Virus record (IMG/VR): IMGVR_UViG_3300029190_000033
Coordinates: 1 to 5,495 of that record
Strand: one strand, 5' to 3'
DNA length: 5,495 bases
Origin: a virus
Lineage: Duplodnaviria; Heunggongvirae; Uroviricota; Caudoviricetes
A program made the translations under genes and the position numbers. This document shows, one piece after another, positions 1 through 5,495 of the stretch. The notes beneath the pieces were generated by a model. That model was not told the origin of the DNA. It did not search any database and saw only the letters and a program-made list of their open reading frames with translations. Within the stretch, counting starts at the first letter, position 1, and the number at the start of each line of letters is the position of its first letter.

Positions 1-78
1 CCCTTTTTTTCTTTCCTTTAAAAATCAAAGCAAAACTTAAGCTTCGCAACAAAATTTAAGTTTCCTTCAAAAACACTC

Positions 79-107
79 TTGACCAATAGTTAAAGAAATC
101 TTAAATT
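79..107 (+). promoter_or_regulatory. Candidate PL-like early promoter: -35 TTGACC (79-84), 17-nt spacer, -10 TAAATT (102-107)
   Basis: Sigma70-like hexamers with 17-bp spacing, read directly; lies about 190 nt upstream of the N-like gene and upstream of the nut-like site; overlapped by an operator-like palindrome. The -10 matches consensus at only 4/6. Confidence 0.4.
89..106. promoter_or_regulatory. Candidate repressor operator (OL-like), P22 c2-type 18-bp site GTTAAAGAAATCTTAAAT
   Basis: 15/18 match to the P22 operator consensus ATTTAAGATATCTTAAAT as I recall it; right half ATCTTAAAT is exact. Overlaps the spacer and -10 of the candidate promoter. Further ATTTAAG half-sites at 54-60 and 105-111. 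Confidence 0.4.
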
Positions 108-152
108 TAAGTCATCGGCAGGACGCTGGTAGCCAAACGGAACAGATTGGCA

Positions 153-194
153 GGCTCTTTAACATTGATGGGATTGTCCCGCCGAAATGCGGGA
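153..194 (+). promoter_or_regulatory. Candidate nutL: boxA GGCTCTTTAACA (153-164) plus boxB-like hairpin TCCCGC / CGAAAT / GCGGGA (177-194)
   Basis: GCTCTTTAACA matches the boxA consensus (rrn-type GCTCTTTAACAA); a 6-bp stem with 6-nt purine-rich loop follows 12 nt downstream; sits between the candidate promoter and the N-like gene as in lambda and P22. Confidence 0.5.
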
Positions 195-301
195 ACCAAA
201 GAGTAGTTGGCTTTGGGGTGACGTGAAGTGCAGCTGCACGACGGCAACCGGAAGATAAGCACCCGGCGCGTCACCGCCAAAGTCAATCATCGGAGGTCAA
301 C

Positions 302-574
302 ATGACAGTAGTCATTACATATCTGGCTGACGATAACGCCAGAAATCGCCGCAGAGCACGCAGACAGGCTCAACGTGAGCAGGCAATGCAAGAACAGCGA
401 CTGGCGCGAAAAATTGCGCTAAAGCTCTCTGGTTGCGTCAGAGCAGACAAAGCAGCATCACTCGGAAGCCTTTGCTGCAAGGAAGAAGATGAACGCAGTG
501 GAAGTATTTGCCTGCCAAACGTAGCCATTTACGCGGCAGGATACCGGAAATCAAAACAACTGACGGCGAGGTAA
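302..574 (+). CDS. N: N-family transcription antitermination protein (P22 gene 24 / lambda N-like), 90 aa
   Basis: RBS GGAGG 5 nt before ATG 302. N-terminal arginine-rich motif DNARNRRRARRQAQREQ resembles the lambda N motif (AQTRRRERRAEKQAQ); the MTVVITY start resembles P22 gp24 as recalled. First gene after the nut-like site. Confidence 0.85.
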   Translation: MTVVITYLADDNARNRRRARRQAQREQAMQEQRLARKIALKLSGCVRADKAASLGSLCCKEEDERSGSICLPNVAIYAAGYRKSKQLTAR

Positions 575-577
575 GTG

Positions 578-802
578 ATGAATCAGACATACATTCCATC
601 ATGCTTGAGAAATCTGCCAAAGCAGAAAGCAAAGCCCCGCAAGCAAGCCATAAAGGACGCTAAGGCAGAGGTTATTGATCAAGCAATACAATTGCTCAGG
701 GAGGAGTTAAGAAGTGGCAAGCTCGAAGGAATGATGATGCCCTATCAGCGCGGATATCTATCGGCGATTAGTAAGCTGGAAGTATTGAAGAGTGAATTAT
801 GA
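578..802 (+). CDS. Hypothetical protein, 74 aa, charged and helical-looking; ral/17 position
   Basis: ORF with GAGG RBS 6 nt before ATG 578 (track start 575 is GTG with too-short spacing); begins 4 nt after the N stop. No recognisable motif; GC looks lower than N or erf. Confidence 0.6.
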   Translation: MNQTYIPSCLRNLPKQKAKPRKQAIKDAKAEVIDQAIQLLREELRSGKLEGMMMPYQRGYLSAISKLEVLKSEL

Positions 803-864
803 ACTATCTGGAATTTCCGGATGGTTCATTGTTTTGGCAGCAAACCACTTATTTGAGGTGAGAT

Positions 865-1335
865 ATGACAAAATCATGGAGCGTACCTTTTCCTGAATCA
901 GAAACTGAACATGATGGAATGCCTGTTTTCTGGAGATTCCAGGCGACAGTTGAAGAAGATGGAATCAAAATATTCGCACTTCAATATATAGCTTTTCATC
1001 AGACAGAGCATTATGCATGGTTGGTTCCTGCGCATTGGATTGTTAATTTTAAACCAGCACCAAATCGGTGGTTACAGGAATGGAAACAAAAGAGAAATAG
1101 ATATGCAATTAAGAAAGTAGCAAAAAATGCAGAAAGATCTTTTGCATTCCCAACGAAGAAACTTGCCATTGAAAGTTTATTGCGCCGGAAGAAATACCAT
1201 TTGATGAGAATCAAACAAGATTTGGCTGTTGTATCAACTCTTGTTGATGGGATGAAGAATATTGATACATCAACACCAGATATTGAATATAACTTTGAAC
1301 ACAACAAAGAAACAGAAAATTGGGTATTTTATTAG
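865..1335 (+). CDS. Hypothetical protein, 156 aa, AT-rich moron-like gene between N and cIII
   Basis: Clean ORF with GAGG RBS 6 nt before ATG 865. Visibly lower GC than flanking genes (roughly 35-40% versus about 50% by eye). No predicted transmembrane segment, so not SieB-like. Followed by an inverted repeat and an intrinsic terminator. Confidence 0.7.
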   Translation: MTKSWSVPFPESETEHDGMPVFWRFQATVEEDGIKIFALQYIAFHQTEHYAWLVPAHWIVNFKPAPNRWLQEWKQKRNRYAIKKVAKNAERSFAFPTKKLAIESLLRRKKYHLMRIKQDLAVVSTLVDGMKNIDTSTPDIEYNFEHNKETENWVFY

Positions 1336-1349
1336 TACAAATAAGCACT

Positions 1350-1377
1350 GTGTATTCATTCCAACGAGTGAATACAC
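1350..1377. repeat. Perfect 9-bp inverted repeat GTGTATTCA / TGAATACAC with 10-bp spacer
   Basis: Read directly; 15 nt after the stop of the 156-aa ORF; no T-tract follows, so not a canonical intrinsic terminator. Confidence 0.6.
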
Positions 1378-1439
1378 GGAGCAATGTCGCTCGTAACTAA
1401 ACAGGAGCCGACTTGTTCTGATTATTGGAAATCTTCTTT

Positions 1440-1464
1440 GCCCTCCAGTGTGAGGGCCTTTTTA
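1440..1464 (+). terminator. Rho-independent terminator (tL-like): GCCCTC / cagtgt / GAGGGC then CTTTTTAT
   Basis: Perfect 6-bp GC-rich stem, 6-nt loop, immediate T5 run, in noncoding DNA between the moron ORF and cIII. A weaker hairpin CGCTTC / ACTC / GAGGCG + TTTT lies at 1480-1499. Confidence 0.6.
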
Positions 1465-1529
1465 TATGCATACCAATAACGCTTCACTCGAGGCGTTTTC
1501 GTTATGCAATCAAACAGAAGGAGCATCCT

Positions 1530-1700
1530 ATGCAACAGTTCGCTATTGCAGGGGCGGCATCGGTTCGCCCTTTCAACCCGATTTTATCGGTACAGCATTC
1601 ACGAAAAAACATTTTAACCGGAGCAGACTTTAAACAACCAAGAATGAAAAGTTTGCTCGAAAAGCTTTGGGATATTTTGAAACAACAAGGCCGTCCATGA
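1530..1700 (+). CDS. cIII: cIII-like protein (FtsH inhibitor family; P22 c3 / lambda cIII-like), 56 aa
   Basis: RBS AAGGAG 7 nt before ATG 1530. MQQFAIAG resembles the lambda CIII start MQYAIAG, and SLLEKLWDILKQQG resembles the CIII central helix (SLLERITRKL..RLIDILNQPG), as recalled. The track's longer ORF from 1425 would run through the terminator hairpin and is rejected. Confidence 0.7.
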   Translation: MQQFAIAGAASVRPFNPILSVQHSRKNILTGADFKQPRMKSLLEKLWDILKQQGRP

Positions 1701-1855
1701 GTTTTACAGATAACTGGTCAGACGAAGAATTCATTCGTCAGATGAAAGAATTAATCGGTAACGAAGGAGATATTCATGTCACTTGCAACCACAGTGAAGG
1801 AGAGCAAGTTACAGAGACGCATGTACACGCAGAAAGCTCTCTGGTATCGCCATAA
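1697..1855 (+). CDS. Small hypothetical protein, 52 aa, in the kil position (Kil-like candidate)
   Basis: ATG 1697 overlaps the cIII stop (ATGA), with AAGG 6 nt upstream. Overlaps the next candidate ORF by 80 nt in another frame. Kil assignment is by synteny only. Confidence 0.5.
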   Translation: MSFTDNWSDEEFIRQMKELIGNEGDIHVTCNHSEGEQVTETHVHAESSLVSP

Positions 1856-1946
1856 TGGTGACCGCGAAGGAATGCGGGTATGCCTTAATTTGTCCCGAGT
1901 CGAAGTATTAAATCAGCGTTATTTTCTTGGGCCGTGTCCATTCTGA
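1776..1946 (+). CDS. Small hypothetical protein, 56 aa, immediately upstream of erf (Arf-like candidate)
   Basis: Not in the ORF track; found by manual translation: MSLATTVKESKLQRRMYTQKALWYRHNGDREGMRVCLNLSRVEVLNQRYFLGPCPF. Perfect RBS AAGGAG 6 nt before ATG 1776; stop TGA is 10 nt before the erf ATG. Arf assignment is by position only. Confidence 0.4.
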   Translation: MSLATTVKESKLQRRMYTQKALWYRHNGDREGMRVCLNLSRVEVLNQRYFLGPCPF

Positions 1947-1956
1947 GATCAAACAT

Positions 1957-2553
1957 ATGAGCAAAGAATTTTATGCAAGGCTGGCAGCCATTCAGGAGAA
2001 TCTGAACGCGCCAAAGAATCAGTACAACTCATTCGGCAAATATAAATACAGAAGCTGCGAAGACATTCTTGAAGGCGTTAAGCCGTTACTGAATGGCCTG
2101 TTTTTATCAATCAGCGATGAAGTTGTGTTGATTGGTGATCGGTATTACGTGAAAGCAACGGCAACTATTACTGATGGCGAAAACAGTCATACAGCAACCG
2201 CTCTTGCACGAGAGGAAGAAAGCAAGAAAGGAATGGATTCTGCACAAGTTACGGGCGCTACAAGCTCTTATGCACGCAAGTATTGCCTCAATGGTTTGTT
2301 CGGCATTGATGATGCGAAAGATGCAGATACCGACGAGCATAAACATCAGCAGAACGCAGCAGCAAAGCAATCAAAACCATCACCTACACCTGAACAGGTT
2401 CTAAAAGCATTCACTGACGCAGCATTGCAGAAAAACNNNNNNNNNNNNNCGTTCGCCAAAGCGTGGAAGATGCTCGAAGGCACACCGGAGCAGCACAAAG
2501 CGCAGGACGTTTACAACATCAGACGAGACGAATTAGAAGGAGCGGCTGCTTAA
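1957..2553 (+). CDS. erf: Erf-family single-strand annealing recombinase (P22 essential recombination function), 198 aa
   Basis: N-terminal region MSKEFYARLAAIQENLNAPKNQYNSFGKYKYRSCEDILEGVKP...GATSSYARKYCLNGLFGIDDAKDAD closely matches P22 Erf as I recall it. Contains 13 masked bases (2437-2449); frame is maintained across them. Confidence 0.9.
   Translation: MSKEFYARLAAIQENLNAPKNQYNSFGKYKYRSCEDILEGVKPLLNGLFLSISDEVVLIGDRYYVKATATITDGENSHTATALAREEESKKGMDSAQVTGATSSYARKYCLNGLFGIDDAKDADTDEHKHQQNAAAKQSKPSPTPEQVLKAFTDAALQKNXXXXXFAKAWKMLEGTPEQHKAQDVYNIRRDELEGAAA
2437..2449. other. Run of 13 N (masked bases) inside erf
   Basis: Literal n characters; the erf frame continues across them, suggesting 1:1 masking. 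Confidence 0.95.
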
Positions 2554-2936
2554 TGGCACATTCGATTACTGTAAGACTAAACAAGCCCGCAAGAGAGTTT
2601 CAGGCCGGGGAAAATATCGGATTCAACATCCGTGCTGGCGTTCAGTATTACGATCGCCAGACAAAAAAGAAAGAATGGACAAACTACAGCGCCGTTGTAT
2701 TTGCCAAGCCGGGAGCGCAAGCGGATTACTACCGTAGTGTTCTTGTTGAAGGTGGCATTGTGGAAATTACCGGAGAAAACATCATGGTTGATGTTTATCA
2801 GGGGCAAAATGGTCAATCAATCACTCTTGAATTACTGAATGCAAAGATTGGATTTGCAGCTTCAGGAAATGGCCCGCAGCAGCAAAGTAGTAACCAGCAG
2901 AACACTCCTGTATACGACGATTCCATCCCATTCTGA
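2553..2936 (+). CDS. Small protein with SSB-type C-terminal tail (ends PVYDDSIPF), 127 aa; candidate phage single-stranded-DNA-binding protein or SSB mimic
   Basis: ATG overlaps the erf stop (TAATG). C-terminus is a Gly/Gln/Asn/Pro-rich linker ending in DDSIPF, like the acidic tip DDDIPF of bacterial SSB. N-terminal 100 aa has beta-rich character but I cannot confirm an OB fold by eye. Confidence 0.6.
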   Translation: MAHSITVRLNKPAREFQAGENIGFNIRAGVQYYDRQTKKKEWTNYSAVVFAKPGAQADYYRSVLVEGGIVEITGENIMVDVYQGQNGQSITLELLNAKIGFAASGNGPQQQSSNQQNTPVYDDSIPF

Positions 2937-2959
2937 TTTAGAAAAATAAGGATTCCATT

Positions 2960-3256
2960 ATGCCAGCGCCTCTGTATGGTGCGGATGACCCGCGCCGCTG
3001 TTCCGGCAATTCCGTATTGGAGGTGCTGGATAAATTCAGAAAAAACTACGATCGGATAATGTCGCTACCGCAGGAAGCGAAAGAGGAAAAGGAATTTCGC
3101 CACTGTATATGGCTTGCAGAGAAAGAAGAACGCGAGCGAATTTACCAGACATCAATCCGACCATTCCGTAAAGCCACATATACCCACTTCCCTGAATATA
3201 TCGACCCGCGCCTGCGTAATTACCGCTCACGCTATGGCGCTATCAGTAATGACTGA
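2960..3256 (+). CDS. Hypothetical protein, 98 aa; candidate Abc2-like anti-RecBCD protein
   Basis: RBS TAAGGA 7 nt before ATG 2960. Occupies the abc position downstream of erf in the P22 PL operon and is the right size (about 97 aa); sequence identity to Abc2 is not verified. Confidence 0.5.
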   Translation: MPAPLYGADDPRRCSGNSVLEVLDKFRKNYDRIMSLPQEAKEEKEFRHCIWLAEKEERERIYQTSIRPFRKATYTHFPEYIDPRLRNYRSRYGAISND

Positions 3257-3266
3257 GGAATTAACA

Positions 3267-3557
3267 ATGAAAACAATGAAGCTAAACATCGACCTCGGAA
3301 AATACGTTATTACCGGAACAAAACACGATCTGATTCTTAGCGAAAGAGGAATTATCAAAGAAGGCGAGAATGCAGGGAAAGAAACACTAAGTCGTATCGG
3401 TTATTACAGCAAGTTTGAGCATCTGGTTAAAGAGTTATGCAACCGTGAAATCCTGTTATCTCAGGCGCAGACGCTACAGGATATTCAGCAACATATCGAG
3501 ACTTTAGGTGTGTCACTTAGCATGGCTGTTGACCAGTTCATGGAGAGTAAATCATGA
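3267..3557 (+). CDS. Hypothetical protein, 96 aa
   Basis: RBS GAGG 8 nt before ATG 3267, 10 nt after the previous stop; the track's upstream extension from 3114 overlaps the previous gene and is rejected. No recognisable motif. Confidence 0.65.
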
Positions 3558-3721
3558 GAGGACTTGCATACAATCCCGGCATTCTTCCGGCAGAAATGAT
3601 TATTCGCCAACGCGTAAAGCCAATGCCATCGAGAGAGGAATTGCTTAAAAGAAAGAGTTTCGGTTCTGTTAATGACAACAAATATCTGAATGCGATGTTG
3701 CGCAAAGGAGGCAGCCAGTGA
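3554..3721 (+). CDS. Small hypothetical protein, 55 aa
   Basis: Not in the ORF track; found by manual translation: [59 protein letters not shown] start/stop overlap with the upstream gene and GTGA-type overlap with the downstream gene. Confidence 0.45.
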
Positions 3722-4203
3722 CTGGACATGCAACAATCCTCGACATGCGCTGTGGCAGTCGCATGTTCTGGTTCGATAAGAATGACGGCCGGGCGATATT
3801 TAGCGATATCAGAAAGGAAGAGCACACATTGTGTGATGGACGACGGCTGATAATTAGCCCTGACCTGATAGCAGATTTTCGTGCATTACCATTTGCAGAC
3901 GCATCGTTTCCGGTTGTTGTATTCGACCCTCCGCATCTTGAGCGTGTTGGTGATAACGCCTGGATGGGAAAGAAATATGGACGGCTGAATAAAGATACCT
4001 GGCGTGATGATTTGCGGCAGGGATTTAAAGAAGCCTTTCGTGTGTTGCGGCCATACGGCGTTCTGATTTTTAAATGGAATGAAACGCAAATACCTGTTCG
4101 CCAGATATTGGCACTGACCGACAGAAAGCCTGTTATCGGTCAACGAACAGGAAAGGGTGACAAGACCCACTGGATTATTTTTATGAAGGAGGGCAACCAG
4201 TGA
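3718..4203 (+). CDS. Putative SAM-dependent (DNA) methyltransferase-like protein, 161 aa, motif VVVFDPPH
   Basis: Strong RBS AAAGGAGG 6 nt before GTG 3718. Hydrophobic strand followed by DPPH fits the (D/N/S)PP(Y/F/W/H) catalytic motif of N6-adenine/N4-cytosine methyltransferases. Protein is small for a methyltransferase, so the call is tentative. Confidence 0.45.
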
Positions 4204-4969
4204 GCAAGATTGACTATCAGGCACTGCGTGAAAAAGCAGAGAAAGCAACTAAAGGAAGCTACATCGNNNNNNNNNNNNNNNNNNNNNNNNCGGCAATTTA
4301 ACAGGAGTTTTTGTTTGTCAAAAATGGAAAGGAGAGCCAGGTGGCGTGATTGCAGAATGTCACGTTAACTGCCTGGTTGAAACAGATGCTCAGGCTTATG
4401 CAAACGCAGAATTCATAGCAGAGGCTAACCCAGCTACCGTACTGGCACTACTGGATGAACGGGAAAGAAACCAGCAATACATCAAACGCCGTGACCAGGA
4501 GAACGAGGATATTACGCTAACGGTAGGGAAGCTGCGTGTTGAGCTTGAAGCAGCAGAGAACAACCTTATTGATAGTGAATGCCATGTTGCTGAACTGGAA
4601 GAAGCGCTACGCGATAAGCAGGCGTTACTTGAAGCCTCAGAAAAGCGCAACGCAAAATTACAAAGCGAGAATGCATACATCCGCAACCGGTTCAAAGAAC
4701 TGGACCTATTAATGGGGAAAAACATTCTGGTCATGCAGGCTGCCATTATCGAATGGCAGGCAACTGGCGACGCTAAGAGCGGACTAGCATGGATTTATAA
4801 CACACTGTTTGGCCCTGGCGAATTACCGGACGAATCTGAGAAAGATGCTCAGGCCTACTTTAATCGCAAATATGCACCGATTGACGAAAAGCTTATGGCG
4901 CTTCACAAGTGGTTTTGGGAACAAAGTGAAGCCGAGCGCGCCGCTGGCATTGGCATCAAAGGAGAGTGA
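4200..4969 (+). CDS. Ead/Ea22-like phage protein, interrupted by 24 masked bases; coiled-coil C-terminal half
   Basis: RBS AGGAGG 7 nt before GTG 4200. N-terminus [21 protein letters not shown] and downstream AQAYANAEFIAEANPATVLALLDERE are typical of Ead/Ea22-like proteins as recalled. Reading frame before the N-run differs from the frame of the long ORF ending at 4969, so the true start is uncertain (could be 4346). Confidence 0.6.
4267..4290. other. Run of 24 N (masked bases) inside the Ead/Ea22-like gene
   Basis: Literal n characters; the frames on either side are not the same. Confidence 0.95.
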
Positions 4970-4970
4970 T

Positions 4971-5495
4971 ATGAGCACTATCACTAAAGAACGTATCGAA
5001 TTGTTCATTAAATCCCCGCTTGAAAACGGGCTTACCCGTGGCGAACAAATGGAACTGGCACGAATTGCACTGGCATCGCTGGAAGCAGAGCCTGTAAGCC
5101 AAGCTTACAACTTGGCAGAATTAATCGAAGGCATGGAAGTTTCCATTGATGTAAGCACTTGTGATGCTGATTTAGGTAATCGCTATTTCGGCACCGTCAC
5201 CGAGGCGTTAGAACTTGATACAGCCAAGAATGGTTACATCCTCCTGGTTCAGGACGCAGAGCCAAACTTCGATGTAAATGGCAACTCTCCGGTAACTCCG
5301 GATAGCTGGATCTCCCGCTTCGAAGAAATGCCGGATCCGTCTAGCGAAAGGCGCGTGTGTGCGTTCACACCTACCAACCATGAAGATATGCGCTACCGCT
5401 TCGTGCCCGCCTCGCTCTTTAAGACAGTTTGCAGAGACGCGACCCACTGGTTTTATATGCTTCCGCCAGTAGGGCGGGAGGAGGTTGCAGGTGGC
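4971..5495 (+). CDS. Hypothetical protein, 5' part only (175 codons, open to window end)
   Basis: Not in the ORF track; manual translation from ATG 4971 (MSTITKERIELFIKSPLENGLTRGEQMELARIALASLEAEPV...) has no stop through 5495. Perfect RBS AAGGAG 6 nt upstream, 1 nt after the previous stop. Confidence 0.65.
   Translation, partial: MSTITKERIELFIKSPLENGLTRGEQMELARIALASLEAEPVSQAYNLAELIEGMEVSIDVSTCDADLGNRYFGTVTEALELDTAKNGYILLVQDAEPNFDVNGNSPVTPDSWISRFEEMPDPSSERRVCAFTPTNHEDMRYRFVPASLFKTVCRDATHWFYMLPPVGREEVAGG

What the first reader, a model, noticed from the sequence alone, without database searches (positions are those of the whole stretch)
54..112. P22-type operator half-sites clustered over a candidate PL promoter
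Several ATTTAAG / CTTAAAT half-sites occur here, including an 18-bp site at 89-106 with an exact right half, overlapping the candidate -35 and -10. This is the expected architecture of a repressor-controlled early promoter and suggests P22 c2-like immunity specificity, with the repressor gene upstream of the window.
Basis: partly seen in the sequence, partly recalled or inferred. Interest (0 to 1): 0.45.

Follow-up and report, generated by a model that had tools for sequence, protein, structure and literature searches.

The report
P22/phage-21-type OL operators at PL
This is the ordinary, long-known left operator and early promoter of a lambda-like prophage of the phage 21 / P22 immunity type, where the prophage repressor sits to keep the early-left genes switched off.

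Summary
Exact ATTTAAG half-sites lie at 54-60 (+), 100-106 (-) and 105-111 (+). Two 18-bp dyads, 54-71 and 89-106, each miss the P22 consensus ANTNAAG-N4-CTTNANT at one position. A matrix trained only on P22 OR1-3 ranks them first and second in the window; no randomised sequence held two such sites.

Window 1-125 is homologous to the annotated OL/PL of P22 (81.6%) and phage 21 (79.2%). This gives OL3 25-42, OL2 54-71, -35 79-84, OL1 89-106, -10 102-107 and +1 at A114. boxA, boxB and an N gene follow.

In E. coli prophages 99.5% identical over window 1-400, a 216-aa LexA-family repressor ends 11 nt before window position 1. It is 99% identical to the phage 21 repressor reading frame and 93% to P22 C2, with recognition helix SNVAISQWERS unchanged. 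489 E. coli genomes hold this operator type, and 489 hold it joined to the repressor gene.

The -35 lies between OL2 and OL1, not under a site. The 105-111 half-site is an orphan. OL3 lies outside the given coordinates. The nearest characterised relative is phage 21 rather than P22.

Already known; low interest.

The parts
1..10 (+). End of the intrinsic terminator of the upstream repressor gene: last three C of the 3' arm, then the T run
   Evidence: In all relatives the sequence GGGGCATTCGCCCC-TTTTTTT follows the repressor stop codon. The window begins inside the 3' arm (alignments). A terminator is annotated at this place in phage 21.
25..42 (.). OL3, a weak site: good right half CTTAAGC, poor left half
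   Evidence: Orthologous to the annotated phage 21 OL3 and to the left end of the P22 C2-binding region. The matrix score is low, 0.8 bits, like P22 OL3 (4.5) and phage 21 OL3 (-1.6).
54..71 (.). OL2: ATTTAAG-TTTC-CTTCAAA
   Evidence: One mismatch to ANTNAAGNNNNCTTNANT. 13.7 bits with the matrix trained on P22 OR1-3. Orthologous to the annotated phage 21 OL2. Identical to P22 OL2 except C64 in the non-contacted spacer.
79..84 (+). PL -35 hexamer TTGACC
   Evidence: Found by the promoter scan. Invariant in 9 aligned sequences. Lies inside the annotated P22 PL promoter.
89..106 (.). OL1: GTTAAAG-AAAT-CTTAAAT
   Evidence: One mismatch to the consensus. Best dyad in the window, 16.5 bits. Orthologous to the annotated phage 21 OL1 and to the right end of the P22 C2-binding region.
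102..107 (+). PL -10 hexamer TAAATT, overlapped by the right half of OL1
105..111 (+). Orphan ATTTAAG half-site. With the right half of OL1 it forms the perfect 12-bp palindrome CTTAAATTTAAG (100-111)
   Evidence: No partner half-site at the right spacing: 105-122 scores 5.8 bits. Not part of any annotated operator. P22 itself has ATTTTAG here.
114..114 (+). Inferred PL transcription start (A)
   Evidence: Column-for-column equivalent of the PL start annotated in P22 (there 'by lambda homology') and in phage 21. Inferred, not measured.
154..162 (+). nutL boxA, GCTCTTTAA
   Evidence: Sequence read. boxA is annotated at the equivalent place in relatives (mEpX2; phage 21).
177..194 (+). nutL boxB-like hairpin: 6-bp stem, 6-nt loop CGAAAU
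   Evidence: Present in both the minimum-energy and the centroid fold of the leader.
302..574 (+). N-type antiterminator gene, first gene of the PL operon
   Evidence: Pfam PF25694 N_peptide, 5e-15. phrog_271, anti-termination protein N-like.

Best explanation
Window 25-114 is the left operator (OL1, OL2 and a weak OL3) and the early-left promoter PL of a lambdoid prophage whose immunity region belongs to the phage 21 / P22 immC class.

In a lysogen, dimers of a 216-aa C2/cI-type repressor, encoded immediately upstream, bind the 18-bp dyads through the helix-turn-helix whose recognition helix is SNVAISQWERS. OL1 covers the spacer and the -10. OL2 lies 35 bp upstream of OL1, centre to centre. 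The two bound dimers bracket the -35, exclude RNA polymerase from PL, and so silence N and the early-left recombination genes (erf, ssb-like, abc2 and others).

RecA-stimulated self-cleavage of the repressor (Peptidase_S24 domain) would lift repression. A P22-type Cro would bind the same sites later in lytic growth.

Shown here: the sites, their homology and position, the promoter match, and the identity of the repressor and Cro in close relatives.

Inferred from knowledge of P22 and phage 21: actual binding, cooperativity, promoter occlusion and SOS induction.
For: - Homology to the annotated OL/PL: 81.6% to P22, 79.2% to phage 21, 88.8-89.3% to JEP4, CUS-3 and IME10. The annotated operators, promoter and start map onto window 25-42, 54-71, 89-106, 79-107 and 114.
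- Independent scoring: the matrix trained on P22 OR1-3 ranks OL1 and OL2 first and second in the window. 0 of 500 and 0 of 5000 randomisations matched this.
- Conservation pattern in 9 sequences: 5 of 24 contacted operator columns vary, against 14 of 22 inter-operator columns. The -35 is invariant.
- Repressor directly upstream in relatives: 93% identical to P22 C2 and 99% to the phage 21 frame, with an invariant helix-turn-helix. Matches PDB 1adr and 2r1j and Pfam HTH_3 + Peptidase_S24. The Cro of the same prophages is 95% identical to P22 Cro.
- Linkage: 489 genomes hold the OL and 489 hold the OL joined to the repressor gene.
- Downstream: boxA, a boxB-like hairpin and an N gene.
- Background on P22 repressor: six 18-bp operators, bases 2-7 and 12-17 contacted, the central four not contacted (PMC4267663, read).
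Against: - The source's own sequence upstream of window position 1 cannot be read, so the repressor gene is inferred from relatives.
- No binding or transcription data exist for this exact sequence.
- OL3 matches the consensus poorly.
- C64 puts a G:C pair into the OL2 spacer. Published P22 work suggests G:C pairs in the non-contacted region weaken binding.
- The PL start is assigned by homology only, even in the P22 record.
Confidence: 0.93

Rival explanations
1. The operator and promoter are of the P22/21 type, but in this particular genome they are a relic. The cognate repressor gene upstream is absent, truncated or inactive (a defective prophage, or a contig end), so the sites are not currently in use.
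For: The window begins inside the repressor-gene terminator, so the upstream gene cannot be seen. The two near-identical metagenome contigs L009 and L010 start at window 131, so assemblies break here and never show the joint. No public sequence with the exact OL2 variant was found.
Against: The terminator tail at 1-10 is intact. In complete E. coli genomes the count of OL-bearing genomes equals the count bearing OL joined to the repressor gene, 489 each. The downstream reading frames N, erf, abc2 and others are intact.
Confidence: 0.04
2. The sites belong to a heteroimmune variant. They resemble P22 and 21 operators, but differences (G at position 1 and the AAAT spacer of OL1; C64 in OL2) go with a repressor of altered specificity.
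For: No phage record is more than 89.3% identical over window 1-125. Among the nine aligned sequences, the OL1 left half GTTAAAG occurs only in the window and Ec 13KWH46.
Against: Repressors next to OL variants spanning 76-99% identity to the window are 93-100% identical to one another, with invariant residues 17-48. The Ec 13KWH46 prophage repressor and its Cro are near-identical to those of phage 21 and P22. The differing operator positions are position 1 and the spacer, which lie outside the contacted bases 2-7 and 12-17. The contacted bases of the window's OL1 left half (TTAAAG) also occur in P22 OR1.
Confidence: 0.02
3. The half-sites are chance repeats in an AT-rich intergenic stretch.
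For: The region has only 26.8% G+C. The bare count of ATTTAAG in the window is not significant: 14 of 200 shuffles had 3 or more.
Against: 0 of 5000 random 130-mers with the same local dinucleotide make-up contained two dyads of this quality. The region is homologous to experimentally defined operators. Contacted positions are conserved while the flanks vary.
Confidence: 0.01

Closest known systems
OL/PL of coliphage 21 (GenBank OL657228; operators annotated in the record; Poteete, Ptashne, Ballivet and Eisen 1980, J Mol Biol 137:81, cited from the reference lists read)
   Same: Three 18-bp sites at the same positions relative to an identical -35 (TTGACC) and -10 (TAAATT). Same terminator-OL-PL layout after the repressor gene. 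The repressor of the window's nearest relatives is 99% identical to the phage 21 repressor frame.
   Different: Only 79.2% DNA identity over window 1-125. The OL1 left half and spacer differ: GTTAAAG-AAAT against AATTAAG-AAGT. The OL2 left half is ATTTAAG against AATTAAG. The OL3 right half is CTTAAG against CTAAAT. The window's nutL and N are of a different type from phage 21's.
OL/PL of Salmonella phage P22 (immC; GenBank AF527608)
   Same: Same architecture. OL2 is identical apart from C64. The OL1 right half, -35 and -10 are identical. The C2 recognition helix is the same as in the repressor of the window's relatives. The solved C2 N-terminal domain matches.
   Different: 81.6% DNA identity over window 12-125. 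The repressor of the nearest relatives is 93% identical to C2 rather than near-identical. P22 lacks the exact orphan half-site, having ATTTTAG. The downstream genes (gene 24, sieB) differ from the window's.
E. coli Lederbergvirus phages JEP4, CUS-3, IME10, N7 and Gally, and unnamed E. coli prophages such as that of strain 13KWH46
   Same: These are the closest sequences: 88.8-89.3% for the phages and 99.1% for the prophages over the operator region. They have the same repressor, Cro and terminator layout.
   Different: The window alone has C at position 64. The genes downstream of N differ from those of the 13KWH46 prophage because of mosaicism.
OL/PL of phage lambda
   Same: Works the same way: three repressor sites, PL, then nutL and N. 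The repressor is an HTH + S24 protein (established knowledge).
   Different: The operator sequence is unrelated: the best match to the lambda 17-mer has 8 mismatches. The sites are 18 bp rather than 17 bp. The OL1-OL2 spacing is 35 bp, with the -35 lying between the sites.

Membership tests
P22 / phage 21-type left operator and PL (immC / imm21 class) | 18-bp dyad sites fitting ANTNAAG-N4-CTTNANT | tested here: met
   54-71 and 89-106 each have one mismatch. They are the top two scores with a matrix trained on P22 OR1-3.
P22 / phage 21-type left operator and PL (immC / imm21 class) | DNA homology to the experimentally defined OL/PL of P22 and phage 21, with operators, -35, -10 and start at orthologous columns | tested here: met
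   81.6% and 79.2% identity. Annotated features map onto window 25-42, 54-71, 89-106, 79-107 and 114.
P22 / phage 21-type left operator and PL (immC / imm21 class) | Third site OL3 upstream of OL2 | tested here: inconclusive
   The orthologous stretch 25-42 is present and has a good right half, but it scores only 0.8 bits. The annotated OL3 of P22 and phage 21 score equally poorly.
P22 / phage 21-type left operator and PL (immC / imm21 class) | Cognate repressor with the P22 C2 recognition helix (SNVAISQWERS) encoded directly upstream and ending at a terminator before OL3 | not testable with these tools
   The window starts 11 nt after the expected stop codon and its source was not found. The feature is met in every relative examined, and 489 genomes hold the OL against 489 holding the OL joined to the repressor gene.
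P22 / phage 21-type left operator and PL (immC / imm21 class) | Followed by nutL (boxA, boxB) and an N-type antiterminator gene | tested here: met
   boxA 154-162, hairpin 177-194, N gene 302-574. The N is of a different type from P22 gp24 or phage 21 N.
P22 / phage 21-type left operator and PL (immC / imm21 class) | Specific binding by C2 / cI(21) repressor and repression of PL | not testable with these tools
   Needs footprinting, gel-shift or reporter assays.
Lambda-type or 434-type operators | Match to the lambda 17-mer consensus or to the 434 ACAA-N6-TTGT dyad | tested here: not met
   In window 1-130 the best lambda match has 8 of 17 mismatches. The best 434 match has 2 of 8 specified positions wrong.

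The most novel reading that the evidence does not exclude
The window's own variants, above all the otherwise unseen T-to-C change at position 64, may be functionally meaningful rather than neutral. C64 puts a G:C pair at spacer position 11 of OL2. The A-tract spacer AAAT of OL1 is the other variant. Together they could weaken OL2 and strengthen OL1, shifting cooperative occupancy and the induction threshold of PL, as a partly operator-constitutive natural allele. Separately, the conserved everted palindrome CTTAAATTTAAG over the -10 could be an unrecognised extra contact for repressor or Cro.
Probability: 0.06. Interest if true: 0.2.

Novelty: already known. Interest (0 to 1): 0.07.

Why it matters
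It matters little beyond annotation. The finding fixes the immunity class of this prophage as imm21 / P22 immC. That predicts which superinfecting phages it excludes and that it is SOS-inducible. It also marks the exact start of the early-left operon.

It gives a clean example of lambdoid mosaicism. The immunity module ends within the -10 of PL, at window 106-113. To the right of that point the same N/erf module is found joined to quite different repressors in other phages.

The operators themselves were defined biochemically in 1980. The repressor-DNA complex has been solved.

Tried and rejected
1. Finding the source genome in order to read upstream.
- The exact 36-mer spanning OL2 and the -35 (with C64) was absent from genome contigs and from metagenome contigs.
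- A whole-window search of complete E. coli genomes gave no place covering 80% or more of the window.
- Exact-protein look-up of the 207-aa ORF (4346-4969) found nothing on record.
- Look-up of the 156-aa ORF gave contigs that either start at window 131 (L009, L010) or carry a different immunity region to the left of window 106 (L006-L008).

2. Lambda and 434 operator consensus sequences do not fit window 1-130.

3. Rfam found no RNA family anywhere in the window.

4. The terminator-like hairpin on the minus strand at 47..30, overlapping OL3, was not pursued. The scan finds 2 such sites in 700 bases against 1.1 expected.

5. The third-best P22-type dyad, 4024-4041 (12.35 bits), lies inside a coding region. 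It is close to the mean best score of random windows (10.4), so it was treated as chance.

6. I looked in the held literature for an explicit statement that P22 and phage 21 share immunity specificity. I recall this from Botstein and Herskowitz 1974 and Poteete et al. 1980. No held paper states it. That point therefore rests on my own recollection, plus the identical helix-turn-helix and near-identical operators shown here.

Full report
**1. The observation**

Window 1-112 is AT-rich: 26.8% G+C against 45.8% for the rest of the window. The heptamer ATTTAAG occurs exactly three times in the 5495 bases. All three lie inside the finding, at 54-60 (+), 100-106 (-) and 105-111 (+).

The count alone is not significant. 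0.97 occurrences are expected, and 14 of 200 shuffles had three or more. By simple arithmetic, three random hits fall within 58 of 5495 bases with probability about 3e-4.

Two 18-bp dyads are present. The other is 54-71, ATTTAAG-TTTC-CTTCAAA. Each has two mismatches to the idealised ATTTAAG-N4-CTTAAAT. Each has one mismatch to the degenerate P22 consensus ANTNAAG-N4-CTTNANT.

I built a half-site matrix from P22 OR1-3 only, because those sites are not orthologous to the window's positions. With it, 89-106 (16.5 bits) and 54-71 (13.7 bits) are the two best dyads in the window. None of 500 first-order random windows had two sites that good. Neither did any of 5000 random 130-mers with the local dinucleotide make-up.

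The only sigma-70-like promoter in window 1-700 is TTGACC 79-84, a 17-bp spacer, then TAAATT 102-107.

The 18-bp site overlaps the -10 but not the -35, which lies in the 17-bp gap between the two dyads.

**2. What it is**

Window 1-125 has 61 phage matches, all in P22-like or phage-21-like immunity regions:

| Relative | Identity |
|---|---|
| JEP4, CUS-3, IME10, N7, Gally | 88.8-89.3% |
| P22 | 81.6% |
| Phage 21 and lambda imm21 | 79.2% |

The P22 record annotates a C2-repressor binding region, the PL promoter, the PL RNA 5' end and nutL. The phage 21 record (Feiss et al. 2022, PMC9119081) annotates OL1, OL2, OL3, the pL start, boxA-L and nutL.

Carried over through the alignments, these features fall on the window as follows:

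| Feature | Window coordinates |
|---|---|
| OL3 | 25-42 |
| OL2 | 54-71 |
| -35 | 79-84 |
| OL1 | 89-106 |
| -10 | 102-107 |
| PL start | A114 |

OL3 lies outside the stated coordinates and is a weak site. Its right half is good and its left half poor (0.8 bits). The same is true of the annotated OL3 of P22 (4.5 bits) and of phage 21 (-1.6 bits).

The third exact half-site, 105-111, has no partner at the right spacing and belongs to no annotated operator. With the right half of OL1 it forms a perfect 12-bp palindrome, CTTAAATTTAAG. P22 itself has ATTTTAG at that place.

Window 1-10 is the end of the terminator that follows the repressor gene in all relatives (GGGGCATTCGCCCC followed by a T run).

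**3. The repressor**

The window starts too late to contain the repressor gene, and I could not find the source.

In E. coli prophages 99.5% identical over window 1-400, a 216-aa LexA-family protein ends 11 nt before window position 1. It is preceded by OR and a divergent 61-aa Cro.

That repressor is 93% identical to P22 C2. It is 99% identical to the phage 21 repressor frame read from its upstream ATG. Its first 76 residues match the solved P22 C2 DNA-binding domain almost residue for residue (1adr, 2r1j). It carries HTH_3 and Peptidase_S24 domains. The Cro is 95% identical to P22 Cro (PF14549).

I compared eight repressors taken from next to OL variants spanning 76-99% identity to the window. 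Residues 17-48 are invariant in all of them, including SNVAISQWERS. From my own knowledge, that is the P22 recognition helix used in the Wharton and Ptashne helix swap.

489 of 5426 complete E. coli genomes hold an OL of this type. Exactly 489 hold a query made of the last 190 nt of the repressor gene joined to OL at 80% coverage or more. I compared the two counts; I did not check that they are the same genomes. For the window's own source it remains an inference.

**4. Conservation**

In nine aligned OL regions, 5 of 24 contacted operator columns vary (positions 2-7 and 12-17 of OL1 and OL2). So do 3 of 8 spacer columns and 14 of 22 inter-operator columns. The -35 is invariant, and the -10 varies in one sequence. 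This is the pattern expected of functional sites.

Published work on P22 repressor describes six 18-bp operators. The outer bases are contacted and the central four are not. G:C pairs in the non-contacted region lower affinity, and OL1 is the tightest natural site (PMC4267663).

The contacted bases of the window's OL1 left half (TTAAAG) also occur in P22 OR1. Its spacer, AAAT, is A/T only.

The window differs from its nearest relatives in the operator region at one base, C64, which is position 11 of OL2. All eight aligned relatives have T there. Whether this is a real allele, an assembly error or functionally relevant cannot be decided here.

**5. Surroundings**

Downstream of the inferred start lie:
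- boxA, GCTCTTTAA, at 154-162;
- a boxB-like hairpin at 177-194;
- a long hairpin at about 206-287;
- an N-type antiterminator gene at 302-574.

The rest of the window is an early-left operon. It carries ERF recombinase, a short SSB-like protein, Abc2 (anti-RecBCD), DUF5405, DUF2737, a methyltransferase-like protein and an Ead/Ea22-like protein.

Many lambdoid and Stx phages with other immunity regions match the window only from position 106 or 113 onward. For example, L006-L008 are 99% identical from 106 on but carry a 238-aa repressor and a lambda-type Cro to the left. The immunity module therefore ends within the -10 of PL, a classical mosaic joint. CUS-3 annotates a 'boundary sequence' here.

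**6. Mechanism**

Best explanation, confidence 0.93: this is the OL/PL control region of an imm21 / P22 immC-class prophage.

Repressor dimers bind at OL1 (over the spacer and the -10) and at OL2 (35 bp upstream, centre to centre). They bracket the -35, keep RNA polymerase off PL, and so silence N and the early-left genes. OL3 is a weak auxiliary site. RecA-stimulated self-cleavage lifts repression. Cro uses the same sites.

The sites, their homology, the promoter and the neighbouring repressor are shown. Binding, cooperativity, occlusion and induction are inferred from P22 and phage 21.

Rivals:
- A relic without a live repressor upstream (0.04).
- A heteroimmune variant (0.02).
- Chance (0.01).

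**7. Comparison and novelty**

The region works like the OL/PL of P22 and phage 21, and is a member of that family by every feature I could test. Two features could not be tested here: the upstream repressor in this exact genome, and biochemical binding.

It does not fit the lambda or 434 operator consensus.

The nearest characterised relative by repressor identity is phage 21, not P22. That the two share operator specificity is my recollection of Botstein and Herskowitz 1974 and of Poteete et al. 1980. The latter is cited in the reference lists read. No held paper states it outright. The identical helix-turn-helix and near-identical operators shown here agree with it.

The element is already known and interest is low.

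Noticed in passing
window 106-113: Mosaic joint. Many lambdoid and Stx phages and prophages with unrelated immunity regions match the window only from 106 or 113 onward. L006-L008, for example, have a 238-aa repressor and a lambda-type Cro to the left. The immunity module therefore ends inside the -10 of PL. CUS-3 annotates a 'boundary sequence' here.
   Followed up: partly
window 64: C at spacer position 11 of OL2, where all eight aligned relatives have T. The best complete E. coli genome is 99.1% identical over window 1-112. The exact 36-mer is absent from the genome and metagenome collections. It could be a real allele, a sequencing or assembly error, or a mild operator variant.
   Followed up: partly
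window 131-5495; L009 1-5375; L010: Human-gut metagenome contig L009 (ENA ERZ914930, k127_3067) matches window 131-5495 with 38 mismatches, of which the window's 37 N positions could account for nearly all. Both L009 and L010 begin exactly at window 131, 17 nt after the PL start. This suggests an assembly break at the variable immunity region.
   Followed up: partly
window 100-111: Perfect 12-bp palindrome CTTAAATTTAAG, formed by the right half of OL1 and an orphan ATTTAAG half-site and covering the -10. It is conserved in 7 of 9 aligned sequences, but not in P22 or Ec 2013C-4225. No function is known.
   Followed up: partly
window about 206-287: Long, stable hairpin in the N leader between the boxB-like hairpin and the N start codon. 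The whole leader folds with a z-score of -2.6. Its position recalls the RNase III-processed hairpin of the lambda N leader (my own knowledge). The minus-strand 'terminator-like' hit at 281..262 is part of it.
   Followed up: no
window 2437-2449 and 4267-4290: Runs of N (13 and 24 bases) interrupt the ERF gene and the Ead/Ea22-like gene. Reading frames across them are therefore uncertain.
   Followed up: no
window 2553-2936: A 127-aa protein just after erf has no Pfam hit. It does match phrog_44 (single-strand DNA-binding protein, 3e-26) and ends in DDSIPF, like the acidic tip of bacterial SSB. It is a short, divergent SSB.
   Followed up: partly
window 4024-4041: Third-best P22-type dyad, TTTAAAGAAGCCTTTCGT (12.35 bits), lies inside the methyltransferase-like ORF. 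It is near the mean best score of random windows (10.4), so it is probably chance.
   Followed up: partly
window 30-47, minus strand: Terminator-like hairpin plus T run on the minus strand, overlapping OL3. The scan finds 2 such sites in 700 bases against 1.1 expected, so it is not significant on its own.
   Followed up: no

What the first reader, a model, noticed from the sequence alone, without database searches (positions are those of the whole stretch)
153..194. nutL-like site with a boxA identical to the rrn-type consensus
The boxA-like GCTCTTTAACA is closer to the E. coli rrn boxA than lambda's own nut boxA is. The boxB-like hairpin has a 6-nt loop (CGAAAT) rather than lambda's GAAGA pentaloop, although the N protein carries a lambda-like arginine-rich motif.
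Basis: partly seen in the sequence, partly recalled or inferred. Interest (0 to 1): 0.45.

Follow-up and report, generated by a model that had tools for sequence, protein, structure and literature searches.

The report
Known nutL antitermination site, HK620 type
This is the ordinary "N-utilisation" RNA signal that lets a lambda-like phage's N protein carry RNA polymerase past terminators, and the same 42 bases were annotated as nutL in coliphage HK620 in 2001.

Summary
GCTCTTTAACA lies at 154-164. A 6-bp hairpin, TCCCGC/GCGGGA (177-182/189-194), has the loop CGAAAT (183-188).

The interpretation as nutL is also correct, but it is not new. Window 153-194 is base-for-base the feature annotated "nutL; putative N-utilization leftward" in HK620 (AF335538).

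- **Second copy.** The same boxA core and hairpin recur after cro as nutR in HK620 and JEP4. In 75 of 83 related viral contigs there is one copy on each strand, flanking at least three different immunity regions.
- **Conservation.** The nutR spacer varies, while boxA and boxB do not.
- **Specificity module.** Against HK629, VT1-Sakai and phi21, the leader is identical through boxA. It differs in the spacer, boxB and N codons 1-32, then matches again. BoxB and the arginine-rich motif therefore swap together.

The two "unusual" points are ordinary. Phi21-type phages have the identical rrn-like boxA and P22 a near-identical one. Phi21's boxB also has a 6-nt loop. The arginine-rich motif is not specifically lambda-like (7/22 identical).

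One addition: diverged relatives have loops CGAAAU, CGAGAU, AGAGAU and AGGAAU, that is N-GNRA-U. This suggests a true GNRA tetraloop closed by a C·U or A-U pair, for which I found no structural study.

The parts
79..107 (+). Probable pL promoter (-35 TTGACC, 17-nt spacer, -10 TAAATT). Transcription would start near 113-114.
   Evidence: Consensus scan. Lining up the HK620 and window sequences, the HK620 pL feature (L001 2973-3008) ends about six bases beyond this -10. Function is inferred.
154..164 (+). boxA, GCTCTTTAACA: the predicted NusB-NusE(S10) binding element on the nascent RNA
   Evidence: Single exact match against 0.01 expected. Identical to the rrnB leader boxA core. The same core is in HK620 and JEP4 nutR and in phi21-type nutL. 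It is nearly invariant across roughly 150 nutL/nutR copies of this class; one search lists a few diverged relatives with GCTCTTTAAAA.
165..176 (+). Spacer between boxA and boxB (TTGATGGGATTG)
   Evidence: Read from the sequence. The nutR spacer varies in sequence and length between relatives while the flanking elements do not. In lambda and H-19B the spacer is the NusA-contacted segment (PMC3526286).
177..194 (+). boxB hairpin: stem 177-182/189-194, loop 183-188 CGAAAU. Predicted binding site of the N arginine-rich motif.
   Evidence: structure. (same hairpin at nutR). (swaps together with N codons 1-32). (loop N-GNRA-U and the upper four stem pairs invariant; base pairs covary UA/UG/CG).
196..287 (+). 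Structured N leader. A small hairpin (196-201/211-216) competes with a long-range helix (206-225/267-287) for the CTTTGG at 211-216. This looks like the counterpart of the lambda N-leader helix.
   Evidence: The base of the helix is kept in 9/9 relatives with 2 compensatory pairs. The inner part differs in each lineage yet remains self-complementary. A role in RNase III processing or N autoregulation is inferred from my knowledge of lambda.
302..574 (+). N antiterminator gene (90 aa). The arginine-rich motif NARNRRRARR is residues 12-21, nt 335-364.
   Evidence: Pfam PF25694 N_peptide, E = 5e-15. 93-100% identical to HK620-type N proteins. The motif core is invariant across diverged relatives.
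1440..1503 (+). Two tandem intrinsic terminators upstream of a 56-aa ORF (1530-1700) in the cIII position. These are the barriers that N-modified polymerase must pass.
   Evidence: Terminator scan. Homologous to the features annotated tL2A and tL2B in HK620.

Best explanation
Window 153-194 is the nutL site of an HK620-type N antitermination module in the early-left operon of a P22-like/lambdoid coliphage.

Proposed mechanism:
1. RNA polymerase starting at pL transcribes the site.
2. On the nascent RNA, single-stranded boxA (154-164) is bound by host NusB-NusE.
3. The boxB hairpin (177-194) is bound by the N-terminal arginine-rich motif (about residues 9-28) of the N protein encoded just downstream (302-574).
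4. With NusA and NusG, and through N's C-terminal polymerase-binding segment, the RNA-tethered complex makes polymerase resistant to termination.
5. Polymerase then reads through the tandem terminators at 1440-1503 into the genes beyond them, which include erf and abc2.

Shown here: the anatomy, the duplicate nutR copy, sequence conservation, and joint inheritance of boxB with the arginine-rich motif. Inferred from lambda, P22, phi21 and H-19B work: the protein contacts and the readthrough itself.

The boxB loop is best read as a GNRA tetraloop (GAAA) flanked by a C·U mismatch. This is the same layout as phi21's hexaloop, a tetraloop-like fold closed by a C·C pair. That reading is an inference from sequence variation only.
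For: - Identity to the annotated HK620 nutL over 42/42 bases.
- The annotated HK620 nutR and the JEP4 cro-cII interval carry the same boxA core and the same hairpin.
- 75/83 IMG/VR loci with this N have exactly one boxB on the N strand and one on the opposite strand. The spacings are 1.14, 1.68 or 1.73 kb, so the pair flanks at least three different immunity regions.
- The nutR spacer varies while boxA and boxB are invariant.
- The alignment with HK629, VT1-Sakai and imm21 is identical through boxA. It diverges in the spacer, boxB and N codons 1-32, then becomes conserved again.
- Each arginine-rich motif class has its own boxB.
- In 164 loci with the motif N.RNRR[RK]A[RK]R, every boxA-linked hairpin found has a loop N-GNRA-U and the invariant upper stem CCGC/GCGG. 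One nutR from a later scan (Pantoea piersonii, L217) has a C·A mismatch in that stem.
- Stem-base pairs covary: UA 4, UG 4, CG 3.
- N hits Pfam N_peptide.
- Homologues of HK620 tL2A and tL2B lie downstream.
- General mechanism and the role of the N C-terminal domain in H-19B N: PMC3526286.
- NusB:NusE binds rrnG boxA at 5-8 nM, against about 80-90 nM for lambda nut boxA: PMC2800207.
Against: - No experiment on this particular motif-boxB pair was found in the held literature. The HK620 annotation itself says 'putative'.
- Covariation in the stem is modest: 2 pairs with double changes, and 23/500 shuffles do as well. The upper stem and loop are conserved as sequence.
- The window does not contain nutR, so the twin-site argument rests on related genomes.
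- Rfam has no family that matches. That result is uninformative, not negative.
- Four of 83 loci carry this N without the site, so the N gene can exist uncoupled from it.
Confidence: 0.9

Rival explanations
1. The perfect rrn-type boxA works largely on its own. It would recruit NusB/NusE (and SuhB/S4) as in rRNA operons to suppress Rho-dependent termination without N, and the hairpin would be secondary.
For: The boxA core is 11/11 identical to rrnB. NusB:NusE binds rrn boxA about tenfold tighter than lambda nut boxA (PMC2800207).
Against: The element order is boxA then boxB, as in lambda. In the rrnB leader a hairpin I take, from memory of the rrn literature, to be boxB precedes boxA. The hairpin is as strictly conserved as boxA and is inherited together with the N arginine-rich motif. 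An N gene follows directly. The barriers downstream are intrinsic terminators, which rrn-type complexes are not known to overcome (my knowledge). This rival could coexist with the main explanation as a minor contribution.
Confidence: 0.07
2. The hairpin at 177-194 is not the N target. It would be a processing or stability element (for example for RNase III) or a pause/termination hairpin, and the true boxB would lie elsewhere in the leader.
For: The leader contains other strong structures, at 114-130, 132-151 and 206-287. The 42-nt segment as a whole is not unusually stable (z = -0.65).
Against: Only the 177-194 hairpin recurs after cro in nutR, where the rest of the leader is absent. It lies 12 nt (nutL) to about 14 nt (nutR) after boxA, against 8-10 nt in lambda, P22 and phi21. 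It has no U-tract. It is replaced by phi21's boxB exactly where N's motif is replaced by phi21's.
Confidence: 0.02
3. The boxA match and the hairpin occur together by chance and have no function.
For: None beyond the short length of the elements.
Against: The exact boxA is expected 0.01 times per window. The boxB pattern CCGCNGNRATGCGG is expected 0.05 times even with one mismatch allowed. Both are conserved in more than 150 independent loci and duplicated at nutR.
Confidence: 0.01

Closest known systems
Coliphage HK620 nutL/nutR with HK620 N (GenBank AF335538, annotated 2001)
   Same: Window 153-194 equals the HK620 nutL feature at 42/42 bases. The position relative to N is the same (148 nt to the ATG). 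N is 93% identical. The tL2A/tL2B terminators are homologous.
   Different: The immunity region and pL operators upstream of about position 106 differ. There the window matches JEP4, N7 and CUS-3 instead. The genes downstream of N also differ. These are mosaic differences outside the nut site.
Phage phi21 nutL and N (also VT1-Sakai, HK629, mEp235)
   Same: The boxA and its 5' leader are identical (GGCTCTTTAACAT). The spacer is two bases shorter in the phi21 type. The boxB loop is also 6 nt. The leader after boxB is homologous, and N residues about 33-60 are shared. In the solved phi21 complex the hexaloop CUAACC forms a tetraloop-like fold closed by a C·C pair (PMC12550061). C-GAAA-U can be read the same way.
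   Different: The stem and loop sequences differ (CTCAAC-CTAACC-GTTGAG against TCCCGC-CGAAAT-GCGGGA). The arginine-rich motif differs (GTAKSRYKARRAELIAERR against DNARNRRRARRQAQREQ; 5/25 identical). The two are therefore almost certainly separate specificity classes.
Phage lambda nutL/nutR with lambda N
   Same: The order is boxA-spacer-boxB on the pL transcript upstream of N. The loop is purine-rich and of GNRA character. The 5' arm of the leader helix, GGCTTTGGGG, is shared. The mechanism is presumed to be the same.
   Different: Lambda boxA is CGCTCTTA, one T shorter (9/11 to rrn). Lambda boxB has the 5-nt loop GAAGA closed by U-A. Lambda N has Trp18, which from my knowledge stacks on the loop; the window N has Ala at the aligned position. 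Motif identity is only 7/22.
Phage P22 nutL with gp24
   Same: P22-like genome context (erf, abc2). BoxA is CGCTCTTTAACTT. The N C-terminus is related (57% over residues 47-90).
   Different: P22 boxB is GCGCU-GACAA-AGCGC, a pentaloop with the third base looped out (PMC12550061). The arginine-rich motif is different (6/25).
E. coli rrn leader antitermination signal
   Same: The boxA core GCTCTTTAACA is identical.
   Different: In the rrnB leader a hairpin I take to be boxB lies upstream of boxA and no phage N is involved. Here boxB follows boxA and an N gene follows the site.

Membership tests
Lambdoid N-utilisation (nut) site | A boxA element matching CGCTCTT(T)A in the early transcript, downstream of the early promoter | tested here: met
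   GCTCTTTAACA at 154-164, about 40 nt after the predicted pL start. Identical to the boxA of phi21-type nutL sites.
Lambdoid N-utilisation (nut) site | A short boxB stem-loop a few to about 15 nt 3' of boxA | tested here: met
   6-bp stem with a 6-nt loop at 177-194, 12 nt after boxA. -10.5 kcal/mol, z = -3.8.
Lambdoid N-utilisation (nut) site | A second copy (nutR) with the same boxB, downstream of cro on the rightward transcript | tested here: met
   The window itself does not reach that region. The copy is present in HK620 (annotated nutR), in JEP4, and in 75/83 related loci.
Lambdoid N-utilisation (nut) site | A cognate N protein with an N-terminal arginine-rich motif, encoded downstream of nutL | tested here: met
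   ORF 302-574 hits Pfam PF25694 N_peptide at E = 5e-15. The motif NARNRRRARR is at residues 12-21.
Lambdoid N-utilisation (nut) site | The boxB type tracks the arginine-rich motif type across phages (specificity pairing) | tested here: met
   The motif N.RNRR[RK]A[RK]R always occurs with CCGC-N-GNRA-U-GCGG. The phi21, P22, lambda and YYZ-2008 motifs each have their own boxB.
Lambdoid N-utilisation (nut) site | N- and Nus-dependent readthrough of downstream terminators | not testable with these tools
   Only the terminators themselves can be seen (1440-1503). A reporter assay is needed.
Lambdoid N-utilisation (nut) site | Direct, specific binding of the N motif peptide to boxB RNA | not testable with these tools
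   No solved structure matches this N by sequence. No binding study was found.
Lambda/P22-type pentaloop boxB (GNRA fold with one extruded base) | A 5-nt loop G-N-R-N-A or G-N-N-R-A closed by a U-A pair | tested here: not met
   The loop is 6 nt, CGAAAU, closed by C-G. Lambda and P22 loops are shown.
phi21-type hexaloop boxB | A 6-nt loop whose inner four bases form a tetraloop-like fold flanked by a pyrimidine-pyrimidine pair | tested here: inconclusive
   The loop length is met. The variants CGAAAU, CGAGAU, AGAGAU and AGGAAU fit N-GNRA-U, with position 1 able to pair with U6 when it is A. The fold itself cannot be tested here. The loop sequence differs from CUAACC.
rrn-type (N-independent) antitermination signal | Order boxB-boxA-boxC in an rRNA leader, with no phage N | tested here: not met
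   The order here is boxA then boxB, followed by an N gene. The rrnB leader is shown.

The most novel reading that the evidence does not exclude
The HK620-type boxB may represent a fourth, structurally unsolved way for an arginine-rich peptide to recognise boxB. It would be a genuine GNRA tetraloop (GAAA, GAGA or GGAA) sitting on a non-Watson-Crick C·U closing pair, which is A-U in some relatives. It would be read by a motif that lacks lambda's Trp18. In effect this is lambda-like loop chemistry in phi21's hexaloop architecture. A perfect rrn boxA could additionally lower the need for Nus factors.
Probability: 0.5. Interest if true: 0.3.

Novelty: already known. Interest (0 to 1): 0.12.

Why it matters
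For genome annotation it matters little. The site can be labelled nutL by identity to HK620.

Its modest value is comparative. This motif-boxB pair is common: 491 relatives in IMG/VR, including Stx-converting phages. It travels as a compact specificity cassette between phages that have different immunity regions and different N C-terminal modules. As far as I could find, it has never been studied biochemically.

It would be a convenient fourth orthogonal peptide-RNA pair alongside lambda, P22 and phi21 for tethering tools. It is also a natural test of how closing-pair geometry affects recognition of a GNRA loop.

Tried and rejected
- **Rfam.** A scan of the whole window at E <= 1 gave no hits, so no curated family covers nut sites here.
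- **Solved structures.** A PDB sequence search with N found nothing even at E <= 10.
- **Literature.** Three searches for HK620 boxB/nut work found only general nut papers and genome papers. The HK620 genome paper and the phi21 NMR paper are not held, so I could not check what their authors said about the loop.
- **Species genomes.** The genome-contig scan with an N alignment returned only 5 loci, two of them from evidently mis-binned MAGs. It added one Pantoea nutL/nutR pair and two loci with no nut site within the 300 nt searched upstream of N.
- **Other leader hairpins as boxB.** Rejected. None recurs at nutR.
- **The boxA-like GCTCTTTAAGA at 5414 as a third nut site.** Rejected. It has one mismatch, lies inside an ORF, has no cognate hairpin, and about 0.09 such matches are expected by chance.
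- **Whole-leader covariation.** RNAalifold on the leader aligned poorly in the variable centre, so only the base of the long helix could be scored.

Full report
**What is in the window.** The window is the early-left operon of a P22-like/lambdoid coliphage.
- Positions 1-620 match Escherichia phage JEP4 at 95%. From about position 106 they match HK620, HK630, HK140, ECP1 and many Stx-converting phages at 96-98%.
- The ORF at 302-574 is an N antiterminator (Pfam N_peptide PF25694, E = 5e-15).
- Downstream lie an ERF recombinase, Abc2 anti-RecBCD, an Ead/Ea22-like protein and others.
- A sigma-70-like promoter sits at 79-107. Two tandem intrinsic terminators sit at 1440-1503. These correspond to the features annotated tL2A and tL2B in HK620.

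**Checking the observation.**
- GCTCTTTAACA occupies 154-164. It is the only exact copy in the window, against 0.01 expected.
- TCCCGC (177-182) and GCGGGA (189-194) form a perfect 6-bp inverted repeat around CGAAAT.
- The hairpin folds at -10.5 kcal/mol with z = -3.8. It persists in the fold of the whole 194-nt leader.
- The E. coli rrnB leader reads TGCTCTTTAACAA, so the window matches the 11-nt core perfectly. Lambda nutL, CGCTCTTAAAAA, matches 9 of 11.

**What it is.** The GenBank record of coliphage HK620 (AF335538) annotates a 42-nt feature "nutL; putative N-utilization leftward". Its sequence, GGCTCTTTAACATTGATGGGATTGTCCCGCCGAAATGCGGGA, is identical to window 153-194.

The same record annotates nutR just after cro. 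It reads CGCTCTTTAACAGTCATGGTCCTCATTCCCGCCGAAATGCGGGAAT. That is the same boxA core and the same hairpin with a different spacer. JEP4 has the immunity region closest to the window's, and it carries TTGCTCTTTAACA...TTCCCGCCGAAATGCGGGAA at the same place.

Related viral contigs agree.
- Of 83 loci holding this N, 75 have exactly one copy of the hairpin on the N strand and one on the opposite strand.
- The two copies are 1.14, 1.68 or 1.73 kb apart, so they flank at least three different immunity cassettes.
- Across these loci the nutR spacer changes at several positions, while boxA and boxB do not.

A twin site at the two canonical positions, conserved where the neighbouring sequence drifts, is the signature of a functional nut pair.

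**BoxB and the arginine-rich motif are inherited together.** HK629, VT1-Sakai and lambda imm21 carry phi21-type N proteins. Aligned with the window, their leaders show a clear pattern:
- identical from the transcript start through boxA (GGCTCTTTAACAT);
- divergent in the spacer and boxB;
- about 80% identical through the rest of the leader;
- divergent again in N codons 1-32;
- conserved from codon 33 onwards.

The hairpin is therefore replaced exactly where the RNA-binding motif of N is replaced. A table of nutL sites and N proteins shows one boxB per motif class:

| Phage type | boxB (stem-loop-stem) |
|---|---|
| lambda | GCCCT-GAAGA-AGGGC |
| P22 | GCGCT-GACAA-AGCGC |
| phi21 type | CTCAAC-CTAACC-GTTGAG |
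| YYZ-2008 type | GGCT-GAAAA-GCC |
| window type | TCCCGC-CGAAAT-GCGGGA |

Conversely, N proteins with the window's motif carry at least three unrelated C-terminal modules. The motif plus boxB is thus the unit that travels.

**The two "surprises" are ordinary.** The rrn-type boxA is what phi21-type phages have exactly, and P22 nearly. Lambda is the outlier. A six-base boxB loop is also known. In the solved phi21 complex (PDB 1NYB) the hexaloop CUAACC forms a tetraloop-like fold closed by a non-canonical C·C pair (PMC12550061).

The motif is "lambda-like" only in the generic core. It shares 7/22 residues with lambda and 5-8/25 with the other classes. It has Ala where lambda has Trp18.

**What the comparison adds.** I scanned viral contigs for boxA followed by CCGC-N6-GCGG. 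I then restricted the hits to loci that encode the motif N.RNRR[RK]A[RK]R. This gave 11 distinct hairpins in 164 loci.
- The loops are CGAAAU (most), CGAGAU, AGAGAU and AGGAAU.
- G2, A5 and U6 of the loop are invariant. Positions 3 and 4 are each A or G in this set, which fits N-GNRA-U. Position 1 is C or A.
- When position 1 is A it can pair with U6, leaving a plain GNRA tetraloop.
- The four upper stem pairs never vary in these 11 hairpins. One nutR from a later scan (Pantoea piersonii, L217) has a C·A mismatch there.
- The lower pairs covary: UA 4, UG 4, CG 3 at one pair, and CG 7, UG 4 at the next.
- The covariation statistics are modest (23/500 shuffles do as well). That is expected for a short element recognised partly by its sequence.

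My reading is that this boxB is a GNRA tetraloop closed by a C·U mismatch. That matches phi21's architecture with lambda-like loop chemistry. It is an inference from sequence only. I found no biochemical or structural study of this pair.

**How it most likely works.** This follows the lambda paradigm and H-19B work (PMC3526286; PMC2800207).
1. BoxA RNA binds NusB-NusE.
2. BoxB binds the N arginine-rich motif.
3. NusA contacts the spacer and N.
4. The C-terminal segment of N binds polymerase. In the window this segment (CLPNVAIYAAGYRKSKQLTAR) is about 91% identical to that of HK97/H-19B-type N over residues 69-90.
5. The looped complex carries polymerase through tL2A and tL2B into the cIII-position ORF and the recombination genes.

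A boxA identical to rrn should bind NusB-NusE roughly tenfold tighter than lambda's. The functional steps are inferred and were not shown here.

**Rivals.**
- N-independent, rrn-style action of boxA alone is unlikely as the main role. The element order is lambda-like, the hairpin is as conserved as boxA, and the barriers downstream are intrinsic terminators.
- A different leader hairpin acting as boxB is excluded, because only 177-194 recurs at nutR.
- Chance is excluded by the conservation data.

**Verdict.** Interest is low. The small residual novelty is the N-GNRA-U loop rule and the unsolved structure of this recognition class.

Noticed in passing
L219 (mEp213, JQ182733) 30879-32636 and 31512-31525, - strand; also L004, L044, L045 and L216: mEp213 has two N genes in its pL operon. 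The first is a lambda-type N with a lambda nutL. About 1.2 kb further on is an HK620-type N, about 98% identical to the window's at the DNA level. No intact cognate boxB exists anywhere in the 44-kb genome. Upstream of the second N, the 5' half of the tL2A terminator hairpin (TTTGCCCTCC) is fused to the 3' half of boxB (GAAATGCGGGAAC). This marks an old recombination junction inside boxB. The orphan arrangement recurs in other contigs, including a 49%-identical relative.
   Followed up: partly
window 196-287: A long-range helix (206-225 with 267-287) closes the N leader. Its 5' arm GGCTTTGGGG is shared with lambda. The base pairs are kept in 9/9 relatives. The inner part differs in each lineage yet stays self-complementary. 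CTTTGG at 211-216 can alternatively pair with CCAAAG at 196-201. This looks like the counterpart of lambda's N-leader RNase III / N-autoregulation structure; that assignment comes from my own knowledge and was not tested.
   Followed up: partly
window 5414-5424: A second boxA-like sequence, GCTCTTTAAGA (one mismatch), lies inside the ORF that runs off the 3' end of the window. No cognate boxB follows it. About 0.09 such matches are expected by chance, so it is probably coincidental.
   Followed up: no
window 2437-2449 and 4267-4290: Runs of N (13 and 24 bases) interrupt the erf-like ORF and the ORF starting at 4200. They look like masked or unassembled stretches, not real sequence.
   Followed up: no
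window 302-574 and loci L098-L213: N proteins that share the window's arginine-rich motif carry at least three unrelated C-terminal modules...CLPNVAIYAAGYRKSKQLTAR...RIYYRKPRSEMGVTCVGRQKMKLGSKPLI and ...HIIK. The RNA-binding and polymerase-binding parts of N therefore reassort independently.
   Followed up: partly
window 865-1335: A 156-aa ORF between N and the tL terminators has no Pfam match. It occupies the region where HK620 has hkaQ/hkaP and P22 has sieB.
   Followed up: no

What the first reader, a model, noticed from the sequence alone, without database searches (positions are those of the whole stretch)
865..1335. AT-rich 156-aa moron ORF between N and cIII: candidate novel exclusion or defence gene
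The N-to-cIII interval of lambdoid phages is a known insertion hotspot for accessory genes that act on the host or on competing phages (ral, sieB and the like). This ORF has a good RBS, clearly lower GC than its neighbours, its own downstream inverted repeat and terminator, and no motif I can assign; it is not membrane-like, so not SieB. The protein is basic in the middle (KQKRNRYAIKKVAKNAERSFAFPTKKLAIESLLRRKKYHLMRIKQ) and acidic at both ends.
Basis: partly seen in the sequence, partly recalled or inferred. Interest (0 to 1): 0.7.

Follow-up and report, generated by a model that had tools for sequence, protein, structure and literature searches.

The report
Uncharacterised early phage accessory gene
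The 156-codon gene is real, but it is a near-identical copy of a long-catalogued gene of unknown function (HK97 gp45, Shiga-toxin phage 933W L0079), and it occupies a swap-in slot after the phage N gene that in sister phages holds the anti-restriction gene ral.

Summary
The ORF at 865-1335 (+) is real. It is 156 aa with a strong RBS. Its GC is 35.7%, against 41-51% in the flanks. The product is basic in the middle and acidic at both ends, and it is under purifying selection.

It is not new. It is 97-98% identical to HK97 gp45, 933W L0079, H-19B and phi24B vb_24B_11c (PHROG 1636, function unknown). It occurs in 598 of 5426 complete E. coli genomes.

It sits in a defined accessory-gene slot just after N:
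- The 25-nt RBS linker at 837-861 precedes at least 9 unrelated genes in other prophages. These include lambda orf28-ral, mEp213 orf184 (a published Abi trigger) and Sakai ECs_1180.

No promoter of its own was found, so expression should depend on pL and N, in lytic growth and not in the lysogen. A 63% homologue lies in a phage with no detectable integrase or repressor.

A confident AlphaFold model (pLDDT 91.7) matches no solved structure, and there is no Pfam, NCBIfam or PADLOC hit.

Best reading: an early, host-directed (counter-defence or takeover) binding protein. A prophage exclusion gene is less likely. The function remains unproven.

The parts
302..574 (+). N-type antiterminator gene. 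It is the upstream anchor of the slot.
   Evidence: PF25694 E 5e-15 and phrog_271 E 3e-33. In 80 IMG/VR loci that carry the ORF, one of at least 5 N alleles lies directly upstream in nearly all.
575..802 (+). 75-aa ORF of unknown function (equivalent to mEp213_046). It is an optional insert between N and the slot.
   Evidence: phrog_5305 E 5e-38. Absent in 933W and HK97, present in mEp213.
799..839 (+). Terminator-like hairpin (stem 799-829) followed by TTGTTTTGG. It resembles lambda tL1 in its position after N.
   Evidence: RNA MFE -18.6 kcal/mol, z -4.6.
837..864 (+). Conserved linker that carries the RBS (GAGGTGA at 855-861). It is the left boundary of the cassette slot.
   Evidence: Homology with 933W, HK97, phi24B and L008 starts at 833, and with Bas106 at 837. 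It is identical in mEp213 up to the ATG. The exact 25-mer at 837-861 precedes at least 9 unrelated ORFs in IMG/VR contigs.
865..1335 (+). The 156-aa ORF, a member of the HK97 gp45 / 933W L0079 / phi24B vb_24B_11c family (PHROG 1636).
   Evidence: Purifying selection. AF2 model with pLDDT 91.7.
1345..1382 (+). Very stable inverted-repeat hairpin. It is the right boundary element of the slot. Its function is unknown.
   Evidence: MFE -21.7 kcal/mol, z -6.8. It is found after the slot in about 95% of loci regardless of cassette. In Bas106 it is separated from the ORF by two inserted genes.
1379..1446 (+). 68-nt conserved segment with a boxA-like CGCTCGTAA. It is duplicated upstream of N in mEp213.
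1440..1463 (+). Intrinsic-terminator-like hairpin GCCCTC-CAGTGT-GAGGGC followed by TTTTT. HK97 annotates it as a putative terminator.
   Evidence: It follows the slot in most loci whatever the cassette.
1530..1700 (+). cIII gene, the downstream conserved neighbour.
   Evidence: phrog_550 E 1e-22.

Best explanation
The ORF is the E. coli allele of the HK97 gp45 / 933W L0079 gene family. It is a single-gene accessory cassette in the exchangeable slot immediately downstream of N in the early-left (pL) operon of lambdoid phages.

Shown:
- The slot is bounded on the left by a conserved RBS linker and on the right by a conserved hairpin plus terminator.
- In sister phages the slot holds unrelated genes, including the anti-restriction pair orf28-ral.
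- The gene has no detectable promoter of its own.

Inferred:
- It is transcribed from pL only after N-mediated antitermination, that is, during infection or induction and not in the repressed lysogen.
- Its product is a soluble, basic protein of about 18.7 kDa. It has an N-terminal beta-sheet domain and a 33-residue amphipathic helix with a heptad hydrophobic stripe.
- It acts alone as a binding protein. It probably uses its conserved basic residues (R24, K87, R91, K109, with R115 invariant in the close family) to bind a negatively charged target: nucleic acid, a nucleotide, or an acidic host protein.
- Through this it modifies the host early in lytic growth, as a counter-defence or takeover function like its slot-mates, and not by excluding other phages from a lysogen.

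Confidence is high for identity, slot and expression logic. It is low for the molecular target.
For: Identity:
- 98% nucleotide and 97% amino-acid identity to 933W L0079, HK97 gp45, H-19B, phi24B and Bas106.
- Full-length match to phrog_1636, E 4e-110.

Slot:
- mEp213 is 98.8% identical from N up to the start codon. It then carries an unrelated 107-aa gene, and identity resumes at the inverted repeat and terminator.
- The 25-nt linker precedes at least 9 unrelated ORFs. Of 112 complete first ORFs, 54 are orf28/ral type, 28 are this ORF and 14 are ECs_1180 type.
- 40 full-length Ral genes lie behind the same linker.
- ral, orf28 and sieB are absent from all 80 loci that carry this ORF.
- One of at least 5 different N alleles lies directly upstream in nearly all of those 80 loci.

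Expression:
- No sigma-70-like site on the + strand between 107 and 1703.
- In 933W only 58 nt separate N from the gene, and pRM transcripts stop at the annotated tM upstream of nutL.

Not specific to lysogeny:
- 63-64% homologues occur in Bas81 and NX263. The Bas81 genome has no annotated or tblastn-detectable integrase or repressor.
- Distant homologues sit in early, replication or recombination regions, some next to orphan methylases.

Real protein:
- Non-synonymous divergence is 0.10-0.25 where synonymous sites are saturated, and dN/dS is 0.07-0.24.
- The AF2 model has pLDDT 91.7.
- Conserved basic residues and the heptad L113/I116/L120/V127.
- No conserved partner gene.

Precedent:
- Silas et al. 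2023 (bioRxiv 10.1101/2023.04.06.535777) describe phage accessory regions as clusters of anti-defence genes.
- Two cassettes of this very slot gave phenotypes in that study: Ral counteracts type I R-M, and orf184 triggers gop-beta-cII.
Against: - No functional data exist for any member. The gene was not among the 200 accessory genes screened by Silas et al..
- Two other cassettes of the slot that they did screen (orf60 and orf47) are not among the accessory genes listed with a phenotype.
- Sharing a slot is weak evidence of shared function.
- The promoter scan is a simple consensus search and could miss a weak or non-sigma-70 promoter.
- The conserved basic residues and the neighbours of distant homologues (beta clamp, Sak4-like ATPase, ParB-like protein, RusA, pol III theta) fit a DNA-transaction or regulatory role equally well.
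- No structural or sequence link to any known anti-defence protein.
Confidence: 0.45

Rival explanations
1. DNA- or RNA-binding accessory factor for the phage's own DNA transactions or early regulation. The protein would dimerise through the heptad helix and bind nucleic acid through the basic patch. It would then assist or regulate replication, recombination or transcription, not target host immunity.
For: - Net charge of +13 over residues 71-118, with K87, R91 and K109 invariant.
- A heptad stripe with 8 of 10 a/d positions hydrophobic.
- A weak, non-significant composition match to a bZIP basic region (PAP1, E 1.2).
- Distant homologues lie directly after a beta-clamp gene (L006, L007), after an exonuclease plus AAA_24 pair (L004), after pol III theta (L010), before ParB-like and RusA genes (Bas81, NX263), and overlapping a GerE-type HTH gene (L100).
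Against: - The gene is freely replaceable by unrelated small acidic proteins and by ral in otherwise near-identical phages. It is present in only 11% of E. coli genomes. That is unlike a needed DNA-metabolism factor.
- It co-occurs with three different recombination modules, Red, Erf and RecT, so it is not tied to any one of them.
- No conserved partner gene.
- No HTH or other known nucleic-acid-binding domain was detected.
Confidence: 0.25
2. One reading: a prophage-borne exclusion or defence gene that protects the lysogen, or the infected cell, against competing phages.
For: - The N-cIII interval of lambda also holds sieB.
- The slot carries 2-TM proteins in some prophages.
- The gene is AT-rich and patchily distributed, as defence cargo often is.
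- One distant homologue (L005) sits alone on the opposite strand among structural genes, in a moron-like position.
Against: - No own promoter detected, and the gene lies in the cI-repressed, N-dependent operon.
- The protein is soluble, not membrane-associated.
- No PADLOC, Pfam or NCBIfam hit.
- Homologues occur in an apparently non-temperate phage and in lytic-phase early and replication operons.
Confidence: 0.1
3. A host-toxic 'kil-like' early protein or selfish filler with no adaptive target. The cassette would persist only because the slot tolerates insertions.
For: Many pL-operon genes are dispensable in the laboratory. In this window the slot is followed by a cIII allele with no kil ORF.
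Against: - Strong purifying selection across genera, with non-synonymous divergence 0.10-0.25 where synonymous sites are saturated.
- 41 invariant columns among 20 sequences that go down to 55% identity.
- A superfamily detectable to E about 1e-4 in metagenomes.
- 593 of 598 E. coli genomes with a match carry a copy covering at least 80% of the gene.
Confidence: 0.05

Closest known systems
HK97 gp45 (NP_037731) / 933W L0079 (AAD25424) / phi24B vb_24B_11c / BASEL Bas106_0042; PHROG 1636
   Same: The same gene. It is 96.8-98% identical at the protein level, has the same length, sits in the same position after N, and has the same downstream hairpin and terminator.
   Different: Only the neighbours differ. 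This window has an extra 75-aa ORF between N and the gene. It lacks the ea10/ssb gene that follows in 933W. All of these entries are annotated 'hypothetical protein'.
Lambda orf28-ral anti-restriction cassette
   Same: It occupies the same slot behind the identical 25-nt RBS linker and ahead of the same inverted repeat and terminator in many prophages. It is never found together with this ORF within the +/-5 kb examined. Like this ORF it is an N-dependent early gene.
   Different: No sequence or profile similarity (hhalign probability 0.1%). Ral is 66 aa and rich in cysteine. This protein is 156 aa and has no cysteine. Restriction alleviation was not tested.
mEp213_045 = 'orf184' of Silas et al. 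2023 (trigger of the gop-beta-cII abortive-infection system)
   Same: An exact positional alternative. The flanks are 97-99% identical up to the start codon and again from about 10 nt after the stop of this ORF (about 40 nt after the orf184 stop).
   Different: An unrelated, acidic 107-aa protein (pI 4.1). Its phenotype cannot be transferred to this ORF.
SieB superinfection exclusion protein (lambda, P22)
   Same: Encoded in the N-cIII interval of lambda.
   Different: SieB is a distinct 184-aa protein, encoded on the opposite strand in the lambda record. By published accounts (my knowledge, not tested here) it is a membrane protein. This ORF has no hydrophobic segment, shows no similarity, and never co-occurs with sieB.

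Membership tests
HK97 gp45 / 933W L0079 family (PHROG 1636) | Full-length match to the family profile | tested here: met
   phrog_1636, E 4e-110, residues 1-156 on profile positions 1-156 of 156.
HK97 gp45 / 933W L0079 family (PHROG 1636) | Near-identity to the named members and the same position downstream of N | tested here: met
   96.8-98.1% amino-acid identity to HK97 gp45, 933W L0079 and H-19B. The position after N is seen.
Moron (an extra gene with its own promoter and terminator, as defined for HK97/HK022; definition recalled from my own knowledge) | Inserted between genes that are adjacent in related phages, with atypical base composition | tested here: met
   The cassette is replaced by other genes in mEp213, Sp5 and others. 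GC is 35.7% against 41-51% in the flanks.
Moron (an extra gene with its own promoter and terminator, as defined for HK97/HK022; definition recalled from my own knowledge) | Own promoter that allows expression from the repressed prophage | tested here: not met
   No sigma-70-like site on the + strand between 107 and 1703. The 28-nt linker offers only a TTGGCA with no -10 hexamer at 16-17 nt spacing (read directly from the sequence). This is a consensus scan only, so a weak promoter is not excluded.
Moron (an extra gene with its own promoter and terminator, as defined for HK97/HK022; definition recalled from my own knowledge) | Own terminator | tested here: inconclusive
   A terminator-like hairpin lies at 1440-1457. 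It stays with the slot whatever the cassette. In Bas106 it lies beyond two further genes.
SieB-type superinfection exclusion | Membrane-spanning protein with sequence similarity to SieB | tested here: not met
   GRAVY -0.61 and maximum 19-residue hydropathy 0.56. There is no SieB PHROG or Pfam hit. tblastn with lambda SieB finds nothing in 80 loci that carry the ORF.
Ral restriction alleviation (PF11058) | Sequence or profile similarity to Ral | tested here: not met
   No Pfam hit. hhalign of the family profile against lambda Ral gives probability 0.1%.
Ral restriction alleviation (PF11058) | Alleviates type I restriction of unmodified phage | not testable with these tools
   This needs an EOP assay of unmodified phage on EcoKI+ cells with and without the gene.
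Known anti-phage defence systems (PADLOC-DB v2) | Match to a defence-protein HMM | tested here: not met
   The only hit is a chance-level Cas1_II match, E 0.013, 12.8 bits.
Phage accessory-region gene (sensu Silas et al. 2023) | Variable gene in a hotspot flanked by conserved sequence in related genomes, non-universal, and co-located with known counter-defence genes | tested here: met
   Conserved linker and conserved right boundary with at least 9 alternative cassettes, including ral. Present in 598 of 5426 genomes. Definition taken from bioRxiv 10.1101/2023.04.06.535777.

The most novel reading that the evidence does not exclude
The gp45/L0079 family is the founding member of a new class of phage counter-defence (or host-takeover) proteins with a previously unseen fold. 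It would be made as the first N-dependent product of many lambdoid phages, including Shiga-toxin phages, and would neutralise a specific E. coli immunity or DNA-surveillance factor through its conserved basic patch. It would be the functional counterpart of Ral in phages that lack ral.
Probability: 0.3. Interest if true: 0.7.

Novelty: already known. Interest (0 to 1): 0.4.

Why it matters
- The gene is carried by about one in nine complete E. coli genomes and by most of the sequenced Stx1/Stx2-converting phages that matched. It sits in the position that is transcribed first once N acts.
- If it is a counter-defence or takeover factor, it would influence which strains Shiga-toxin phages and HK97-like phages can infect or lysogenise.
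- Its confident but unmatched predicted fold makes it a clean target for structure-function work.
- The slot has an invariant RBS linker on the left and an invariant hairpin plus terminator on the right, with at least 9 interchangeable cassettes. This gives a simple sequence handle for harvesting further accessory genes from lambdoid prophages.
- As it stands, this is a catalogued hypothetical gene with no phenotype.

Tried and rejected
Database searches with no significant hit:
- Pfam, NCBIfam and PADLOC scans.
- PDB sequence searches with two family profiles; best E 0.29.

Structure searches:
- The afdb50 library was unavailable.

Profile comparisons: hhalign against lambda Ral and Ea10 found nothing.

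Spurious hits: the repeat-protein hits P0059 and P0081 in the representative search are compositional artefacts.

Literature:
- Searches for L0079, HK97 gp45, accession numbers, locus tags, vb_24B_11c and Bas81 found nothing about this gene.
- A 'gp45' in the OLD preprint belongs to phage HK578.
- The gene's peptides are absent from the 200-gene table of Silas et al.. None of their modelled genes starts M-T-K-S-W.

Other dead ends:
- The search for related loci with the divergent alignments A2 and A4 failed for lack of a conserved stretch.
- No conserved neighbour or partner gene among distant homologues.
- The 98-aa ORF on the minus strand (1011-1307) was rejected as an artefact of the AT-rich coding strand, because selection acts on the + frame.

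Full report
**1.

An ATG at 865 opens a 156-codon frame that ends with TAG at 1333-1335. GAGGTGA lies at 855-861, 3 nt upstream of the ATG. In DNA this AT-rich the per-codon stop probability is 0.078, so an open frame of this length has P about 3e-6. None of 2000 shuffles of 803-1400 reached it.

The ORF has GC 35.7% and GC3 28%. The surrounding genes have GC 41.5-51% and GC3 38-52%. The product is basic in the middle and acidic at both ends: residues 71-118 have net charge +13, 1-35 have -4, and 119-156 have -6. Its pI is 9.2 and GRAVY is -0.61. It has no hydrophobic segment and no cysteine, and it has seven tryptophans.

Downstream there is a very stable inverted-repeat hairpin at 1345-1382 (-21.7 kcal/mol, z -6.8). 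A terminator-like hairpin with a T-run follows at 1440-1457. N (302-574) and cIII (1530-1700) flank the region.

A 75-aa ORF (575-802) and a terminator-like hairpin (799-829; -18.6 kcal/mol, z -4.6) lie between N and the ORF.

**2. The gene is not new**

At the DNA level it is 98% identical to 933W L0079, H-19B, HK97 gp45, phi24B vb_24B_11c, the BASEL phage Bas106 and many Stx1/Stx2-converting phages. In every annotated record it is a 'hypothetical protein'.

It matches PHROG 1636 (unknown function) end to end, E 4e-110. It occurs in 598 of 5426 complete E. coli genomes, with up to four copies per genome. In 593 of those genomes a copy covers at least 80% of the gene. Every source name read for the four clusters that carry any (E. 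coli, Pectobacterium, Cronobacter) is 'hypothetical', 'uncharacterized' or 'prophage protein'. Full-text searches for its locus tags, accession numbers and names found no paper about it.

**3. It is a real protein under constraint**

Close relatives (55-97% identity) occur in Escherichia, Salmonella phage, Cronobacter, Pectobacterium, Brenneria, Rosenbergiella and Symbiopectobacterium. Forty-one alignment columns are invariant. Between genera, synonymous sites are saturated (pS 0.7-0.9) while pN is only 0.10-0.25. Where dS can be measured, dN/dS is 0.07-0.24.

A profile search of 1.84 billion representatives found 84 proteins. Most are 130-160 aa and align over residues 19-140. They fall in PHROGs 1636, 13631 and 25384, all of unknown function.

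Across this superfamily the conserved positions are:
- an aromatic residue followed by a basic one at 23-24;
- G33;
- E/Q46-T47;
- K87, R91 and K109, and A101;
- a heptad of aliphatic residues at 113, 116, 120 and 127;
- a C-terminal aromatic residue at 155.

**4. The ORF is one cassette of a defined exchange slot**

This is the main new result. Phage mEp213 is 98.8% identical to the window from position 197 through N, the 75-aa ORF, the hairpin and the RBS, right up to the ATG. The coding sequence that follows is unrelated: mEp213_045, 107 aa. Identity returns at window 1345-1463, which is the inverted repeat and terminator.

The junctions with 933W, HK97, phi24B and Bas106 fall at the same places, 833/837 on the left. 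In Bas106 two genes are inserted between the stop codon and the inverted repeat. In 933W the ea10/ssb gene is inserted just after the terminator.

I scanned IMG/VR for the exact 25-mer at 837-861 (GCAGCAAACCACTTATTTGAGGTGA). Among the 112 complete ORFs that start right after the 25-mer there are at least nine unrelated genes:

| First ORF after the linker | Count |
|---|---|
| lambda orf28 | 54 |
| this ORF | 28 |
| an 83-aa protein identical to Sakai Sp5 ECs_1180 | 14 |
| a 2-TM protein | 6 |
| mEp213 orf184 | 5 |
| several rarer types (62, 87, 60 and 52 aa) | 5 in all |

Forty of the orf28 loci carry a full-length 66-aa Ral. The ECs_1180 identity is.

The inverted-repeat hairpin and the terminator follow the slot in about 95% of loci, whatever the cassette. 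Conversely, ral, orf28 and sieB are absent from all 80 loci that carry this ORF. In those loci the gene sits directly after one of at least five different N alleles, while its downstream neighbours vary.

So the inverted repeat and terminator belong to the slot, not to the gene. AT-richness is a property of all the cassettes (GC 36-46%). This ORF is the largest cassette, and apart from one 52-aa singleton (pI 10.1) it is the only basic one. The soluble cassettes are otherwise acidic (pI 4.1-4.7), and the 2-TM cassette is near neutral (pI 6.6).

**5. Expression logic (inferred)**

No sigma-70-like promoter is predicted on the + strand between 107 and 1703. In 933W and HK97 only 58 nt separate N from the gene. 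In 933W the pRM transcript ends at the annotated terminator tM, upstream of nutL and N. In this window a terminator-like hairpin precedes the linker.

The gene should therefore be silent in a repressed lysogen. It should be among the first delayed-early products once N acts. This is the opposite of what is expected of a lysogen-protecting exclusion gene, such as the cI-linked stk of 933W.

**6. The family is not tied to lysogeny or to N**

- In Brenneria and Pectobacterium prophages the 62-64% homologue lies just upstream of xis-int. In Brenneria it follows a pol III theta (HOT-like) gene.
- In the siphoviruses Bas81 and NX263, a 63-64% homologue is the first gene of a small operon. In Bas81 that operon holds a ParB-like gene and a RusA-like gene; in NX263 the equivalent genes are annotated 'DNA binding protein' and 'DNA polymerase III beta subunit'.
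- The complete Bas81 genome has no annotated integrase or repressor among 97 features. tblastn with five integrases and three cI proteins finds none.
- More distant members lie in early or replication regions: after a beta-clamp gene, after an exonuclease plus AAA_24 pair, next to orphan methyltransferases, SSB and a RecA-dependent nuclease, or overlapping a GerE-type regulator gene.
- No neighbour is conserved, so the protein probably works alone.

**7. Structure**

With close homologues only, AlphaFold gave a poor model (pLDDT 65.8). Adding nine distant homologues raised it to pLDDT 91.7 and pTM 0.78. The secondary-structure elements are:
- long strands at 19-30 and 33-46, then a strand at 50-55;
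- short helices at 56-61 and 66-74;
- a strand at 83-86;
- a 33-residue helix at 98-130;
- a conserved but non-regular C-terminal tail.

The long helix carries a continuous heptad stripe, with 8 of 10 a/d positions hydrophobic, and a basic face.

**8. What it most likely does**

Shown:
- The gene's identity.
- The slot and its boundaries.
- Mutual exclusivity with ral.
- Absence of a recognisable promoter.
- Purifying selection.
- A confident fold with no structural match.
- Presence outside temperate phages.

Inferred:
- Expression is N-dependent and early-lytic.
- The protein acts by binding, because it has no enzymatic motif and has an invariant basic patch plus a zipper-like helix.
- Its role is host-directed: counter-defence or takeover.

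The role is suggested by the company the gene keeps. Silas et al. (bioRxiv 10.1101/2023.04.06.535777) describe such accessory regions as clusters of anti-defence genes. They tested four cassettes of this very slot. Ral counteracted type I R-M, and orf184 triggered the gop-beta-cII abortive system. Neither orf60 nor orf47 appears among the genes they list with a phenotype. The present gene was not in their set of 200.

My confidence in each reading:

| Reading | Confidence |
|---|---|
| Early-lytic, host-directed binding protein | 0.45 |
| DNA-transaction or regulatory factor | 0.25 |
| Toxic or filler gene | 0.05 |

**9. Comparison with known systems and verdict**

The ORF is a member of the HK97 gp45 / 933W L0079 family, and all tested features of that family are met. 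It is an accessory-region gene in the sense of Silas et al. It fails the promoter criterion of a classical moron. It fails every tested feature of SieB, Ral and the PADLOC defence proteins. It resembles Ral only in the slot it occupies and in its expected timing.

The sequence and the hotspot are already known; the function is not. Interest is moderate. The gene is widespread, conserved and Stx-phage-borne. It should be the first gene transcribed after N, and it has a confident, unmatched fold and a clear experimental path. Nothing here is surprising to a lambdoid-phage specialist, and there is no phenotype yet.

Noticed in passing
window 1345-1382: A very stable hairpin (-21.7 kcal/mol, z -6.8) with no U-run after it. 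It is conserved at the right edge of the accessory slot in about 95% of loci, whatever cassette is present. Its role is unknown; an RNase III site, a protein-binding site or a recombination boundary are possibilities.
   Followed up: partly
window 1379-1446; L108 (mEp213) 1325-1392 and 2722-2789: A 68-nt segment with a boxA-like CGCTCGTAA that runs into the terminator stem. It occurs twice in mEp213: once downstream of the slot, and once upstream of N, where it is fused to the boxB-like GAAATGCGGG of nutL. These direct repeats flank N plus the cassette. They might drive module exchange, or the downstream copy might be a second nut-like site.
   Followed up: partly
window 799-839: A terminator-like hairpin (-18.6 kcal/mol, z -4.6) followed by TTGTTTTGG. 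It overlaps the stop codon of the 75-aa ORF and runs straight into the conserved linker. Similar 'hairpin, TTTTTGGCA..., GAGGTGA, ATG' junctions recur between other cassettes of the slot (the 3' flanks). This suggests a repeated boundary module.
   Followed up: partly
window 575-802: A 75-aa ORF (phrog_5305, unknown function; equivalent to mEp213_046). It is inserted between N and the slot in this window and in mEp213, and it is absent in 933W and HK97.
   Followed up: partly
window 1524-1696: The cIII allele here (56 aa) differs from that of HK97. The 173-nt segment replaces the 274 nt of HK97 that encode cIII plus kil. No kil-sized ORF fits before the next gene at 1697.
   Followed up: no
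window 1697-1855: A 52-aa ORF that matches phrog_2123 ('recombinase'; HK97 gp41/42 region), 96% identical in DNA to HK97. From memory and not checked here: HK97 orf41 was reported as required for exclusion of HK97 by the 933W Stk kinase.
   Followed up: no
window 2437-2449 and 4267-4290: Two runs of N (13 and 24 bases) interrupt the Erf gene and a small ORF upstream of the Ea22-like gene. They appear to be masked stretches.
   Followed up: no
L106 (E. coli O157:H7 Sakai, prophage Sp5) 4721-5040: The Stx2 prophage Sp5 carries a different 83-aa acidic cassette (ECs_1180) in the same slot behind the same linker. It equals 'orf60' of Silas et al., which is not among the genes listed with a phenotype in their screen.
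   Followed up: partly
L018/L107 (Bas81) 19698-20174 in the record; L104 (NX263): A 63-64% homologue heads a small operon embedded, in opposite orientation, among structural genes. In Bas81 the operon holds ParB-like and RusA-like genes; in NX263 the equivalent genes are annotated 'DNA binding protein' and 'DNA polymerase III beta subunit'. Bas81 has no detectable integrase or repressor.
   Followed up: partly

What the first reader, a model, noticed from the sequence alone, without database searches (positions are those of the whole stretch)
1440..1499. Intrinsic terminator plus second hairpin just upstream of cIII
A textbook terminator (1440-1464) sits inside the operon between the moron and cIII. 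Downstream genes would then need N-mediated antitermination, consistent with the nut-like site upstream. The second hairpin (1480-1499) ends about 17 nt before the cIII RBS and could modulate cIII translation, as known for lambda cIII mRNA structure.
Basis: partly seen in the sequence, partly recalled or inferred. Interest (0 to 1): 0.4.

Follow-up and report, generated by a model that had tools for sequence, protein, structure and literature searches.

The report
Known phage sRNA PreS and terminator
The "textbook terminator" is the lambda tL2a terminator, which is also the 3' end of the recently described phage small RNA PreS (LPR1), and the second hairpin is a conserved stem-loop in the cIII leader, so the feature is real but already known and very common.

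Summary
The 1440-1464 terminator is not a stand-alone signal. It closes an 86-nt module (1379-1464) whose first 79 nt are identical to lambda LPR1/PreS, an Hfq-bound sRNA that ends at terminator tL2a and activates host dnaN translation (bioRxiv 10.1101/2024.10.31.621285). That stretch includes the mutationally defined seed and the whole terminator stem. Only the tail differs: CUUUUUA here, GAUUUUUUA in lambda.

Lambda has ea10 inserted between this terminator and hairpin 2; HK97-like phages such as this one do not. The block occurs in 2,248 of 5,426 complete E. coli genomes, and HK97, mEpX1 and phage 21 records already annotate the terminator.

Hairpin 2 (1478-1497, extendable to 1467-1508) belongs to cIII, not to PreS. 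In an independent scan, 98 of 101 copies sat 45-55 nt upstream of a cIII-family start codon, across at least 11 alleles. It always followed another terminator-like hairpin and kept an invariant U-run. It lies outside the known lambda cIII translational switch (Rfam RF01804), which this cIII allele does not match. I read it as a weak back-up terminator or leader element; that function is inferred.

Verdict: observation confirmed, interpretation partly right, novelty "already known".

The parts
1349..1378 (+). Strong hairpin of about 14 bp, loop CAAC, that directly abuts the 5' end of the sRNA.
   Evidence: Energy -21.7 kcal/mol, z = -6.9. A hairpin of -14 to -25 kcal/mol ends within -3..+1 nt of PreS +1 in 130 of 131 loci. 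It occurs with four unrelated stem sequences. The only exception is HK022, where IS903 is inserted.
1379..1464 (+). PreS (LPR1) sRNA homolog, 86 nt.
   Evidence: Nt 1-79 are identical to the 88-nt lambda LPR1, rebuilt from the authors' cloning primers (lambda 34011..33924). Only the tail differs. Mosaic junctions in other phages coincide with 1379 and 1463.
1379..1418 (+). 5' stem-loop of PreS. By size arithmetic, the roughly 68-nt processed form reported for lambda would start near 1397, in its loop.
   Evidence: Folds. One pair of an RNAalifold stem in this region changes on both sides between E. coli-type and Salmonella-type variants (AU:13, GC:7). The 68-nt species is reported in the preprint; its 5' end here is inferred.
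1413..1440 (+). PreS seed region. The M1 site CUG is at 1418-1420 (dnaN pairing). The M2 site GAA is at 1428-1430 (alaS pairing). The authors' seed deletion covers about 1414-1431.
   Evidence: Identical to lambda. Predicted duplex with E. coli dnaN -48..-16 is -28.3 kcal/mol, against -11.4 +/- 2.5 for shuffled seeds, 0 of 500 as good.
1440..1464 (+). Intrinsic terminator, orthologous to lambda tL2a and forming the PreS 3' end. Stem 1440-1445/1452-1457, then CUUUUUA.
   Evidence: Annotated as a terminator at the same place in mEpX1, HK97 and phage 21 records. The preprint equates the LPR1 3' end with tL2a.
1467..1508 (+). cIII-leader hairpin ('hairpin 2'). Inner stem-loop 1478-1497, invariant U-run 1496-1499, outer stem UGCAUA/UAUGCA (1467-1472/1503-1508).
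   Evidence: z = -3.9 and -5.4. On 25 haplotypes, 95.5% of cells are paired and pair 1480-1495 covaries (CG:19, UA:4, other:2). In 98 of 101 independent instances it precedes a cIII-family start. Lambda's copy is at 33512-33493, just upstream of cIII.
1518..1700 (+). cIII: Shine-Dalgarno AAGGAG 1518-1523; ORF 1530-1700 (56 aa, HK022-type allele).
   Evidence: ORF list. PHROG 550 'CIII', E = 1e-22. No Pfam hit and no RF01804 match.
154..574 (+). Context for antitermination: boxA-like GCUCUUUAACA (154-164), boxB-like hairpin (177-194), and the N-family gene (302-574).
   Evidence: Sequence read, fold, Pfam N_peptide, PHROG 271.

Best explanation
Window 1379-1464 encodes the HK97/HK022-type copy of the lambdoid sRNA PreS (LPR1). 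The hairpin at 1440-1457 plus its U-run is at once the operon-internal terminator tL2a and the Hfq-binding 3' module of that sRNA.

Proposed mechanism. pL transcription enters the region. Polymerases not modified by N stop at the U-run (about 1459-1464). The 5' end is cut just 3' of the 1349-1378 hairpin, since no promoter is visible upstream. This releases an RNA of about 86 nt, later trimmed to about 66 nt. Bound to Hfq, its single-stranded seed (1413-1440) pairs with the dnaA-dnaN junction and opens the dnaN ribosome-binding site, giving more beta-clamp and better phage replication. It also represses alaS. Polymerases modified by N at nutL read through both hairpins and express cIII, kil and erf.

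Hairpin 2 (1467-1508) is a separate, cIII-linked leader element. It most likely acts as a weak second intrinsic terminator backing up tL2a; I recall it as lambda tL2b. It may also serve as a structured 5' leader for cIII mRNA.

Shown here: sequence identity, structure conservation, synteny and target complementarity. Shown by others, in lambda only: expression, Hfq binding, dnaN and alaS regulation, and the phenotype. Inferred: everything about expression in this particular phage, the 5' processing step, and the function of hairpin 2.
For: Identity with lambda PreS:
- 79 of 79 nt identical to lambda LPR1, including the seed and both mutated triplets.
- The preprint states that LPR1 lies between ral and ea10, ends at tL2a, and is Hfq-enriched. 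It runs as roughly 88-nt and 68-nt bands made only in the lytic cycle. It activates dnaN and represses alaS, shown with compensatory mutations. Deleting the seed lowers phage DNA and plaque yield.

Target fit:
- The seed pairs with dnaN -48..-16 at -28.3 kcal/mol, with 0 of 500 shuffled seeds as good.
- The target site is nearly invariant across 75 distinct enterobacterial dnaN leader sequences.

Terminator under selection:
- Stem arms are constrained while the loop is free.
- An alternative stem in Salmonella-type copies keeps the hairpin and U-run.

Synteny:
- N-family gene upstream and cIII downstream.
- In lambda, ea10 splits the block.
- Terminator annotations in HK97, mEpX1 and phage 21 coincide with it.

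Hairpin 2:
- z = -5.4 for the extended form.
- One covarying pair and an invariant UUUU.
- 98 of 101 copies precede cIII alleles, and always after another terminator-like hairpin.
Against: - There are no expression, Hfq-binding or 3'-end data for this phage.
- The window's tail has the shortest U-run (5) and the weakest stem (-10.7 kcal/mol; family range -7.8 to -14.9) among the variants seen. Termination and Hfq binding may be weaker than in lambda.
- N antitermination should suppress the very termination that creates the sRNA 3' end, so the yield depends on incomplete antitermination or on 3' processing. This is untested.
- The PreS 5' end is taken from cloning primers and a northern size, not from mapped ends.
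- For hairpin 2, three annotated records flag no terminator there. Only one pair covaries, and a slipped register is equally supported by one covarying pair.
- The tL2b assignment rests on my memory of Luk & Szybalski 1983 and could not be checked.
Confidence: 0.85

Rival explanations
1. The terminator is the moron's own terminator. It would end an autonomously transcribed gp45-like gene, as the HK97 record labels it ('45: terminator, putative'), with no sRNA function.
For: The HK97 record attaches the terminator to gene 45. The upstream ORF is AT-rich, as morons usually are. By general knowledge (Juhala et al. 2000), morons often carry their own terminator.
Against: The same block, from 1345 onwards, sits behind quite different genes: ral in lambda and phage 21, and other ORFs in mEpX1, Sf101, mEp043 and P22-like phages. 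It therefore predates the moron insertion and is independent of it. Its body is identical to an experimentally validated sRNA.
Confidence: 0.05
2. Hairpin 2 is a translational regulator of cIII. By alternative pairing it would control access to the cIII Shine-Dalgarno sequence or AUG.
For: It is tightly linked to cIII: 98 of 101 copies, across at least 11 alleles. It is more conserved than the cIII coding sequence. Two alternative registers each have one covarying pair.
Against: The predicted structures leave the Shine-Dalgarno sequence (1518-1523) and the AUG unpaired with the hairpin. The documented lambda switch (RF01804) lies wholly downstream of hairpin 2. The invariant unpaired U-run after a GC stem points to termination or Hfq binding rather than Shine-Dalgarno occlusion.
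Confidence: 0.15
3. Hairpin 2 has no RNA function. It is a conserved 'linker' at a module boundary, kept because it supports homologous recombination between lambdoid phages.
For: It sits exactly at mosaic junctions. Upstream modules vary (PreS terminator, ea10 3' end, others) and downstream cIII alleles vary, around a nearly invariant segment of about 45 nt.
Against: The C-G to U-A double change keeps the stem. Loop bases vary while stem bases do not. The structure is far more stable than shuffles (z = -5.4).
Confidence: 0.12
4. In this phage the element is only a terminator. The 5-U tail variant would no longer bind Hfq, so no functional PreS is made.
For: This is the shortest U-run and weakest stem among the variants. 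By general knowledge (Otaka et al. 2011), Hfq-dependent sRNAs need a long 3' U-tail.
Against: The CUUUUU tail is one of the commonest haplotypes: 14 of the 131 loci carry the window's exact sequence. In all of them the seed stays perfectly conserved, which would not be expected if the sRNA were dead.
Confidence: 0.1

Closest known systems
Lambda PreS (LPR1) sRNA, Silverman et al., bioRxiv 10.1101/2024.10.31.621285
   Same: Nt 1-79 of 88 are identical, including the seed, the M1 and M2 sites and the terminator stem. It lies in the same operon (pL) and the same orientation, and is preceded by the same 5' flanking hairpin.
   Different: The tail is CUUUUUA rather than GAUUUUUUA. The downstream neighbour is the cIII leader rather than ea10, and the upstream neighbour is a gp45-like moron rather than ral.
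Lambda tL2a terminator of the early-left operon (Luk & Szybalski 1983, as cited by the preprint)
   Same: An orthologous stem-loop and U-run, at lambda about 33,949-33,924.
   Different: One fewer U, and no closing U-G or U-A pairs that would extend the stem. Termination efficiency and N-sensitivity were not measured here.
Lambda sequence 33,512-33,490 upstream of cIII (from memory, tL2b of the tL2 cluster)
   Same: Hairpin 2 is the same sequence: AACGCUUCACUCGAGGCGUU plus a U-run.
   Different: Lambda has five U's and the window four. In lambda it follows ea10. Here it lies 13 nt after the PreS tail, so the two form a tandem pair. The tL2b identity is recalled, not verified.
Rfam RF01804 Lambda_thermo (cIII alternative-structure / thermoregulator element)
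   Same: Both are RNA structures in the cIII 5' region.
   Different: RF01804 spans -13..+46 of lambda cIII, and hairpin 2 is 17 nt upstream of it. The window gives no RF01804 match.
Other prophage sRNAs made from operon transcripts or terminators: StxS (pR'/tR'), and AgvB/AsxR (pR' moron site)
   Same: Like StxS, this is an Hfq-associated lambdoid sRNA; StxS is cited in the preprint. From my own knowledge, its 3' end is an antiterminated terminator.
   Different: There is no sequence similarity. AgvB and AsxR map to the late pR' moron site and are primary transcripts of 51-60 nt. Rfam 15 has no family covering PreS.

Membership tests
PreS / LPR1 sRNA | Sequence homology to the 88-nt lambda LPR1 | tested here: met
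   79 of 79 nt identical. The tails differ by a 2-nt gap and one substitution. The lambda sequence was rebuilt from primers P810, P1107 and P1108.
PreS / LPR1 sRNA | Intact seed, including the triplets whose mutation abolishes dnaN (M1) and alaS (M2) regulation | tested here: met
   CUG at 1418-1420 and GAA at 1428-1430 are present. The 18-nt seed-deletion segment is identical.
PreS / LPR1 sRNA | Complementarity to the host dnaN leader | tested here: met
   -28.3 kcal/mol with dnaN -48..-16, 0 of 500 shuffled seeds as good. The target is conserved across Enterobacteriaceae.
PreS / LPR1 sRNA | Hfq-type 3' module: a U-rich stretch, a GC hairpin and a poly-U tail | tested here: met
   UCUUCUUU, then GCCCUC...GAGGGC, then CUUUUUA. 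The U-run is only 5, the shortest in the family.
PreS / LPR1 sRNA | Location in the pL operon, downstream of N and upstream of cIII/kil | tested here: met
   N at 302-574 and cIII at 1530-1700, on the same strand.
PreS / LPR1 sRNA | Expressed as an RNA of about 88 and 68 nt, bound by Hfq, that raises DnaN | not testable with these tools
   Shown only for lambda.
Intrinsic (Rho-independent) terminator, tL2a ortholog | GC-rich stem-loop immediately followed by a U-run on the transcribed strand | tested here: met
   On the minus strand the stem is followed by AAAGAAG, so it is not convincingly bidirectional, despite the phage 21 annotation.
Intrinsic (Rho-independent) terminator, tL2a ortholog | Stops RNA polymerase and is overridden by N/Nus | not testable with these tools
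   Inferred from orthology to lambda tL2a.
Rfam RF01804 Lambda_thermo (cIII translational switch) | Match to the covariance model at the cIII start | tested here: not met
   Lambda scores 88.5 bits at -13..+46. The window gives no hit at E <= 1 or at E <= 10 on 1330-1720. Hairpin 2 lies outside the model.
Hairpin 2 as an intrinsic terminator (lambda tL2b?) | GC stem plus a conserved U-run, with the structure kept by compensatory change | tested here: inconclusive
   UUUU is invariant in 25 haplotypes, and pair 1480-1495 is CG:19, UA:4, other:2. The U-run is short, a slipped register is equally supported, and no record annotates a terminator there.

The most novel reading that the evidence does not exclude
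PreS may sit in a fixed three-hairpin cassette whose two outer hairpins are functional. The first is a 5' hairpin with a fixed position but replaceable sequence: four unrelated versions, present in 130 of 131 loci. It would define or insulate the PreS 5' end. The second is the cIII-leader hairpin, which always follows a terminator. In phages without ea10, such as this one, tL2a and hairpin 2 would act as a tandem, N-sensitive gate. That gate would set the ratio of released PreS to cIII/kil read-through, and might yield a longer PreS isoform of about 120 nt ending at 1497-1501. Neither outer hairpin has a described function.
Probability: 0.2. Interest if true: 0.45.

Novelty: already known. Interest (0 to 1): 0.22.

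Why it matters
The hairpin is more than punctuation in the pL operon. It is the 3' end of a phage regulator that acts on the host replication clamp, and the module is present in about 41% of complete E. coli genomes. Recognising it improves annotation. The HK97 record assigns the terminator to gene 45. Some records extend the cIII CDS through the terminator (mEpX1, and likely Oslo). Rfam has no PreS family. For discovery value the finding is low, because the terminator was mapped in lambda decades ago and the sRNA was described in 2024. The functions of the 5' flanking hairpin and of the cIII-leader hairpin remain open, but these are modest questions.

Tried and rejected
- Rfam scans of the window and of the lambda ortholog region found no family for PreS or for hairpin 2. 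They returned only RF01804 in lambda and sub-threshold noise (RyhB-like E = 3.4; S15 E = 0.27).
- I looked for a sigma-70 promoter for PreS. None was reported upstream of 1379 on the plus strand, and the bases just upstream of 1379 do not resemble a -10 element by eye. A primary-transcript origin is therefore rejected in favour of processing from pL.
- A bidirectional terminator, as in the phage 21 annotation, is rejected because there is no U-run on the minus strand.
- RNase III cutting to create the PreS 5' end is considered unlikely. The end lies at the base of the hairpin, not inside the stem, and three of the four hairpin versions have only about 11 bp.
- AgvB and AsxR anti-sRNAs were checked as possible relatives. 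They lie at a different locus (pR') and are unrelated.
- Literature searches for tL2b and for papers on the lambda cIII leader found nothing usable. Altuvia 1987, Kornitzer 1989 and Casjens & Hendrix 2015 are not held.
- RNAalifold on the mixed E. coli-type and Salmonella-type alignment misaligned the terminator stems, so the stems were compared directly instead.
- A possible leader mini-ORF starting at the invariant ATG 1504-1506 was considered. It is 3-9 codons in lambda, Oslo and HK97, but 37 codons out of frame in the window and open-ended in P22-type leaders. It is too inconsistent to be a shared function.

Full report
**Setting**

The window is the early-left (pL) operon of a lambdoid phage, read on the + strand.
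- A promoter-like site lies at 79-107.
- A boxA-like GCUCUUUAACA (154-164) and a boxB-like hairpin (177-194) follow.
- An N-family gene is at 302-574 (Pfam N_peptide E = 5e-15; PHROG 271).
- An AT-rich ORF identical in size to HK97 gp45 is at 865-1335 (PHROG 1636, E = 4e-110; GC 33-39%).
- An HK022-type cIII is at 1530-1700 (PHROG 550), followed by an Erf recombinase.

**Observation**

Both hairpins are present.
- The terminator has stem 1440-1445/1452-1457, loop CAGUGU and tail CUUUUUAU. It folds at -10.7 kcal/mol with z = -2.1.
- Hairpin 2 is 1478-1497 (-9.9 kcal/mol, z = -3.9). It extends to 1467-1508 (-16.9 kcal/mol, z = -5.4).
- Pattern matching alone is not significant: 9 terminator-like sites against 6.0 +/- 2.6 expected.
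- Conservation is what establishes the feature. The block is 95-100% identical in more than 300 phage records and occurs in 2,248 of 5,426 complete E. coli genomes.

**What the terminator is**

Annotated relatives already mark it. mEpX1 has a 'rho-independent terminator' that maps to window 1440-1463. HK97 has a 'putative terminator' of gene 45, and phage 21 also annotates one.

In lambda the block is split in two. The first part (the 5' hairpin, a spacer and the terminator) lies between ral and ea10. The second part (hairpin 2) lies between ea10 and cIII.

A 2024 preprint (bioRxiv 10.1101/2024.10.31.621285) describes the ral-ea10 interval.
- It appears as bands of about 88 and 68 nt, and only in the lytic cycle.
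- It activates dnaN translation by opening the dnaN ribosome-binding site, and it represses alaS. Both effects were shown with compensatory mutations.
- Deleting its seed lowers phage DNA replication and spontaneous plaque yield in an Hfq-dependent way.

I rebuilt the lambda RNA from the authors' cloning primers. It maps to lambda 34011..33924.
- Window 1379-1464 is identical over nt 1-79. That stretch covers the 5' stem-loop, the seed, both mutated triplets (CUG 1418-1420, GAA 1428-1430) and the whole terminator stem.
- Only the tail differs: CUUUUUA here, GAUUUUUUA in lambda.
- The seed pairs with E. coli dnaN -48..-16 at -28.3 kcal/mol, against -11.4 +/- 2.5 for shuffled seeds, with 0 of 500 as good.
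- That target, the 3' end of the dnaA coding sequence, is almost invariant across 75 distinct enterobacterial leaders.

**PreS is a discrete module, and its terminator is under selection**

Mosaic junctions in other phages fall exactly at its ends. In mEp043 the shared segment is 1379-1463, in the P22-like phages it starts at 1379, and in Sf101 and mEp234 it stops at 1463.

A scan of viral contigs with the PreS 5' motif gave 120 loci and 54 usable haplotypes.
- Among 32 E. coli-type terminator haplotypes, the 5' arm is unchanged in 31 and the 3' arm in 29. The 6-nt loop has 10 versions.
- Salmonella-type copies use a different stem (GCCGCUC/GGGCGGC) with U6.
- The window's variant is at the weak end of the family, with five U's and -10.7 kcal/mol against a range of -7.8 to -14.9.
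- It is nevertheless one of the commonest haplotypes.

The same block follows unrelated upstream genes, so it is not the moron's terminator, contrary to what the HK97 label implies.

**How it most likely works**

No promoter is detectable upstream of 1379, and lambda PreS appears only when pL is derepressed. The RNA is therefore probably cut out of the pL transcript.
- The 3' end would come from termination at 1459-1464 by polymerases that are not N-modified.
- The 5' end would come from cleavage just 3' of the 1349-1378 hairpin.
- N-modified polymerases read on into cIII, kil and erf.

This is lambda logic applied by homology and was not tested here. One tension remains open: N antitermination suppresses the very termination event that makes the sRNA.

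**Hairpin 2**

It belongs to cIII, not to PreS.
- An independent scan for the hairpin motif gave 101 instances with adequate flanks. Of these, 98 are followed 45-55 nt later by a cIII-family start codon, with at least 11 different N-terminal alleles.
- PreS is adjacent in 39 instances, separated from it by 200-600 nt (mostly an ea10-sized insert) in 49, and absent within 700 nt in 13.
- The instances inspected are preceded within about 15-20 nt by another GC hairpin with a U-run: the PreS terminator, the ea10 3' hairpin, or others such as GCCCUCUCCGGAGGGCUUUUUUU.
- On 25 distinct haplotypes the stem is 95.5% paired. Pair 1480-1495 changes from C-G to U-A in four haplotypes. The loop varies, and the four U's after the stem never vary.
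- A slipped register (1476-1481 with 1500-1505) is also supported by one covarying pair, A-U to G-C. The covariation evidence is therefore thin and ambiguous between the two registers.

The documented lambda cIII translational switch (Rfam RF01804) maps to -13..+46 of cIII, 17 nt downstream of lambda's hairpin 2. The window's cIII allele does not match it at all.

My best reading is a weak intrinsic terminator that backs up tL2a. I recall it as lambda tL2b at about 33,494, which fits the position 33,512-33,490 read. I could not verify this. It may also act as a structured cIII leader. A translational role and a pure recombination-linker role remain possible.

**The 5' hairpin**

In 130 of 131 loci a hairpin of -14 to -25 kcal/mol ends within -3..+1 nt of PreS +1. 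Four unrelated stem sequences occupy this position. Three of them sit between a conserved GAAUAAGCAC-type motif and GAGCAAU. The only exception is HK022, where IS903 is inserted. Structure is kept while sequence is replaced. The function is unknown; it may be a processing or insulation signal.

**Comparison and novelty**

The element is a member of the PreS/LPR1 family on every feature that sequence can test. It is the ortholog of lambda tL2a. The preprint itself reports PreS in 2,537 genomes. It is unrelated to the pR'-site anti-sRNAs AgvB and AsxR, and no Rfam 15 family matched it.

Novelty: already known. Interest is low. The main value lies in correcting annotation and in two small open questions about the flanking hairpins.

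Noticed in passing
window 1349-1378; loci L005, L009, L010, L013 and others: A strong hairpin abuts the PreS 5' end in 130 of 131 loci. It occurs with four unrelated stem sequences, three of them between a conserved GAAUAAGCAC-type motif and GAGCAAU. Position and structure are kept while sequence is replaced, and the function is unknown.
   Followed up: partly
window 799-829: A 14-bp hairpin (-18.6 kcal/mol, z = -4.6) followed by UGUUUUGG spans the stop codon of ORF 575-802, just upstream of the AT-rich gp45-like moron. It may be another terminator or a mRNA-end structure.
   Followed up: no
L005, L008, L009, L013 and IMG/VR loci: Salmonella/P22-type PreS variants are 101-106 nt long, with a different seed (CUCGUUCUGGUUAAUCGAAAAAUCAUCCCUUGAUG...) and a different terminator. 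Hybrid forms also exist. The type-2 seed pairs best with the Salmonella dnaN leader (-32.3 kcal/mol, the lowest of 75 leaders), which carries UUUUUCGA where E. coli has UUUUUCAA. This hints at host tracking.
   Followed up: partly
window 1425-1700; L001 2582-2857; L009 1268-1516: The mEpX1 record annotates cIII from an upstream TTG start, so its CDS runs through the PreS terminator and hairpin 2. The Oslo record's cIII CDS is similarly extended upstream of the ATG that has a good Shine-Dalgarno sequence. The real start in the window is almost certainly ATG 1530, behind AAGGAG 1518-1523.
   Followed up: partly
window 1504-1506 (ATG) and 1504-1617: An invariant ATG lies in the 3' arm of the outer stem of hairpin 2. 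It opens a 3-codon ORF in lambda (MYK, stop overlapping the cIII Shine-Dalgarno sequence), 4 codons in Oslo-type leaders, and 9 codons in HK97 (stop overlapping the cIII ATG). In the window it opens a 37-codon out-of-frame ORF. The pattern is inconsistent, so it is probably not a shared leader peptide.
   Followed up: partly
window 1530-1700: This HK022-type cIII allele has no Pfam hit and no match to the Rfam cIII thermoregulator RF01804. If its translation is structure-controlled, the element differs from lambda's.
   Followed up: partly
L012 (HK022) 144-1200: IS903 is inserted inside the 5' flanking hairpin of HK022. This leaves PreS, its terminator and hairpin 2 intact but cuts them off from upstream pL sequence.
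   Followed up: no
window 154-194: This is a candidate nutL. Its boxA-like GCUCUUUAACA resembles, from memory, the rrn boxA, and its boxB-like stem UCCCGC/GCGGGA carries a 6-nt loop, CGAAAU. The 51-nt fold as a whole is no better than shuffles (z = -0.7).
   Followed up: no
window 2437-2449 and 4267-4290: Runs of N (masked bases) lie inside the erf-like ORF and a downstream ORF.
   Followed up: no
IMG/VR loci L136, L142, L148, L151: Some phages with no PreS motif within 700 nt still place a different strong terminator directly before hairpin 2 and cIII. In L136, L142 and L151 it is GCCCUCUCCGGAGGGC followed by seven U's. The arrangement of a terminator followed by the cIII-leader hairpin therefore seems general.
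   Followed up: partly

What the first reader, a model, noticed from the sequence alone, without database searches (positions are those of the whole stretch)
1697..1946. Two overlapping small ORFs in different frames in the kil/arf position
ORF 1697-1855 is coupled to cIII through an ATGA overlap. ORF 1776-1946 has a perfect AAGGAG RBS and ends 10 nt before the erf ATG. They overlap by 80 nt in different frames, so either both are expressed as a genuine overlapping pair or one is spurious. The P22 PL operon has kil and arf here.
Basis: partly seen in the sequence, partly recalled or inferred. Interest (0 to 1): 0.5.

Follow-up and report, generated by a model that had tools for sequence, protein, structure and literature searches.

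The report
Two overlapping small genes before erf
Both small overlapping reading frames between cIII and the erf recombinase gene look like real genes that phage Sf6 already annotates, one resembling the P22 recombination helper Arf and the other belonging to the HK620 HkaM family, and neither is Kil.

Summary
ORF1 (1697-1855, 52 aa) starts in an ATGA overlap with the cIII stop. ORF2 (1776-1946, 56 aa) has AAGGAG 6 nt upstream and ends 10 nt before the erf ATG. They overlap by 80 nt, with ORF2 in the +1 frame.

The pair is already annotated: both proteins are 100% identical to Sf6 genes 30 and 29, and correspond to HK022 gp42.1 and gp42.

ORF2 is a well-conserved gene (PHROG 1723). HK620 HkaM belongs to this family. 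It is a basic helical hairpin that always lies 1-13 nt upstream of a single-strand-annealing recombinase gene of whatever type. It is under purifying selection, including inside the overlap.

ORF1 (PHROG 2123) has a conserved acidic N-terminal helix. This head resembles the N-terminus of P22 Arf weakly but above shuffled controls. It is always (A/G)TGA-coupled to the upstream gene, and it also occurs without ORF2.

The ORF1 tail inside the overlap is not conserved in sequence. Its frame, however, stays open for at least 68 nt in all 9 lineage clusters that have the head, against 2 of 11 that lack it.

Neither ORF is Kil. The lambda-type kil gene sits upstream of ORF1 in relatives and is absent from this window. 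No expression data exist and the function is unknown. Interest is low to moderate.

The parts
1530..1700 (+). cIII (56-aa allele of the HK140/SEN22 type). Its stop TGA overlaps the ORF1 start in ATGA.
   Evidence: PHROG 550, E=1e-22. Sequence. The same cIII-ATGA-ORF1 junction occurs in L010, L011 and L012.
1697..1855 (+). ORF1, 52 aa, acidic (pI 4.4). Identical to Sf6 gene 30 and corresponding to HK022 gp42.1 (PHROG 2123). It has an Arf-like N-terminal head and an unconserved tail.
   Evidence: hhalign against a P22 Arf profile gives P=5e-4, and 0 of 200 column-shuffled controls reach that score. AlphaFold2 predicts a helix at residues 9-20 and a low-confidence tail.
1697..1774 (+). ORF1 head (codons 1-26). 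This is the non-overlapping, conserved part, MSFTDNWSDEEFIRQMKELIGNEGDI.
   Evidence: dN/dS is 0.2-0.4 against divergent lineages. The head is present with different tails and without ORF2 in HK140/SEN22-type phages.
1764..1769 (+). Shine-Dalgarno sequence AAGGAG for ORF2. It lies inside ORF1 codons N22-E23-G24-D25.
   Evidence: A GGAG or GAGG motif lies a few nt upstream of the ORF2 ATG in all 23 lineage representatives, whether or not ORF1 is present.
1776..1855 (+). The 80-nt dual-coding overlap: ORF2 codons 1-27 and ORF1 codons 27-52. The sequence here is constrained by the ORF2 frame.
   Evidence: Among sporadic polymorphisms, 11 are synonymous in ORF2 and non-synonymous in ORF1, 1 is the reverse and 3 change both. 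ORF1 tail dN/dS is 1.4-6.3, against 0.1-0.6 for ORF2 over the same bases.
1776..1946 (+). ORF2, 56 aa, basic (pI 10.0). Identical to Sf6 gene 29 and corresponding to HK022 gp42. It belongs to the HK620 HkaM family (PHROG 1723) and is a helical hairpin with a conserved C-terminal ...NQRYFLGxCPF.
   Evidence: AlphaFold2 gives pLDDT 92.8 with helices 7-27 and 30-49. In the C-terminal part pN is 0.11-0.37 against pS 0.53-1.05.
1957..2553 (+). erf, a single-strand-annealing protein. It is the gene that ORF2-family genes always precede.
   Evidence: Pfam PF04404, E=2.3e-44. The gap between the ORF2 stop and the recombinase start is 1-13 nt in 20 lineages carrying five unrelated recombinase N-domains.

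Best explanation
Both ORFs are real, separately initiated genes of the PL-operon recombination module. Their 80-nt out-of-phase overlap is a by-product of gene packing, not a special device.

**ORF2** is the dominant frame in the overlap. It encodes a small basic helical-hairpin protein of the HkaM family and starts from its own strong Shine-Dalgarno sequence. Its stop codon lies 10 nt before the erf start, so its translation is probably coupled to that of erf.

**ORF1** encodes a small acidic protein. Its functional part is a roughly 20-residue N-terminal amphipathic helix (WSDEEFIRQM), related to the N-terminus of P22 Arf. ORF1 is translated by coupling to cIII through the ATGA overlap. Its disordered, hydrophilic tail simply runs on into ORF2. 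The tail's sequence is free to follow ORF2's synonymous changes, but its reading frame is kept open, so some length of tail appears to be needed.

**Shown here:**
- the identity of both families;
- purifying selection on ORF2 and on the ORF1 head;
- the lack of sequence constraint on the ORF1 tail;
- the conserved coupling signals;
- the position next to the recombinase gene.

**Inferred, not shown:**
- that both proteins are made;
- that both act as accessory factors for the annealing recombinase, as genetics showed for P22 Arf. HkaM was dispensable for oligonucleotide recombineering.
For: **ORF2**
- It matches PHROG 1723 over its full length.
- HK620 HkaM matches the ORF2 profile at E=3e-23.
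- Homologues down to 36% identity occur in phages of Escherichia, Salmonella, Enterobacter, Erwinia, Yersinia and Serratia.
- They always lie 1-13 nt upstream of an Erf-type, Sak4 or P-loop recombinase gene, with the stop usually inside or next to a GAGG/AGGT motif.
- pN is far below pS in both halves of the gene.
- ORF2 exists without ORF1 in S9-5, HK620, Stx phages, and Erwinia and Yersinia loci.
- The structural model is confident: pLDDT 92.8.

**ORF1**
- It matches PHROG 2123.
- Head dN/dS is 0.2-0.4.
- The start is always ATGA or GTGA on the stop of the upstream gene, in 12 of 12 lineages and behind several different upstream sequences, including cIII and kil.
- The mosaic breakpoint falls exactly at 1697.
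- A 35-aa form occurs without ORF2, ahead of RecT or RecE modules.
- Similarity to Arf: PHROG 2445 E=0.02-0.07, always in the same register; BLASTP 47% identity over 17 aa; hhalign P=5e-4 with 0 of 200 shuffles as good.
- ORF1 is acidic like Arf: pI 4.4 against 4.05.
- One public source names a close relative 'accessory recombination function protein' (P0049).

**Overlap**
- The ORF1 frame stays open for 68-137 nt into ORF2 in 9 of 9 lineage clusters with a head. It does so in only 2 of 11 clusters without one. I computed Fisher's exact P=3e-4 by hand from the cluster table.
- Head-less lineages close the frame with changes that are synonymous in ORF2, for example GTG to GTT, which creates a TGA.
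- 73 of 74 loci sampled without bias towards the overlap keep both frames intact.
Against: - There is no direct expression evidence for either protein, such as ribosome profiling or proteomics. None was found in the paper searches.
- The ORF1 tail shows no sequence constraint (dN/dS above 1).
- Taken one lineage at a time, the open ORF1 frame is not significant. Synonymous-codon resampling gives P=0.12-0.35 per lineage and a combined P of 0.04 if the lineages are treated as independent.
- The lineage clusters used for the association test are not phylogenetically independent.
- The similarity to Arf spans only about 22 residues of acidic sequence. HHalign probability is 31-57%.
- No function is known for the HkaM family. 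sak4 plus ssb alone gave the recombineering level of the whole HK620 module (PMC5928155).
- The ORF2 fold is a generic hairpin with no informative structural match.
Confidence: 0.7

Rival explanations
1. Only ORF2 is a gene. ORF1 is a chance open frame, kept open because the overlapping ORF2 sequence is conserved and because gene callers favour an ATG at the end of cIII or kil.
For: The ORF1 tail has dN/dS above 1. In the overlap, polymorphisms are almost all silent in ORF2 and often radical in ORF1. Per-lineage open-frame tests are not significant. ORF1 has no Pfam or NCBIfam family. ORF2 lineages do well without it.
Against: The non-overlapping ORF1 head is conserved at the protein level across lineages whose synonymous sites differ by 30-50%. 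The (A/G)TGA start is kept behind several different upstream genes. The head occurs with unrelated tails and without any ORF2. The frame is open in 9 of 9 clusters with a head against 2 of 11 without. Similarity to Arf exceeds shuffled controls.
Confidence: 0.12
2. The functional product is an ORF1-ORF2 fusion made by programmed +1 ribosomal frameshifting within the overlap. HK97 gp42.1 would then be a hard-wired version of that product.
For: HK97 carries an in-frame fusion of ORF1(1-44) to ORF2(19-56). The protein database holds several 82-aa fusions with different junctions, one of which (P0021) is seen on 36 contigs. ORF2 is in the +1 frame relative to ORF1 in every lineage.
Against: Fusions are rare: 1 of 74 in the unbiased sample, and that one is HK97 itself. 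Their junctions are scattered, as expected from random 1-nt deletions or sequencing errors. The HK97 fusion needs two separate 1-nt insertions 6 nt apart in a sequence deposited in 2000. The overlap has no X XXY YYZ heptamer and no homopolymer of 4 or more bases. There is no notable RNA structure. ORF2 has its own conserved Shine-Dalgarno sequence and ATG and occurs alone in many phages. A rigorous scan for +1 frameshift motifs was not done.
Confidence: 0.03
3. One reading: the two ORFs are the kil and arf equivalents of P22, so one of them is a host-killing cell-division inhibitor.
For: The position between cIII and erf matches that of kil and arf in P22. Some database records label this stretch 'kil protein', for example IME10.
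Against: Neither ORF gives any BLASTP alignment to P22 Kil or to lambda-type Kil, even at E up to 100. Neither has a Pfam match. Relatives carry a separate lambda-type kil upstream of the same pair, so the pair is not the Kil function. P22 has no ORF2 homologue.
Confidence: 0.04
4. ORF2 is mainly a translated leader whose job is to deliver ribosomes to the recombinase start codon. The peptide itself would be unimportant.
For: The ORF2 stop lies 1-13 nt from the recombinase start in every lineage and is usually next to a GAGG/AGGT motif. No biochemical function is known. HkaM was dispensable for recombineering from a plasmid (PMC5928155).
Against: The amino-acid sequence is strongly conserved while synonymous sites are saturated. 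Columns S10, R14, A21, R25, P55 and F56 are invariant across 61 sequences. The fold prediction is confident. A pure leader would not keep a 56-62-aa protein sequence. Coupling may still be an additional role.
Confidence: 0.08

Closest known systems
Shigella phage Sf6 genes 30 and 29 (also HK022 gp42.1/gp42, CUS-3, HK106, ECP1)
   Same: Both proteins are 100% identical to the Sf6 proteins. Sf6 annotates 159-nt and 171-nt genes with the same 80-nt overlap, directly upstream of erf.
   Different: In Sf6 and most relatives ORF1 is ATGA-coupled to a lambda-type kil gene. Here it is coupled directly to a different cIII allele and there is no kil.
HK620 HkaM (NP_112046), originally annotated 'arf' by position
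   Same: It belongs to the same family as ORF2 (68 bits against the ORF2 profile; PHROG 1723 E=3.6e-33). It is also a small basic protein ending in ...FL...PF and lying just upstream of the annealing recombinase gene.
   Different: It belongs to the 62-aa subgroup, about 36% identical. It precedes sak4 rather than erf and follows kil with no ORF1-like gene overlapping it. Its function is unknown (PMC5928155).
P22 Arf (accessory recombination function, 47 aa)
   Same: ORF1 shares the N-terminal (F/W)SDEEFI motif in the same register, as well as small size and acidity. Both lie in the PL operon between cIII/kil and the recombinase gene.
   Different: Arf is ATGA-coupled directly to erf, which is the slot that ORF2 occupies here. 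The Arf C-terminal half has no counterpart in ORF1. It also shows no significant similarity to ORF2 (P=0.33). Arf's role in recombination rests on P22 genetics (Poteete et al. 1991, cited in PMC12315714). Nothing has been tested for ORF1.
HK97 gp42.1 and gp42
   Same: Same locus, 96% nucleotide identity.
   Different: Two 1-nt insertions fuse ORF1 codons 1-44 to ORF2 codons 19-56, giving one 83-aa frame. HK97 'gp42' is an internal start in that fused frame.

Membership tests
HkaM / PHROG 1723 family (for ORF2) | Full-length match to the family profile | tested here: met
   PHROG 1723 E=9.4e-36, covering residues 1-56. HkaM scores 68 bits against the ORF2-family profile.
HkaM / PHROG 1723 family (for ORF2) | Located immediately upstream of the single-strand-annealing recombinase gene in the PL operon | tested here: met
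   The gap to erf is 10 nt. The gap is 1-13 nt in 20 lineage representatives.
HkaM / PHROG 1723 family (for ORF2) | 56-62 aa, two-helix hairpin, conserved C-terminal F-L-(G/A)...P-F | tested here: met
   Alignment A2 has invariant S10, R14, A21, R25, P55 and F56. The AlphaFold2 model has pLDDT 92.8.
PHROG 2123 (Sf6 gp30 / HK022 gp42.1) (for ORF1) | Full-length match to the family profile | tested here: met
   E=6.6e-42, covering residues 1-52. ORF1 is 100% identical to Sf6 gene 30.
P22 Arf / PHROG 2445 (for ORF1) | Significant sequence similarity to Arf | tested here: inconclusive
   PHROG 2445 E=0.037, covering the N-terminal 22 residues only. hhalign P=5e-4 with probability 31-57%; 0 of 200 column shuffles reach the score. 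BLASTP E=0.015 over 17 aa.
P22 Arf / PHROG 2445 (for ORF1) | Gene directly upstream of, and ATGA-coupled to, the recombinase gene | tested here: not met
   ORF2 lies between ORF1 and erf. ORF1 is coupled to cIII instead. P22-type arf genes are ATGA-coupled to the recombinase gene in most lineages examined.
P22 Arf / PHROG 2445 (for ORF1) | Small acidic protein | tested here: met
   ORF1 is 52 aa with pI 4.4 and 11 D/E against 2 K/R. Arf is 47 aa with pI 4.05.
P22 Arf / PHROG 2445 (for ORF1) | Stimulates Erf-dependent recombination | not testable with these tools
   This needs phage genetics. For P22 it is known only from Poteete et al. 1991, as cited in PMC12315714.
Kil (lambda-type or P22-type) (for either ORF) | Sequence similarity to a Kil protein | tested here: not met
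   No BLASTP alignment to P22 Kil or HK620 Kil at E up to 100. No Pfam family. No lambda-Kil motif anywhere in the window.
Kil (lambda-type or P22-type) (for either ORF) | Is the only candidate division inhibitor at this position | tested here: not met
   Sf6, HK97, HK022 and HK620 each carry a separate lambda-type kil upstream of the same ORFs.
Programmed-frameshift gene pair | Slippery site or stimulatory RNA structure in the overlap, conserved among relatives | tested here: not met
   No X XXY YYZ heptamer and no homopolymer of 4 or more bases in 1776-1855. Fold z-scores range from -1.4 to +0.8. No Rfam match. A rigorous scan for +1 motifs was not done.

The most novel reading that the evidence does not exclude
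ORF1 (acidic, Arf-like) and ORF2 (basic, HkaM-like) would be the two halves of one accessory module that works with whichever annealing recombinase follows it. The rare natural in-frame fusions (HK97 gp42.1; P0021 on 36 contigs) would then be Rosetta-stone hints that the two proteins act together physically. P22 Arf, which occupies the ORF2 slot but carries the ORF1 motif, would be a one-protein version of the same function.
Probability: 0.15. Interest if true: 0.5.

Novelty: already known. Interest (0 to 1): 0.27.

Why it matters
The practical point concerns annotation. This block is present in about a fifth of complete E. coli genomes and is annotated inconsistently.

- In the RefSeq genome I inspected, ORF1 is called and the better-conserved ORF2 is not.
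- Some phage records call only one ORF of the pair.
- PHROGs labels both families 'recombinase'.
- Some records label the stretch 'kil'.

Two links may help future work. ORF2 belongs to the HkaM family. ORF1 resembles Arf. Together these give two very small proteins of unknown function that sit next to every type of lambdoid annealing recombinase. They are candidates for the accessory factors that P22 genetics pointed to and that remain unexplained at the molecular level.

The overlap itself is an ordinary case. One constrained frame sits over the unconstrained, disordered tail of its neighbour.

Tried and rejected
1. **P22 Arf as a fusion of an ORF1 head and an ORF2 tail.** By eye, INLAAERQN...EFAG resembles LNLSRVEVLNQRYFLG. 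hhalign of the Arf profile against the ORF2 family gives P=0.33, so I rejected the idea.
2. **Structural clue for ORF2.** Foldseek against the PDB gave only generic helical hairpins, with no hit at E of 0.001 or better.
3. **Regulatory RNA or terminator within 1697-1946.** There is no Rfam match. Fold z-scores are unremarkable. The only terminator-like hairpins lie upstream of cIII, at 1440-1497.
4. **Codon-resampling test of the open ORF1 frame.** It is not significant per lineage (P=0.12-0.35). I used the association with presence of the ORF1 head instead.
5. **The first set of 80 viral loci** was selected for 100% ORF2 identity and is therefore biased. I did not use it for counting substitutions. 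I replaced it with a sample retrieved through a 23-mer in the ORF1 head.
6. **A second tblastn with the S9-5 ORF2** added nothing new. HK620 HkaM was found only after reading PMC5928155.
7. **My ad hoc scan for +1 re-pairing sites** was in the wrong register and its logic was flawed. I do not rely on it.
8. **Other profile libraries.** NCBIfam and Pfam have no families for either ORF. PADLOC was not searched.
9. **Literature searches** for HK97 gp42 and for HkaM found no functional study beyond PMC5928155.

Full report
**Observation**

The window is a lambdoid PL-operon segment read in the direction of PL transcription. Its genes, in order:

| Coordinates | Gene | Evidence |
|---|---|---|
| 865-1335 | gp45-like ORF | |
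| 1530-1700 | cIII | |
| 1697-1855 | ORF1 | |
| 1776-1946 | ORF2 | |
| 1957-2553 | erf | |
| 2553-2936 | SSB-like gene | |
| 2960-3256 | gene at the position where close relatives annotate abc2 | |

- The cIII stop and the ORF1 start share ATGA at 1697-1700.
- AAGGAG lies at 1764-1769, 6 nt before the ORF2 ATG.
- ORF1 ends with TAA at 1853-1855 and ORF2 with TGA at 1944-1946.
- The erf ATG at 1957 lies 10 nt after the ORF2 stop.
- The overlap is 80 nt, with ORF2 in the +1 frame relative to ORF1.

**The pair is already annotated**

- ORF1 matches PHROG 2123 (E=6.6e-42) and ORF2 matches PHROG 1723 (E=9.4e-36), both over their full length.
- Both proteins are 100% identical to Sf6 genes 30 and 29. 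Sf6 annotates them with exactly this 80-nt overlap.
- HK022 annotates the equivalents as gp42.1 and gp42.
- The 250-nt block matches 1113 of 5426 complete E. coli genomes, and 856 of those cover at least 80% of it.
- In most relatives the homology starts exactly at 1697, and a lambda-type kil gene rather than cIII is ATGA-joined to ORF1.
- This window has no kil-like sequence.

**ORF2**

Distribution and context:
- Homologues from 100% down to about 36% identity occur in phages and prophages of Escherichia, Salmonella, Enterobacter, Citrobacter, Serratia, Pantoea, Yersinia and Erwinia.
- The family is narrow. Only 29 clusters at 50% identity are found among 1.84 billion representative proteins.
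- HK620 HkaM is a member (68 bits against my profile; PHROG 1723 E=3.6e-33).
- HkaM was first called 'arf' purely by position. Hutinet et al. 2018 describe it as an orphan of unknown function (PMC5928155).
- In 20 lineage representatives the next gene starts 1-13 nt after the ORF2 stop. That gene is always the annealing recombinase, although it belongs to five unrelated N-terminal types: three Erf types, Sak4 and a P-loop ATPase. S9-5 differs; there the next gene is annotated as an endonuclease.
- The stop codon is usually followed directly by a GAGG or AGGT motif.
- Every lineage has a GGAG or GAGG motif a few nt before the ORF2 ATG.

Selection and structure:
- Against the window sequence, the C-terminal half has pN 0.11-0.37 and pS 0.53-1.05.
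- The N-terminal half, which is the overlap zone, has dN/dS of 0.1-0.6.
- AlphaFold2 on a 61-sequence alignment gives a confident two-helix hairpin (pLDDT 92.8).
- Foldseek finds nothing specific for that fold.
- The protein is basic, with pI 10.0.

**ORF1**

- The first 21-26 residues are conserved in lineages whose ORF2 is only 36-77% identical. Head dN/dS is 0.2-0.4.
- The start is ATGA or GTGA on the stop of the upstream gene in 12 of 12 lineages, behind several different upstream sequences.
- The same head occurs with a short acidic tail as a 35-aa protein, MSFTDNWSDEEFIRQMNKMLNQHKEQEKDDDSDSE. This form is found in HK140- and SEN22-type phages, which lack ORF2 and use RecT- or RecE-type modules. 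The gene is not annotated there.
- AlphaFold2 predicts a helix at residues 9-20 and a low-confidence tail.
- The protein is acidic, with pI 4.4.

**Relation of ORF1 to P22 Arf**

P22 has c3, kil, arf and erf in this order. Arf is MQHEFSDEEFIALISPEIEEEVEQQINLAAERQNPIIGWDEFAGYYS.
- ORF1-type proteins hit the Arf PHROG at E=0.02-0.07, always in the same register.
- BLASTP gives 47% identity over 17 residues.
- Profile-profile comparison gives P=5e-4, and none of 200 column-shuffled controls reaches the score.

I read this as probable but unproven distant homology, limited to the N-terminal helix.

P22-type Arf is itself found ATGA-coupled to several recombinase types. It therefore occupies the slot that ORF2 holds here. 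Arf aids Erf recombination but its molecular role is unknown (PMC12315714). It has been suggested to be a DNA mimic (PMC9836394).

**The overlap**

I took a sample of 74 loci (57 haplotypes) retrieved through a 23-mer in the ORF1 head. This sample is unbiased with respect to the overlap.
- Of the sporadic polymorphisms inside the overlap, 11 are silent in ORF2 and change ORF1, often radically (C30R, S33R, E34K, A45P).
- One is silent in ORF1 and changes ORF2. Three change both.
- Between lineages, the ORF1 tail has dN/dS of 1.4-6.3.

ORF2 therefore sets the sequence of the overlap, and the ORF1 tail follows.

The ORF1 frame is nevertheless kept open. I clustered ORF2 lineages at 88% nucleotide identity.
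- All 9 clusters with an ORF1 head keep that frame open for 68-137 nt past the ORF2 ATG.
- Of 11 clusters without a head, 9 close it after 11-47 nt, and 2 stay open for at least 68 nt.
- From that table I computed Fisher's exact P=3e-4 by hand. The clusters are not fully independent.
- Closure uses changes that are silent in ORF2, such as Val GTG to GTT creating a TGA.
- Synonymous-codon resampling alone is weak, with P=0.12-0.35 per lineage.

**Frameshift variants**

- HK97 has two 1-nt insertions 6 nt apart. They fuse ORF1(1-44) to ORF2(19-56), which explains its odd gp42.1/gp42 annotation.
- The protein database holds singleton 82-aa fusions with scattered junctions, plus one seen on 36 contigs.
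- Fusions account for 1 of 74 loci in the unbiased sample, and that one is HK97 itself.
- I found no slippery heptamer, no homopolymer, no RNA structure and no Rfam match.

Programmed frameshifting is therefore unlikely.

**Verdict**

- The 'genuine overlapping pair' reading is favoured, with about 0.7 confidence that both ORFs are real genes. I put ORF2 at about 0.95 and ORF1 at about 0.8.
- The kil/arf labelling is wrong for Kil and only loosely right for Arf.
- The feature is already annotated in Sf6 and HK022, and no function has been demonstrated.

Noticed in passing
window 2437-2449 and 4267-4290: Runs of N (masked bases) interrupt erf and a downstream ORF, so their translations contain X.
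   Followed up: no
window 1697 (junction) and 1530-1700: There is a mosaic breakpoint exactly at the ORF1 start. A 56-aa cIII allele of the HK140/SEN22/103203_sal5 type is joined directly to ORF1, and the window has no lambda-type kil. Most relatives have cIII, kil, ORF1 in that order.
   Followed up: partly
L471 (E. coli CFSAN027350, RefSeq) 701-950; L002; L012; L010/L011: Annotation is inconsistent. In the RefSeq genome the ORF1 equivalent is called and the better-conserved ORF2 equivalent is not. vB_EcoP-720R6 and 103203_sal5 also call only the ORF1-type gene. HK140 and SEN22 leave the 35-aa ORF1-like gene uncalled.
   Followed up: partly
PHROG 1723 and PHROG 2123: Both families of 52-58-aa proteins carry the label 'recombinase', and this label reappears in RefSeq phage annotation. 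It looks like a mislabel picked up from the neighbouring gene.
   Followed up: no
loci L192, L005, L012, L121, L172, L180, L195, L020 (gene after ORF2); window 1957-2553: Recombinase genes downstream of ORF2-family genes have unrelated N-terminal domains (three Erf types and a P-loop ATPase), yet most share a similar C-terminal segment of about 50 aa. This is the known Erf 'domain swap' pattern, here extended to an ATPase.
   Followed up: no
proteins P0052, P0062, P0047, P0058, P0061, P0036, P0054: The protein database holds several ORF1 variants. Some are in-frame deletions that graft the N-terminus of N, cIII or other proteins onto 'NWSDEEFIR...'. Others are tandem duplications of FIRQMKE, with 2 or 3 copies.
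   Followed up: no
L179, L182, L189, L191 (upstream of ORF2): There is a second ORF1 head type, MSIRDMSDEQFYHLM(K/R)DLIGSEGG. It lacks the Trp and looks slightly closer to P22 Arf.
   Followed up: partly
window 1440-1457 and 1478-1497: Two terminator-like hairpins lie upstream of cIII, at the position where relatives such as HK97 and HK620 annotate terminators in this region.
   Followed up: no
L001 (HK97) 1501-1752: HK97 gp42.1 is an ORF1-ORF2 fusion caused by two single-base insertions 6 nt apart (CATGT[C]ACACGC[G]AG). This may be a sequencing error in the 2000 record or a real laboratory-stock mutation.
   Followed up: partly
L005 (Erwinia phage vB_EhrS_59) 1355-1504: gp44 (49 aa) ends in ATGA on the ORF2-homologue start, and its C-terminus reads ...KDFDFIRALYEMVSPG, faintly like the ORF1 head. 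It had no PHROG match.
   Followed up: partly

What the first reader, a model, noticed from the sequence alone, without database searches (positions are those of the whole stretch)
2553..2936. Compact protein carrying an SSB-type DDSIPF C-terminal tip next to erf
The last residues (PVYDDSIPF), preceded by a Gly/Gln/Asn/Pro-rich linker, mimic the bacterial SSB acidic tip that recruits RecO, RecQ, ExoI, PriA and other partners. Here it is fused to a domain of only about 100 aa and is translationally coupled to the Erf annealase. It could be a phage SSB working with Erf, or a decoy that competes for host SSB-interacting proteins.
Basis: partly seen in the sequence, partly recalled or inferred. 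Interest (0 to 1): 0.6.

Follow-up and report, generated by a model that had tools for sequence, protein, structure and literature searches.

The report
Diverged phage SSB beside Erf
[quoted passage not shown] It is real and well supported, but the family has already been described.

Summary
ORF 2553-2936 (+) encodes 127 aa ending PVYDDSIPF. Its ATG overlaps the erf stop codon (TAATG).

The protein is the orthologue of phage HK97 gp40 and occurs in about 11% of complete E. coli genomes, where it is annotated 'hypothetical'. Pfam, NCBIfam and PDB sequence searches with the single protein find nothing. Several other lines show it is a true, diverged homologue of bacterial SSB:
- The AlphaFold2 model (pLDDT >90 over aa 1-103) is an SSB-type OB fold, and the top 50 PDB matches are all SSB or PriB.
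- A family profile aligns to E. coli SSB with 96.7% probability, placing aromatic residues on SSB's four DNA-stacking positions.
- The tip [FYW]-D-D-x-I-P-F is conserved across the family, while the linker varies freely in sequence and length.
- Behind the same Erf C-terminal type, related phages carry either this protein or a canonical SSB. P22, whose Erf has a different C-terminus, carries the unrelated Abc1 in that slot.

The most likely role is the phage's own SSB in an Erf/Abc2 recombination module, with the tip recruiting Erf and/or host SSB partners. A pure decoy is unlikely.

A 2025 paper already names HK97 gp40 'SSB-1b' from its predicted fold. The tip, and the frameshift that removes it from the HK97 reference sequence, add modestly to that.

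The parts
2553..2936 (+). Gene for the 127-aa HK97 gp40-type SSB ('SSB-1b'), stop codon included
   Evidence: ORF and translation. PHROG phrog_44 'single strand DNA binding protein', 2.9e-26. About 95% DNA identity to the HK97 erf-gp40-abc2 region.
2553..2861 (+). OB-fold core, aa 1-103
2862..2912 (+). Disordered G/Q/N/P/S-rich linker, aa 104-120
   Evidence: pLDDT <50 for residues 107-120. Column conservation is 0.38 here against 0.75 for the core, and the post-core region ranges from 20 to 99 residues across the family.
2913..2933 (+). C-terminal tip YDDSIPF, aa 121-127, the counterpart of E. coli SSB FDDDIPF
   Evidence: Conserved as [FYW]-D-D-x-[IP]-P-F in relatives.
2536..2555 (+). GAAGGAG ribosome-binding motif plus the TAATG stop/start overlap with erf
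   Evidence: Read directly from the sequence. The overlap is conserved in 80 of 80 loci. It is consistent with translational coupling but does not prove it.
1957..2553 (+). erf, the Erf-family single-strand annealing protein; contains a run of N at 2437-2449
   Evidence: Pfam ERF 2.3e-44. 75% identical to P22 Erf overall, about 93% over residues 1-135, diverging over the last ~45 residues.
2418..2956 (+). Mosaic cassette with no DNA similarity to P22: the last ~45 codons of erf plus the SSB gene
   Evidence: blastn of the window against P22 aligns 1957-2417 and 2957-3270 only. In P22 the slot holds abc1, which is unrelated.
2960..3256 (+). abc2, the anti-RecBCD protein
   Evidence: Pfam Anti-RecBCD_p2 1.9e-60. 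91% identical to P22 Abc2.

Best explanation
The gene encodes the phage's own single-stranded-DNA-binding protein. It is a strongly diverged member of the bacterial SSB lineage (HK97 gp40 type, 'SSB-1b') and forms a three-gene recombination module with Erf (annealase) and Abc2 (RecBCD modifier).

Proposed mechanism:
- The ~103-aa OB core coats ssDNA exposed on phage DNA during replication or end processing. It would use aromatic stacking residues equivalent to E. coli SSB W40/W54/F60/W88 (here Y32/W42/F50/Y82).
- The short disordered linker presents the C-terminal YDDSIPF tip.
- The tip serves as a docking peptide that brings Erf, probably through its C-terminal ~45 residues, and/or host SSB-binding proteins onto the coated ssDNA so that annealing can proceed.
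- The erf/ssb stop-start overlap would keep the two proteins made together.

Shown here by computation: the fold, homology to SSB, conservation of the tip, purifying selection, the conserved gene arrangement, and interchangeability with a canonical SSB.

Inferred: ssDNA binding, oligomeric state, which partner binds the tip, and stimulation of Erf.

For: Sequence homology: PHROG phrog_44 'SSB' scores 2.9e-26. The family profile A3 aligns to E. coli SSB with 96.7% probability, E 4.6e-10. The same profile finds K. pneumoniae SSB (1.1e-5), yeast mitochondrial SSB RIM1 (2.3e-4) and E. coli SSB (6.8e-3) among PDB sequences. The relative P0097 hits TIGR00621 'ssb' at 2.6e-9.

DNA-binding positions: the positions aligned to SSB W54, F60 and W88 are aromatic in 100%, 99% and 80% of family members, and the position aligned to K62 is basic in 75%.

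Tip and selection: the tip is conserved while the linker is hypervariable. pN/pS of the core is 0.03-0.08 against the six most diverged orthologues compared.

Context:
- 80 of 80 loci with an HK97-type Erf carry this gene with the same overlap.
- The same Erf C-terminal type is followed in other phages by a canonical SSB (MASRGVNKVI...MDFDDDIPF). P22-type Erf is followed by Abc1.
- A 52%-identical relative sits directly downstream of, and overlapping, a Sak4-like annealase in a Leminorella prophage.
- A Vibrio phage relative closes a RecE-like nuclease / unknown / SSB operon.

Precedent:
- The HK620 SSB tail NDYPPF is required to stimulate its annealase Sak4 (PMC5928155).
- SSB C-terminal tails determine annealase compatibility (PMC12054835; PMC13490951).
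- HK97 gp40 has been named SSB-1b from its AF3 fold (PMC12315714).
Against: There is no experimental data for this family. PMC12315714 says these proteins are unstudied, and a 2026 preprint still calls the HK75 orthologue Gp31 'uncharacterized'.

The single sequence fails every curated SSB model. Pfam gives no hit at E<=1, NCBIfam gives no SSB hit, and phmmer against the PDB finds nothing.

The position aligned to SSB W40 is aromatic in only 49% of members. The tetramer-interface residue His55 of E. coli SSB aligns to Thr43, so the oligomeric state may differ.

The link between the Erf C-terminus and the SSB could merely reflect where recombination junctions happen to fall. P22 Erf works without any phage SSB (Table 1 of PMC12315714).
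Confidence: 0.8

Rival explanations
1. General phage replication/protection SSB. The protein coats phage ssDNA and uses its host-like tip only to recruit host SSB partners (for example PriA, the chi subunit of DNA polymerase III, RecO, ExoI). It has no specific functional link to Erf, and its position next to erf is only operon history.
For: The tip is nearly the host motif: YDDSIPF here against FDDDIPF in E. coli SSB. The Leminorella relative carries the exact PPMDFDDDIPF. Family members occur next to different annealases, or next to none that can be recognised.
Against: The gene is overlapped with an annealase gene in every well-resolved context: Erf in 80 of 80 loci, Sak4-like, and the RecE-like operon. 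The slot behind the same Erf type is filled by either of two SSB types, but by Abc1 behind a different Erf C-terminus. A tail-dependent annealase-SSB partnership is shown for HK620 (PMC5928155).
Confidence: 0.13
2. Decoy. The protein mainly titrates host proteins that bind the SSB tip, disarming host repair or nuclease functions, and ssDNA binding is irrelevant.
For: The tip is host-like. The neighbouring gene abc2 is itself a host-takeover factor that acts on RecBCD.
Against: A decoy would not need the OB core. Yet the core is under strong purifying selection (pN/pS 0.03-0.08), and the positions aligned to SSB's DNA-stacking residues are 80-100% aromatic across the family. A canonical full SSB substitutes in the same slot.
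Confidence: 0.05
3. A different OB-fold protein, PriB-like or another nucleic-acid-binding OB protein, whose IPF ending is only convergent.
Against: The best matches in both fold searches are SSBs. Profile alignment to E. coli SSB gives 96.7% probability and also covers the tail. From established knowledge of the family, PriB has no disordered linker or acidic tip. Relatives reach sub-threshold TIGR00621 'ssb' scores.
Confidence: 0.02

Closest known systems
Phage HK97 gp40 (NP_037725.1), called 'SSB-1b' in Genome Res 2025 (PMC12315714); the 'HK75-type' Rec module of anti-RecBCD + SSB + annealase
   Same: It is the same gene: about 95% DNA identity and the same position between erf and abc2, with the same one-base overlap with erf. 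The paper assigns SSB function from an AF3 fold, which my AF2 model and fold searches reproduce.
   Different: The HK97 reference protein ends DDSNPILI because of one extra A, so it lacks the IPF tip. The window and 77 of 80 close orthologues have DDSIPF. The passages of the paper that I read do not mention the tip.
Bacterial SSB (E. coli SSB; Pfam PF00436, TIGR00621), and the canonical phage copies ('SSB-1', as in ES18 and Sf6)
   Same: Shared features are the OB core with a helix between b3 and b4, aromatic residues aligned to W54, F60 and W88, a disordered linker, and an acidic tip ending IPF. Canonical SSB-1 occupies the identical slot behind the same Erf type in related phages.
   Different: Identity is only about 10-18% in structural alignments. 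The query lies below every curated model threshold. HMMER retrieves a small separate clade of 214 cluster representatives among 1.84 billion. The linker is about 17 aa, against roughly 55 in E. coli SSB. His55 of E. coli SSB aligns to Thr43, and T43-N44-Y45 is nearly invariant, so oligomerisation is unverified.
HK620 SSB (HkaK, 'SSB-2') with the annealase Sak4
   Same: It is also a phage SSB encoded next to the phage annealase, with an xxPPF/IPF-type acidic tail. The last six residues are needed to load and stimulate the annealase (PMC5928155). This is the best functional model for the present protein. One SSB-1b relative is itself paired with a Sak4-like gene.
   Different: PMC12315714 describes HK620 SSB as not homologous to bacterial SSB, whereas the present protein is a diverged SSB homologue. 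Its partner here is Erf rather than Sak4. I did not compare the two proteins directly.
P22 Abc1, the occupant of the same slot in P22
   Same: It occupies the same position between erf and abc2 and has the same one-base overlap with erf.
   Different: There is no detectable similarity (BLASTP finds no alignment at E<=100). It is 94 aa with no tip, and it is paired with a different Erf C-terminus.

Membership tests
HK97 gp40 / SSB-1b family | Close sequence identity to HK97 gp40 over the whole OB core | tested here: met
   Only 2 of 103 core residues differ from HK97 gp40. Identity to other phage and prophage copies is 93-99%.
HK97 gp40 / SSB-1b family | Location in the early-left recombination module between erf and abc2 | tested here: met
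   80 of 80 loci with an HK97-type Erf carry it with the CTTAATG overlap.
Bacterial SSB family (PF00436 / TIGR00621) | Scores above the curated threshold of the family model | tested here: not met
   Pfam gives no hit at E<=1. Only 3 of 57 relatives touch PF00436, the best at 0.0038. NCBIfam gives no SSB hit for the query. The relative P0097 scores 37.6 bits against a cutoff of 53.95.
Bacterial SSB family (PF00436 / TIGR00621) | Detectable homology at profile level | tested here: met
   hhalign of A3 against E. coli SSB gives 96.7% probability, E 4.6e-10. hmmsearch of A3 finds three SSBs in the PDB at 1e-5 to 7e-3. Its length, 178 aa, matches chain 1eqq_A.
Bacterial SSB family (PF00436 / TIGR00621) | OB fold with a helix between b3 and b4 and long b-hairpins (L23, L45) | tested here: met
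Bacterial SSB family (PF00436 / TIGR00621) | Aromatic ssDNA-stacking residues (E. coli W40, W54, F60, W88) | tested here: met
   These align to Y32, W42, F50 and Y82. Aromatic in 49%, 100%, 99% and 80% of 81 family members. The test is alignment-based, and the W40 position is the weak one.
Bacterial SSB family (PF00436 / TIGR00621) | Disordered linker followed by an acidic C-terminal tip ending I-P-F | tested here: met
Bacterial SSB family (PF00436 / TIGR00621) | Homo-oligomer (tetramer or dimer) that binds ssDNA with high affinity | not testable with these tools
   Only single-chain prediction was available. His55 of E. coli SSB aligns to Thr43.
Annealase-cognate phage SSB (functional class, as for HK620 SSB-Sak4) | Gene adjacent to, and co-oriented with, a single-strand annealing protein gene | tested here: met
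   Erf, Sak4-like, and a RecE-like operon in a Vibrio phage.
Annealase-cognate phage SSB (functional class, as for HK620 SSB-Sak4) | Tail-dependent stimulation or loading of the annealase | not testable with these tools
   Needs biochemistry or recombineering assays. The only indirect support is that the Erf C-terminal type co-occurs with SSBs that carry a tip.
PriB | OB protein without linker or acidic tip, encoded in the rpsF-priB-rpsR operon | tested here: not met
   A linker and tip are present and the gene lies in a phage recombination operon. PriB appears only as a secondary structural match.

The most novel reading that the evidence does not exclude
Two linked ideas remain possible.

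First, the swappable last ~45 residues of Erf may be the receptor for the SSB tip. Erf-CTD plus SSB would then be exchanged as one functional cassette, with the P22-type CTD matched instead to Abc1 or to host SSB.

Second, the extreme divergence of the SSB-1b core, with only the tip kept host-like, may reflect escape from host defence systems that sense phage SSBs (Retron-Eco8, DARNA, AbpAB), while the phage still uses the host SSB interactome.
Probability: 0.2. Interest if true: 0.5.

Novelty: already known. Interest (0 to 1): 0.25.

Why it matters
The practical value lies mainly in annotation and in tool building.

Annotation: this gene is present in 579 of 5426 complete E. coli genomes, and in every row listed it is labelled 'hypothetical protein'. 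No Pfam or NCBIfam model reaches it. Yet it can be assigned with good confidence as a phage SSB.

Recombineering: annealase activity depends on compatible SSB tails (PMC12054835, PMC13490951, PMC5928155). A natural, compact Erf + SSB pair with an E. coli-like tip is therefore a candidate module.

Phage biology: the result supports the published view that lambdoid recombination modules mix interchangeable SSB, annealase and anti-RecBCD cassettes. It adds that the HK97 reference copy lacks the tip because of a one-base insertion, and that the cassette boundary lies inside erf.

None of this is surprising to a specialist.

Tried and rejected
Searches that found nothing:
- Pfam, NCBIfam and phmmer-versus-PDB searches with the single protein gave nothing useful.
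- The first, narrower family profile (A1) reached an SSB in the PDB only at E 0.59 and gave hhalign 69%. A broader profile (A3), built after the exhaustive representative search, was needed.

Ideas tested and rejected:
- That P22 Abc1, which occupies the same slot and has the same length as a truncated annotation in phage HF4s, might be a remnant of this protein. BLASTP finds no similarity.

Uninformative contexts:
- The contexts of two distant relatives (P0097, P0116) were short or carried no recognisable annealase.

Literature gaps:
- Supplementary tables of PMC12315714 are not held, so I could not check whether the authors noted the tip.
- Literature searches found no experimental work on HK97 gp40 or its orthologues.

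Technical misses:
- The first P22 coordinate guess hit the wrong region.
- The first locus-parsing script looked for the wrong file names.

Other checks:
- The promoter/terminator scan found no more sites than shuffled controls, and none was used in the analysis.
- ORFs on the opposite strand across 2577-2816 were not pursued. The + frame is the one under purifying selection.

Full report
**1. The observation**

ORF 2553..2936 on the + strand encodes 127 residues: MAHSITVRLNKPAREFQAGENIGFNIRAGVQYYDRQTKKKEWTNYSAVVFAKPGAQADYYRSVLVEGGIVEITGENIMVDVYQGQNGQSITLELLNAKIGFAASGNGPQQQSSNQQNTPVYDDSIPF. Its ATG (2553-2555) shares one base with the TAA stop of the upstream gene (2551-2553). A GAAGGAG motif lies 10 nt upstream of the ATG.

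The upstream gene is an Erf-family annealase (Pfam ERF, 2.3e-44). The downstream gene is the anti-RecBCD protein Abc2 (1.9e-60). PHROG assignments agree with both.

A C-terminus of the form DDxIPF is expected by chance at about 3e-7 per ORF. It occurs once among 108 stop-to-stop segments of at least 30 aa in the window.

**2. Identity**

The erf-ORF-abc2 stretch is about 95% identical in DNA to phages HK446, HK106, HK542, HK97, Sf101, CUS-3 and many Stx-converting phages. In HK97 the corresponding gene is gp40 (NP_037725.1), which lies between erf and abc2 and has the same one-base overlap with erf.

The window is therefore part of the early-left (PL) operon of a lambdoid prophage or phage of Escherichia. 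The gene itself is found in 579 of 5426 complete E. coli genomes. In every row listed it is annotated 'hypothetical protein'.

**3. Fold and homology**

With the single sequence, curated resources fail:
- Pfam gives no hit at E<=1.
- NCBIfam gives no SSB hit.
- phmmer against PDB sequences gives no meaningful match.
- Only PHROG phrog_44, 'single strand DNA binding protein', matches, at 2.9e-26.

I collected homologues, aligned 57 of them (A1) and predicted the structure. Mean pLDDT is 84.7, with 84-96 per 10-residue block over residues 1-103 and below 50 for residues 107-120. The element order is b(3-8), b(14-18), b(21-34), b(39-51), helix(55-63), b(69-74), b(76-84), b(87-95), b(98-103). This is an OB barrel with the helix between b3 and b4 and two long hairpins, as in SSB.

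The fold searches agree:
- Foldseek against the PDB returns only bacterial or mitochondrial SSB and PriB in the top 50 (E 3e-5 to 1e-3, TM 0.4-0.54, 7-18% identity).
- Predicted viral structures named SSB also match.

An exhaustive HMMER search with the family profile finds only 214 cluster representatives at 50% identity (E<=1e-3) among 1.84 billion. The family is therefore a small clade that HMMER does not merge with the canonical SSBs.

A broader alignment built from those representatives (A3, 81 sequences) does connect to SSB:
- hhalign against E. coli SSB gives 96.7% probability, E 4.6e-10, over residues 23-94.
- hmmsearch against PDB sequences finds K. pneumoniae SSB (1.1e-5, the alignment including the tail), yeast mitochondrial RIM1 (2.3e-4, core only) and E. 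coli SSB (6.8e-3).
- One relative (P0097) reaches 2.6e-9 on TIGR00621 'ssb', below that model's cutoff.

In the hhalign alignment the four aromatic residues that stack on ssDNA in E. coli SSB fall on aromatic residues here. In mature numbering, which I take from established knowledge, these are W40, W54, F60 and W88. They align to Y32, W42, F50 and Y82. Across the 81 family members those columns are aromatic in 49%, 100%, 99% and 80% of sequences. The column aligned to K62 is basic in 75%.

His55 of E. coli SSB, at the tetramer interface, aligns to Thr43. This residue lies within a nearly invariant T-N-Y motif, so the oligomeric state is open.

The core is under strong purifying selection. pN/pS is 0.03-0.08 against the six most diverged orthologues compared.

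**4. The tail**

Among the 120 closest protein clusters, the full-length ones nearly all end in [FYW]-D-D-x-[IP]-P-F. The 17-80 residues between core and tip change freely in sequence and length.

Other counts point the same way:
- Among 147 representatives from the exhaustive search, 64 end in an acidic-x-[ILVP]PF motif and 10 more have it within a few residues of the end. Many of the rest are fragments or frameshifted, or carry other ends.
- Of 188 family proteins of at least 120 aa, 118 have the tip.
- Column conservation in the unselected alignment A1 is 0.75 for the core, 0.38 for the linker and 0.63 for the last seven residues.

Tail statistics from A3 are biased, because I chose mostly tip-bearing sequences for that alignment.

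The seven-residue YDDSIPF differs from the E. coli SSB tail FDDDIPF by Y for F and S for D. Because the protein is an SSB homologue, the tip is most simply inherited rather than a mimic.

**5. Genomic context**

In 80 of 80 IMG/VR loci that encode an HK97-type Erf, a gp40-type ORF follows with the same CTTAATG overlap. 77 of these end [YH][DE]DSIPF.

P22 has the unrelated 94-aa Abc1 in exactly this slot, with the same overlap with erf.

DNA similarity between the window and P22 covers 1957-2417 and resumes at 2957. The exchanged cassette is therefore the last ~45 codons of erf plus this gene. At protein level, Erf is about 93% identical to P22 Erf up to residue ~135 and unrelated over its C-terminal part.

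A scan with P22 Erf showed two patterns:
- The Erf C-terminal type '...ELKQAFAKAWKMLEGT...' is followed either by the gp40-type protein or by a canonical SSB (MASRGVNKVI...MDFDDDIPF, 153-157 aa; loci L101-L105 and L107).
- The P22-type C-terminus is followed by Abc1.

Two very different SSB cores that carry the same kind of tip are thus interchangeable behind one Erf type. This is the strongest comparative argument that the protein does an SSB's job.

Further relatives tell the same story. A 52%-identical protein with the tail PPMDFDDDIPF overlaps the end of a Sak4-like annealase gene (Pfam AAA_24; phrog_124, 2.4e-12) in a Leminorella prophage. A 51%-identical Vibrio phage protein ending DDFSDSIPF closes an operon of a RecE-like PDDEXK nuclease, an unknown 193-aa protein and the SSB, all with overlapping stops and starts.

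**6. Mechanism**

The best-supported model is a phage-encoded SSB acting in an Erf/Abc2 recombination module. The core would coat ssDNA. The short flexible linker would present the tip. The tip would dock Erf and/or host SSB-interacting proteins.

The precedents are experimental:
- The HK620 SSB tail NDYPPF is required for loading and stimulating its annealase Sak4, both in vitro and in recombineering (PMC5928155).
- SSB tails are regarded as key determinants of annealase host range, and co-expressing a cognate SSB improves recombineering (PMC12054835).

For this protein, the following remain inferred: ssDNA binding, stoichiometry, the identity of the tip's partner, and any effect on Erf.

The pure 'decoy' reading is disfavoured. 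It does not explain the strongly constrained OB core and DNA-stacking positions, nor the substitution by a complete canonical SSB. Competition with host SSB for partners as a side effect is not excluded.

**7. Comparison with what is known, and novelty**

A 2025 Genome Research paper on lambdoid recombination modules states that HK97 gp40 has an AF3-predicted structure similar to bacterial SSBs, with at most 15% identity. It names the protein SSB-1b, and it lists an HK75-type module (anti-RecBCD + SSB + annealase, no nuclease) in 27 phages. It notes that these proteins have not been studied experimentally (PMC12315714). A 2026 preprint still treats the HK75 orthologue (Gp31) as uncharacterized.

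The finding is therefore an already described family in its usual place. This analysis adds:
- profile-level sequence homology to SSB, with the aligned DNA-stacking positions;
- family-wide conservation of the tip;
- the cassette boundary inside erf, and the interchangeability with canonical SSB;
- the observation that the HK97 reference copy lacks the tip.

**8. The HK97 reference**

HK97 gp40 as deposited ends ...YDDSNPILI. One extra A (TCCAATCCC against TCCATCCC) shifts the last codons out of frame. Among 80 close loci only the HK97 record itself has this ending.

The same reference has two more single-base insertions relative to the window just upstream of erf. These fuse two small ORFs that PHROG treats as separate families. 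This suggests either errors in the old sequence or mutations in the laboratory lineage. It may also explain why the tip was not highlighted for gp40.

**9. Verdict**

The main interpretation, a phage SSB partnered with Erf, is supported by computation. The decoy alternative is unlikely. Novelty is low: the family is already known and only predicted in the literature, and interest is modest.

Noticed in passing
L001 (HK97, NC_002167.1) about 3530-3552; window 2913-2936: The HK97 reference gp40 ends DDSNPILI* instead of DDSIPF*, because of one extra A (TCCAATCCC against TCCATCCC). Among 80 close IMG/VR loci only the HK97 record has this ending. It is either a sequencing error or a mutation in the laboratory lineage, and it removes the SSB tip.
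   Followed up: yes
window 1697-1946; L001 2296-2547: Upstream of erf the window has two overlapping small ORFs in different frames: 1697..1855 (phrog_2123) and 1776..1946 (phrog_1723), both labelled 'recombinase' in PHROG. The HK97 reference has two extra single bases that fuse them into one 83-aa ORF. A 2026 preprint reports that HK75 Gp33, encoded upstream of erf, triggers the P2 OLD defence. I did not establish which of these ORFs corresponds to Gp33.
   Followed up: partly
window 2418-2553 (3' end of erf): The mosaic junction with P22 lies inside erf. The last ~45 Erf residues are exchanged together with the downstream gene. The '..AFAKAWKMLEG..' Erf C-terminus is always followed by an SSB that carries a tip (gp40-type or canonical), whereas the P22-type C-terminus is followed by Abc1. 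This could mark the partner-binding part of Erf.
   Followed up: partly
window 2437-2449 and 4267-4290: There are two runs of N, 13 and 24 bases. The first lies inside erf, where intact relatives have 22 bases (residues TVEELKQA). Because of this the window's Erf reads as 198 aa instead of 201.
   Followed up: partly
L003 (Vibrio phage 1.144.O) 3420-4001: A 193-aa protein with no Pfam hit (phrog_11517, unknown function) sits between a RecE-like PDDEXK nuclease and the SSB-1b homologue, with overlapping stops and starts. This is the position where an annealase would be expected, so it is a candidate unrecognised annealase.
   Followed up: no
proteins P0127, P0156, P0160; also P0093, P0096, P0105, P0109, P0118: Some family members carry the IPF motif followed by a further ~14-residue extension (...IPFAP[IV]GL...). 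Others end in different Q-rich motifs (NFQQPR, FNQPQR) or in DDGWV / DDDWV. These may be alternative partner-binding tips.
   Followed up: no
L006 (Leminorella prophage) 3138-4417 and 7013-7243: The SSB-1b homologue is paired with a Sak4-like (AAA_24) gene. The same operon also encodes a DNA polymerase III theta-like protein (PF06440).
   Followed up: no
window 3267-3557, 3718-4203, 4346-4969: Downstream of abc2 lie three further genes: a DUF5405 protein (PHROG label 'replication initiation protein'), a DNA methyltransferase (phrog_954, 6.6e-86) and an Ead/Ea22-like protein. The 3' part of the window is mosaic relative to both HK97 and P22.
   Followed up: no

What the first reader, a model, noticed from the sequence alone, without database searches (positions are those of the whole stretch)
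2960..3256. Abc2-position ORF: possible RecBCD modulator next to erf
P22 encodes Abc1 and Abc2 immediately after erf, and Abc2 modifies RecBCD. This 98-aa ORF has the right size and position. If it is not Abc2-like it is another unknown accessory protein of the recombination module.
Basis: partly seen in the sequence, partly recalled or inferred. Interest (0 to 1): 0.45.

Follow-up and report, generated by a model that had tools for sequence, protein, structure and literature searches.

The report
Ordinary phage Abc2 anti-RecBCD gene

Summary
The ORF at 2960-3256 (+) is real: ATG start, TGA stop, 98 aa, AAGGA ribosome-binding site 7 nt upstream. It is an orthologue of phage P22 Abc2. It matches Pfam PF11043 (Anti-RecBCD_p2) end to end at E=1.9e-60 and PHROG 656 "abc2 anti-RecBCD" at 2e-55. 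It is 91% identical to P22 Abc2, the chain solved on E. coli RecBCD (PDB 8B1T/8B1U). All 15 Abc2 residues published as polar contacts to RecC are identical here. So is Pro68, the residue thought to sit in the host PpiB active site. dN/dS against P22 is 0.14. Similar DNA occurs in 1101 of 5426 complete E. coli genomes, annotated "phage anti-RecBCD protein". The window is the early-left operon of a lambdoid phage or prophage: N, cIII, HK75 Gp33-like, erf, HK97 gp40-like, abc2, DUF5405, DUF2737, DNA methyltransferase, Ea22. It is almost identical to a human-gut metagenome contig. The gene between erf and abc2 is not abc1 but an HK97 gp40-type SSB-like gene, an arrangement already known from HK97. 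T4 gene 2 plating is a poor test, because Abc2 reportedly leaves RecBCD exonuclease active. Verdict: already known, low interest.

The parts
2960..3256 (+). abc2 coding sequence (98 aa plus TGA), orthologue of P22 Abc2 / anti-RecBCD protein 2
   Evidence: ORF. Pfam PF11043 E=1.9e-60, profile positions 1-97 of 97. PHROG 656 E=2.1e-55. 91% identity to P22 Abc2. PDB 8B1T/8B1U chain A E=4.7e-55. dN/dS 0.14-0.42 against six homologues.
2948..2952 (+). Shine-Dalgarno-like AAGGA, 7 nt upstream of the abc2 ATG
   Evidence: Read directly from the sequence. This is a consensus resemblance only and was not tested.
2966..3103 (+). codons 3-48, the N-terminal loop and helical segment that contacts RecC in the P22 Abc2-RecBCD structure
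   Evidence: The 15 polar-contact residues listed for 8B1T (A3, R13, C14, S15, G16, Y30, I33, M34, L36, E39, K41, K44, E45, R47, H48) are all identical in the window protein. The AF2 model gives helices at 19-35 and 41-65.
3161..3163 (+). codon 68 (Pro68), the residue proposed to occupy the host PpiB prolyl-isomerase active site
   Evidence: P68 is invariant in 42 of 42 aligned homologues. Its role is taken from PMC9836394.
3158..3253 (+). codons 67-98, the C-terminal tail, which is the most conserved third of the family and is unresolved in the cryo-EM maps
   Evidence: Mean column entropy is 0.40 for residues 67-98 against 0.87 for residues 19-52. The published model stops at residue 66. AF2 pLDDT is 50-58 in this region.
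1957..2553 (+). erf (ssDNA-annealing recombinase), functional partner of Abc2; contains a 13-base N mask at 2437-2449
   Evidence: Pfam PF04404 E=2.3e-44. 75% identity to P22 Erf. N run located.
2553..2936 (+). 127-aa HK97 gp40-type SSB-like gene in the slot that abc1 occupies in P22; ends in YDDSIPF
   Evidence: 94% identity to HK97 gp40. PHROG 44 'single strand DNA binding protein' E=2.9e-26. No similarity to P22 Abc1. No Pfam, NCBIfam or PDB sequence match.
1697..1855 (+). 52-aa HK75 Gp33-like gene in the slot that arf occupies in P22
   Evidence: 48/52 identical to HK75 Gp33. PHROG 2123. No similarity to P22 Arf.

Best explanation
The ORF encodes a functional orthologue of bacteriophage P22 Abc2 (anti-RecBCD protein 2). 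It is expressed from the early-left (PL, N-antiterminated) operon of a lambdoid E. coli phage or prophage. By direct analogy with P22 Abc2, its N-terminal loop and first helices bind the Chi-recognition ('inactivated helicase') domains of the RecC subunit of host RecBCD. This makes the enzyme unresponsive to Chi and blocks RecA-dependent host recombination, while helicase and exonuclease stay largely active. RecBCD then serves as the resection nuclease that supplies ssDNA for the phage's own annealing protein Erf, encoded two genes upstream. Host PpiB is expected to engage Pro68. What is shown here: gene integrity, family membership, conservation of every published RecC-contact residue and of Pro68, purifying selection, and genomic context. 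What is inferred from P22 work: binding to RecC, loss of the Chi response, and hand-off to Erf. The hand-off is still only a model even for P22.
For: - Family match: full-length Pfam PF11043, 201.5 bits against a cut-off of 25; PHROG 656 abc2.
- Identity to the prototype: 89/98 identical to P22 Abc2, and a match to the solved chain 8B1T_A.
- Interface: all 15 ePISA-listed polar contacts to RecC are identical. P68 is invariant.
- Close relatives: 93-98% identity to the Abc2 proteins of coliphages HK97, HK620, HK75, HK022 and IME10.
- Selection: dN/dS 0.14 vs P22.
- Context: N, cIII, erf and abc2 lie on the same strand, as in P22, HK97 and HK75.
- Predicted structure: helices 19-35 and 41-65 followed by a low-confidence tail. 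This agrees with the published 3-66 helical model and disordered C-terminus.
- Mechanism: taken from PMC9836394, PMC5928155 and PMC12315714.
- No Chi site on either strand of the window. This fits the reported Chi avoidance of Abc2 phages, although 5.5 kb is too short to be significant.
Against: - Nothing was tested biochemically.
- The window protein has A40 where 40 of 42 aligned homologues have T, and L20 where most have S or A. Both lie in the RecC-bound segment, though neither is a listed polar contact.
- The P22 partner genes abc1 and arf, said to be needed for full activity in P22, are absent.
- The Foldseek search of the model against the PDB returned nothing, so fold identity rests on sequence.
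Confidence: 0.93

Rival explanations
1. It is a complete RecBCD nuclease inhibitor of the Gam or gp5.9 kind: a DNA mimic that blocks the DNA-binding site and so rescues T4 gene 2 mutants.
For: Database names such as 'inhibitor of RecBCD nuclease' and 'RecBCD nuclease inhibitor' are attached to homologues.
Against: - The only family match is PF11043. No Gam or other family appears at E<=0.01.
- The calculated pI is 8.9, whereas the paper presents the known DNA mimics as highly charged, Asp/Glu-contacting proteins.
- The prototype, 91% identical, binds RecC away from the DNA entry site. It leaves helicase and exonuclease largely intact.
Confidence: 0.03
2. It is an inactive remnant carried in a decaying prophage, with an intact reading frame but no function.
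For: The source is a metagenome-type fragment. Many E. coli prophages are defective, and truncated or fused Abc2 products exist in the database (for example P0066 and P0104).
Against: - The reading frame is full length, with start, stop and RBS.
- dN/dS is well below 1 against every homologue.
- All contact residues and the highly conserved C-terminal tail are intact.
- All neighbouring genes of the operon are intact too.
Confidence: 0.03
3. It is an Abc2 homologue whose activity has shifted. This could be because of the rare T40A and S20L changes. It could also be because it works with different partners (HK97 gp40-type SSB-like protein and Gp33-like protein instead of Abc1 and Arf), for example handing RecBCD-generated ssDNA to the SSB-like protein rather than directly to Erf.
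For: - A40 is unique among 42 aligned sequences and L20 occurs in 4 of 42.
- abc1 and arf are absent.
- The neighbouring protein ends in an SSB-like tip, YDDSIPF. In HK620 such a tip mediates stimulation of the recombinase.
- HK75 Gp33, 92% identical to the window's 52-aa protein, is proposed to manipulate RecBCD.
Against: - Neither substituted position is a listed RecC contact.
- The same erf/gp40/abc2 arrangement occurs in HK97 with an ordinary Abc2.
- Abc2 is combined freely with Erf or Sak4 and with three unrelated middle genes: Abc1, HK97 gp40-type, and the HK620 and HK75 SSBs. This suggests Abc2 acts on RecBCD independently of its neighbours.
Confidence: 0.04

Closest known systems
Bacteriophage P22 Abc2 (anti-RecBCD protein 2; NP_059594; PDB 8B1T/8B1U chain A)
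   Same: - 91% identical over the full length, with the same size (98 vs 97 aa).
- Every published RecC polar-contact residue and Pro68 are the same.
- Same position, second gene after erf in the PL operon.
   Different: - Nine differences: S20L, L32R, T40A, A65S, K76H, I78P, one extra Tyr at 80, D87N and N98D.
- The neighbouring genes abc1 and arf of P22 are replaced by unrelated genes.
- The host range of close relatives is E. coli rather than Salmonella.
Abc2 of coliphages HK97 (gp39), HK620 (HkaJ), HK75 (gp30), HK022 and IME10
   Same: - 93-98% identical.
- HK97 has the same erf / gp40 / abc2 order.
- HK75 has the same Gp33-like gene upstream of erf.
   Different: - An extra DUF5405 gene (3267-3557) sits between abc2 and the DUF2737 gene. 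In those phages and in P22, DUF2737 follows abc2 directly.
- A40 and L20 are rare variants.
Lambda Gam and T7 gp5.9 (DNA-mimic RecBCD inhibitors)
   Same: They have the same target enzyme and the same general purpose, protecting or promoting phage DNA against RecBCD.
   Different: - There is no sequence relationship.
- Those proteins occupy the DNA-binding site and shut down all activities. Abc2 binds the RecC Chi-recognition domains and modulates rather than blocks the enzyme.

Membership tests
Abc2 / Anti-RecBCD_p2 (Pfam PF11043, PHROG 656) | Full-length sequence match to the family profile above the curated threshold | tested here: met
   PF11043 at 201.5 bits against a gathering score of 25, E=1.9e-60, protein 1-98 on profile 1-97 of 97. 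PHROG 656 E=2.1e-55.
Abc2 / Anti-RecBCD_p2 (Pfam PF11043, PHROG 656) | Direct similarity to the experimentally characterised prototype, P22 Abc2 | tested here: met
   BLASTP gives 89/98 identical with one gap, E=3e-66. phmmer against PDB 8B1T_A gives E=4.7e-55.
Abc2 / Anti-RecBCD_p2 (Pfam PF11043, PHROG 656) | Conservation of the residues that contact RecC in the cryo-EM structure | tested here: met
   All 15 residues in Figure 4-source data 1 of PMC9836394 are identical in the window protein.
Abc2 / Anti-RecBCD_p2 (Pfam PF11043, PHROG 656) | Pro68, required for co-purification with host PpiB | tested here: met
   P68 is present and invariant in 42 of 42 homologues. Its role is from PMC9836394.
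Abc2 / Anti-RecBCD_p2 (Pfam PF11043, PHROG 656) | Extended two-helix N-terminal part with a flexible C-terminal tail | tested here: inconclusive
   The AF2 model (mean pLDDT 70.9) has helices at 19-35 and 41-65 and a low-confidence tail, which agrees with the published description. The Foldseek search of the PDB returned no hit at all, so there is no quantitative superposition.
Abc2 / Anti-RecBCD_p2 (Pfam PF11043, PHROG 656) | Location in the early-left recombination module of a lambdoid/P22-like phage, next to an annealing-protein gene | tested here: met
   N, cIII, erf and abc2 lie on one strand, in the same order as in P22, HK97 and HK75.
Abc2 / Anti-RecBCD_p2 (Pfam PF11043, PHROG 656) | Physical binding to RecC, loss of Chi response, and retention of exonuclease | not testable with these tools
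   This requires biochemistry or genetics. The behaviour is known for P22 Abc2 only.
P22-type complete Abc module (arf-erf-abc1-abc2) | Presence of an Abc1 homologue between erf and abc2 | tested here: not met
   BLASTP of the 127-aa protein against P22 Abc1 gives no alignment. tblastn of Abc1 against the whole window gives nothing better than E=0.97. The gene is HK97 gp40-type.
P22-type complete Abc module (arf-erf-abc1-abc2) | Presence of an Arf homologue upstream of erf | tested here: not met
   tblastn of P22 Arf against the window gives a best E of 0.79. That slot holds an HK75 Gp33-like gene.
Gam / gp5.9-type DNA-mimic RecBCD inhibitors | Sequence membership in the Gam family | tested here: not met
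   No Pfam family other than PF11043 appears at E<=0.01. No PADLOC or NCBIfam match either.

The most novel reading that the evidence does not exclude
The C-terminal third of Abc2 (residues 67-98) is the most conserved segment of the family here, yet it is invisible in the cryo-EM maps. It may be the real effector that reaches the RecB motor or recruits the phage recombination proteins. In Abc1/Arf-less modules like this one, an SSB-like protein with an SSB-type acidic tip and a Gp33-like putative RecBCD manipulator may take over the accessory roles. That would define a second functional architecture for hijacking RecBCD. This would be a property of the whole Abc2 family, not something special to this window.
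Probability: 0.15. Interest if true: 0.4.

Novelty: already known. Interest (0 to 1): 0.07.

Why it matters
It matters little as a discovery. Abc2 has been genetically, biochemically and structurally characterised in P22. Similar DNA is annotated as 'phage anti-RecBCD protein' in about a fifth of complete E. coli genomes. The erf / gp40-type / abc2 order is already present in phage HK97, and lambdoid recombination modules have been catalogued by type. The value of this check is that it turns a positional guess into a firm annotation. It also corrects the neighbouring-gene assumption (no abc1). Finally, it warns that a nuclease-inhibition assay would wrongly 'refute' a genuine Abc2.

Tried and rejected
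- Foldseek of the AF2 model of the window Abc2 against the PDB gave no hits, not even 8B1T. Short extended helical hairpins are poor Foldseek queries, so I treat this as uninformative.
I repeated it with A2.
- Single-sequence AF2 of the 127-aa gp40-like protein gave pLDDT 41, which is unusable. Its SSB-like label therefore rests only on PHROG 44 and the C-terminal YDDSIPF.
- NCBIfam and PADLOC scans of Abc2 and its small neighbours gave no matches, apart from the methyltransferase.
- The Rfam scan of the window found nothing at gathering thresholds.
- The promoter and terminator scan found no more sites than shuffled controls and nothing specific to abc2. The gene therefore looks co-transcribed with the operon.
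- I considered and rejected Abc1 identity for the 2553-2936 gene.
- I rejected the - strand ORF 3036-3230 (64 aa) as a real gene. It lies wholly inside a + strand frame that is under purifying selection, but I did not test it separately.

Full report
**Observation.** The window has an ORF at exactly 2960-3256 on the + strand: ATG, 98 codons, TGA. An AAGGA motif lies at 2948-2952, 7 nt before the ATG. The preceding gene stops at 2934-2936, so the gene sits in a tightly packed same-strand array. A 98-aa ORF is not remarkable in itself, since a spurious one of the same length lies on the - strand at 1011-1307. The case that this is a real gene rests on homology and selection.

**Identity.**
- The protein matches Pfam PF11043 'Bacteriophage P22, anti-RecBCD protein 2' over its whole length (profile 1-97 of 97, 201.5 bits against a cut-off of 25, E=1.9e-60).
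- It matches PHROG 656 'abc2 anti-RecBCD' at E=2.1e-55.
- I fetched the P22 record and aligned directly. The result is 89/98 identities, one single-residue gap, E=3e-66.
- The only PDB sequence match is chain A of 8B1T/8B1U, 'Anti-RecBCD protein 2', at E=4.7e-55.
- tblastn against 50,697 phage records finds 226 records. Nearly all are Escherichia, Salmonella, Shigella or Stx-converting phages. Coliphages HK620, HK97, HK022, HK106, mEpX2 and IME10 score 94-98%, and P22 scores 91%.
- The large protein collection gives 240 clusters. Every listed cluster carries PF11043, and every named one comes from Escherichia or Salmonella.
- Similar DNA occurs in 1101 of 5426 complete E. coli genomes. In the rows listed it is annotated 'phage anti-RecBCD protein'.

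**Selection and integrity.** Nei-Gojobori counts give dN/dS of 0.14 against P22, 0.27 against HK97, 0.25 against MG40 and 0.42 against TL-2011a. The frame is under purifying selection.

**Functional residues.**
- The eLife 2022 structure paper (PMC9836394) lists the polar contacts between P22 Abc2 and E. coli RecC: A3, R13, C14, S15, G16, Y30, I33, M34, L36, E39, K41, K44, E45, R47 and H48. All 15 are identical in the window protein.
- Pro68 is present, and it is invariant in a 42-sequence alignment. A P68A mutation abolishes co-purification of host PpiB, and the residue is modelled into the isomerase active site.
- The differences from P22 are S20L, L32R, T40A, A65S, K76H, I78P, an extra Y80, D87N and N98D.
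- A40 is unusual, because 40 of 42 sequences have T. L20 occurs in 4 of 42. Neither is a listed contact.
- An AlphaFold2 model built on the 42-sequence alignment (mean pLDDT 70.9) has helices at 19-35 and 41-65 and then a low-confidence tail. This agrees with the published extended helical model of residues 3-66 and the disordered C-terminus.
- Foldseek against the PDB returned nothing. I regard that as uninformative for such a small extended hairpin.

**Context.** The + strand carries these genes:
- N (302-574, PF25694) and PHROG 5305 (575-802).
- An HK97 gp45-like gene (865-1335).
- cIII (1530-1700, PHROG 550).
- A 52-aa gene (1697-1855), 92% identical to HK75 Gp33.
- erf (1957-2553, PF04404, 75% identical to P22 Erf).
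- A 127-aa gene (2553-2936).
- abc2 (2960-3256).
- A DUF5405 gene (3267-3557) and a DUF2737 / P22 orf56-like gene (3554-3721).
- A DNA methyltransferase (3718-4203).
- An Ead/Ea22-like gene (4346-4969).

This is the N-antiterminated early-left operon of a lambdoid phage. The exact Abc2 sequence occurs on three metagenome contigs, each with the same erf / 127-aa / abc2 / DUF5405 order. One of them is a 5,974-bp human-gut contig, L008. It is essentially identical to window 131-5495, apart from the two N-masked stretches.

**Correction on abc1.** Here the gene in the abc1 slot has no similarity to P22 Abc1. Abc1 finds nothing in any frame of the window (best E=0.97). That gene is 94% identical to HK97 gp40. 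It matches PHROG 44 'single strand DNA binding protein' at E=2.9e-26, and it ends in YDDSIPF, which resembles the E. coli SSB tip DDDIPF quoted in PMC5928155. P22 Arf is also absent. HK97 shows the same erf / gp40 / abc2 order. HK75 has erf / SSB / abc2 and HK620 has sak4 / SSB / abc2. Abc2 therefore combines freely with different partner genes. Lambdoid Rec modules have already been sorted into 13 types that combine SSBs, annealing proteins and anti-RecBCD proteins such as Abc2 (PMC12315714).

**Mechanism.** This part is taken from the literature, not tested here.
- P22 Abc2 binds the Chi-recognition ('inactivated helicase') domains of RecC. The site is near the latch helix and the proposed exit channel for the post-Chi ssDNA loop.
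- The complex keeps helicase activity. Exonuclease activity is retained in vivo, but RecBCD-dependent recombination and the response to Chi are lost, and 5'-strand cutting is upregulated.
- Murphy's model, which the structure is consistent with, is that Abc2 hijacks RecBCD to produce ssDNA for Erf instead of RecA. The hand-off itself has not been demonstrated.
- Given 91% identity, identical contact residues, and the fact that the solved complex used E. coli RecBCD, I infer the same mechanism here with high confidence.
A genuine Abc2 is expected to score weakly or negatively. Assays of Chi activity or RecBCD-dependent recombination, or co-purification with RecBCD, are the right tests.

**A small observation on the family.** In the 42-sequence alignment the most conserved segment is the C-terminal third. 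Mean column entropy is 0.40 for residues 67-98, against 0.87 for residues 19-52 and 0.53 for residues 1-18. This is the part that the cryo-EM maps do not resolve, and the authors saw only weak density for it heading toward the RecB motor domains. It suggests an important but unassigned role for the tail. It is a property of the whole family, not of this window.

**Rivals.** I considered three and rate each at no more than about 4%.
- A Gam/gp5.9-like total inhibitor. There is no sequence relationship and the protein is basic, with pI 8.9.
- A decayed pseudogene-like remnant. The frame is intact, dN/dS is below 1 and the neighbouring genes are intact.
- A functionally shifted variant, because of A40/L20 or different partners. 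The substituted positions are not listed RecC contacts, and the same architecture occurs in HK97.

**Verdict.** The gene is an ordinary, already-known abc2 orthologue, so novelty is 'already known' and interest is low.

Noticed in passing
window 2553-2936 (+): The gene in the slot that abc1 occupies in P22 is unrelated to Abc1. It is 94% identical to HK97 gp40 and matches PHROG 44 (SSB) at E=3e-26, but has no Pfam, NCBIfam or PDB sequence match. It ends in YDDSIPF, like the E. coli SSB tip, whereas HK97 gp40 has YDDSNPI at the corresponding positions. Single-sequence AF2 failed (pLDDT 41), so an OB fold is not confirmed.
   Followed up: partly
window 1697-1855 (+): This 52-aa gene just upstream of erf is 48/52 identical to HK75 Gp33. 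A 2026 bioRxiv preprint (10.64898/2026.07.10.737580) reports that Gp33 alone triggers the P2 OLD abortive-infection nuclease, and hypothesises that it is a new RecBCD inhibitor or manipulator. It is arguably the more interesting unknown of this recombination module.
   Followed up: partly
window 3267-3557 (+): An extra 96-aa gene (Pfam DUF5405 E=2e-5; PHROG 154, labelled 'replication initiation protein') sits between abc2 and the DUF2737/orf56 homologue (3554-3721). In P22, HK97, HK620 and HK75 the DUF2737 gene follows abc2 directly.
   Followed up: no
window 2437-2449 and 4267-4290: There are two runs of N (13 and 24 bases), inside erf and inside the Ead/Ea22-like gene. The near-identical contig L008 is 10 bases longer than the window over the aligned stretch (two gaps), and its erf is 201 aa against 198 aa here, so the masks hide real sequence of slightly different length. 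They split the Ea22-like gene (one 256-aa product in L008) into two ORFs here.
   Followed up: partly
window 3158-3253 (Abc2 residues 67-98): The C-terminal third of Abc2, unresolved in the 8B1T/8B1U cryo-EM models, is the most conserved part of the family. Mean column entropy is 0.40 against 0.87 for the RecC-binding helices across 42 homologues.
   Followed up: partly
window 3718-4203 (+): A 161-aa DNA methyltransferase (PHROG 954 E=7e-86; PADLOC MTase_II 3.5e-72 and orphan MTase 2.5e-48) lies in the early-left accessory region. It is probably an orphan anti-restriction methylase.
   Followed up: no
window 1-5495, both strands: There is no Chi octamer (GCTGGTGG) on either strand. This fits the reported Chi avoidance of Abc2-encoding phages, but it is not significant in 5.5 kb.
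   Followed up: no
window 1530-1855 (+): cIII (1530-1700) overlaps the start of the Gp33-like gene (1697), and no P22-type kil homologue was detected between them by tblastn. HK97 and HK75 carry kil at that position. HK97-type Kil was not searched for.
   Followed up: no

What the first reader, a model, noticed from the sequence alone, without database searches (positions are those of the whole stretch)
4200..4969. Ead/Ea22-like gene whose reading frame changes across a 24-N masked run
The ORF from GTG 4200 ([22 protein letters not shown]) and the long ORF ending at 4969 both look like parts of one Ead/Ea22-like protein, yet they are in different frames and the first frame hits TAA at 4299-4301 after the N-run. 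The 13-N run in erf keeps its frame, which suggests masking is 1:1. So this gene either carries a frameshift or indel hidden by the Ns, or is split into two ORFs.
Basis: seen in the sequence. Interest (0 to 1): 0.4.

Follow-up and report, generated by a model that had tools for sequence, protein, structure and literature searches.

The report
Intact Ea22 gene, miscounted N filler
The apparent frame change is almost certainly an artefact: 24 Ns stand in for 25 real bases, so this is an ordinary, intact 256-residue Ea22-type gene of a lambda-like phage.

Summary
GTG 4200 opens frame 0, a 24-N run lies at 4267-4290, frame 0 then hits TAA at 4299-4301, and the rest of the gene (to TGA 4969) lies in frame 2. 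Both pieces match one Pfam Ead_Ea22 domain.

The inference of a frameshift or split gene rests on the Ns counting real bases one for one, and that fails. A human-gut metagenome contig (L130) matches window 131-5495 with one SNP in 5328 unmasked bases. It has 25 nt where the window has 24 N, and 22 nt where the erf run has 13 N. The erf difference is 9, so frame retention there proves nothing.

All 130 Ead relatives examined have 25 nt at this spot and none has 24. All 125 erf relatives have 22 nt. All 115 complete homologous ORFs read through this spot in one frame. Inserting L130's 25 nt gives one 771-nt ORF, 96% identical in protein to the Ea22 of Stx phage P32 (933W type).

Verdict: the N-run is a placeholder of unreliable length and the gene is ordinary and intact. 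About 7% remains for a genuine 1-nt deletion or sequencing error in the unseen source.

The parts
4200..4969 (+). Ea22-type (Ead/Ea22-like) gene. It spans 770 window positions, but the real length is inferred to be 771 nt (256 codons plus stop).
   Evidence: Filling the N-run with L130's 25 nt gives one 771-nt ORF with the same protein as the 256-aa gene of L130 (4079-4849); the two window pieces are 100% identical to it. It is 96% identical to the Ea22 protein of Stx phage vB_EcoS_P32.
4267..4290 (.). 24-N run that replaces 25 real bases. In the near-identical contigs these are TAGGTCGTACATCTGTTAATCAGCA, which with the flanking G4266 and C4291 encode VGRTSVNQH (residues 23-31).
   Evidence: The stretch is 25 nt in 130 of 130 relatives. 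A scan with fixed 24-nt spacing found nothing in viral contigs or genome contigs.
4299..4301 (+). TAA that appears in frame with GTG 4200 only because the N-run is one position short. In the true frame it is read as part of AAT-TTA-ACA (N-L-T).
4250..4252 (+). TAA that closes the downstream frame (frame 2) upstream of the N-run. It shows that the C-terminal frame cannot begin before the run.
4186..4203 (+). Translation start of the gene: Shine-Dalgarno AAGGAGG (4186-4192), then GTG 4200 overlapping the TGA stop (4201-4203) of the upstream methyltransferase gene (GTGA coupling junction).
   Evidence: The same junction, AAAGGAGGCAACCAGTGA, precedes the Ead gene in relatives that have different upstream genes.
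4203..4627 (+). Stretch matching Pfam PF13935 Ead_Ea22 (residues 2-143 of the reconstructed protein). The N-run lies inside this domain.
   Evidence: E=4.1e-36, 125 bits, cutoff 27, for the intact L130 protein.
4424..4567 (+). Segment shared with phage lambda Ea22: residues 76-123 match lambda residues 32-79, 79% identity over 48 aa.
4430..4765 (+). Two long predicted helices (residues 78-125 and 130-189), read as the central coiled-coil region.
   Evidence: single-sequence AlphaFold2, block mean pLDDT mostly 74-88 through about residue 160 and 65-75 beyond. It is consistent with the coiled-coil region described for Ea22 in PMC7093339 and PMC10834534.
4772..4966 (+). C-terminal module ending in the K-G-E tripeptide. 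It is of the 933W type and differs from the lambda C-terminal domain.
   Evidence: the +GE motif. One search found no match to any solved Ea22 chain.
2437..2449 (.). The window's other N-run (13 N, inside erf), used as a control. It replaces 22 real bases.
   Evidence: 22 nt in 125 of 125 relatives.

Best explanation
The gene is one intact Ea22-type gene of 771 nt (256 codons). The 24-N run is a filler whose length does not equal the number of bases it replaces, most likely an assembly or scaffold gap of estimated size. It stands for 25 nt, so every coordinate after it is shifted by one. That shift makes the true reading frame look like a different frame and brings an out-of-frame TAA into apparent register.

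Shown here: the gene starts at GTG 4200, 8 nt after an AAGGAGG Shine-Dalgarno sequence, and overlaps the stop of the upstream methyltransferase gene (GTGA). It reads through V-G-R-T-S-V-N-Q-H into GNLTGVFVCQKW... and ends at TGA 4969.

Inferred from the literature on lambda and Stx-phage Ea22: the product is an early-left-operon (exo-xis region) protein with an N-terminal domain, a central coiled coil that makes it oligomeric, and an exchangeable C-terminal domain. It biases infection toward lysogeny through an unknown host partner.
For: 1. L130 (an ENA human-gut metagenome contig) equals window 131-5495 with one SNP (1203 G/A) and no indel over 5328 unmasked bases. The only length differences fall exactly at the two N-runs: 22 nt against 13 N, and 25 nt against 24 N.
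2. Three further independent assemblies (L131, L132, L133) carry the same 25 nt. Gene callers found a 256-aa Ead_Ea22 product in L130, L131 and L132.
3. The gap is 25 nt in 130 of 130 Ead relatives from E. coli genomes, IMG/VR and metagenomes. Fixed 24-nt spacing matches nothing.
4. The erf gap is 22 nt in 125 of 125 relatives, so the other N-run is also the wrong length.
5. All 115 complete homologous ORFs read through the site in one frame, 72-391 aa. RefSeq annotates single CDSs.
6. The two window pieces match consecutive parts of one Pfam domain, positions 1-19 and 36-128. They align to residues 1-22 and 32-256 of the intact protein at 100% identity, leaving exactly 9 residues.
7. My own arithmetic: if the masks were placed independently of real indels, two indels both falling within 37 of 5495 positions has probability of about 4.5e-5. 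The length mismatch is therefore tied to the Ns themselves.
8. The 25-nt allele of the near-identical contigs has no homopolymer longer than 2, so a homopolymer miscall is not a likely source of a real -1.
Against: The window's own source record and reads could not be found, so the 24 hidden positions were never seen directly. If the Ns are in fact a one-for-one mask, the source would carry a real 1-nt deletion here and a real 9-nt deletion in erf. I do not know how the Ns were produced. 'Scaffold gap of estimated size' is an inference from general knowledge of assemblers, not a tool result.
Confidence: 0.9

Rival explanations
1. The source genome really lacks one base inside the masked stretch, through mutation or a sequencing or assembly error. 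Ea22 would then be a frameshifted pseudogene or a split gene: a 33-residue N-terminal peptide, plus possibly a 207-residue product restarted at GTG 4346.
For: Taken literally, the window gives this reading. AAGGAG at 4329-4334 lies 11 nt before GTG 4346, so a restart is conceivable. Decayed copies do occur among relatives: L004 has an altered start codon (GTT) and a 96-99 aa remnant. Lambda Ea22 naturally lacks most of the N-terminal domain (PMC7093339), so a truncated product need not be dead.
Against: None of 130 relatives has 24 nt. No gene with the 207-aa product is on record among 153 billion gene positions. The window's other N-run is also the wrong length, by 9, so N counts in this window are demonstrably unreliable. 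This reading needs two real indels, both coinciding with the only two masked stretches, in a sequence that otherwise differs by one SNP from L130.
Confidence: 0.07
2. The gene is expressed by programmed +1/-1 ribosomal frameshifting or by transcriptional slippage across the masked stretch.
For: Only that two frames of one domain meet there.
Against: No relative needs any recoding, since all are continuous in one frame. The corresponding 25 nt in relatives (TAGGTCGTACATCTGTTAATCAGCA and variants) contain no slippery heptamer and no homopolymer run. No Rfam element was found in the window.
Confidence: 0.01
3. Homologues are naturally two separate adjacent ORFs, a small N-terminal gene and a larger C-terminal gene.
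For: None found.
Against: All 115 complete homologues are single ORFs through this point. RefSeq and GenBank annotate single CDSs. The Pfam domain spans the junction in the intact proteins, residues 2-143.
Confidence: 0.01

Closest known systems
Ea22 of Shiga-toxin phages 933W / vB_EcoS_P32 / P22-Stx (exo-xis region protein; Dydecka et al. 2020, PMC7093339)
   Same: The reconstructed protein is 96% identical to the annotated 'Ea22 protein' of vB_EcoS_P32 over essentially its full length, 256 against 257 aa. It has the same N-terminal domain, coiled-coil region, C-terminal module and terminal K/R-G-E motif. It occupies the same kind of position in the early-left operon. The DNA is about 93% identical to 933W, VT2-Sakai and Min27.
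   Different: The upstream neighbour here is a class I SAM-dependent methyltransferase, and the recombination module is erf/ssb-like/abc. In P32 the neighbours are a TraR/DksA zinc-finger gene and exo. Within the gene there are only a few substitutions.
Phage lambda Ea22 (NP_040612, 182 aa; C-terminal domain NMR structure, Goddard et al. 2024, PMC10834534)
   Same: It belongs to the same Pfam family. There is 79% identity over 48 residues at the start of the coiled coil. The position between the recombination genes and xis/int is the same. A pro-lysogenic role is reported for both the lambda and Stx-phage versions (PMC7093339).
   Different: Lambda lacks most of the N-terminal domain, which is the part that contains the N-run here. 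Its C-terminal domain is unrelated: there is no match outside residues 76-123 and no PDB sequence hit to any Ea22 chain.
Assembly or scaffold gaps of estimated size (runs of N that do not count bases)
   Same: Two short N-runs (13 and 24) replace 22 and 25 bases, with perfectly matching flanks and no other difference from a near-identical contig. Both replaced stretches contain sites that vary among related prophages. Such sites are where assembly graphs tend to break; that link is my inference.
   Different: The origin of the Ns in this window is undocumented. I could not retrieve the source record or any gap annotation.

Membership tests
Ead/Ea22-like protein family (Pfam PF13935) | Significant match to the family profile above the curated cutoff | tested here: met
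   The intact near-identical protein (L130) scores 125 bits, E=4.1e-36, against a cutoff of 27. Window piece 1 scores 27.9 bits (profile positions 1-19). Window piece 2 scores 86.7 bits (profile positions 36-128).
Ead/Ea22-like protein family (Pfam PF13935) | One continuous polypeptide spanning the N-terminal domain | tested here: inconclusive
   This is continuous in 115 of 115 complete relatives and in four contigs that are identical to the window apart from one SNP. In the window itself the deciding bases are Ns.
Ea22 of lambdoid phages (exo-xis region gene) | Located in the early-left (pL) operon, downstream of the recombination genes and upstream of xis/int | tested here: met
   The window gene order is N-like..., erf, ssb-like, anti-RecBCD, DUF5405, DUF2737, methyltransferase, Ea22. 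In the related prophage L008 the same block continues to torI (xis-like). The window itself does not reach xis/int.
Ea22 of lambdoid phages (exo-xis region gene) | Three-part architecture (N-terminal domain, central coiled coil, variable C-terminal domain) ending in the +GE motif | tested here: met
   Long helices are predicted at residues 78-125 and 130-189 (moderate confidence, single sequence). The protein ends in K-G-E. The motif and architecture are described in PMC7093339. C-termini are mosaic among relatives, 72-391 aa.
Ea22 of lambdoid phages (exo-xis region gene) | Pro-lysogenic effect on phage development; tetrameric protein | not testable with these tools
   Known only from experiments on lambda and Stx phages (PMC7093339, PMC10834534).
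Frameshifted pseudogene or programmed frameshift gene | The change of frame is located in determined bases | tested here: not met
   The frame change can only lie between 4253 and 4298. All determined bases there match L130 exactly. The only discrepancy is the count of Ns, 24 against 25.
Frameshifted pseudogene or programmed frameshift gene | The frame change or a recoding signal is shared by relatives | tested here: not met
   None of 130 relatives has 24-nt spacing. None of 115 has a split ORF. There is no slippery sequence in the 25-nt alleles.

The most novel reading that the evidence does not exclude
The source phage carries a real 1-nt deletion. It would then make no full-length Ea22, but instead a 207-residue N-terminally truncated form restarted at GTG 4346 (AAGGAG lies 11 nt upstream). 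That form would resemble the naturally N-truncated lambda Ea22 and would be a natural experiment on whether the N-terminal domain is dispensable.
Probability: 0.06. Interest if true: 0.15.

Novelty: not a real feature. Interest (0 to 1): 0.04.

Why it matters
Biologically it matters little. Ea22-type genes are common in lambdoid and Stx prophages, and this one is a near-copy of the 933W-type gene. The practical value is methodological. In this data the lengths of N-runs cannot be used to reason about reading frames. An N-run that happens to 'keep' the frame, such as the erf run (13 N for 22 nt), is no proof of base-for-base masking. Treating such runs as exact would produce false pseudogene, frameshift or split-gene calls.

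Tried and rejected
- **Finding the source to read the hidden bases.** The flanks with a fixed 24-N spacing found nothing in genome contigs or viral contigs. A 200-nt exact pattern found nothing in viral contigs. A 73-nt exact pattern found nothing in genome contigs. A 71-nt pattern carrying the window-specific G1203 in metagenome contigs found 3 loci, none of them the source.
- **Exact-protein look-ups.** The methyltransferase and the 156-aa ORF returned near-identical contigs but not the source. The 207-aa product that a genuinely split gene would give is not on record.
- **Natural 24-nt or 13-nt alleles.** I looked for a natural 24-nt Ead allele and a natural 13-nt erf allele. None was found.
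- **Programmed frameshifting.** Rejected. Relatives need none, there is no slippery motif, and Rfam finds nothing in the window.
- **Solved structures.** The PDB sequence search gave only spurious helical-repeat and coiled-coil hits.
- **Structure prediction.** Single-sequence AlphaFold2 of the C-terminal 225 residues gave mean pLDDT 64.8. That is enough to support long central helices but too weak for a fold search of the terminal domains, so no fold search was run.
- **Large protein-database searches.** I did not use them, because the DNA evidence was already decisive.

Full report
**What is in the window**

The window is the early-left region of a lambda-like (lambdoid) prophage. In order it carries:
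- a pL-like promoter,
- an N-like gene (302-574),
- several small ORFs,
- erf (ATG 1957 to 2553),
- an ssb-like gene,
- an anti-RecBCD gene (2960-3256),
- DUF5405 and DUF2737 genes,
- a class I SAM-dependent methyltransferase (3718-4203),
- the Ead/Ea22-like gene (4200-4969),
- the start of another gene.

There are two N-runs: 2437-2449 (13 N, inside erf) and 4267-4290 (24 N, inside the Ead/Ea22-like gene).

**Checking the observation**

The description is accurate.
- GTG 4200 follows an AAGGAGG at 4186-4192 and overlaps the methyltransferase stop (GTGA).
- Its frame runs [22 protein letters not shown] into the Ns and, counted literally, ends at TAA 4299-4301.
- The frame that carries the rest of the protein (GNLTGVFVCQKW... 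to TGA 4969) is a different one. It is closed upstream by TAA 4250-4252.
- Both pieces hit the same Pfam domain, PF13935 Ead_Ea22, at consecutive positions. Residues 1-22 match profile positions 1-19 (E=3.9e-6). The downstream piece matches positions 36-128 (E=2.7e-24).

So two parts of one domain really do sit in two apparent frames, separated by the N-run.

**What relatives show**

Megablast against complete E. coli genomes gave thousands of related prophage copies. The best full-length matches spanned 1253 bases for 1252 query positions. In seven fetched E. coli loci the distance between conserved anchors either side of the N-run is 69 nt, against 68 in the window. That means 25 nt where the window has 24 N. 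RefSeq annotates a single ead/Ea22-like CDS across the spot.

A scan of IMG/VR with the two flanks and a free spacer of 15-40 nt gave at least 120 loci, and the spacer was 25 nt in every one. In all, 130 of 130 instances have 25 nt. The same flanks with a fixed 24-nt spacer match nothing in viral contigs or genome contigs. All 115 homologous ORFs that are complete in the fetched loci read through this point in one frame. Their lengths run from 72 to 391 aa because the C-termini are mosaic.

**The near-identical contigs**

An exact-protein look-up with the window's methyltransferase found four metagenome contigs from four assemblies.

L130 (ERZ914930, human gut, 5974 nt) aligns with window 131-5495. 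Over the 5328 unmasked bases there is one substitution (1203 G/A) and no indel. The only length differences are exactly at the two N-runs:

| N-run | Ns in window | Bases in L130 | L130 sequence |
|---|---|---|---|
| erf, 2437-2449 | 13 | 22 | ACCGTGGAAGAGCTTAAACAGG |
| Ead, 4267-4290 | 24 | 25 | TAGGTCGTACATCTGTTAATCAGCA |

L131, L132 and L133 carry the same 25 nt. In L130, L131 and L132 a single 256-aa Ead_Ea22 product was called. Putting the 25 nt into the window gives a 771-nt ORF with no stop. The window's two pieces align at 100% identity to residues 1-22 and 32-256 of that protein, leaving exactly nine residues, VGRTSVNQH.

**The erf control**

A further IMG/VR scan shows that 125 of 125 erf relatives have 22 nt at that place. 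The difference is 9, so the frame is kept whatever the truth is.

Both N-runs in this window therefore disagree in length with every known relative, including contigs that are otherwise identical. If the Ns were an exact mask laid down independently of any indels, two real indels both landing inside 37 of 5495 positions would have a probability of about 4.5e-5 (my arithmetic). The mismatch is therefore a property of the Ns.

The simplest reading is that they are gap fillers of estimated length, as scaffolders produce. Both replaced stretches contain sites that vary between related prophages, which is where assembly graphs tend to break. This last step is inference, because I could not find the source record.

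**What the gene is and how it probably works**

The reconstructed protein is 96% identical to the annotated Ea22 protein of Stx phage vB_EcoS_P32, which is reported as nearly identical to 933W Ea22. It shares 79% identity over 48 residues (76-123) with lambda Ea22, and nothing outside that segment.

This fits the published picture (PMC7093339, PMC10834534):
- an N-terminal domain that is conserved among Stx phages but truncated in lambda,
- a central coiled coil (full-length lambda Ea22 is tetrameric),
- an exchangeable C-terminal domain,
- a terminal K/R-G-E motif, here KGE.

A single-sequence AlphaFold2 model supports two long central helices, at residues 78-125 and 130-189, with moderate confidence. 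It is too weak for the end domains.

Shown here: family membership, gene position, a start coupled to the upstream gene, and helical architecture. Inferred from the literature: an early pL-transcribed protein that favours lysogeny through an unknown host partner.

**Rivals**

A real 1-nt deletion or base-calling error in the source cannot be excluded without the reads. It would leave a 33-codon stub and possibly a 207-aa restart product from GTG 4346, which has AAGGAG 11 nt upstream. No such product is on record. This reading also needs a second real indel under the other N-run. The 25-nt allele has no homopolymer longer than 2 that would invite a miscall. I give it about 7%.

Programmed frameshifting and a naturally bipartite gene are each about 1% or less. 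No relative needs recoding or is split, there is no slippery motif, and Rfam finds nothing.

**Verdict**

The frameshift or split-gene interpretation is not supported. The feature is an artefact of an N-run that is one position too short, laid over an ordinary, already well-known phage gene. Interest is very low, apart from the practical caution that N-run lengths in these windows must not be used for frame arguments.

Noticed in passing
window 2437-2449 (erf): The 13-N run inside erf replaces 22 nt (ACCGTGGAAGAGCTTAAACAGG) in the near-identical contig L130 and in 125 of 125 relatives. As written, the window's erf looks three codons short (198 against 201 aa). This is probably the same placeholder artefact.
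   Followed up: yes
window 3705-3721 and 4186-4203; L005-L008 junctions: The methyltransferase gene is bounded on both sides by nearly the same junction: AAGGAGG, 3-4 nt, then CCAGTGA, where the GTG start overlaps the TGA stop. The same AAAGGAGGCAACCAGTGA precedes the Ead gene in relatives whose upstream gene is DUF2737 or an unrelated hypothetical gene. It looks like a conserved module-boundary sequence that allows cassettes such as the methyltransferase to be swapped in and out.
   Followed up: partly
window 30-193 and 302-574: There is a pL-like promoter, TTGACC-17-TAAATT, at 79-107, set among repeated TTAAG/CTTAA-containing operator-like sequences (36-41, 56-60, 100-111). A stem-loop CCCGC-CGAAAT-GCGGG at 178-193 could be a nutL boxB. 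It lies upstream of an N-like gene (PF25694 N_peptide in the identical L130 product).
   Followed up: no
window 865-1335 and 1440-1497: A 156-aa ORF with no Pfam family is conserved exactly on 8 contigs from different samples. It is followed by two terminator-like hairpins (1440-1457 plus T-run, and 1478-1497).
   Followed up: no
L004 1609-1899 (E. coli 2013C-3342): This is a genuinely decayed relative. The usual GTG start reads GTT and the ORF stops after about 96-99 codons. Real truncations of this gene do exist elsewhere, but not at the position of the window's N-run.
   Followed up: partly
relatives: Ead/Ea22-like ORFs that share this N-terminus range from 72 to 391 aa, with recurrent size classes of 182, 199, 256 and 315 aa. 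This indicates extensive swapping of coiled-coil and C-terminal modules behind a conserved N-terminal domain.
   Followed up: no
window 4971-5495: The gene after Ea22 is 175 aa in L130 (4851-5378) and has no Pfam hit on record. In relatives this slot holds unrelated genes: small hypothetical proteins, or a DUF551 protein directly.
   Followed up: no
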